A DNA stretch of 32,218 nt from a virus (taxonomy: Duplodnaviria > Caudoviricetes): the IMG/VR virus record IMGVR_UViG_3300043416_000222, positions 1-32,218 of that record; one strand, written 5' to 3'. How positions within the stretch are numbered: the first letter of the stretch is position 1; each line of letters begins with the position of its first letter. The notes below the pieces were generated by a model. That model did no database searches. It was not told the DNA's origin and worked only from the letters and a program-made list of their open reading frames with translations. The translations under genes and the position numbers were made by a program. Shown here piece after piece: positions 1-32,218 of the stretch.

Positions 1-212
1 CCATGACCGTGCGCCGATTGACCCCAAGGGAATGCGAACGCTTGCAGGGGTTTCCCGACGACTACACGCTCATTCCTTGGCGCAAGAAGGCGGCAGAAGA
101 CTGCCCGGATGGGCCGAGGTACAAAGCCTTGGGGAATAGTATGGCTGTAAATTGTATGGAATTTATAGGCGAAAGAATTGCAGCCGTTGAGGCGGAGAGA
201 GGAACGACATGA
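1..212 (+). CDS. dcm: DNA (cytosine-5)-methyltransferase, C-terminal fragment (5'-partial)
   Basis: RRLTPRECERLQGFPD (motif IX) and RYKALGNS (motif X) of C5 MTases; runs in from the window edge. Confidence 0.92.
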   Translation, partial: MTVRRLTPRECERLQGFPDDYTLIPWRKKAAEDCPDGPRYKALGNSMAVNCMEFIGERIAAVEAERGTT

Positions 213-427
213 GCGGGCTGCACCAATTCACCACGCCCATCCCGGTAGTCACTTGCGACAACCAAGACGGGTACGCCATCTACGTCCGTGACGGCGGGAC
301 GTTTGAGAACGATGTGTGGTGCATCGCTCTCTGCGCTGGCGGAAACCTGCGTCACTACACCACTTCGCAGCTACGGATTCACCACAACATGACCTTCAAC
401 ATAAGGAAAAACCGATGGACGACCTGA
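209..427 (+). CDS. hypothetical phage protein
   Basis: ATGA overlap with MTase stop, GGAGAGAGG upstream, 72 aa. Confidence 0.7.
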   Translation: MSGLHQFTTPIPVVTCDNQDGYAIYVRDGGTFENDVWCIALCAGGNLRHYTTSQLRIHHNMTFNIRKNRWTT

Positions 428-642
428 GAGACATAGCGACATTGTGCAAGGAAATTGACTGCCTGACGGCACAGGTGGACACGCTTCGCACGGAGCGCGA
501 CGAGGCGCGGCGGGATTTGTGCGAACGAATGACCGAAGATTTCAATTCAGAAAATCAAGGCGGTATGGTTTCGTTCACCACTAAGCCAGAATGGGTTGCC
601 AAGGATCATGGCTGGGATTGCTACAAGGGGCTGATCCGATGA
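415..642 (+). CDS. hypothetical coiled-coil protein (ERDEARR family)
   Basis: ATG 415 after AAGGA; MDDLRDIATL..LRTERDEARRDLC..GWDCY; resembles 808-1137. Confidence 0.7.
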   Translation: MDDLRDIATLCKEIDCLTAQVDTLRTERDEARRDLCERMTEDFNSENQGGMVSFTTKPEWVAKDHGWDCYKGLIR

Positions 643-821
643 AAGAGATTATGTTGTTTCGTAACAACCGATGGGTGCAGTCAGACCTGAAAGAACTGCC
701 GCCTCATGTACACGGCAAGCCAGAAGAATGCGACCGATGCAACGTGGAGCTGTATTGGGATTTAGAACGTATCGCAAATAGATCAAAATCAACTCAAGGA
801 AAACAAAATGTTCAAGCATGA
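639..821 (+). CDS. hypothetical protein with CxxC
   Basis: ATGA overlap; MKEIMLF..ECDRCN. Confidence 0.55.
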   Translation: MKEIMLFRNNRWVQSDLKELPPHVHGKPEECDRCNVELYWDLERIANRSKSTQGKQNVQA

Positions 822-1137
822 CATTGTTACTCGACTAAGAAACATTGCTGGATTTGGTTGGCAATGCGGTGAGCCGCTCAAAGATAAAGGAACGACATTC
901 CGATGCTCCTGCGGATGTAGCCAAGTTGGTGATGATTGGGATGGCAATCTGACTATTTCACAACCAACCATATTGAGAGAAGCCGCCGATGAGATCGAAC
1001 GAGTTTGCAAAGAGCGTAATGATGCGCGGCTAGAAGTGTGCAAGCAGTTGACAAAAAACGGCCCATCTCGCTTAACTGACAGAGAGCTTGCTATGTTGCG
1101 CGATTGGGGTTGGTTGGCACATATGGAGGTCAAGTAA
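808..1137 (+). CDS. hypothetical protein (DIVTRLR..EAADEIE..ERNDAR family)
   Basis: AAGGA RBS, 109 aa, TAATG coupling to next gene. Confidence 0.7.
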   Translation: MFKHDIVTRLRNIAGFGWQCGEPLKDKGTTFRCSCGCSQVGDDWDGNLTISQPTILREAADEIERVCKERNDARLEVCKQLTKNGPSRLTDRELAMLRDWGWLAHMEVK

Positions 1138-1526
1138 TGGAAGAAGAAGACAACCGATGGGCGCGGCCCGTGCTGCATGACGTGGAATGGAATCGCAAGG
1201 ACGGCTACCCCGCATGGCTGAGTGAAGACCGCGTCCAGCGCGGGCTGGCGGGGAAGTTTGACCGCCCGGTCTTGGTCATCGTTGGCGGCGACCCCATGCT
1301 GCACTCGGTGGACGAGTCGGACGGCAACCCGGTACTCGCCTACTGGCGGGCTTCGGTGTACCTGTTGCAGACCAACCCCGAGGGCATTGAGGGGACGCGG
1401 TTCTCTAGCTTGTGCCTTTTTGAAGAGGGGGACACGCAGGACGAGATACGGGAGGATCTGATGAACCGCGTTGTGAACTTCATCACCAAGTGCAACCCCA
1501 ATACAAAGGTCGCCCATGTCAGTTAA
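1137..1526 (+). CDS. hypothetical protein
   Basis: GGAGG RBS, TAATG overlap, MEEEDNRW.., GC3-rich codons. Confidence 0.7.
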   Translation: MEEEDNRWARPVLHDVEWNRKDGYPAWLSEDRVQRGLAGKFDRPVLVIVGGDPMLHSVDESDGNPVLAYWRASVYLLQTNPEGIEGTRFSSLCLFEEGDTQDEIREDLMNRVVNFITKCNPNTKVAHVS

Positions 1527-1731
1527 CACCATTGCAGGCGGGTTCCTGACCATCACCATCCGTAAGCGTGACGAGTCGATCATCCTGCTTGACGAGGCAG
1601 GGGAGCAGGTCGCGCAGATCTTTGCCAACCTGCAAGGCTCAAGCAATCACGACCGCATCCGCGTCTCGATCCGAGCCGACCAGCGGTACAAGATCACGCG
1701 GTCAAAGGGGGAATCCCGTGTTCAAGATTGA
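1516..1731 (+). CDS. csrA: CsrA/RsmA-like RNA-binding protein
   Basis: FLTITIRKRDESIIL..RIRVSIRADQRYKITR aligns by eye with CsrA LILTRRVGETLMI..QVRIGVNAPKEVSVHR; 71 aa. Confidence 0.6.
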   Translation: MSVNTIAGGFLTITIRKRDESIILLDEAGEQVAQIFANLQGSSNHDRIRVSIRADQRYKITRSKGESRVQD

Positions 1732-1864
1732 CACCTTGACGGTCGAGGGCATCCGCAAGGACAAGAGCAAGGGGATGAAGCAGTCGGACATCGCCCGAAA
1801 GTACCGGGTCAGCCGTTCAGCGGTGTGCCGTATCGTCTTGGGGAGTCGCCGCGTTGCGCGGTAA
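1718..1864 (+). CDS. small HTH DNA-binding protein
   Basis: GTG start after GGGGG; GMKQSDIARKYRVSRSAVCRIV is a classic HTH. Confidence 0.75.
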   Translation: MFKIDTLTVEGIRKDKSKGMKQSDIARKYRVSRSAVCRIVLGSRRVAR

Positions 1865-1878
1865 TCAAGGTTTTTGCG

Positions 1879-1920
1879 GCGATCCCGCCGGGGGGCGTTC
1901 CCTCGGCGGGGTCGTTTTAT
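1879..1920 (+). terminator. intrinsic terminator-like hairpin
   Basis: ~16 bp stem gcgatcccgccggggg / ccctcggcggggtcgt followed by a short T run, right after the HTH gene. Confidence 0.65.
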
Positions 1921-2047
1921 TGTGGGCGCGGCAAATCTTCAAACCCGCTACGCCAAAAAAACAGAAGCAAGATACGCTCACCACGGTGAAGCAAGAACTA
2001 CACCGCATCACATTACAGAACGACCTTTACCGGGGCGAAGGTTAATC

Positions 2048-2230
2048 ATGCGCGGGGACTGGGAAGAGGACATCATCGACCGCATCACGGCGAGCGCCTC
2101 CACCGACCCCCTGCTCAAAGAAGCCGCAAGCGAGATCACCTATATGCGCGAGCAGCTCACGGCACAAATCAAAGAAGTCAACCGCGCTCGGCAAGCGCTT
2201 CTCGTATGCCAGCGGGCGCAACGTGCTTGA
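2048..2230 (+). CDS. hypothetical protein (DIIDRI..EAASEI family)
   Basis: MRGDWEEDIIDRI..LLKEAASEITYMR; similar to 808-1137. Confidence 0.65.
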   Translation: MRGDWEEDIIDRITASASTDPLLKEAASEITYMREQLTAQIKEVNRARQALLVCQRAQRA

Positions 2231-2633
2231 ATTCGTAGTCGTTGGAATCCCTGCCCCGCAAGGCTCAAAGCGTGCATTCGTGCGCGGTGGCCGCGTTTCG
2301 CTCGTGGAGTCATGCGCGAGGGTCAAGCCCTACCGCGCCCTTGTTTCCCTTGCCGCAAGCCAAGCGCGTAAAGAACCACCAACCGGGTTGCCTGTGGGTA
2401 TAGCGATTGCCTTCGTCTTCGTTCGCCCGAAGAGTCACTACACAAGTAAGGGCGCACTCCGCGCTGGCGCTCCGACTCACCCCGGAAAGCCAGACGTAGA
2501 CAAACTTTGCCGCGCCGTACTTGATGCCCTTACGGGAATCCTGTACCACGATGACGCGCAGGTCGTTTCCTTGAACGCCAGTAAACGCTACGGGGTCGCG
2601 TCGATGACGGCTATTTCCCTTTTCACCTGTTGA
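2223..2633 (+). CDS. rusA: RusA-family Holliday junction resolvase
   Basis: GIPAPQGSK N-terminus, KPDVDKLCRAVLDALTG..DDAQVV catalytic motif. Confidence 0.92.
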   Translation: MLEFVVVGIPAPQGSKRAFVRGGRVSLVESCARVKPYRALVSLAASQARKEPPTGLPVGIAIAFVFVRPKSHYTSKGALRAGAPTHPGKPDVDKLCRAVLDALTGILYHDDAQVVSLNASKRYGVASMTAISLFTC

Positions 2634-2658
2634 CAAGCGCGATACGGGGGAGTATCTT
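2630..2658 (+). promoter_or_regulatory. sigma70-type promoter for the ERF-Gp157 genes
   Basis: TTGACA (2630-2635), 17 bp spacer, TATCTT (2653-2658). Confidence 0.7.
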
Positions 2659-2721
2659 CCTCATGCCCTAGCATTTCGCCGGGGTCGAGTGCGGCGAGCC
2701 GCGCAGTCTTGAGAGGACATT

Positions 2722-3492
2722 ATGCAACGAAGTGACACTATTGGGGAGCTAGCGAAAGCGCTGGCGGCCGCAAACTTAGAAATTGTGAACCCCAGCCTTG
2801 ACGCGGTCAACCCGCATTTCAAGAGCCGCTACGCATCGCTCGGGGCGATCATCAACGCCGTCCGCCTGCCGCTTGCCCGTCATGGGATCAGCGCCGTGCA
2901 GACGGTCAGTACCGATGGCGGGGCGGTCGGGGTAACGACCACCTTGCTCCACGCGAGCGGGGAATGGATGGCAGAGACGGCCATGTCTGCCCTGCCTGAC
3001 CGCGCTACGGTTCAACAGCTTGGCTCGGTCATCACCTACCTGCGCCGCTACGCGCTCGCGTCCATCACGGGCATCGTTGGCGAGGATGACGATGACGGCA
3101 ACGCGACCACTAGCCCAAGCGCACCGCGTAGCGAGCCTCGTAAGCCCTTCAAGCCGCAAGACCCACGGACAGCCGTTCCTCCGCCTCCGACCGCTCCCAA
3201 GGCAACCAAGCCCGTCCCTGAGCCTGTGGCGGAAGTCAAGGCACTAGACGCGTACCCAGACGTGTACGAGGGGACGTTTGACATCTTGCGCGTTGTTGTC
3301 CGCGCTGGCAAGCCCTACGCCATTCAGGTGGACGGCAAGCATGGCAAGGCGTGGATCGCCACCACCGTGCAGGAGTACGCCGATCTCGCCAAGGAACACG
3401 TCAACGACTGTATGCAGTTGCAAGTTGAGCGCGTTGGCGACACGCTCCAGATCATGAAGGTCATCGCATCCAAAAAGGAGATTCCGTTTTGA
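2722..3492 (+). CDS. erf: ERF-family single-strand annealing protein
   Basis: NPHFKSRYASL, LLHASGEW, QQLGSVITYLRRYALASITGIVGEDDDDGN; Pro-rich linker; EIPF C-terminal tail. Confidence 0.93.
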   Translation: MQRSDTIGELAKALAAANLEIVNPSLDAVNPHFKSRYASLGAIINAVRLPLARHGISAVQTVSTDGGAVGVTTTLLHASGEWMAETAMSALPDRATVQQLGSVITYLRRYALASITGIVGEDDDDGNATTSPSAPRSEPRKPFKPQDPRTAVPPPPTAPKATKPVPEPVAEVKALDAYPDVYEGTFDILRVVVRAGKPYAIQVDGKHGKAWIATTVQEYADLAKEHVNDCMQLQVERVGDTLQIMKVIASKKEIPF

Positions 3493-3998
3493 GCCTCTAC
3501 CAAATCACGTCCGAAATGCAGTCCATTCTCGATGCCGTCTTGGACGGTGGTATCGACTCGCCCGAGGCGCAGGCCGCGCTCGACGAGCATCTCACGGGTC
3601 TAGATGTCGCCCTCGACACCAAGGCCGAGTCCTACGCGGGATTCATTCGTGAGCTAGAGATGAGAGCGGAGGCGAGGAGCAAGGAAGCTTCTCGCATCCG
3701 TGCGCTCGCAGCGGCTGACGATGCCCTTGCCCTACGTCTCAAGGAAGGGCTGAAGGCGGCAATGGAAACGGTCGGGCGGCTGAAAATTGAAACGCCGCGT
3801 TTTAAACTTTCCGTTGCTGGCGTGGGAGGCAAACAGTCGCTTCAGATTGATGACGATGCCGTCAAGGGGCTTGAAGTCCCGCTCGTCAGGGTTGTCACCG
3901 AGCCAAACAAGGAAGCGATTCGCATCGTCCTTGAGGCTGGCGGCGAGATCCCCGGATGCCGCTTGCTCCCTCGCGGGACAAGCCTTCGCATCCGCTGA
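3489..3998 (+). CDS. Siphovirus Gp157-family protein
   Basis: MSLYQIT.., K(A)ESYA..I, coiled coil, PNKEAI..GGEIPGCRL..GTSLRIR; TTG start overlapping the erf stop. Confidence 0.85.
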   Translation: MSLYQITSEMQSILDAVLDGGIDSPEAQAALDEHLTGLDVALDTKAESYAGFIRELEMRAEARSKEASRIRALAAADDALALRLKEGLKAAMETVGRLKIETPRFKLSVAGVGGKQSLQIDDDAVKGLEVPLVRVVTEPNKEAIRIVLEAGGEIPGCRLLPRGTSLRIR

Positions 3999-4002
3999 CC
4001 TA

Positions 4003-4431
4003 CTACCTTGCCTCTCCCTCGCCGTTGCCTTCGGGTGGCGGCGAGGTTTCTTTTTGCCCAAAGGGAACTAGGCGGTTCAACGCCTCGCGCCGCTTCGCGC
4101 ATGGGCCGCAGGAGTTCGCCTTGATGCCGACCGCGCTCGTCATCGCCGCAACCACGTCACCCAGCCCGCGCATCCGAGGAGGCGCAACCGTCCCCGGTGC
4201 TGGCGGCTGCATTTCGGTGGTCAGCTTGGCGCGGGCGCGGGCAGGCCCAGCGCCAAGGAAGAGCGGCGGGTCAACGATGTTGCCTTCCCGCGTCTCGCGC
4301 TGCTCACAGGTATCGCACTTGGTCACGTCTAGGTTCTTAAGGCAAAGGGGTGACGTACTAGCCACGCGCCACGACTTGCAATCCATGATCGGGAGCGAGA
4401 TGCCGGAGACGTTGAGCGTGCCGATGGTCAT
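4003..4431 (-). CDS. hypothetical Cys-motif protein (GLGD..CxxC..R..LN type)
   Basis: ATGA-coupled; RGLGDVVAAMTSAVGIKANSCGPCAKRREALN motif plus N-terminal C..C..CxxC. Confidence 0.75.
   Translation of the reverse strand: MTIGTLNVSGISLPIMDCKSWRVASTSPLCLKNLDVTKCDTCEQRETREGNIVDPPLFLGAGPARARAKLTTEMQPPAPGTVAPPRMRGLGDVVAAMTSAVGIKANSCGPCAKRREALNRLVPFGQKETSPPPEGNGEGEAR
4017..4055 (+). terminator. intrinsic terminator ending the + strand arm
   Basis: 13 bp stem cctcgccgttgcc-TTCG-ggtggcggcgagg (cUUCGg loop) followed by tttcttttt. Confidence 0.85.
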
Positions 4432-6266
4432 GATGTGAGGGCGACGACTGAGCCGTCAGACTTGCAGTAGATGCGGGGCGCTTGGAATGAATGCACGCAA
4501 GGCTGTGGCAGGGGATGGTCGATAGCCCACTCGTTGCAGTCCACGCCTTGCCCCGGGCAGCATGGCGCTGGCTGGTAAATGAATGGGTAGGCGTAGCACC
4601 CCGTGCGCGGGTCAGGCATCCCCGGGCAGAGCGAAGTCCAGCCGTAGACAAGCACTATGATCGTCCCGCCAATGTTGACGGTAATGTCTTCAAGCGGCCA
4701 CCCATCGCGGGCTTCGCAGTTGGTTGCGTCTTGGTAGAAGCCGATGTCCACGCAAATCGGGATAGTGCCGTTTCCGTACTCTTGCACGCGCTTCATGGTG
4801 TACCGCTCCCCGAATGAATACTCGGGGAAGGACAGGCATTGGATGACGTAGTTGTTCGGGGTCGCTGTGATAGCCGAGATGGACGCGTTGCAAGTGTTCT
4901 CACTCGTCATGCGCCAAGGGTAATCAACGAGCAGGGTCTGCGAGGCGCAGGCGTAGTAGCGAGGGGACGAGGCAACGAGCGTGACCGTGATGGTGGTATT
5001 TGCGTCTGTGAATTCCACGCGGTCAACCGTCAGGGTGTCGCCATCCGAATGCCCGGGGCGATCGTTCGGGGTCTGCCAGTCGCACAGTACGCAAGACTGG
5101 CGATTGCCGAACCAGAAGTATGCCGACCACGGTGGAATGCCATGCGCCGTTACTAGCGCGCTGATACGGGTATTGATGCGCTCGGCAATGTGCGCGGCGT
5201 TGCCTGAGAAGATCACGATGTCAAGACCGCAGACACTCAGCTTGGGCGCTCCGAGCGTTCCCCAGCCCGTTGCGACTGTGTTCTGTTGGTCGATGTGGAC
5301 AAGACCGGACGAGCCAAGAAAGAGCGCATTCAGCGCCGCCTGAGCGCCTTGCCCCTCGGGGTCAATCCCCGGCGCAAAGCAGGCCGGGAAGACGATAGTC
5401 ATGATGTCCTCGTCATGGGACGGGCAACCAAACCCTCCCAGCGAATAGCACGTTCGCACGTCATACGTTTCAAAGCGATCCTCGTAACTATCGCAGAAGT
5501 CTGGCAGGTCGTCGCAGATCGGGGTATTGCCGCAGCAATCCCCCTGCGGCTCGCAGTCCGGGCAACTCATGTATTGGACGTAGGACTGGGTAACTTGGTT
5601 CGGGCAGTTGGCTGGGCTGGCGGGGTCGCGCACGGTGCAGAAGCCCATCTCCTGCGACATACCTACGTCGAGGCTGACGATCTCAACTGGCGGCCCGTGA
5701 TCGCAACGAACGTCCCACGGAACGCCAATCGTCTCAATGCAGGTGCGGGCGGAGCTTGCAATGGTGACGCCCTTCCCTTTGACCGTTCCAGCCTGATCCT
5801 TGAAGTCGTAGCACTCGGCAACCAATTCCTCGCAGGGCAGTTGCGTGTTGTTCGCAATCGCGGGGCCGTACTCGGGGATTTGAATGTTCGCAATGCCGCC
5901 CGGGTTCCCTTGCTGTTGGGGATCAGGGTAACAACATGGATCGCCTTGAAGGGCGCGGTTCTTGATCTTGAGCAATTCGCCCACGTTGACAGGCCATATC
6001 GACAGCGGATTTGGGCAGGGCAGCGCCTCAAAATTGGTCAGGATGTAGATGCAGCAGTCATACGAGATGTAGTAGCACTTGTTCGCAATGTCTGGCGGGT
6101 CGGGAATGCCTATCGAAATCAAATAGCCGACGCAGAACTCAATGCGGTCAGGAGCCTGCTCACAATCAGGCGGGCAGCAATAGTTGGCGAAGTAGTCCTC
6201 GCACTTGAGGGCGTACCAAAGCACGCCACCAACGCAGCAACATGAAGCCGCCGGGAGTGCGCTCAC
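4428..6266 (-). CDS. large cysteine-rich protein, possibly virion-associated
   Basis: Likely GTG start at 6266 (MSALPAASCCCVGG); ~612 aa with about 44 Cys by hand count. Confidence 0.8.
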   Translation of the reverse strand: MSALPAASCCCVGGVLWYALKCEDYFANYCCPPDCEQAPDRIEFCVGYLISIGIPDPPDIANKCYYISYDCCIYILTNFEALPCPNPLSIWPVNVGELLKIKNRALQGDPCCYPDPQQQGNPGGIANIQIPEYGPAIANNTQLPCEELVAECYDFKDQAGTVKGKGVTIASSARTCIETIGVPWDVRCDHGPPVEIVSLDVGMSQEMGFCTVRDPASPANCPNQVTQSYVQYMSCPDCEPQGDCCGNTPICDDLPDFCDSYEDRFETYDVRTCYSLGGFGCPSHDEDIMTIVFPACFAPGIDPEGQGAQAALNALFLGSSGLVHIDQQNTVATGWGTLGAPKLSVCGLDIVIFSGNAAHIAERINTRISALVTAHGIPPWSAYFWFGNRQSCVLCDWQTPNDRPGHSDGDTLTVDRVEFTDANTTITVTLVASSPRYYACASQTLLVDYPWRMTSENTCNASISAITATPNNYVIQCLSFPEYSFGERYTMKRVQEYGNGTIPICVDIGFYQDATNCEARDGWPLEDITVNIGGTIIVLVYGWTSLCPGMPDPRTGCYAYPFIYQPAPCCPGQGVDCNEWAIDHPLPQPCVHSFQAPRIYCKSDGSVVALTS

Positions 6267-6307
6267 GCGACGATGACAATGCAGAGGGCGAGGATGAACA
6301 ATCGCAT
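6263..6307 (-). CDS. 14 aa hydrophobic micro-ORF MRLFILALCIVIVA
   Basis: ATG overlaps the upstream stop (TGATG) and its TGA overlaps the next GTG start (GTGA). Confidence 0.35.
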   Translation of the reverse strand: MRLFILALCIVIVA

Positions 6308-6411
6308 CACTTGCCAGCCTTCTTGGTGGCGAGATACCAACCAGCGCCGAAAGCAATGGCGGCAGCGGCGAGAGCGAACCAAATATTCCCTAGGGTGTCT
6401 GCGAGAATCAT
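6307..6411 (-). CDS. 34 aa single-TM membrane protein
   Basis: Hand translation MILADTLGNIWFALAAAAIAFGAGWYLATKKAGK; N-out TM with basic C-terminus; fills the gap; not in the ORF track. Confidence 0.7.
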   Translation of the reverse strand: MILADTLGNIWFALAAAAIAFGAGWYLATKKAGK

Positions 6412-6413
6412 GT

Positions 6414-6905
6414 CTATGCCTTTCGTCGAGTCTTTGATTTTCTAAACGCCGCATCGAACAAGGGATCTTGTGCCCGCATGACGGCCACCATCTCCCGCTC
6501 CCCTTCAGGGCGAGCAGTATCTAGCATATCGACCGCAAGCTCCGCCGCAACTACTTTCCGGCGAGGAAGCCAACCAATAGCGACCCGTATTGCCGTCCCT
6601 ATTCCGGTCTGCCACAAGACAATGATTAGCGCCACGGCCACCACGGCAATAGCCCCGTAGGTCAGCATGGTCATCCACGCAGGGGTCTTGTCCTCCACCC
6701 CGGACAGGCTGACATGAATCCCGGACGCGAGCGCGTCAATACGGGTAGCCCGGGCAACGACCTCCGGATCTCCGGTTTCCGTACCGCGCTGGATCAGCCC
6801 CTGCGCCTCGGCGCGGATGTCGTTGGACGACTGCGCGATCCTCTGCACGGGGCTACAACCCGCGAGGAGGACAAGCATGGCGACCGTAAGCCACCAACGG
6901 CTCAA
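6414..6905 (-). CDS. lipoprotein with internal TM helix, u-spanin-like
   Basis: TTG start overlapping the upstream TGA; MSRWWLTVAMLVLLAG|C lipobox, helical region, TM YGAIAVVAVALIIVLW, basic tail. Confidence 0.7.
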   Translation of the reverse strand: MSRWWLTVAMLVLLAGCSPVQRIAQSSNDIRAEAQGLIQRGTETGDPEVVARATRIDALASGIHVSLSGVEDKTPAWMTMLTYGAIAVVAVALIIVLWQTGIGTAIRVAIGWLPRRKVVAAELAVDMLDTARPEGEREMVAVMRAQDPLFDAAFRKSKTRRKA

Positions 6906-7165
6906 CGCTTCTCGATACGCGTAACGCGATCTTCTAGCCCGCGCACGCGCTCCCCAATGACCTGAATCTGCGCGTTGCCAGCGGTCGCTAGTTCTTGGAT
7001 CTTGCCTAGCTCGCCCGCCATCTTTTCGAGGCTGCGCGTCTGCTGCTCGTCGCGTTCCGAACGGCTCCCAGCGTAGACAAGCGCGGCCACCAAAGCCGTG
7101 ACCGCCACGAAGAACTGGGCAAAGCGAAGCCATCGGTCGATAGATGATGCGGTTTCGATGGTCAT
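6902..7165 (-). CDS. single-TM coiled-coil protein, holin-like
   Basis: TM FAQFFVAVTALVAALVYAG followed by coiled coil ..RVRGLEDRVTRIEKR; lies after the fiber gene. Confidence 0.6.
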   Translation of the reverse strand: MTIETASSIDRWLRFAQFFVAVTALVAALVYAGSRSERDEQQTRSLEKMAGELGKIQELATAGNAQIQVIGERVRGLEDRVTRIEKR

Positions 7166-7174
7166 TTGTATGCG

Positions 7175-8869
7175 TTAGAATTCTGAAATTACCACGATGA
7201 TTCCTGCGCCGCCTGCGCCACCCGCGCCCGTCGCAACGGTAGCCGCGCCCGATCCACCACCACCTGAGCCGTAGATGCCTGCGCCGCCTGCAACGCTCGT
7301 ACCGCCAATGGAGGGCGATCCGCCGCCACCTGAGCCGTAGTACCCGACTGCTGAACCTGCGCCGCCCGTACTTGTTCCGCCCGTTCCAATGCGGAGACGC
7401 GTACCACCCGTACCGCCAGCGAACGCCGTACCGCTACTGGGCATCCCGCCACCACCGCCGCCGCCGGGAGCGCCAACGCTGTAGCCAGCCGTTGCGCCTA
7501 CCGAGCTTGTTGTGCCACCCGCGCCGCCAGCGCCGCCGACATAGAGCGCGTCGCCTGCTGTGCTAGCCGCGCCACCCGCACCGCCGCTAGTAGAACCACC
7601 AACGCCTGCTAATCCACCAACCGCATACGCGTAGGTGATACCCGCGCTGATAGCCGTAGAGATACCGCCCGCCGCGCCTGTATTTCCGTTATTTGAAGCC
7701 ACTGCGCCTGCGCCGCCTGTTCCAGCCGCGCCGATTGCTAGCGTAAGGGTTGCAGGAAGGTCTGCCGCTGCGTACTTGATAGCCGTGATTCCTGCACCAC
7801 CGCCACCACCGCCGCCGCCCTTGTTACCCGACGCGTGCGCGTGACCGCTACCGCCGCCACCGCCGCCACCGATGCAGATGATTTCCACGGCCTTGCAGCC
7901 AATGGGCTTCGTCCATGTCGCCGCCCCGGCGGTTGTGAATGCTTGGACATCGGTCACGGGCTGCGACTGCCACTCAGTTGACCCAAGGACATAGACGAGC
8001 GAGTCGCCGCTTGCTGGGGCAGATGACTGCACCGCCACGCCTTGCAGCTTTGCCACCACAGGAGCCGGATATGTCCCGCTCAAATCCCCAGTCGCCGACC
8101 CGTTCGGGGCGCGTGAATCAGTCAGCCGCGCATCGTTACCAACGCACGCCGTACTAATGCTTGTGCCATAGGCAACGGTAAAGGTGCGGTTCGCGGACAG
8201 GTCGCCGCCGCCCGTCAAACCCGTGCCTGCGGTCATGGTCGTTGCGCCGAGTGCCTTGGCAGCCAAGGCTGCAACTAGCCCGGTGATCTGTGACTGTGCA
8301 AGGGTTAGTGGATCGGATCCGGCCGACGCGTGCGTAGTGGCGTGCGTTGTGCTTGCCTTGAGCGCAAGATCAGACACCAAGCTAGTGACCTGCGCCTGCG
8401 TGATTGTGATGGCATCAGACCCCGCCGCGCCGTGCGTGCTAGCGTGCGTTGATGGGGTGCGGGCGTTGCTGAGTCGGGCATCGTTACCAACGCACGCGGT
8501 TGTCCCAGACGTGCCGTAGGAGACGTTGAGCGTGACATCAGCCGAAAGCGCCCCGCCGCCGCCCATACCCGTACCAGCGATTACCTGCCGCGTTGTTGCC
8601 ACCTTGGCCGCAAGTGCTGTGCCAAGGTCTGTGATTTGGGACTGCGACAAGGTCAAGGGGTCGGTTCCGGCCGCCGTGTGACTCGCTGCATGAGCGGCAG
8701 GAACGCCACCGCCAGCCGAAAGCCGTGCATCGTTGCCTTGGCAAATTGTTCCGGCGGTCGTACCGAAGCTCGCGGCAATGGTTCCCGTCCCGGTGATAGT
8801 TCCCCCGGTCAAACCCGTGCCTGCGGTGATGGCGGAAACCGCCCCTACGTTGATGACTACGTCGGCCAT
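7175..8869 (-). CDS. glycine-rich tail fiber-like protein
   Basis: 564 aa; three (T/I)AGTG(L/M)xGG..CxGNDARL and three HAxxHxxAGxDxxT repeats; C-terminal poly-Gly domain. Confidence 0.8.
   Translation of the reverse strand: MADVVINVGAVSAITAGTGLTGGTITGTGTIAASFGTTAGTICQGNDARLSAGGGVPAAHAASHTAAGTDPLTLSQSQITDLGTALAAKVATTRQVIAGTGMGGGGALSADVTLNVSYGTSGTTACVGNDARLSNARTPSTHASTHGAAGSDAITITQAQVTSLVSDLALKASTTHATTHASAGSDPLTLAQSQITGLVAALAAKALGATTMTAGTGLTGGGDLSANRTFTVAYGTSISTACVGNDARLTDSRAPNGSATGDLSGTYPAPVVAKLQGVAVQSSAPASGDSLVYVLGSTEWQSQPVTDVQAFTTAGAATWTKPIGCKAVEIICIGGGGGGGSGHAHASGNKGGGGGGGGAGITAIKYAAADLPATLTLAIGAAGTGGAGAVASNNGNTGAAGGISTAISAGITYAYAVGGLAGVGGSTSGGAGGAASTAGDALYVGGAGGAGGTTSSVGATAGYSVGAPGGGGGGGMPSSGTAFAGGTGGTRLRIGTGGTSTGGAGSAVGYYGSGGGGSPSIGGTSVAGGAGIYGSGGGGSGAATVATGAGGAGGAGIIVVISEF
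8130..8827. repeat. internal coding repeats of the fiber gene
   Basis: gtcaaacccgtgcctgcggt at 8214-8233 and 8808-8827; gcatcgttaccaacgcacgc at about 8130 and 8478. Confidence 0.7.
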
Positions 8870-9228
8870 TAGACTGCTCCTGCTTTGGTGTTTACTTGGG
8901 CAGCGCCAAGCGAGATAAGCCGCTTGGTGACGCTGGAAGGGAAGAAGATGTCGAGGTCATACCGGGCGCTGCCAAGAGGCATCGCGGCGGTTGTAGCGGC
9001 TGGGACGATGATCGTGCCGACCGTCTTGGCTACGTTGAGGGTAATCATCGGCGGCGACCCTGTAAGGCTTGAGGCGACAAGGAAGCCAGCCACGTCAGGC
9101 TGCGAGACGGTTAAACGCCACTCGGTAGCCGTACTGAGGGCGGGGTAGGATGACGGCCACGTCCCTACGCTGACCGTTTCTTGGTACTCGCCGCCCCTTG
9201 AGAAGATGATGTTCCACCGCTGATTCAT
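8869..9228 (-). CDS. small beta-sandwich fiber adaptor (BppU-N-like)
   Basis: TIIVPAATTAAMPLGSARYDLDI..VTKRLI.G pattern; directly upstream of the fiber. Confidence 0.6.
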   Translation of the reverse strand: MNQRWNIIFSRGGEYQETVSVGTWPSSYPALSTATEWRLTVSQPDVAGFLVASSLTGSPPMITLNVAKTVGTIIVPAATTAAMPLGSARYDLDIFFPSSVTKRLISLGAAQVNTKAGAV

Positions 9229-9251
9229 TTCCGCTCCTTGCTTGGTTCAAC

Positions 9252-11036
9252 CTACGGCTGCTGTTCGGTGCAAGTTACCTTAACCGCGTTCGGCATTGAG
9301 AACCAATACTGCGGTTCGTAAGGAGGAGTTGGCATTCCTTGGTCGGTATGCGTTGGGAACTGCTCAACCATATGAACGATGGTGTCGTTGCAGATCGGGA
9401 GCGCCTCAACGGTCGCGTTCAAGTAGTGCGACTGAAGCACCCCCGGCGCAATGCGGGTCGGGCTAGTGTTGCCGTTTTCGGCCATGTTGCGAGCAACGAG
9501 TGCACCCGCTGCCGTACGGGCGTATGCCCCAATGGAGACGCTTGGGGTAGCGCCAACGGTCGGGTTTGGCTCAACCTCCACGAACGAATACGCCCAGCGC
9601 CAGTTGCCGTAATACTCATGGTTGGTGATCCGCGCCGGGAAGGAGCGGCACATGGGCGGCGGTACGTCGATGATGGTCGCCCCAACGCAATTCCGGTACG
9701 CCTGCGCGTTGCCCTTAGCGGTGACGATGTCCCTCGGATCGTTCCAGCTCGTCCCTTGCAACCCGAAGCGCCAGTCGGTTTCGTCCGCCGAGGAGATGGT
9801 GTAAGGGGAGAATTCCCCGTCAACAACCGCAAGGCGGTAGGAGACGTTGCCAAGCTGCCCAATATTAGACACGCTGCTCAAATACCAAGGAATCCACCCA
9901 GCCCAGACGGTGCGCCCGAATGGGATGTTCATGTTGCGGTCGGCGTAGTCGTCCCGGATCTTGGTGGAGAGGGTGGTCGGGTTCCAGCCCGGGGTAGTTG
10001 TCAACACCGCCCCGGTACTGTCCTGCACCACAATGGACGCGTCCGTGATGTAGGCCGCTCCAAGGTCGTTCGGGGCGCGGGTGAAGGTTGCCGCCGACCC
10101 TGCCGCAAAGACTTGGCTTGTCGTGAAACTCTGCCCGGTAGCGGGGACGTTGGCAATGGTGCAGTTGTCGTAGTACGTCAAGCCCTCGACCATGCGCTGG
10201 GGAAACACGGTGCTACAGATCAACGGTGCGCGGGCTTGATACCCCGTTGCGTTGTAGAGGGTGACTAGCGCGTCGGTACTAGCTGCCGCGCCGTTGACGG
10301 GTTGCATACCGCCTCGCATTGCCATCTTGTAGCCAGCCATCTTGAGGTTGTACTGCGCTTTAAGATTACTGCGGCTGATGAACCGCGTAGCCGTACCGTC
10401 GCTAATGATGATCTGCTGATTCGCCACCGCAATCGCATCAAGAACAGTTGCAAGGCTGACGTTCGGGGAGCCGTAAAGGTCACTCAGCCGCCTCATGTAC
10501 TCCGGGCTTCGCACCGTGAACCCAATCGGAGCGGTCAGGTTGTCGCCGCTTGCCGCCGTGCTAATTTCGGCAAGTAGTTCGGTGTAGGTCGTAATCGGGG
10601 TAGGGGCGGTCGCGTCATTGACCTGCCAGCGACCATCGGATGACCACGTTTGGGCAAGGGCAATACCAAGGACGGCCGCCGATGAAAACTGCCAGTACCA
10701 ACGCTCGTCCACTAGTTCCACCAACACCGCGCCGCCCTGCTGCGTCCAGAAGAACGGCTGCGGAGGTCGAGCGTACAAGCCGCTAATGACCACCGACAAC
10801 CCGCTTGAATCCTCAAGGGTCAGGGATACGGTGGTGACTGCAAACAGCGCCGCCACTTGAGTTGATGCAATCAAGAAGCTAGCGCGAGTGTTCTGCGTCA
10901 TACCGACCGGGACATCAACCGAGAACAGGTCAGCCTCGGGTATGCCGATCTGCCGCGCCGTGTCCTGCATGACAGCGTCAGGCAAGAGGACGGGAATGAT
11001 CGTCTGCCCTGCGGTGATGTACGCTTGTACGCCCAT
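9252..11036 (-). CDS. tail tip/hub protein (putative)
   Basis: 594 aa beta-rich ORF in the tail module, TAATG coupled. Confidence 0.65.
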   Translation of the reverse strand: MGVQAYITAGQTIIPVLLPDAVMQDTARQIGIPEADLFSVDVPVGMTQNTRASFLIASTQVAALFAVTTVSLTLEDSSGLSVVISGLYARPPQPFFWTQQGGAVLVELVDERWYWQFSSAAVLGIALAQTWSSDGRWQVNDATAPTPITTYTELLAEISTAASGDNLTAPIGFTVRSPEYMRRLSDLYGSPNVSLATVLDAIAVANQQIIISDGTATRFISRSNLKAQYNLKMAGYKMAMRGGMQPVNGAAASTDALVTLYNATGYQARAPLICSTVFPQRMVEGLTYYDNCTIANVPATGQSFTTSQVFAAGSAATFTRAPNDLGAAYITDASIVVQDSTGAVLTTTPGWNPTTLSTKIRDDYADRNMNIPFGRTVWAGWIPWYLSSVSNIGQLGNVSYRLAVVDGEFSPYTISSADETDWRFGLQGTSWNDPRDIVTAKGNAQAYRNCVGATIIDVPPPMCRSFPARITNHEYYGNWRWAYSFVEVEPNPTVGATPSVSIGAYARTAAGALVARNMAENGNTSPTRIAPGVLQSHYLNATVEALPICNDTIVHMVEQFPTHTDQGMPTPPYEPQYWFSMPNAVKVTCTEQQP

Positions 11037-12868
11037 TACGCGTAATCCTGTGCCGTGCCGACTTGATAAGCCTGCGCGTCACTACCAAGCGCAAGAACCG
11101 ATGCGCCCGGGGTCTGTACGTCAGGGTCGTATCCAAGAGTGAGCGGAGCCGCAACGCTGGGACTTGCGCCTGTCGGCCACCATTGCCGACGACCTGCCAC
11201 GGTCGAATAGCCGTTGCTCGTTGCCCCGCCGCCGTCATACGACTCAAGCGTGCGGGTATAGACCCCGATAAACGTCCGATTCCCGCCCTGATCCACTTCG
11301 CCAAAATTGACCTTCCAGTCATCGGTAACAACCACGAACCCGCTTGGGATCGGGCGGAACGTGCGGACGGGAGGAATATTTGTCCGCTTCACAATGGTTG
11401 TCTCTTCAACCGTGACCACCGCCTTGCCCGTCTGAAAGACAAAGTCGGAGCCTTCGGTGTAGAGCGTTTGCAGTCGGTGCATCCGCGTCTGCGTGTTTAC
11501 CTTGGTAGAGGTGACCGCTTGGTCAACGGAGGTGACAACCCCCTGATTGTCATACTGTGCAATAGGTGTCTCAAACGGCCCCGTAGACATGGTTGCGTTG
11601 GCGGTCGCAAGTTCCGTATCCGGAATCTGAATACTGATGGTCGGCGTACTAGGGCTGCAATAGTCGGTGATGACTGCGATACAAGACGACACCGCTATAG
11701 TCTGCGGCTGGCTTAAATTCAACTTTGCGCTTGTTCCATTGCCCACCCAATGCGGCACACCAGCCACGCCCCTATATGGCCCATATGGATCTGAGTAGGT
11801 CGAGCATGACCTGCCAACTGTGAAGAACTTGCCGATGTACTGCGCCAGCGGAACAGACCCGTTGACAACGCCCACGATGTCCGTACCAACGGCTGGGGAA
11901 AGGGCTTCAAGTTCAAACCTGATCTTGGCCTTCTTGAACATATCCTGCTCAGTCACCACTAGCCGCATGATCTTGCAGCGCACAAAATTGATGCGAGACT
12001 GCGCCAGCACAACCGCCGACCAAATCATGTGCCGCACGTCCCCGGTGACATCGCCTTCAAGGTCGCAGTTGAATTTCAGCGTTGCATATGTAAGGGCGGA
12101 CGCATTGCGCTCATAGGTGAAATCAGCCGACCCGGTAAACGCGCTATCCGGCAACGCTGTGCGGGCGTTGGAGTCGGTGATTTCGTAGATGAGGGTGTTG
12201 CCCGTTTCGTTGTAGGCAAAGGTCTGCGAGTCGCGCCGCCAATTCCCTTCCATAGTCATAACTGGCAGAATGGCGCGGCGGAACAGATCCGCCCACGGCG
12301 CTCTAGTTATGACCTGCCCAACGGTTCCATTGAGAGCTGCGCTGTGTCCGGTTGCCGTTGCGCCAAGGTTTACTACCAGCGTGCCAGACACCGTTCGCGT
12401 GATATGACCAGCCGCATCAAGAGAGAATCGCGAAGTCCAACGGTGCGAGGTAATTGGGTAGGGGACATCAGCCGCACCAATTTCACCAGGGTATGCAATC
12501 GCCGCCATGACGGTGAAGTTGCAAATCGCTGCGCGTATTCCGTTGATTTCTGTGACATTTATGGTCACAAGCGGGCCAAGCAATGCGTCTGGGTAATGAA
12601 CATCGAAAAGAATTTGTTGAGGTTCTTCACTAGAAACATAAAGGCTGACATTGTTCACACGACCAACAACGCCAATATTTAAGTTTTGCAGATTGTTATA
12701 TGTGCTTAAACCATCCGCAATTAAACCGCTACCCGAAACGTGTATTTCATAACGAATAAGCGTGAATCCATCTTCGGCATATATAGGCCGCCACTCATAA
12801 GATGAGATATTTACGTTGCCAATAGTGTAGACATCACCGTCATAGTTCACAAAAAGTGTGGTTGGCAT
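11036..12868 (-). CDS. tail/baseplate protein (putative)
   Basis: 610 aa beta-rich ORF right after the tape measure-like gene. Confidence 0.65.
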   Translation of the reverse strand: MPTTLFVNYDGDVYTIGNVNISSYEWRPIYAEDGFTLIRYEIHVSGSGLIADGLSTYNNLQNLNIGVVGRVNNVSLYVSSEEPQQILFDVHYPDALLGPLVTINVTEINGIRAAICNFTVMAAIAYPGEIGAADVPYPITSHRWTSRFSLDAAGHITRTVSGTLVVNLGATATGHSAALNGTVGQVITRAPWADLFRRAILPVMTMEGNWRRDSQTFAYNETGNTLIYEITDSNARTALPDSAFTGSADFTYERNASALTYATLKFNCDLEGDVTGDVRHMIWSAVVLAQSRINFVRCKIMRLVVTEQDMFKKAKIRFELEALSPAVGTDIVGVVNGSVPLAQYIGKFFTVGRSCSTYSDPYGPYRGVAGVPHWVGNGTSAKLNLSQPQTIAVSSCIAVITDYCSPSTPTISIQIPDTELATANATMSTGPFETPIAQYDNQGVVTSVDQAVTSTKVNTQTRMHRLQTLYTEGSDFVFQTGKAVVTVEETTIVKRTNIPPVRTFRPIPSGFVVVTDDWKVNFGEVDQGGNRTFIGVYTRTLESYDGGGATSNGYSTVAGRRQWWPTGASPSVAAPLTLGYDPDVQTPGASVLALGSDAQAYQVGTAQDYA

Positions 12869-12870
12869 GA

Positions 12871-13713
12871 TTAAACTTTTGCTCCCATGAGGGCTAGGTC
12901 TGCAAGGAACGGAGCGTTTAGCGCCCTGTAATTATTAGGGTCTGGGGTCTTGCGATTGAGAGAGCGCAGCTCCCTTTCAATATCTCGCCACAACTTGACA
13001 ATCGGAGACTCTGGCATTGCCCAGTCAAACAAATCAAGACCGCCAGCAGGAATAAACTTACGAGCGGCTTCGCGTGATGCGCCGCCATAAGTCGCATACT
13101 TTGACGCTTCGGCCATGTACTTTGCAAACGAAGCCATGACGTTAATGATCTTGGGCAGGCTGCGGACAATGCTTTCCAAGATGTCCCCTAGCAGTTTGGT
13201 GATGGGGCGAAGGAATACCGACCCCATAGAAGCAAGCACCGTCTTGATCTCAAGCGTAGCCCTGTCAACCCGTCCCGCTTCTTTAATCTGCGACCCGATG
13301 CTTCCGCCATACTGACTGCCAAGCCGGAACTTGGTCATCATCATGGTGATTTCATTCCCCATCTCTGCCATCTGAATGCCCGGGCTGTATTCGCGGATTT
13401 CGCCAGCCGTCTCCATGATGAACTTATGCAGAGACAGAAGGGCATCGGCGACCGCCTTCACCACCGAAATCAATACCCCAAACGCGGCAGCGGCTACCCC
13501 AATAGCCATACCAATCCCAGCCAATGCTTTCCCTACCATCCCAATCGCTCCGTCTACTGCCTTGCCAGCGGAATCAAGTGCCTTGTTCATGCCTTGCCCA
13601 AGAATGGACTTGACTGCTCCGGCTCCGGAGGATCCGCCACCGCTTGCAGCGCCGCCAGCAGACGACCCGCCGCCCTCGTTGATGTCGATAGTGATCTTGC
13701 CTAGGTCTTGCAT
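12871..13713 (-). CDS. short tape-measure-like protein
   Basis: MQDLGKITIDI N-terminus typical of TMPs, Ala/Gly-rich helical and hydrophobic segment; 280 aa. Confidence 0.65.
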   Translation of the reverse strand: MQDLGKITIDINEGGGSSAGGAASGGGSSGAGAVKSILGQGMNKALDSAGKAVDGAIGMVGKALAGIGMAIGVAAAAFGVLISVVKAVADALLSLHKFIMETAGEIREYSPGIQMAEMGNEITMMMTKFRLGSQYGGSIGSQIKEAGRVDRATLEIKTVLASMGSVFLRPITKLLGDILESIVRSLPKIINVMASFAKYMAEASKYATYGGASREAARKFIPAGGLDLFDWAMPESPIVKLWRDIERELRSLNRKTPDPNNYRALNAPFLADLALMGAKV

Positions 13714-14177
13714 TATTGAACCTCCCATGTCATTTCAAACGCGCACAGGAAAGTCTCGGTTCCACGCATCCAGCCGACCGCCTCGTCTACCGCCTCGATC
13801 TGCCCACCGCTGCGCCATGTGAGCGGAATCGTCAACCGACCACCGAGCGTGTTTTGGATGAGGAGCGTGCGTAGCCCGTCGATGAATTGCTCAATTCCCT
13901 CATCCCCGGCAATGCGTTCGGTAGCCCGGTTGGTGTTGTCAAGCAGGCCGCGCCACCAAACCGTGATCTGAATCGTTGACTCAAGCAGCCCAACGCCACT
14001 ACGAGGGTGCAGGGCAGCGTCTCCGCTGGGGACAATCTGTACCGCATACTGGGCAAGCATCTCGTCTCCGGGCTTCTCAGCCACATAGACGGCATCCCCG
14101 TAGTTGTTCGCGGACATCCAATTTCGGATCTCGTCACGCAGCGCAAGCCAAATGCCCGAGTTGCTTTGCACGGTCAT
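13713..14177 (-). CDS. tail terminator/completion-like protein (putative)
   Basis: 154 aa with a size and alpha/beta pattern like lambda gpU / Mu gp37; coupled on both sides. Confidence 0.45.
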   Translation of the reverse strand: MTVQSNSGIWLALRDEIRNWMSANNYGDAVYVAEKPGDEMLAQYAVQIVPSGDAALHPRSGVGLLESTIQITVWWRGLLDNTNRATERIAGDEGIEQFIDGLRTLLIQNTLGGRLTIPLTWRSGGQIEAVDEAVGWMRGTETFLCAFEMTWEVQ

Positions 14178-14685
14178 CGTTGCTCTACCGCCTTGCTGTG
14201 TTCGATTTGCATACGCGTCTTGAAGGCAAGGGACGCGTCACCTGTAGCAAGGCGAATGGTGTATTCGGTCAGTTCGGGCGACCCAAACGCAACGGCAATG
14301 CCTTGCGCGAATACAAGGGACTGTCGCGCTTCAATCATGGGGATATTCTGCGCTAGTCCCATTGCTGTGTTCTCGTCAAATTCCGAGGGGAGCCGTCCGT
14401 ATGTCGCAACGAATAGGGATACCCCCCTTGCTATTTTCCCGCCTGCTCTACCGCCTGACCCATACGCGCAAAGACTGCGAAGAGGATCTCGTCCGACGCG
14501 TTAGCAGCTACTTCGGGCGAGCGTGCTACTTTTCGCAAGGCTGCGGCGACATCCGCGACTTGCGGCTGGCCGTCTTGCTTCCCGCTCAATGCGGCGAGCG
14601 CCTCGTTCCATTGAACCACCAACGCGCCGGACGGGATTTCGATGCGGAAGAGAAGCGGGTCGGTATCGTCGGTGAGGCTAATCAT
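14174..14685 (-). CDS. tail assembly chaperone, long (G-T) form via -1 frameshift
   Basis: -1 slip at G GGA AAA continues as IARGVSLFVATYGRLPSEFDENTAMGLAQ.. to the stop at 14174. Confidence 0.75.
14431..14685 (-). CDS. tail assembly chaperone, short (G) form
   Basis: 84 aa directly after the tail tube gene, ends GCG GGA AAA TAG. Confidence 0.75.
   Translation of the reverse strand: MISLTDDTDPLLFRIEIPSGALVVQWNEALAALSGKQDGQPQVADVAAALRKVARSPEVAANASDEILFAVFARMGQAVEQAGK
14434..14440 (-). other. -1 ribosomal frameshift slippery site GGGAAAA
   Basis: X XXY YYZ heptamer in the last two codons of the chaperone; the -1 frame is open. Confidence 0.8.
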
Positions 14686-14686
14686 G

Positions 14687-15175
14687 TCAAGTAGTATAAG
14701 AAGCGGCAAGCAAATTGCTACCGTCTGGGATGGCGCGGAAGGTCAAGCCCATACGTTGCTCAACATTGCCAAATTGCGAGTGTGCAAACCCCTCACCAAT
14801 CACGAAGCAACGCCCGAAGGTGTAGCCTGTCTTGTTGACGGTTGCCGGGGCGATCTTGACCCCAAACGTCCCACTATCCGCAACGAGCAGGCGGCCAACG
14901 GTGGATTGGAATGCAGCCCCGCGCTGGCGAGTCTGTAGGCTCGTCAAGACCGCCGCGTCCCACTTGACCAGCGTGACCGTAATCGTTGCGCTCGTGTTTT
15001 GAACCACCATCTCCTCGGGAGTCGCACCCGACGAAACGGTCTTGATCTCATGGATGTTGTCCGAGTAGGTGACTTGCGGGAGGCTGTCGTTGTCGGTCAA
15101 GCCCAGCTCAACATAGCCAGCGCCGACATTGACGAAGATTGACGTTGGGCCAGCGACGAAGATTGCGGTTGCCAT
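14687..15175 (-). CDS. major tail tube protein
   Basis: 162 aa; ELGLT..QVTYS..ATITVTL..LTFRA pattern; precedes the frameshifted chaperone. Confidence 0.75.
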   Translation of the reverse strand: MATAIFVAGPTSIFVNVGAGYVELGLTDNDSLPQVTYSDNIHEIKTVSSGATPEEMVVQNTSATITVTLVKWDAAVLTSLQTRQRGAAFQSTVGRLLVADSGTFGVKIAPATVNKTGYTFGRCFVIGEGFAHSQFGNVEQRMGLTFRAIPDGSNLLAASYTT

Positions 15176-15867
15176 TACTTGAGTTTTCCTTTGAGACTTA
15201 AAGCGATACCAATTTTGATGGTCTTGGCTATTTCAGAAAATTCCCTAGAGGTCGGAACAAGGAATGGGCGAGCGGGAACAGTCACGCCCCAATACCTTAC
15301 TGTATAGTCTTTCCCGGCTTGCAACCCTTCCGTGTAGGGATTTGCGCCAGTCGCATGGTTCTTCTTGGCTTTGCGAGTCAAAGGGATAAAGTTTGGGCCG
15401 CTTGTTGAGAATCCCTTCTCATGGTAAATGCCATAGATTGCTCCGGACATCACAATCGACAACCGAGCGGGGCCAGTTTGTTCGGCTTTCGCCCCGATTG
15501 ACCGCAGCAAGTTTCCAGTATCACGCAGGGGCTTTCCGTCCTTACGGTAAGACACCCCGCTGACCTTGTATTCGGTCTTCATCTGCTCTACCAATTCAAC
15601 CGAGCCATCCTTCTTTTTGCGCTTAACCATCATTAAACGCTGGCGAGTCTTGATTGCTGTCTCTCCCTTGGGTGGCTTCTTGGTAGTCCAGTATTCGCTT
15701 GCAACTGTTTGCAGCGCCGCAAGGGCAACCGTCTCCCCGTTTGGGCCGCGCCCAACGCTGTCGGCAATGTGCTTCTTGGCGTATGCAGACACAGCCGCCG
15801 CAATGCCCTTACGGACGGCATCGCTTCGCAGGACATCGCTTAGGCGTTTGCGCCACGGTTGCCACAT
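15175..15867 (-). CDS. virion morphogenesis/neck protein (Mu gpG-like)
   Basis: PLRDTGNLLRSI, YGIYHEKG, VTVPARPFL motifs; ATG 15867. Confidence 0.8.
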   Translation of the reverse strand: MWQPWRKRLSDVLRSDAVRKGIAAAVSAYAKKHIADSVGRGPNGETVALAALQTVASEYWTTKKPPKGETAIKTRQRLMMVKRKKKDGSVELVEQMKTEYKVSGVSYRKDGKPLRDTGNLLRSIGAKAEQTGPARLSIVMSGAIYGIYHEKGFSTSGPNFIPLTRKAKKNHATGANPYTEGLQAGKDYTVRYWGVTVPARPFLVPTSREFSEIAKTIKIGIALSLKGKLK

Positions 15868-16361
15868 TAGCGCCCCGGCATCGTGTTCGGGAGGCGAGGA
15901 CGGAAGAAGCTGCTGTTGCTCACGCCGTCGTACCACGCGAGCGTCTGCAATGGGGTGGCTTGCACCGCTGGCACACCTGCATCGGCGGCCTTGGCGACCG
16001 CGCCAAATATCATCTTCCCGTCGCGGAGTGCTTCCAGCATCGAGTACGCCTGCTTGAGACGCTGCTCCACGGCTGGGGTGATCTTCATGGCGCGGCGCTG
16101 AAAGAGCGCCTCAACCGCTAAGTCAACAACGAGCGTCATCAGCAAGGGGTCGTGAGCCGCTGAGAGCGTCGTCAAATCCAAATCGGTGTAGATGTTGCCT
16201 ACCCGCGTGTACGCCTGCACGATGCCCGTAGCGCGTTCCAGCGCGTGCGTAGTCACCGGGTTGGAGCCGAGCATAGGACTGCCGAGATCGCTGCACAGTT
16301 GTGCAATGATCTGAGCGTCGAGCGCGGCTTCCAAATCGGCGTAGGTGGCGTATGCGGTCAT
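15867..16361 (-). CDS. head-tail adaptor (Mu gp36/DUF1320-like)
   Basis: YATYADL..ALERATGIVQAY..DLAVEALFQRR..A..MLEALRDGK. Confidence 0.8.
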   Translation of the reverse strand: MTAYATYADLEAALDAQIIAQLCSDLGSPMLGSNPVTTHALERATGIVQAYTRVGNIYTDLDLTTLSAAHDPLLMTLVVDLAVEALFQRRAMKITPAVEQRLKQAYSMLEALRDGKMIFGAVAKAADAGVPAVQATPLQTLAWYDGVSNSSFFRPRLPNTMPGR

Positions 16362-16375
16362 GTGTTCCGCCTAGA

Positions 16376-16409
16376 GAGGGGGGTGGGAACCGAAGTCCCC
16401 ACCGCCCTC
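16376..16409 (-). terminator. stable cUUCGg hairpin after the capsid gene (terminator or mRNA stabiliser)
   Basis: gagggcggtggggac-TTCG-gttcccacccccctc on the - strand; no U tract. Confidence 0.65.
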
Positions 16410-16428
16410 ATCCTGAGAGGCTGAAGAA

Positions 16429-17463
16429 TTAGCCAGTGACGTTGGCGCACAAGAACCCAGAGACTGGAGCAACCAGTTCCGAGGTGCTGTTGTCAATGAC
16501 GCGGCCTTCAATACGGCGATCCTTCGGATCGTCCCAGTTCTCGACTGTCATGTCTTCAAAGGCGAAGATCTGGCAGGTGCTGAACGAGGTCGAACCTTCG
16601 ACACCAATCAAGCCACCGGGGCGGCTCACAAAGATTGCCGAGTTGCCGTACACGAACGAACGAGTCGCCGAGGATGCGCCCTTGCGGGTCGTAATCTTGA
16701 CCGAGTCGTCAACGACAATTGAAACGCCGAACAGATTCGGCGGGAGGCCGTAACGGCTGAAGATGTCGCTACCTTGCAAGAACGGCAGCGCAGCTGGGTA
16801 GTTCTTGACGTAGTTGCGAATTTCGTCCGTCTGGGAAATAAGGTTCGCAATGGTCGGACTAATGACCAAGCAAATGTCTTCGCTACGAACCGCGCCACCA
16901 GTAGCAAGCGAGATGCGCTGGAGCGCGTCTTGGATACTTGCCTGAATGACGTTCGTGGACGAACTCGTCCAAACACCCTTCCAAGCACTACCAGTAGCCT
17001 GATAGTTGCCAGCTGTGGTAAACGCCGCAACCGCTGCGGTGTTGGTCAACGCGGTAGCCGTTCGCATGGAGCGAGCGGTCATAGCAAGCTGTGCCTTGCT
17101 GCGAGCGTGCTGGGCAACGATGTCCCACGCGGCTTGCTTGACTGTCTCGTTCGGAATGTAGAACGGGAAGGCAAAGCGTTGAGCCGTGAAAGTAACGAAA
17201 TCGTGCTGGTTCATCTTGCCGACCGGACGGTCATTGCCAAGAGGCCAGATAAATTCGTTAACGTCAGTCACGCGCACGTTGTCGTCCGAATCAAGACGCA
17301 GGTAGTACCCCGTCTGCTGATTGCAGGCAACGATTTGAGCGTAACGGGTGATGGCAAACGAATTCACCGCACGGGTGAACTCAACTTGGAGAGCGCCAGT
17401 TGCGAGCGCGTTGGTGGAGGGGACGTAGGTATTTAGACCGCCTCCGACTGTTACATAGGCCAT
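16429..17463 (-). CDS. major capsid protein
   Basis: 344 aa, AGGAGG RBS, after scaffold and cement genes and followed by a hairpin and the adaptor; PNLFGVSIVV motif of the HK97 fold. Confidence 0.85.
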   Translation of the reverse strand: MAYVTVGGGLNTYVPSTNALATGALQVEFTRAVNSFAITRYAQIVACNQQTGYYLRLDSDDNVRVTDVNEFIWPLGNDRPVGKMNQHDFVTFTAQRFAFPFYIPNETVKQAAWDIVAQHARSKAQLAMTARSMRTATALTNTAAVAAFTTAGNYQATGSAWKGVWTSSSTNVIQASIQDALQRISLATGGAVRSEDICLVISPTIANLISQTDEIRNYVKNYPAALPFLQGSDIFSRYGLPPNLFGVSIVVDDSVKITTRKGASSATRSFVYGNSAIFVSRPGGLIGVEGSTSFSTCQIFAFEDMTVENWDDPKDRRIEGRVIDNSTSELVAPVSGFLCANVTG

Positions 17464-17488
17464 TTGATGACCTCCTTTCGAGTGCTAA

Positions 17489-17908
17489 TTAGGCGATCCC
17501 ACGGGTGGCTGGGAGGCGGTAAGCCCAGAAGATGACACCATCAGCGGCGGCAGGTTCAAGGGAGACGAACATCGGAATAGTTCCGGTGGTGGCTGCGGTG
17601 ATTGCCTTGCCTCCGGTGGTTGGCATCAAGCCAGTACCAGCGTTGGTAATTGCCGCACCAGCTTCGATCTGCACGCAGTTCGATGGCTGAAGGGAAATTG
17701 GGTCGGCGACCGTAGTTGACGTAGCCGCAAGTGCATGAGCGGTAGCGTCGAATCGACGAGTTGAGCCGTCGGTTACACCGCAAACGTAGTCAGTCACGGC
17801 CGTTGCTGGAGCGCCAGCAAAGAAAACCGTTGAAGACGAGAAAACCTTGCAGATGCGGAAGGGGTTGATGTCAGCGCCAGCGACGAGATTTGGAGAGAAT
17901 TGAAGCAT
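17489..17908 (-). CDS. capsid cement/decoration protein
   Basis: 139 aa Ala/Gly/Thr-rich; AGADINPFR, IEAGAAI..G..L..GGKAI; between scaffold and capsid genes. Confidence 0.7.
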   Translation of the reverse strand: MLQFSPNLVAGADINPFRICKVFSSSTVFFAGAPATAVTDYVCGVTDGSTRRFDATAHALAATSTTVADPISLQPSNCVQIEAGAAITNAGTGLMPTTGGKAITAATTGTIPMFVSLEPAAADGVIFWAYRLPATRGIA

Positions 17909-17920
17909 TGTTGTTTCCTT

Positions 17921-18535
17921 TTAGCCCTTCATCCGGGCGTTGATTGCCTTGGCAAACTCTTCAGGCTTGCCAGCAAATTGCTTGACGAGTGAGCCAACGT
18001 CACCAATGTCCATGCCACGCGGCAGGGCTGCTCGGCTCATATCAATCTTGGTTCCGATTGGGTCGCGGGCGAACAGGTCGCGCCATGACTCAAGGAGAGC
18101 GACTGGGTTACGGGAGGCCTGCAACTGACCAACAAGCGCCTCGCGCTGTGAGTCTGGGATGCGGTAGCCCTCCTGCTCCATGATCTCCACTTCGCGCTCA
18201 AACTTCTCGCGCTTCAACTCGGCTTCGAGTCGGGCGAACCGCGACTTGAGGCGAGCGTTTTCCGAACGAAGAGCGTAGGTCGAACGACGGCTGGCAATGA
18301 CGGATTCGTCTTCCATGTCGTCCTCTTCGCCTGCCTCAACGTCATGGCTCTCGATGTCGATGTGGACTTGACCGTCTTCCTCGGCCATTTCGTCCTTCAT
18401 CTCATCGTCGTCCTCAGCCATCTCGTCCTTATCGTCCGAGTCGTCTGCGAACTTCTTCTTCATCATGTCCGAGAGTTCGGAGATGGCGCACTTCATGGCC
18501 TCCAACTCCTCGCGCATATCGTCGCTGGATGCCAT
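17921..18535 (-). CDS. nested scaffold protein (internal in-frame start)
   Basis: AAGGAGGAGG-ccagc-ATG at 18535, analogous to lambda Nu3 and Mu gpZ. Confidence 0.65.
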   Translation of the reverse strand: MASSDDMREELEAMKCAISELSDMMKKKFADDSDDKDEMAEDDDEMKDEMAEEDGQVHIDIESHDVEAGEEDDMEDESVIASRRSTYALRSENARLKSRFARLEAELKREKFEREVEIMEQEGYRIPDSQREALVGQLQASRNPVALLESWRDLFARDPIGTKIDMSRAALPRGMDIGDVGSLVKQFAGKPEEFAKAINARMKG

Positions 18536-19420
18536 GCTGGCCTCCTCCTTGGTAGTCGTCGGGATGAATGTATTGAGTCCGCCACCAGCCCCGACGAGGT
18601 CATGGTTGGACTTTGAACAAGTGATCTTCTCGCCCTTGCGGGTGAAATGGGTATCCGGGAGGGGGCGGCGCGGGGTTTCACGCCCGAGCAACGCCACCTC
18701 GGATAGGTGGTTTGAGCCTGACCAGATCTCAGCCGACCGACGCGGGAAGGCGTTGGTAGCAATGAAGCGGTCGAAAATATCGCGGTTGACTTCCATGTCG
18801 CCCACAATGTACCCAATTCCATCGCGTTCTTCGTAGGAAATTGTGGGGAATCGACCGACCGCCGACTTCGGTTCCTTGCCGTCCTTCTCGTGCATGATGA
18901 CGAGGCGAGGGAACGAGCCGCGAGCCATGTGTTTGCGCGTTGATGCAACGATGTCCTTGAGGCGCTTGTTGTTGAAACGCTTCAGCTCCGGGTCAGCCTC
19001 GCCGTCGTCGATGGCTGGGTCGAATGCCATGAACAGTTCAACGCGCTCAATCATGACCTTGTCGCCGTCTTCGGCGACTGTGTGGGATGTCTTTGCGTTC
19101 ACGGTCTTCTCCTCTTTGCGGTCGAGTTCCTTGTCCTTGCGCTCTGCCCAAGCCTTGCCAGCATCGCCGCCCCACAGGAGCCAAGCGATATACCCGGCAG
19201 AGTCCTTGCCCCAGCCCTCGCCTTGCTTGTCAACCTCGTGCCGAGCGAAGTAGGACACCATCCGGCGCACGGTTTCAGGGGACAGGTTCGCCCGGTTCTT
19301 GATGTCACGCGCCCGGGCTACGCCGATTTCTGTGCCACCGCGACCATGCTTTTCGCGCAGCTCAAGGCCACGGGCAGCATTGGATGCCATTTCGGTGGTT
19401 GGTTTGAGGTCTATTTCCAT
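17921..19420 (-). CDS. prohead protease-scaffold fusion with extra N-terminal domain
   Basis: IMHE..AVG (His), FPRRSAE (Ser), LSEVALLG..P as in Mu gpI-type proteases; acidic coiled-coil C-terminus; ATG 19420. Confidence 0.8.
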   Translation of the reverse strand: MEIDLKPTTEMASNAARGLELREKHGRGGTEIGVARARDIKNRANLSPETVRRMVSYFARHEVDKQGEGWGKDSAGYIAWLLWGGDAGKAWAERKDKELDRKEEKTVNAKTSHTVAEDGDKVMIERVELFMAFDPAIDDGEADPELKRFNNKRLKDIVASTRKHMARGSFPRLVIMHEKDGKEPKSAVGRFPTISYEERDGIGYIVGDMEVNRDIFDRFIATNAFPRRSAEIWSGSNHLSEVALLGRETPRRPLPDTHFTRKGEKITCSKSNHDLVGAGGGLNTFIPTTTKEEASMASSDDMREELEAMKCAISELSDMMKKKFADDSDDKDEMAEDDDEMKDEMAEEDGQVHIDIESHDVEAGEEDDMEDESVIASRRSTYALRSENARLKSRFARLEAELKREKFEREVEIMEQEGYRIPDSQREALVGQLQASRNPVALLESWRDLFARDPIGTKIDMSRAALPRGMDIGDVGSLVKQFAGKPEEFAKAINARMKG

Positions 19421-19424
19421 GCGG

Positions 19425-20453
19425 TTAGACAATCGCAGACAGGTTGGTGGCGATTTCTGCCGATCCGGTGTCGTTTGGGTGAACGCCATCAGAAAGCCGA
19501 TTGGTGTTGTTTGTCATGATCGACAAACCATTAATGTAGAACGTATTCGCGTCACCAGTAGCCAGCTCGGCCGCTTGTACTGCGCTTCGGTATTGGGCAA
19601 GCGTGATCGTATTGGTGTTGGGGGAGTAAATCGGGGAGATCACATGAATGGCGGCAGAAGGCAATGCCGCCCGCGCATTAGCAATCCATCCCTGCACGGC
19701 GGTCTGGAATGTCACTAGCGGCGTTTGCGCTACGAAATTGTTGTAGCCAATCATGTAGGTCACGACGTTGCACCCCAACCCAGAAAGGGCAGAGCCTTGA
19801 CTAGCAACCGCCGTAGCGCCACCGTTTGCAATGTTGACTAATTGCTTGCTTTCTGCAACAGCCAGAAGGTACGGCCATGTCGTTGTGACCTTTGAAGCCG
19901 CCGACCCTTGCGTAATACTGTCACCGCATACCGCGATTTTAGTTGCTGGTCTTGACGGGGCGGTGAATGTTGCGCCCGTGTTGACTTCAATCTTTCGCAA
20001 TTCAAACCCAGTCCAATACGGCCAGACAATGGTCACCGTCTTGGAACCAGCGGAAAGTCTAAATTCAATCGTCACAATTCCAGACACATCCCACCCATTG
20101 CTCCAATTAAACGTCTGGACTTCCACCCCATCCACAAGAATTGCTCCAACACTAAACGCAGTAGATATATCAGCGTTGTAAAGAACTAGCGTGTTGTGGA
20201 ACATAGATACGCGCACAGAGGTGGCGGTTGTTGTGAACGATACGCGGCTCCCGGGCGAAGCATTTTCAAACTGATATCCGTCTGTGATTGGGCGAAGGAA
20301 CCGAAGCGTGCTTGCCGACTGCTCCGCAATAGACGCGTAATCCGAGACGGTGAAGCTTGTCGAGTTCGGCAAGTATTGCGTCCATCCCGCTGCCGTCCCG
20401 CTTAATCCGGGGCGACGGAATCGTCTTATGGCGTTGGAGAGTCGGTTCCGCAT
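19425..20453 (-). CDS. SGNH/GDSL-family hydrolase with N-terminal beta domain
   Basis: CGDSITQG, NIANGG, MIGYNN, DGVHPND blocks I/II/III/V. Confidence 0.88.
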   Translation of the reverse strand: MRNRLSNAIRRFRRPGLSGTAAGWTQYLPNSTSFTVSDYASIAEQSASTLRFLRPITDGYQFENASPGSRVSFTTTATSVRVSMFHNTLVLYNADISTAFSVGAILVDGVEVQTFNWSNGWDVSGIVTIEFRLSAGSKTVTIVWPYWTGFELRKIEVNTGATFTAPSRPATKIAVCGDSITQGSAASKVTTTWPYLLAVAESKQLVNIANGGATAVASQGSALSGLGCNVVTYMIGYNNFVAQTPLVTFQTAVQGWIANARAALPSAAIHVISPIYSPNTNTITLAQYRSAVQAAELATGDANTFYINGLSIMTNNTNRLSDGVHPNDTGSAEIATNLSAIV

Positions 20454-21601
20454 TAAATGCTATACCACGCCGCGCCCATGCTTCCTGCGCTTGCCTTGAA
20501 TTGCACTTGAACCAATTGAGATCCAACCGCGTCAACAAGGGCTGAAGCCGTTTCAGTCGCTGTGGCCGTTACCGTCGATGGGCGGTAAAGAGAAGCGTCT
20601 GGGCTGAGTGCCACCTGTGTGATGTTGGAGAAGACATACGAGGGGACATTGTTGACTGTCATAGCAGCCACGGTTCCCGTGCTGTAGGTCAGCGTCAAGT
20701 CTGCCAAGACGGTTGGGAACCATGCAGTAACTGGCGGGACGGTCGTATTCGTTGCTGTGACGGCCGCAGTAGTAGTAGCAAGGTACGGAGATGCGGTCGT
20801 TCCAAATTCAGCTTGCCCACCCCACAACACAACACCCTTGGTGACATCTGAGGTATATGAACCCAAACCCCAGTTGCCACCGCTTGCTGGTGTTGCTGTG
20901 TCACTTGGAGAAATCAAGAAATACTGTATTTGACGGCAGGTAACAGCCACGCGATACCACGAATTGCCAACGCTTGTCACAGTTGCAGAAGGCGTAGTGG
21001 TGAACCACGTTCCCGTATTAACAAGATCGGACTGCGTAATACTGCCCGTATTTAGATCAACGGTAACTGTGTAGTAGGGGCCAGAAGAGGCGTTGCCGCC
21101 GCAAATAGATGCGTATTGCCGACCCAGTCCACCCTTGATATAAACCGAATGTGTGCGGATATCGGTAGACGACCCGGGCGCACCTAAATCACGGCCAATG
21201 TAATGGCTGACAGTTGCGCCCGTTTCAAGAGCATTATCTGCGGTTGTCGTTCCATCTGGAGCAACCGACGCATTGATAGAGCCGCTCGTTACTGCAAGGT
21301 TAGATTTAATCCATGCAGCGTTATCAAAATCTTGGCTGTAGGTGATGAGGTTCGTATAGGTGACTGGAATCGGACATGGGTTCCAGCCAACCACGCGCAT
21401 ACCAACCCCGGTAGCGTTGTTCACGCTGCTCAATGGGGTGATTTTCAATAGGCTTGGGCATACGGCCGTTTCGAGGGTGTAAATGACCCCCGTTGTTGGC
21501 TTGGTATCCGTAGGTGCAATTGATCCGTAACTTGCCGACGCAGCTGCGGGGGCAAGGAATTGCGACGTTGCTTGTGCAGTTGATAGGAATGATTGTGGCA
21601 T
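20453..21601 (-). CDS. head spike/fiber-like protein with inserted carbohydrate-binding-like domain
   Basis: TNLITYSQDF..W..APDGTTTAD..VGNSWYRV..LWGGQAE.G..SPYLATT repeat unit of phage head fibers. Confidence 0.65.
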   Translation of the reverse strand: MPQSFLSTAQATSQFLAPAAASASYGSIAPTDTKPTTGVIYTLETAVCPSLLKITPLSSVNNATGVGMRVVGWNPCPIPVTYTNLITYSQDFDNAAWIKSNLAVTSGSINASVAPDGTTTADNALETGATVSHYIGRDLGAPGSSTDIRTHSVYIKGGLGRQYASICGGNASSGPYYTVTVDLNTGSITQSDLVNTGTWFTTTPSATVTSVGNSWYRVAVTCRQIQYFLISPSDTATPASGGNWGLGSYTSDVTKGVVLWGGQAEFGTTASPYLATTTAAVTATNTTVPPVTAWFPTVLADLTLTYSTGTVAAMTVNNVPSYVFSNITQVALSPDASLYRPSTVTATATETASALVDAVGSQLVQVQFKASAGSMGAAWYSI

Positions 21602-22351
21602 TTACAGTTCTCCTCTGCGCTTCATGTCGAGCGCGATTGCGACCGCTTGGTCTTGTGGCTTGCCTTCTTTGATGAGCTTGGCGATCTTCGCGCCGACGGC
21701 TGGGTCAGCGGCGGACATGATCTTCAGCCCTGCCTTCTGCTCCTCGGTCTGCTCGCGGGTCATGCGGGTCTTCGCGCCGGGGCGGGAGAAACCGCGCATT
21801 AAATCAGAAATTCCGTCTTTCTTTGTTGAAATCGCTTCTGCTTGTTTCTTCAACAAATCAACTTGACCTGTTGAAACAAGTCTTAAACCGCGCAATTTAT
21901 CCCAGCGATACAACGAGCCAACACCTACGCCTGCGTGTGGCATTGTGTCAATCTTCCAAAGATCAATACCAATTTTTGCGGTGTGTTCTTCAATAGGAAC
22001 GCCGTTCTTTTTTGTTGGCGTTACTTCCCATTTTGCAAACGCCACCTTCGCGCCGGGGCGGGAGGACAGGGTCTTGATTGTTTTGCTGTTGTTGATGTCT
22101 CTATTGACAACCTCGTCAATTTCCACAATTACCTTCTTGGCTTTTGGATTTGACTTCTTGAAGTAATCAAGCCTTTTCTGTCCGTAATACTCGGCTTCCT
22201 GCTTTGTATCAACTGACTCATCCGTAACAATTTCGCCATCTACAAATCCGCGAATGATAAAGAAGTTGCCGTCTTTTCTGCTCATGCGCGTCTTTTCATT
22301 GCTAGCAGCAAATCCAAGACGGGCGGCGATTTCTTTGCGTGTGTTGCTCAT
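21602..22351 (-). CDS. RLGFAA-leader modular protein (3 modules)
   Basis: MSNTRKEIAARLGFAA leader, two SRPGAK linkers, C-terminal KEGKPQDQAVAIAL domain. Confidence 0.8.
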   Translation of the reverse strand: MSNTRKEIAARLGFAASNEKTRMSRKDGNFFIIRGFVDGEIVTDESVDTKQEAEYYGQKRLDYFKKSNPKAKKVIVEIDEVVNRDINNSKTIKTLSSRPGAKVAFAKWEVTPTKKNGVPIEEHTAKIGIDLWKIDTMPHAGVGVGSLYRWDKLRGLRLVSTGQVDLLKKQAEAISTKKDGISDLMRGFSRPGAKTRMTREQTEEQKAGLKIMSAADPAVGAKIAKLIKEGKPQDQAVAIALDMKRRGEL

Positions 22352-22385
22352 GTCGTGCATCGTAGCGATCTCCATTGCGATTTAT

Positions 22386-23468
22386 TTATGCGTTTACGAA
22401 ACCGGGGTCAGGAACTTGGCGCGTGTCAACTAGGCGCTGACGCGCTCCGTTGTGCTTGGCAATAGCGGCTGGGTCTATCGTCCCGTTCGGGCGCGTCCAT
22501 CGCTCGCGCAAGGCCTCGGCGGCAGGGACGGGAATAATCGCGCAGCGACAGTTGAAGCCCAGCGGCGGGGCAATCCCAAGGCGGTCGAAGTCTGCCATTG
22601 TCCCGACATAGCCGTCAAAGGCTCGGTGTGTGTCCCGCGTGCGCGGGTCTTTGGTGGCGCTGAACTGCACCAGCGGGACGAACGCCTGTACCCGCTCATC
22701 CCGTAGGACTTCGGCGCTGCCCTCGGTCATGGCACGGTTCGTGTTTGTCCGCAGGACGGTTTCAAGGCGGGAGGACGTTAGCCCTGTCCCGGTCATCAGT
22801 TGCACGGTGGTGACGAAGTCGCCAAGGTTCATGGTCTTGATGAGCTTGCCGACCACGCTCTTGGTAGGGCGCTCCTCGATGACCTGCGCGATCAGTTCCT
22901 GCACCATCCGCGCCTGCGCGACAGGCATGGCGGTCACAAAGAAGGTGGTATCAACGATCCGCTTCACCCGGGAGATAGCGCCTTGCGGCCCCCGTGTAAC
23001 ACCGCGTAACAACGAATCGAGAATTGGGGACTGCTTGCGGAGGTCAGGAAGGGCGTTTTCGCGTTCGTGATCGGTCACGTCCCCGGCGCTGGCGGCGGCT
23101 GCCTTGATGAGCAGCTCCCAGTCGGCGCGTGAGATTGGGACGCGCTTCCTGAACCAGCCCGTGATCGGAGCCATCCACTTCGTCCCGAAGCCCTCAAGGG
23201 AGATTGGTACGTCGCGGTCGAACTTGACCGCGTCCCCATCGTCCAGCATTCCCTCAATAGCCCCGTCTGGGATCTTGGCGGTGTCCACGGTGTCACGCGC
23301 CCCGAAGAGCCATGATGCCATCAGGAGCGCCGCAGTCGCCTCGTGAAACTCAGCCCACGCGGGGAGGGGATCTTCGCCCCGGATCTGAGCAGCGACCGCT
23401 CTACGGTACGCCTGCTGCGACTGGCGCAGCACTTTGCGGAGGTGCTTGTCTAGTTCGGCTTTGGTCAT
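22386..23468 (-). CDS. MuF / SPP1 gp7-family minor head protein
   Basis: RLETVLRTN..G, FSATKDPRTRDTH.AFDG, PPLGFNCRCAIIP. Confidence 0.92.
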   Translation of the reverse strand: MTKAELDKHLRKVLRQSQQAYRRAVAAQIRGEDPLPAWAEFHEATAALLMASWLFGARDTVDTAKIPDGAIEGMLDDGDAVKFDRDVPISLEGFGTKWMAPITGWFRKRVPISRADWELLIKAAAASAGDVTDHERENALPDLRKQSPILDSLLRGVTRGPQGAISRVKRIVDTTFFVTAMPVAQARMVQELIAQVIEERPTKSVVGKLIKTMNLGDFVTTVQLMTGTGLTSSRLETVLRTNTNRAMTEGSAEVLRDERVQAFVPLVQFSATKDPRTRDTHRAFDGYVGTMADFDRLGIAPPLGFNCRCAIIPVPAAEALRERWTRPNGTIDPAAIAKHNGARQRLVDTRQVPDPGFVNA

Positions 23469-24958
23469 CGCTTACGCTTGCGGACGGCGGCTACCTTCGG
23501 CGCTTCAGGGGCTGGCTCGTCGCCCTCGCTCTCGTTGCCCTGCCCGAGCATGGCTGAGAGCGGGTTAGACGATGCGCCCGCGCTGCCTGCGGCTTGACCA
23601 CCGAGGACGGATTCCCCGTCTTCCGGGTCGGACAGACCGAGGAGGTCGCGGACTTCGCGCTCGCTGACGCGGCCGCCCATTTGGATGAACGTTTGAATCG
23701 CTTCTAGGCGCTCCTTCGGGTTCGGGCGCTCAGGGGCGAAGACGAACCGGATGCGGCGGGCATCCTCTTCGGAGGCTCCGAGCATCCCGGCAATGATGCG
23801 AACGAGGTCGGTGGTCAGGCTCTCCGCGAGGCAATCCGCGTGATAGCGGATGACGCGGGAAAGGGTATCGGCGTGGAGATCAGCGACCCCGCTGCCCATA
23901 CCCGTCCCGCCAGCCTCGCTTGAAAGCGACTGCCCGAGGATGGCTTCCTTGAGTTTGCCAGAGAGCCAGTTGACCAACTCCATGAAGATCTGAGCGCGGC
24001 CACCGTTCGCGTCCTTGATGTCGATGTCGTACATGGACTCGGTCGGCGAAATGCGGGGCAGAACGACCGAGTTGTCATTGACGAGATTCTGGAGAATCGT
24101 CATCATCTCGCTCTTGGCGGCATCGTTCCCGGCTGGGTAGTACCCAACGCGGATGCCAAGGGCGTACCGCTCCACATAGGCGGCGGCGTTCTGTAGGACT
24201 TCCTGCTTCAAGAGCCAGATGTACCAGCAGACATCTCGCGCCCCTACGCCACGGTAAACCGTCTCGGCGCTGTTCGGGTCGATGAAGTTTGGCGCGGTGG
24301 TGAAGACGCGGTGCAGGACGATGGCGCGGCGTTCGTTGTCGTCGAACAGGTGGACGAGCGAGTCAAAGCCGAGGTCGGTGATGGAGGCCTGATTGATGTA
24401 GGCGCTACCGACGCGCATCGCCACGTTCCCGGTCTGGTCAAAGGCGAGGGTGTCGGAGGCGAGCGGGAGCCACTCGCGGATGCGTACCCCAAGGCGCGGG
24501 TCGCGGTCATAGACCACGTTGACGGCGCTGCACCCGTACCAGACGGCTTCGTGCAGGGAGCGGAACATATCGCTACGGCGCGGGGCTGCGCCGATGATCT
24601 CGGCAATGCGCTCGGCAAGCTTGACGAGGCGCGGATCTGATTCGTCGTCGGGAAGGACGTTCCACTCCAACCCGGCAAGGGTCACGAGCAGGGAGCGCAG
24701 CACGCCCTCAATGTCCGCGTCTGCTCGCATCATTGCCTGATAGTTCGGGTCAAGGCGGTACGCGAGGCTGGAGTTCCGCAGCATCAGGCTGGCGGTTCGG
24801 AAGAACGTCCGCTGCACTTCCACGGGCATAGCGAGCGGCCCGGTCAGTCCACGATCAATCGGAGGCGGCAGCGGCTTGCGCGGTCGCTTGGTTGGTGGCA
24901 ATCCTGCACCGGGGATCGACTGACGTTGCGAGAGCGGGTTGTTGATCGGGTCGGGCAT
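23465..24958 (-). CDS. portal protein (Mu gp29/DUF935-like)
   Basis: 497 aa; EAVWYGCSAVNV, YVERYALG, KEAILGQSLSS..GSGVADLH; upstream of MuF. Confidence 0.88.
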   Translation of the reverse strand: MPDPINNPLSQRQSIPGAGLPPTKRPRKPLPPPIDRGLTGPLAMPVEVQRTFFRTASLMLRNSSLAYRLDPNYQAMMRADADIEGVLRSLLVTLAGLEWNVLPDDESDPRLVKLAERIAEIIGAAPRRSDMFRSLHEAVWYGCSAVNVVYDRDPRLGVRIREWLPLASDTLAFDQTGNVAMRVGSAYINQASITDLGFDSLVHLFDDNERRAIVLHRVFTTAPNFIDPNSAETVYRGVGARDVCWYIWLLKQEVLQNAAAYVERYALGIRVGYYPAGNDAAKSEMMTILQNLVNDNSVVLPRISPTESMYDIDIKDANGGRAQIFMELVNWLSGKLKEAILGQSLSSEAGGTGMGSGVADLHADTLSRVIRYHADCLAESLTTDLVRIIAGMLGASEEDARRIRFVFAPERPNPKERLEAIQTFIQMGGRVSEREVRDLLGLSDPEDGESVLGGQAAGSAGASSNPLSAMLGQGNESEGDEPAPEAPKVAAVRKRKR

Positions 24959-24961
24959 TGC

Positions 24962-25291
24962 TTAAACCTTTGGGGTGACAACGGCAAGAATGCTTGCCTT
25001 AACTTGTGGGTCGGCGTTGAGAACCATACGCACTGCCCAATCCATTTGCCCAAGGATTGTGCGGACGGCTGCGGCATCGTTTGCCCGCATTGCTGGCACT
25101 AGCTTGGCAAGCAAGGCATCTGCTTTGGCGGTTGCTTGTTTGACCAGTTTCTTTTCGCCCGTGCGGTACTTCTGCGTTTTGGCATCGCGCTCTTCAATCG
25201 CCTTCATTCGTGCAATCAACGCCTCCAGCGCGTGCGTATCCACGGCTGCGAAGATGCCCAGTCGGCGCATGATGGCCTTGCGTTGGCTCAC
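24962..25291 (-). CDS. RLG(I)FAA-leader helical protein
   Basis: GTGA-coupled; MSQRKAIMRRLGIFAA leader. Confidence 0.75.
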   Translation of the reverse strand: MSQRKAIMRRLGIFAAVDTHALEALIARMKAIEERDAKTQKYRTGEKKLVKQATAKADALLAKLVPAMRANDAAAVRTILGQMDWAVRMVLNADPQVKASILAVVTPKV

Positions 25292-26166
25292 GCCTTCGCC
25301 TTCACGCCGGGGCGGGACATAGCCGACACGCGCACAAGCATTTCATCTTCCCCCATCGTCAGGCGATTATATGAACTACCGCTAGACATAAGCAGCGCGC
25401 CGTCTGTGCCAATCTTAAACAGCGGCCGCCCTAACGCTTCAAACTTTGCGTAGGTCTTTGGGGTGACCTTCATTGCTCCTCGCGGTGTTTGGATATACAC
25501 CGTCTTGCCGCTCTCAATGCTGCTCTTGATAAAGGCAAACGCATCGGTCGCCTTGCTCATGTCGGTCTTTGCTCCCGAGCGAGAAGACTTGATCTTCTCC
25601 ATTGATCCATCCTCATAAAGCCAGTATGGCGTTGAGTCGGGATCCTTTGCCGAGATGCCATGCCACTCAAGATCCGCGGCGCTTGTGATGCCCTTAGCCT
25701 TTAATGCCTTACGGAGCGCCCCCGCAGTAGTCCGCTTGTCAGCGGCAAACGCTGTTTTCACGCCGGGGCGGGCAAACGGCGACTTTGACGCGCCAAGGAT
25801 CATCGACTGGGACTTGACGGCGATCCGCAGCTGCTCAACGTAATGCTCGATGTCTTTCGCGCTGGTCGCGGAGTTGATGACCTTGATGGCGTTCGTGACA
25901 TACGCGTCGAGCGCGGCGAGCCGTTCTTTGACCTTGTCGCGCATGAACTTGTAGTTGGTGATCGCGTCCTTGGCTGCGGCCTTTGTCTCGGCGACTTGCT
26001 TGCGGTACTCCGGTGACTTGGGATCAGCCGGGTCGGCGGTCAGCGCGGTAGCCGCGTAGCCAACGCGAGACAAAAACCCCATCTCTGCCTTTGCGCTGGT
26101 GCGGGTTGTTTCTTTCACGCCTTGCGCCGCAAATCCCAAACGCTTCTCAATGTCTTGCTTGCTCAT
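25288..26166 (-). CDS. RLGFAA-leader modular protein (3 modules)
   Basis: ATGA-coupled; MSKQDIEKRLGFAA; linkers TTRTSAKAEM, FARPGVKTAF, SSRSGAKTDM, MSRPGVKAKA. Confidence 0.8.
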   Translation of the reverse strand: MSKQDIEKRLGFAAQGVKETTRTSAKAEMGFLSRVGYAATALTADPADPKSPEYRKQVAETKAAAKDAITNYKFMRDKVKERLAALDAYVTNAIKVINSATSAKDIEHYVEQLRIAVKSQSMILGASKSPFARPGVKTAFAADKRTTAGALRKALKAKGITSAADLEWHGISAKDPDSTPYWLYEDGSMEKIKSSRSGAKTDMSKATDAFAFIKSSIESGKTVYIQTPRGAMKVTPKTYAKFEALGRPLFKIGTDGALLMSSGSSYNRLTMGEDEMLVRVSAMSRPGVKAKA

Positions 26167-26543
26167 GTGGTTCCTTTGTTCTTGCCGTGATTCTCGCCTT
26201 TGCAACTACAGTCGCAAGCAGGCCCAGCCGCGTTCCTGCACTTCGCGCCGCAGGTCGTTGGCTTGTTGGTTGGTGTGTACATGACGAAACGCGTGATCTC
26301 TCGCGGTGTGCCGCTAACGAATCCAACCCAGTAGAGTCGGTCGTCCTTGATGGGTTGCAATTTGTTGAAGTCGTAACTCCAACCGACCTGTGCGTCTAGG
26401 AAGAGCTTACGGAATTCTGTCCCGCTTACCCGCTTCCGGTCGTTTGCGCCGAGTTTGCTTAGACCCGCGTAATACTGCGGCTCCGGTGCGCCACGCCATG
26501 CGGCTGCAAATCCAAGACGGCGCTCAATGTCGTTTCGGCACAT
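26163..26543 (-). CDS. RLGFAA-leader protein with C-terminal Cys/His metal-binding motif
   Basis: MCRNDIERRLGFAA; CGAKCRNAAGPACDCSCKGENHG; alternative ATG at 26552. Confidence 0.75.
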   Translation of the reverse strand: MCRNDIERRLGFAAAWRGAPEPQYYAGLSKLGANDRKRVSGTEFRKLFLDAQVGWSYDFNKLQPIKDDRLYWVGFVSGTPREITRFVMYTPTNKPTTCGAKCRNAAGPACDCSCKGENHGKNKGTT

Positions 26544-26561
26544 GGAACGCATCGTACCGAT

Positions 26562-28028
26562 TCAGCCGAACATTCTGCGCTTGACTGCGCGAGAATCGAA
26601 CATCCTGCTTGTGTCGGTCGCCACGGTGACCGCGCCGCCTGATGTCACCACCGTGCCGCTCGACGCTGCGGTGCAGAGGTCAACGATGCAATCGACCGTG
26701 TCGTCGTGACTGCCAGCGGGGAAGGCGAGCATTTCGTCAAGGGTGGAACGGAAGTCGGCGTGTACCTGCCCGTCATGCGCTTGCGGGAACAGGAGCTTTC
26801 CCTGCTCAACGAACGGCTGTGCGGCGGCTGCGCGTAAATGCTTGTCGGCGGTACGGGTCACGGCAATGACGGGCTGGTGGCAGTCTTGGCGGAACTGGTC
26901 GAATACGCCCTTCTGCGGCCCGTTCGCTTCCGCCAGCACCATGCCTACTCCTCGGCGCTCGACAAGGTCTTTTGCCATGCGGGCGAAGTCGGGGAAGGAC
27001 TCGCGGACGCGCAGGATGTCGGTGAGGTACAGGTTGCGGGCTTGGTCAACCTCCCCAACGATGCAGACCGAGTAATCGGGGTCGTCGCGCTCTTGGCGCT
27101 TCTTGCCGTAGCCCCAGTCGATAGCGGCGACCGTGCGCGTACCAAGGGGAACCGTCCCAGAGCGGTAGTAGCGCGTCCACTCGGGTCGGAAGATCAGAAG
27201 GTCGGAGGAGAGCGGGACAAGTTCGTAGGCGCGGGCGTATGCCATCGGCCCCATCTCGCGGCGCTTCTGATCGAGGATCTCAGGCGTGAACACGCTCGGC
27301 CACGGGCTAATCAGTCCCCGGCAAGGCTCGCGTAGGAGCGTGCCAGCGCGTTCGCATTCGCGTCTCCAGTCGGCGGTAATGTCGTCCGTGTGGAAGGGGG
27401 TCGCCGTGCGCCAAATACGGGCGGGGTGCTTGGCGCTTGGGTCAAGCATGGGGAGCCAGATGTTGTTCATTGCCTCCTTGACCTGTGCGCGGAGGGTTGG
27501 CTGGAGGACGGCGTTGCGTAGGTCGCAAATGTCATCCGGCCAAAGCACGTCGGCGCGTCCGCCTGTTCTGCCGAAGATGCCGGAGGCTTGCACGGAGGGG
27601 TCACGCCTTGCCCCTACCCCGGGCGCGGTGATCGACCACGCCATGACGGTGTCCTCCCCGGGCTTGAGTTCAACGTGGGGGAAGGTGGCGCGGTAGATGG
27701 GGCTGCGGATAATGTCGCGCAGGAATCGAGAGGTTGCGGACGCGGCTTCGTCGTTCTGACCGATCAGCTTAAAGCGTGTCGCTGGGCGGCGACCAAGCCA
27801 CCATGCGGCAAGGTAGGTGAGAGTCGAGGTCTTCGCGTGTCCTCGGGGTAGTTCCGCGTACCAACTATGGTGCTTCAACCCGTGCGCGAGCAGACTGCGT
27901 TGCAGGTCGGAGACGGGCTTTCCGAGGCACAAGGCCAAGAACGCTGCCGGGTTCTCCCGCGCTGCGGCGACCGCCTGCTCCGGGGTCAGGCTTTGCGCTT
28001 TGGTTTTCGCTTTGGCTTTGGAAGGCAC
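26562..28028 (-). CDS. terL: terminase large subunit
   Basis: Walker A ELPRGHAKT, TGGRAD..DD Walker B, TPFH.DD, nuclease AIDWG and HDDTVD. Confidence 0.95.
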   Translation of the reverse strand: MPSKAKAKTKAQSLTPEQAVAAARENPAAFLALCLGKPVSDLQRSLLAHGLKHHSWYAELPRGHAKTSTLTYLAAWWLGRRPATRFKLIGQNDEAASATSRFLRDIIRSPIYRATFPHVELKPGEDTVMAWSITAPGVGARRDPSVQASGIFGRTGGRADVLWPDDICDLRNAVLQPTLRAQVKEAMNNIWLPMLDPSAKHPARIWRTATPFHTDDITADWRRECERAGTLLREPCRGLISPWPSVFTPEILDQKRREMGPMAYARAYELVPLSSDLLIFRPEWTRYYRSGTVPLGTRTVAAIDWGYGKKRQERDDPDYSVCIVGEVDQARNLYLTDILRVRESFPDFARMAKDLVERRGVGMVLAEANGPQKGVFDQFRQDCHQPVIAVTRTADKHLRAAAAQPFVEQGKLLFPQAHDGQVHADFRSTLDEMLAFPAGSHDDTVDCIVDLCTAASSGTVVTSGGAVTVATDTSRMFDSRAVKRRMFG

Positions 28029-28408
28029 TTGGGGGGCTGGATCTGGTTGAGGCTTTGAGCGACGGCATCAAGGGCTTGATCTCCAAGGTCGTGGATCACT
28101 TCCACGCGGTCAGTTGCCGTACCAGCGTCAAGGCGCAGGATGCGGTCGAGCTGCACGGTCGCGTCTACGCGGTCACGGGACAGGGACGCAAGGACTTCCA
28201 CGGCTCGCACGCGGGTGCGGGTGTCCATGTTCAGGTCGTTCATGACCTCCGCAAGAAAGGCGGGCGCAGACTTGGCGGTTTCCTCTGGGATCTCCCAGCC
28301 GCCGTAAACGGCTCGCTCAAGGCTGGCAAGGTGCAGGGTCTTCTCGCGGCGTGCGACAAGGTCGCGGACATCCCCCTTCCCCCTGTAGTGGGGTGCGTCT
28401 TCGTTCAT
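27986..28408 (-). CDS. putative terminase small subunit
   Basis: 140 aa helical ORF overlapping the terL start; position-based call. Confidence 0.5.
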   Translation of the reverse strand: MNEDAPHYRGKGDVRDLVARREKTLHLASLERAVYGGWEIPEETAKSAPAFLAEVMNDLNMDTRTRVRAVEVLASLSRDRVDATVQLDRILRLDAGTATDRVEVIHDLGDQALDAVAQSLNQIQPPKCLPKPKRKPKRKA

Positions 28409-28665
28409 GATCGTACCTTCCGTTTCCTCAGAATCAACTCAAATCCGGCAGCGTGCGCGATTGCGAGCGCGGAGTCGAACGCGGGTTTCCTGCGCCCGTT
28501 GCGTGTCCCCGGTGTCCCAAGGAGGCAGCGGACGGTATGAGCGCGGAGGATGCCATCCGCATCCATGCGGTTTGCAAGCTCGCCTCGGGTCATGCCTTGC
28601 CCCTCAACGGCGGTGCGAATGTGTTCCTTGAAGTCGTCATAGGTGTTGATAGCGGTGGCGGACAT
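28405..28665 (-). CDS. XRE-like HTH protein
   Basis: QGMTRGELANRM..HTVRCLL..KPAFDSALAIAHAAGFELIL. Confidence 0.7.
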   Translation of the reverse strand: MSATAINTYDDFKEHIRTAVEGQGMTRGELANRMDADGILRAHTVRCLLGTPGTRNGRRKPAFDSALAIAHAAGFELILRKRKVRS

Positions 28666-29009
28666 ATGCTTTCGAGTATAGCGCGAGATGGAACAGGGCG
28701 GCGCGAAACGCTGACGAGGCGGGGCATTTCCTTACTGTTGGGGTCTTGCGCCCAAGACATGAGCATGGGAATGCGGACGGTGAACCAGTCGGGGGTGGGG
28801 AGTTTTTTGACGTACTCCTCGCGGAAGCGGCCGTGGATACGGTGTCGGACTTGCACGCTGGTGCGGAAGGGGCTGACTTGGATGACGATGCCGTCTTGAT
28901 CGACGGCAACGATCCCGGTCGCGGTGCGCCCGACCGTAAAACCCTCGTGCGCAAAGTAGGTGGCGAGTTGGTTCAGTTGCTGCGCTATCGGCTTGCTTGC
29001 GTATCTCAT
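28590..29009 (-). CDS. hypothetical protein
   Basis: AGGAG RBS, MRYASKPIAQ..; 3' end overlaps the next gene by 76 nt. Confidence 0.65.
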   Translation of the reverse strand: MRYASKPIAQQLNQLATYFAHEGFTVGRTATGIVAVDQDGIVIQVSPFRTSVQVRHRIHGRFREEYVKKLPTPDWFTVRIPMLMSWAQDPNSKEMPRLVSVSRRPVPSRAILESICPPPLSTPMTTSRNTFAPPLRGKA

Positions 29010-29076
29010 GTGTCTCCTAGATTGCCCTGTGCGGCGTTCCTTTGGTCGGGATGGGGTGGAAGGCGTGTTTAGGGGT

Positions 29077-29538
29077 TTAGACGCGTCTAGGGGCAACCCT
29101 GCCCCGCTGCGAGCGGACGTAGTCAACGGCAACGGCGAGTACGCGGGCGGTGGTGGGTACGTAGGTCATCATGTCGCGCACGGCTTCGATCTCGGCATCG
29201 GTCACGGTGGCGAGCGTCTTTGCTGCCCACGAGTCCCATTCTGCAAGCTCGCTCGCGCTTGGTGGGATGCAGGTCTGGGCGCGGGTGTCCTCGATTTCGG
29301 TACTCGCTACCCCGGCGGTGTGCGCGGTAGCGGTGATCTTGCAGTACGCCTTGTGAATCGCGGACAGGTCGGGGCGACTGTCGCGTTCAAGGCGGTGCTG
29401 CTTGATGCACTCGCGCAGGATGTCCTGCTTCAAAGATCCCCAGCGCTCGTTGAGGAGGTCGCCTTCCTCCGGGGTGGGCTTGTACTTCGGCCATAGTTTG
29501 CACAAGTAAATTTTATTGTCGATCCACGTTGTTTGCAT
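29077..29538 (-). CDS. putative helicase loader/replication accessory protein
   Basis: GAGGAG RBS; follows the initiator; LWP..W..L..I..H..RPDLSAI pattern like lambda P / SPP1 G39P-position proteins. Confidence 0.5.
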   Translation of the reverse strand: MQTTWIDNKIYLCKLWPKYKPTPEEGDLLNERWGSLKQDILRECIKQHRLERDSRPDLSAIHKAYCKITATAHTAGVASTEIEDTRAQTCIPPSASELAEWDSWAAKTLATVTDAEIEAVRDMMTYVPTTARVLAVAVDYVRSQRGRVAPRRV

Positions 29539-29561
29539 TGGTGTCTCCTCGGTTGGTGGTT

Positions 29562-30104
29562 TCAGAACGGAACCCAATTCGGATCGGCTTCTTGAGCAGC
29601 CTTAATCTCCGCCCGCCGAAGGCGACGACCCCCTTTCCCAAAGGGGGTAACGGGGGTTTTAATATCTGTGGTTGTGGTTGTGATTGTGATTGCTTCAGCC
29701 ATGCTTGTAGGGTGGCTATCAGGGTGGCTACTAGGGTTGCTCAAGCCACCCTCGCGCATTCGCTGCTTCTTGGCCTCCGCTCCGCGCTTGCCGTTCTCGA
29801 CCGCTCGGTCATGCGCGTCTTGTGCGTCTTGACGCTCGCGCTCCATGCGAGGGTTCTGTAGGGTGGCTTGAGGGTGGCTTGAGCCACCCTTGACCACCAC
29901 GAAGCGAGAGCGGAGGACGATCCAGTCCTCTTCGGACAGGTCGCAGCGGGTCATCGCGGAGCAGATCTTTCGGTCGTCTGGTACGCCCCCGTTCGTCCAC
30001 GCGTACATGAGGAGCTGACAATACGCCCAACCCTGTGCGGTGGTCATGCTGGCGGTGCTGACTAGGAAGTCAGTCGGGTACATCGGGAACCAAGGGAGTG
30101 CCAT
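29562..30104 (-). CDS. replication initiator (YdaU/DUF1376-like)
   Basis: PWFPMYPTDFL.ST..AY..LLM.AW..G.VPDD, LQNPRMERER..NGKRG; internal iterons. Confidence 0.8.
   Translation of the reverse strand: MALPWFPMYPTDFLVSTASMTTAQGWAYCQLLMYAWTNGGVPDDRKICSAMTRCDLSEEDWIVLRSRFVVVKGGSSHPQATLQNPRMERERQDAQDAHDRAVENGKRGAEAKKQRMREGGLSNPSSHPDSHPTSMAEAITITTTTTDIKTPVTPFGKGGRRLRRAEIKAAQEADPNWVPF
29709..29890. repeat. iteron-like repeats AGGGTGGCT, probable replication origin
   Basis: Direct copies at 29709, 29721, 29733 (1 mismatch), 29860, 29871; inverted copies at 29744 and 29882. Confidence 0.75.
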
Positions 30105-30126
30105 GTGTGTGCGTCCTTGCAAAGCC

Positions 30127-30346
30127 GTGAGGGAAGGGAGGAGCGGCGTGCGGGCCAACTCCCTCCCCCCAACGGTTGTCGAAATTGTGAGCAGTTGCAC
30201 GCCGCTCGGCTATCCCCACGTTGGGAGTCGCTGGAAATATGATACCATAAACCTGCCACCATGTGGCGGGGCGGCCTTGGTCGCTCCTTACCTCACCCCC
30301 GGAAGCGCGGCGTGTCGATCGAAAGATCCGCGCCGCGTTTGTTTTT
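30127..30346 (+). ncRNA. candidate structured non-coding RNA
   Basis: Nested stems 30127-40/30284-96 and 30141-51/30197-207, hairpins 30252-70 and 30271-84, GAAA-capped stem 30303-40 plus T run. Confidence 0.45.
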
Positions 30347-30495
30347 GGCGTACCAACCGCGCCAGCCGACCACCAGCGCGGCTGGCACACCGAGCGGCAT
30401 CATAATCGGGCGCGGTGTCAATTTATTTAATGCAGGTTTCTAACTAAGAATCTGCGATTATGCAGAAATCTGTCAACAAACTCATGTACTACCCC

Positions 30496-30524
30496 TTGCG
30501 TACCGATATACCGTGTAGTACATT
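30496..30524 (+). promoter_or_regulatory. sigma70-type early promoter
   Basis: TTGCGT, 17 bp spacer, TACATT upstream of the first + strand gene. Confidence 0.55.
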
Positions 30525-30581
30525 GTGTGAGTCAAAGGCGCGTGCCTCTGACAAACGCAAACAGTATGAGAGGACTGACCA

Positions 30582-30806
30582 ATGACCACCGCAACCACCA
30601 CCGTCCCATCGCAGGAAATTCTTTCAGGCCTGCCATGCGTCACCGCCAAGATCACAAAGCACGGCTGGGTATATCCTGAGCTTGCGGGCGACTTCGCCGT
30701 GTTCGTTCCGGTTGCCAATGCACGCACTATCTACCGTGTCGCAAACGTCTGGTATGTTCGTTGGCCGGGACAGGCGGCACACGTCGCAAATCATCACATG
30801 ATGTGA
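30582..30806 (+). CDS. hypothetical early protein
   Basis: GAGAGGA RBS, 74 aa. Confidence 0.7.
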   Translation: MTTATTTVPSQEILSGLPCVTAKITKHGWVYPELAGDFAVFVPVANARTIYRVANVWYVRWPGQAAHVANHHMM

Positions 30807-30890
30807 TCGACCGCGCACCGACCCCCGCGAGGGGGAAGGATGCGACGGCCGATACCGACGCAACGCACCCAGTTTGAGAGGACTGAGCAA

Positions 30891-31145
30891 ATGTCTACCA
30901 AGACCCAAATGACCGTCACCGATGCCTTGAACAGCGACCGCATTGCCAAGCAGTACAACGATGCCCTGCTTGCCGCCGCTATGGAAATTAACGATGACGC
31001 AAGCCAGCGAGTGATCCGCGCAAACGCCGACCTTGCCGCCTGTGACCGCGACAACGAGAACGGCTTTGCCTTGTGCGTGGAAATGCTTTACCTAGCCGAA
31101 GAAGCCTTCATCAGTCGCCACGAGAACACGGTGGTATCACTTTGA
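30891..31145 (+). CDS. hypothetical early protein
   Basis: GAGAGGA RBS, MSTKTQMTV.., 84 aa. Confidence 0.7.
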   Translation: MSTKTQMTVTDALNSDRIAKQYNDALLAAAMEINDDASQRVIRANADLAACDRDNENGFALCVEMLYLAEEAFISRHENTVVSL

Positions 31146-31471
31146 CCGCTCGCCGCACCGACCCCGCAACTAGCCACATGGCTGCCGATGACATGGCTCC
31201 CAAACTCGCAGGGCTACAAGCCGCGCTCCTAGCCGCCTTCAAGGCGGCTAGGGCGTACGGGCTGACCTCGGACGAAGCCGAAGCCGCAGCGCACCTACAC
31301 GCTGGGGCGCGTCGCAGGGTCAGCGAGCTGCACGCGGCGGGGCTAATCGCTCCGACTGGCGGCACTCGCCTTGGTCGCGCTGGTAAGGCGCAGCGCGTAT
31401 TTATTGCCGTTGTCTCCTCCATCCCCGACAGCCTCTTCACCACCCCTACCGAAAGGAAATTTCGATGCTAG
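31142..31471 (+). CDS. winged-helix DNA-binding protein
   Basis: TTG start; ARRTDPATSH.AA, GLTSDE, RRRVSEL..GLI..G.TR..G..RVF. Confidence 0.75.
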   Translation: MTARRTDPATSHMAADDMAPKLAGLQAALLAAFKAARAYGLTSDEAEAAAHLHAGARRRVSELHAAGLIAPTGGTRLGRAGKAQRVFIAVVSSIPDSLFTTPTERKFRC

Positions 31472-31809
31472 ACACCAAGAAGATCCGCAAGCGCGAAGTC
31501 GAGTACGACATCAATGTTGACCAGTTGCCGGGGATCCCGGAGGTCATCGCTGAGTACCTCATGTCCCACGCGGTGACCGTCCTCCTTGAAGGTCGCTACC
31601 AAGTCGATGGCGGCAACCCGGATGCGGGCGACCAGCCAGCATGGCGCTTGCTCGATTGGAAGATTTTGACCGTGAGCCTTGACGGGCAAGTGCTTGACCA
31701 CGACGAGCGCGTCCCATCAGACTTCCCGATGGCGCTCGTCATCAACAGCACCTACTCGCGCCATACGCGGGAGTACCTTGAGGCGCGGCCGCCGGAGATG
31801 TACGAATGA
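31465..31809 (+). CDS. hypothetical protein
   Basis: AAGGA RBS, 114 aa, ATGA coupled to the MTase. Confidence 0.7.
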   Translation: MLDTKKIRKREVEYDINVDQLPGIPEVIAEYLMSHAVTVLLEGRYQVDGGNPDAGDQPAWRLLDWKILTVSLDGQVLDHDERVPSDFPMALVINSTYSRHTREYLEARPPEMYE

Positions 31810-32218
31810 GATACCTATCCGTCTGTTCAGGCATTGAGGCCGCGACCGTTGCTTGGCATCGGCTTGGCTGGGAGCCTGTTGGATTCTCAGAGATTGAACC
31901 CTTCCCTAGCGCGGTTCTTGCGCATCATTACCCTCACGTTCCCAACTTTGGGGACATGACCAAATTTCAGGAGTGGCCGTTAGATGCAGGAGCAATTGAC
32001 CTTTTGGTGGGAGGAACCCCATGCCAGTCCTTCAGCGTTGCCGGACTCCGGCAAGGACTCCGCGACCCACGCGGAAACCTCATGCTTACCTACCTTGCGA
32101 TCACTGCACGTCTTCGGCCTCGATGGGTTGTCTGGGAAAACGTCCCCGGTGTCTTGTCATCAAACGGAGGACGGGATTTTGGTTCCTTTCTCGGGGGGCT
32201 GGCAGAATTGGGGTATGG
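31806..32218 (+). CDS. dcm: DNA (cytosine-5)-methyltransferase, N-terminal part (3'-partial)
   Basis: Hand translation MRYLSVCSGIEAA..LVGGTPCQSFSVAG..WENVPG (motifs I, IV, VI); open to the window end. Confidence 0.95.
   Translation, partial: MRYLSVCSGIEAATVAWHRLGWEPVGFSEIEPFPSAVLAHHYPHVPNFGDMTKFQEWPLDAGAIDLLVGGTPCQSFSVAGLRQGLRDPRGNLMLTYLAITARLRPRWVVWENVPGVLSSNGGRDFGSFLGGLAELGY

Follow-up and report, generated by a model that had tools for sequence, protein, structure and literature searches.

Why do four genes in the head region of a freshwater phage begin with the same short peptide? The window analysed here, that is, the whole stretch of DNA (32,218 nt), comes from a virus record that is 96% complete and belongs to a class of phages of 32-35 kb. 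The peptide had been read in the original prediction as a capsid-targeting signal on otherwise unrelated cargo proteins. On balance, we favour the explanation that these genes encode recombining cassette polyproteins that would be packed into the head, cut and injected in the manner of the T4 internal proteins. Small modules are swapped in frame between phages that are nearly identical, at a 30-bp linker present in repeated copies; the resulting array polyproteins would enter the prohead by means of an N-terminal helix leader, the prohead protease would cut at the Phe or Met of the linker to give separate small proteins, and the freed proteins would be injected with the phage DNA.

A cultured relative was not found, as none of 89 phage records covers 80% of the protease-scaffold gene described below. 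Related contigs in metagenome-assembled genomes include one assigned to Gemmatimonas and one, of whole-phage length, assigned to Planctomycetaceae; both may be misbinned. Parts of the region are covered by contigs from RNA runs, although such contigs are no proof of transcription.

Leader sequences and their distribution

The gene order noted earlier was confirmed on the minus strand: three leader ORFs lie between terL (terminase large subunit, 26562..28028) and the Mu-type portal gene (23465..24958, PF06074), and one follows the gene for the MuF head morphogenesis protein (22386..23468, PF04233). The likely major capsid protein (16429..17463, minus strand) was assigned from its position and a weak PF09950 match (E 0.026). 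The four N-termini, all on the minus strand, are MCRNDIERRLGFAA starting at 26543 (leader at 26502..26543), MSKQDIEKRLGFAA at 26166 (26125..26166), (GTG)SQRKAIMRRLGIFAA at 25291 (25244-25291) and MSNTRKEIAARLGFAA at 22351 (22304..22351). After the second leader comes a degenerate first linker (26080-26124) that ends in K-A-E-M, and after the fourth a short K-T-R-M site (22283-22303). When all six frames of the window were scanned for RLG.?F[AS], exactly four matches were obtained, namely the four leaders.

Codons were found to differ between the copies, as had been noted, in keeping with conservation at the protein level; among 37 distinct leader/DNA combinations in relatives, arginine is written with four codons, leucine with six and glycine with four. 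A search for the leader motif in relatives, proposed earlier as a check, found it conserved as protein, carried on variable cargo and confined to the head block. In 158 related loci, 155 of the 157 N-terminal matches lie between terL and the protease gene, all on the late strand; one of the other two is unplaced and one follows the capsid gene. The leader is missing in 15 of 89 complete arrays, 14 of which have another constant domain while one is without any other recognised constant domain. In sister clades the leader reads RLGVF-ARPGAK, straight into the linker, and the FAA portion of the leader is therefore best read as the first predicted prohead-protease cut site. The capsid-targeting idea thus stands as far as a conserved, confined leader on variable cargo is concerned; it missed the main structure of the locus, shuffled polyproteins joined by linkers, and the leader is not universal. 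That the leader serves as an address tag for capsid loading is plausible, at about even odds.

The leader weakly resembles, in register, the C-terminal helix of the predicted scaffold, EEFAKAINARMKG (17924..17962, minus strand). This is a modest likeness: scores above the 95th percentile of their own shuffles are reached by 7 of 69 leaders, the scaffold tail ranks only sixth among 7021 windows taken from the late proteins of this phage, and distant proteases end in other tails. Ten matches to the scaffold tail in P0263 were set aside, this being an unrelated repeat protein. Mimicry by the leader of a coat-binding helix at the scaffold C-terminus is a tentative suggestion.

Architecture of the cassette arrays

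The description of the four ORFs as otherwise unrelated did not hold, since those starting at 26166 and 22351 have an internal repeated linker in common. As had been expected, the ORFs are not full-length paralogs; full-length paralogy as an explanation of the four leader ORFs was rejected by comparison with relatives. Two of the four genes (A2 and B) are in-frame cassette arrays of modules of about 70 amino acids, connected through F[SA]RPGAKxx[FM], a linker of ten residues (30 bp) with five copies in the window.

All four ORFs are on the minus strand. ORF A1 (26163..26543) consists of the leader and one Cys-rich domain (CxxxCxxA..CxCxCxG; phrog_6842). In a sister clade this domain opens long arrays as their first module; in place of the single long array of that clade, the present lineage carries separate ORFs, and every one of them begins with a leader. 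ORF A2 (25288..26166) carries the leader, three modules with linker copies FARPGVKTAF (25747..25776) and SSRSGAKTDM (25558..25587), and a truncated terminal linker, MSRPGVKAKA (25291..25320), where the A2 stop overlaps the A3 start. The terminal copy is without a P1 residue and so cannot be a full cut site. ORF A3 (24962..25291) has the leader and one helical module, and its module content differs among near-identical phages.

ORF B (21602..22351), after the MuF gene, comprises the leader, two low-GC modules and a constant C-terminal tail domain (21602..21760, phrog_2423). GC content is 42% in the two modules and 63-64% in terL, portal and MuF. Module B1 (22064..22282) has seven distinct relatives in other arrays and matched no known family, with an Atlas score under 0.8. 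It is followed by the linker copy SSRPGAKVAF (22037..22066), module B2 (21788..22036) and the copy FSRPGAKTRM (21761..21790). B2 folds confidently (pLDDT 81.7), as a predicted five-stranded sheet with a helix; it gave no fold match in the PDB, and no stand-alone homologue of 45-146 amino acids was found.

Exchange of modules at the linker

In a comparison of 28 near-identical phages, whose portals are 98-100% identical, the 22 complete arrays at the A2 slot were seen to hold 17 different module strings, and the 24 arrays at the B slot 18. Across relatives, 6 of 54 module families are present in both slots. Ends of shared DNA blocks fall inside the linker in 305 of 328 cases, against 53 expected and a maximum of 76 in 1000 random draws; these counts are of non-independent events, from redundant loci centred on the portal or the protease gene. 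Synonymous sites of the linker are homogenised: glycine is GGC in 197 of 213 cases (background 47%), proline CCC in 146 of 159 (background 18-25%) and serine TCC in 151 of 182 (background 19-29%). The reading frame is preserved: of 200 contexts, 198 have the 18-nt linker core inside the longest open frame, and all 116 linker spacings are multiples of three. Sequence comparison establishes the leader, the linker, the turnover of modules and the location of the exchange points in the linker.

Candidate machinery for exchange between linker repeats is encoded on the plus strand: a RusA-like resolvase (2223-2633), an ERF ssDNA-annealing protein (2722-3492) and a Gam-like protein (3489-3998). No integrase-type family of site-specific recombinase was found among the 55 ORFs scanned in this 96% complete record. 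Exchange between linker copies probably proceeds by ERF-type recombination. In one DNA run, contigs join 21788 to 22045, 21788 to 22305 and 25316 to 25757, at linker ends; these joins were not counted because the sequence between is unresolved and the sides are short.

Predicted protease-scaffold and the predicted cleavage site

A predicted fusion of prohead protease and scaffold, Mu gpI-like, occupies 17921..19420 on the minus strand, its start placed from relatives (the longest ORF starts at 19489). Its N-terminal phrog_2859 domain (19082..19417, minus strand) occurs elsewhere as an array module in relatives and, in cultured phages, as the N-terminus of ORFs annotated as capsid. Histidine (H68, motif 18884-18898) and serine (S120, motif 18728-18742) are invariant in 41 sequences, and AAGGAGG plus ATG precedes the scaffold half, which is embedded in frame; both features are those of a Mu gpI-like protein. 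Likeness to Mu-like_Pro (PF10123) came from an Atlas score of 0.95, the family being on 17% of that cluster, and the protease model, which is poor over the active-site loops, gave weak prohead-protease fold matches in BFVD. No Pfam match was obtained, and no PDB match by sequence or Foldseek at E 0.001; the VZV protease ranked 49th in Foldseek against the PDB (E 0.4), and a PDB sequence search with the protease profile returned flagellin only (E 0.72).

The junction of protease and scaffold, HFTRKGEKITCS (18614..18649, minus strand), has the linker spacing F-x-R-x-G-x4-F/C. This spacing is present in 120 of 120 close homologues, and phenylalanine is found at the junction in 91 of 106 parsed distant homologues. 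The scaffold half contains seven [KR]xx[FM][small] sites against 1.5 expected (P 0.0006), by a pattern defined from the linkers after the scaffold sites had been noticed by eye; 21 other proteins had no such enrichment. By sequence, the FAA end of the leader matches the scaffold and junction sites. The residue after K-x-x in the linker is phenylalanine in 81, methionine in 79, histidine in 6, alanine in 6 and leucine in none of 174 cases; for 26 of 68 module families, both types of P1 residue are seen ahead of the module. Inside module bodies the site is avoided (10 against 18 expected, P 0.024). Judged from these patterns, the linker is probably cleaved after K-x-x-[FM] by the predicted prohead protease. 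The arrays are likely packaged into the head.

The separate modules could instead come from translation initiated within the linker (at AAGG plus ATG), or be freed by a protease of the host once injected. In favour, an AAGG-like sequence followed by a final ATG is seen in 76 of 213 distinct linkers, and the scaffold itself appears to start internally at AAGGAGG...ATG. We consider this very unlikely, because 106 of the 213 linkers end in TTT or TTC and nine in CAC, the same module is found after Phe or Met, and the motif is common to the phage's own scaffold. Alternatively, the arrays could be ordinary late accessory proteins that stay out of the head; the linker would then be no more than a repeat for recombination that is translated into a flexible peptide, and the leader would be a duplicated translation-start region. 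Homogenised linker DNA fits this, as does the 71-74% DNA identity of the A1, A2 and B leaders. It leaves the alternation of Phe and Met without Leu unexplained, however, and scaffold and protease junction carry the same motif, while leader codons are diverse and the leader keeps to the head block; this alternative is quite unlikely.

Properties of the modules as candidate cargo

If arrays are packaged and cut as proposed, the modules would be the cargo. Analysis of the modules revealed about 141 families, nearly all without a known family, with a length of 55-110 amino acids (median 73). They are soluble, without hydrophobic segments, and mostly basic. All 47 testable families have pN/pS below 1 (median 0.17), indicating purifying selection. 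In domain scans, which covered modules of up to 130 amino acids (25 of 352 are longer), one of 141 representatives passed the Pfam cut-off (DUF7678), nothing convincing for a known anti-defence family was found in Pfam, NCBIfam or PADLOC, and the enzyme domains catalogued for polyvalent proteins (MPTase, ART, methylase-helicase, PBECR) were absent.

The arrays might be packaged and cut into pieces that remain structural, that is, basic, DNA-condensing or core-filling, rather than injected effectors. An isoelectric point over 8.5 in 84 of the 141 families is consistent with such a role, as are the head-associated look of the constant domains phrog_2423 and phrog_2859 and the lack of an effector family match for any module. 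Yet at least 141 unrelated families turn over among near-identical phages, and purifying selection in every testable family together with 17 acidic families fits host-specific functions better than filler; a structural role is unlikely. Hypervariability and position in the head block would also suit decorations on the outside of the capsid, with variable modules that attach to surfaces of the host or of the environment. This we regard as highly improbable, as the module matches include no Ig-like, lectin or decoration domains, a site resembling that of a prohead protease is best explained inside the head, and the modules are small and basic.

As injected proteins, the modules might, in the first stages of infection, act on the host's defence or physiology, at slightly less than even odds. 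A bolder reading, which we rate as rather doubtful, is that one 30-bp element would be both recombination and cut site, the leader would have been copied from the scaffold helix, and the product would be a strain-specific injected anti-defence cocktail. It would involve the shuffling of more than 140 mini-proteins without a known family and their loading into the capsid by a 12-residue leader.

If the favoured explanation is true, a small phage would be able to vary the payload it injects while packaging stays intact, and the cleavage specificity K-x-x-F/M would be defined for a Mu gpI-like protease. About 141 pre-delimited, soluble mini-proteins would become directly screenable candidates for anti-defence or host takeover, and the short leader with the cut site would offer a compact means of bringing proteins into phage heads.

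Comparison with known systems

The turnover of cassettes through recombination beside head genes is shared with MuF/polymorphic toxin cassettes, integrons and shufflons. Unlike these, the present arrays hold many modules per polypeptide and no toxin/immunity pairs were seen; the dedicated site-specific recombinase of integrons and shufflons was not found here. A remark on cassettes is found in PMC5512222. No description of linker-joined, shuffled head polyproteins was found in the literature searched.

Polyvalent proteins are multi-domain and mosaic, occur in packaging-gene contexts and are predicted to be packaged and processed, according to sections of Iyer et al. 2017 (PMC5512222). Several unrelated domains per polypeptide in a packaging-gene context are likewise found here. 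In contrast, the present modules, of 55-110 amino acids, have no zincin metallopeptidase or catalogued enzyme domain, and a fixed linker is a repeat at the DNA level as well as the predicted cut site; 'linker' has 0 occurrences as a word in the main text of PMC5512222.

Mu has a protease gene (gpI) with an embedded in-frame scaffold (gpZ), likely from an internal start (in part of PMC2628397). Here, too, the scaffold is in frame with a likely internal start, and Mu-type portal, MuF and gp36 genes are neighbours; the PF10123 match comes only from a language model and weak fold likeness, and cargo arrays are absent from the Mu description. In P22, a C-terminal helical element of the scaffold binds coat and can carry fused cargo into procapsids (portions of PMC9962691; 10.1101/2022.12.13.520362). 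Those are engineered C-terminal fusions, whereas the present leader is a natural N-terminal look-alike and a candidate coat binder.

The T4 internal proteins are diverse and alike only in their capsid-targeting sequence (CTS), which is removed by gp21 (parts of PMC3012670, PMC9026906 and PMC7411985). A T4-type Glu-specific gp21 protease and T4 head genes were not found here; the phage has a Mu-type portal, MuF and a Phe/Met site. The site is K-x-x-F/M, whereas that of SPN3US is a Glu-ending motif said to be like that of T4 (parts of PMC3012670 and PMC9026906, with PMC7411985). The leader sequence is also unrelated, the phages are of 32-35 kb with a Mu-type portal and a gpI-like protease, and many modules are chained in each polypeptide, with the site recurring inside it, in a system known from sequence alone. 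As with the CTS of IPI-III and Alt, a short conserved N-terminal propeptide is found on diverse, small and mostly basic proteins (15 of the 89 arrays excepted), it ends in a predicted prohead-protease site, and the content behind it varies among relatives.

Leader sequences in the head module

All four N-terminal leaders of the original prediction were found where it had placed them, on the (-) strand ORFs A1 (26163..26543), A2 (25288..26166), A3 (24962..25291) and B (21602..22351). These ORFs neighbour terL, the Mu-type portal, MuF, the protease-scaffold gene and the likely capsid gene, in agreement with the head-region placement claimed for them. A six-frame scan of the window, a 96% complete virus record found in freshwater metagenomes, gave only four matches to RLG.?F[AS].

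Loci of relatives were collected via the portal (80), a 63%-identical protease (75), genome contigs (2) and linker DNA (134). Both strands of the 158 loci found by protein, the window among them (1.78 Mb in total), were surveyed with a loosened leader pattern at the ORF start, which yielded 157 matches, all on the late strand. Confinement to the head module, also predicted, was observed for 155 of these 157, which lie in the terL-to-protease block (one match is unplaced and one follows the capsid gene); since this locus set contains redundancy and was built around head genes, the window's own four out of four constitutes the cleaner control. The leader consensus is M-S-x-x-R-K-x-I-x-x-R-L-G, of which I and RLG belonged to the selecting pattern. 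Arginine, leucine and glycine are written with 4, 6 and 4 codons, respectively, in 37 distinct combinations; the constraint therefore acts on the protein, which strengthens the earlier suggestion of conservation at least partly at this level. FAA varies in sister clades (RLGVF-ARPGAK, RLGMA-AHPGAK or RLGSA) and is thus the head of the first linker.

The leader is present on 74 of 89 complete arrays, and 14 of the 15 leaderless arrays have phrog_2859, phrog_6842 or phrog_2423 instead. A single array of 1000-1300 aa begins with the Cys-rich phrog_6842 domain in a sister clade; in the window lineage this domain and two other ORFs are separate, with one leader apiece. Separate ORFs each carrying a leader would be expected if every polypeptide requires a tag, and we consider the chances that the leader is such a tag to be about even.

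Cassette arrays and exchange of modules

ORFs A2 and B are in-frame strings of modules that together contain five copies of a linker with the consensus F[SA]RPGAKxx[FM], and the corresponding slots in relatives are module strings divided by the same linker. Cutting 193 unique linker-bearing ORFs at the linkers gave 352 unique internal modules with a median length of 73 aa. Those of up to 130 aa, 327 in number, formed 141 families, 67 of them singletons; the 25 longer modules were excluded from clustering and family scans. Among 28 phages with 98-100% identical portals, 17 distinct strings were found in 22 complete A2 arrays and 18 in 24 complete B arrays, with 6 of 54 module families common to both slots, as counted by a parser that skipped some first modules, including B1, a module of the window's ORF B. 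Analysis of 38 distinct array DNAs revealed that 305 of 328 shared-block ends (not independent events) fall within the linker, 53 being expected. Linker silent sites are homogenised far above background codon use (213 collapsed copies), in 198 of 200 contexts the 18-base linker core is part of the longest open frame, and all 116 linker-to-linker spacings are in frame. At the level of the compared sequences, these arrays show module shuffling at the linker. Genes for ERF, RusA-like and Gam-like proteins are present in the window genome, and the scanned window ORFs include no site-specific recombinase; hence annealing at the linker repeat is the likely exchange route.

The linker as predicted protease site

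Analysis of the residue following K-x-x in 174 linkers, left free in the pattern, revealed phenylalanine (81), methionine (79), histidine (6), alanine (6), valine (1) and glutamine (1). Leucine never appeared at this position, and it is also absent in the 18-base-core context set. TTT and ATG are two base changes apart. Of 68 module families, 26 occur after both F- and M-type linkers. In the scaffold half of the protease-scaffold (17921-19420, -), 1.5 [KR]xx[FM][small] sites are expected and seven are present (P 0.0006, in a test that came after some sites had been spotted by eye), an excess seen in none of 21 other proteins. Likewise, 114 distant scaffolds have 232 sites against 130 expected; module bodies are depleted in the site (10 against 18 expected, P 0.024). 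In all 120 close homologues the junction behind the protease core has the pattern F-x-R-x-G-x4-F/C, and its phenylalanine is kept in 91 of 106 parsed distant homologues. Cleavage at the linker is likely, as judged from these patterns, and packaging of the arrays in the head is likely as well.

The predicted protease resembles Mu-like_Pro in language-model protein matching (Atlas likeness 0.95; this family is annotated on 17% of the cluster), has invariant histidine and serine, and gave weak fold matches to prohead proteases; no match was found in Pfam, PDB sequences or PDB folds. In genome collections the window-type protease occurs in only two contigs, L292 (35.5 kb, Planctomycetaceae MAG) and L291 (Gemmatimonas MAG). 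The distant protease-scaffolds P0154, P0155, P0158 and P0162 have large inserts or extra modules behind Phe sites located either at the N-terminus or at the junction; these would represent cargo fused into the protease itself. AAGGAGG with an in-frame ATG (18533-18550, -) suggests that a free scaffold is translated from within the gene, a feature already described in Mu-like phages. GGGLNTFIP in the protease-scaffold (18560-18586, -) copies GGGLNTYVP at the N-terminus of the likely capsid protein (16429-17463, -); each is conserved in relatives, and the two may be a common element for docking or cleavage. Residues 278-284 of the capsid protein form an invariant F-x-S-R-P-G-G, like the linker head, which may be chance.

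Other genes were also noted. Between ORF B and the protease (19425-21601, -) lie two variable genes. One encodes a tail-like protein (phrog_5939); the other, for a GDSL esterase, was found in just 6 locus ORFs, its neighbour in 51. A very Cys-rich late protein of 642 aa (4428-6356, -) lies at the end of the tail block and has no Pfam or PHROG match.

Leader and scaffold tail

The scaffold C-terminus, [FY]-x-K-A-I-N-x-R-[IML]-K in 33 variants, is in register with the leader R-K-[AE]-I-x-x-R-L-G. Scored on the scaffold-tail profile, leaders reached a median of 9.7, shuffles 4.0 and 750 other N-termini 1.2. The 95th percentile of the other N-termini was exceeded by 35 of 69 leaders, but that of the shuffles by only 7. 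Conversely, the leader profile placed the tail first in 24 and among the top six in all of 47 distinct protease-scaffolds. Across all late proteins of the window, however, the tail came only 6th among 7021 sequence windows. The P22 scaffold tail binds coat protein (10.1101/2022.12.13.520362; PMC9962691). By analogy, the leader may bind coat protein in this manner as a scaffold-tail look-alike, which we regard as a lead.

Modules as probable cargo

Among the 141 family representatives, one passed the Pfam cut-off (DUF7678), six matched PHROGs of unknown function, and comparison with NCBIfam and PADLOC gave nothing convincing. Hydrophobic segments are absent from all 141, of which 84 are basic and 17 acidic. 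All 47 families with a usable pair showed pN/pS below 1 (median 0.17). Module B2 of ORF B has a confident predicted fold, for which the fold search gave no match. Both B modules have 42% GC against 63-64% for head genes, which points to recent import. Besides occurring as an array module, the family phrog_2859 forms the N-terminus of the protease and opens capsid-annotated ORFs of cultured phages (e.g. S-CBS1), which ties the arrays to the prohead. Small Cys-containing modules of the NCGxGxxGFxPGNxC and ACWxGY...VPNCVP types recur after F/M sites in many arrays (loci L039, L042, L043, L049, L057 and others). A function for the modules is suggested by the T4 precedent only.

Comparison with known systems

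T4 internal proteins have only a targeting sequence of 10-19 residues in common, which is removed by gp21 (PMC3012670, PMC9026906, PMC7411985). The leader arrays appear to work alike; however, protease, site and leader all differ, so that the arrays are not a member of that system. Polyvalent proteins (PMC5512222) share the architecture of the arrays but not the domain catalogue. No description of linker-joined, recombining head-cargo polyproteins was found in the main texts of the literature searched, which included few subscription papers; the supplements of PMC5512222 may bear on this. The window case contributes a discrete leader as well as strain-level evidence that modules are exchanged at the linker itself. 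Overall, the arrays are real and are a form of the internal-protein strategy with new features.
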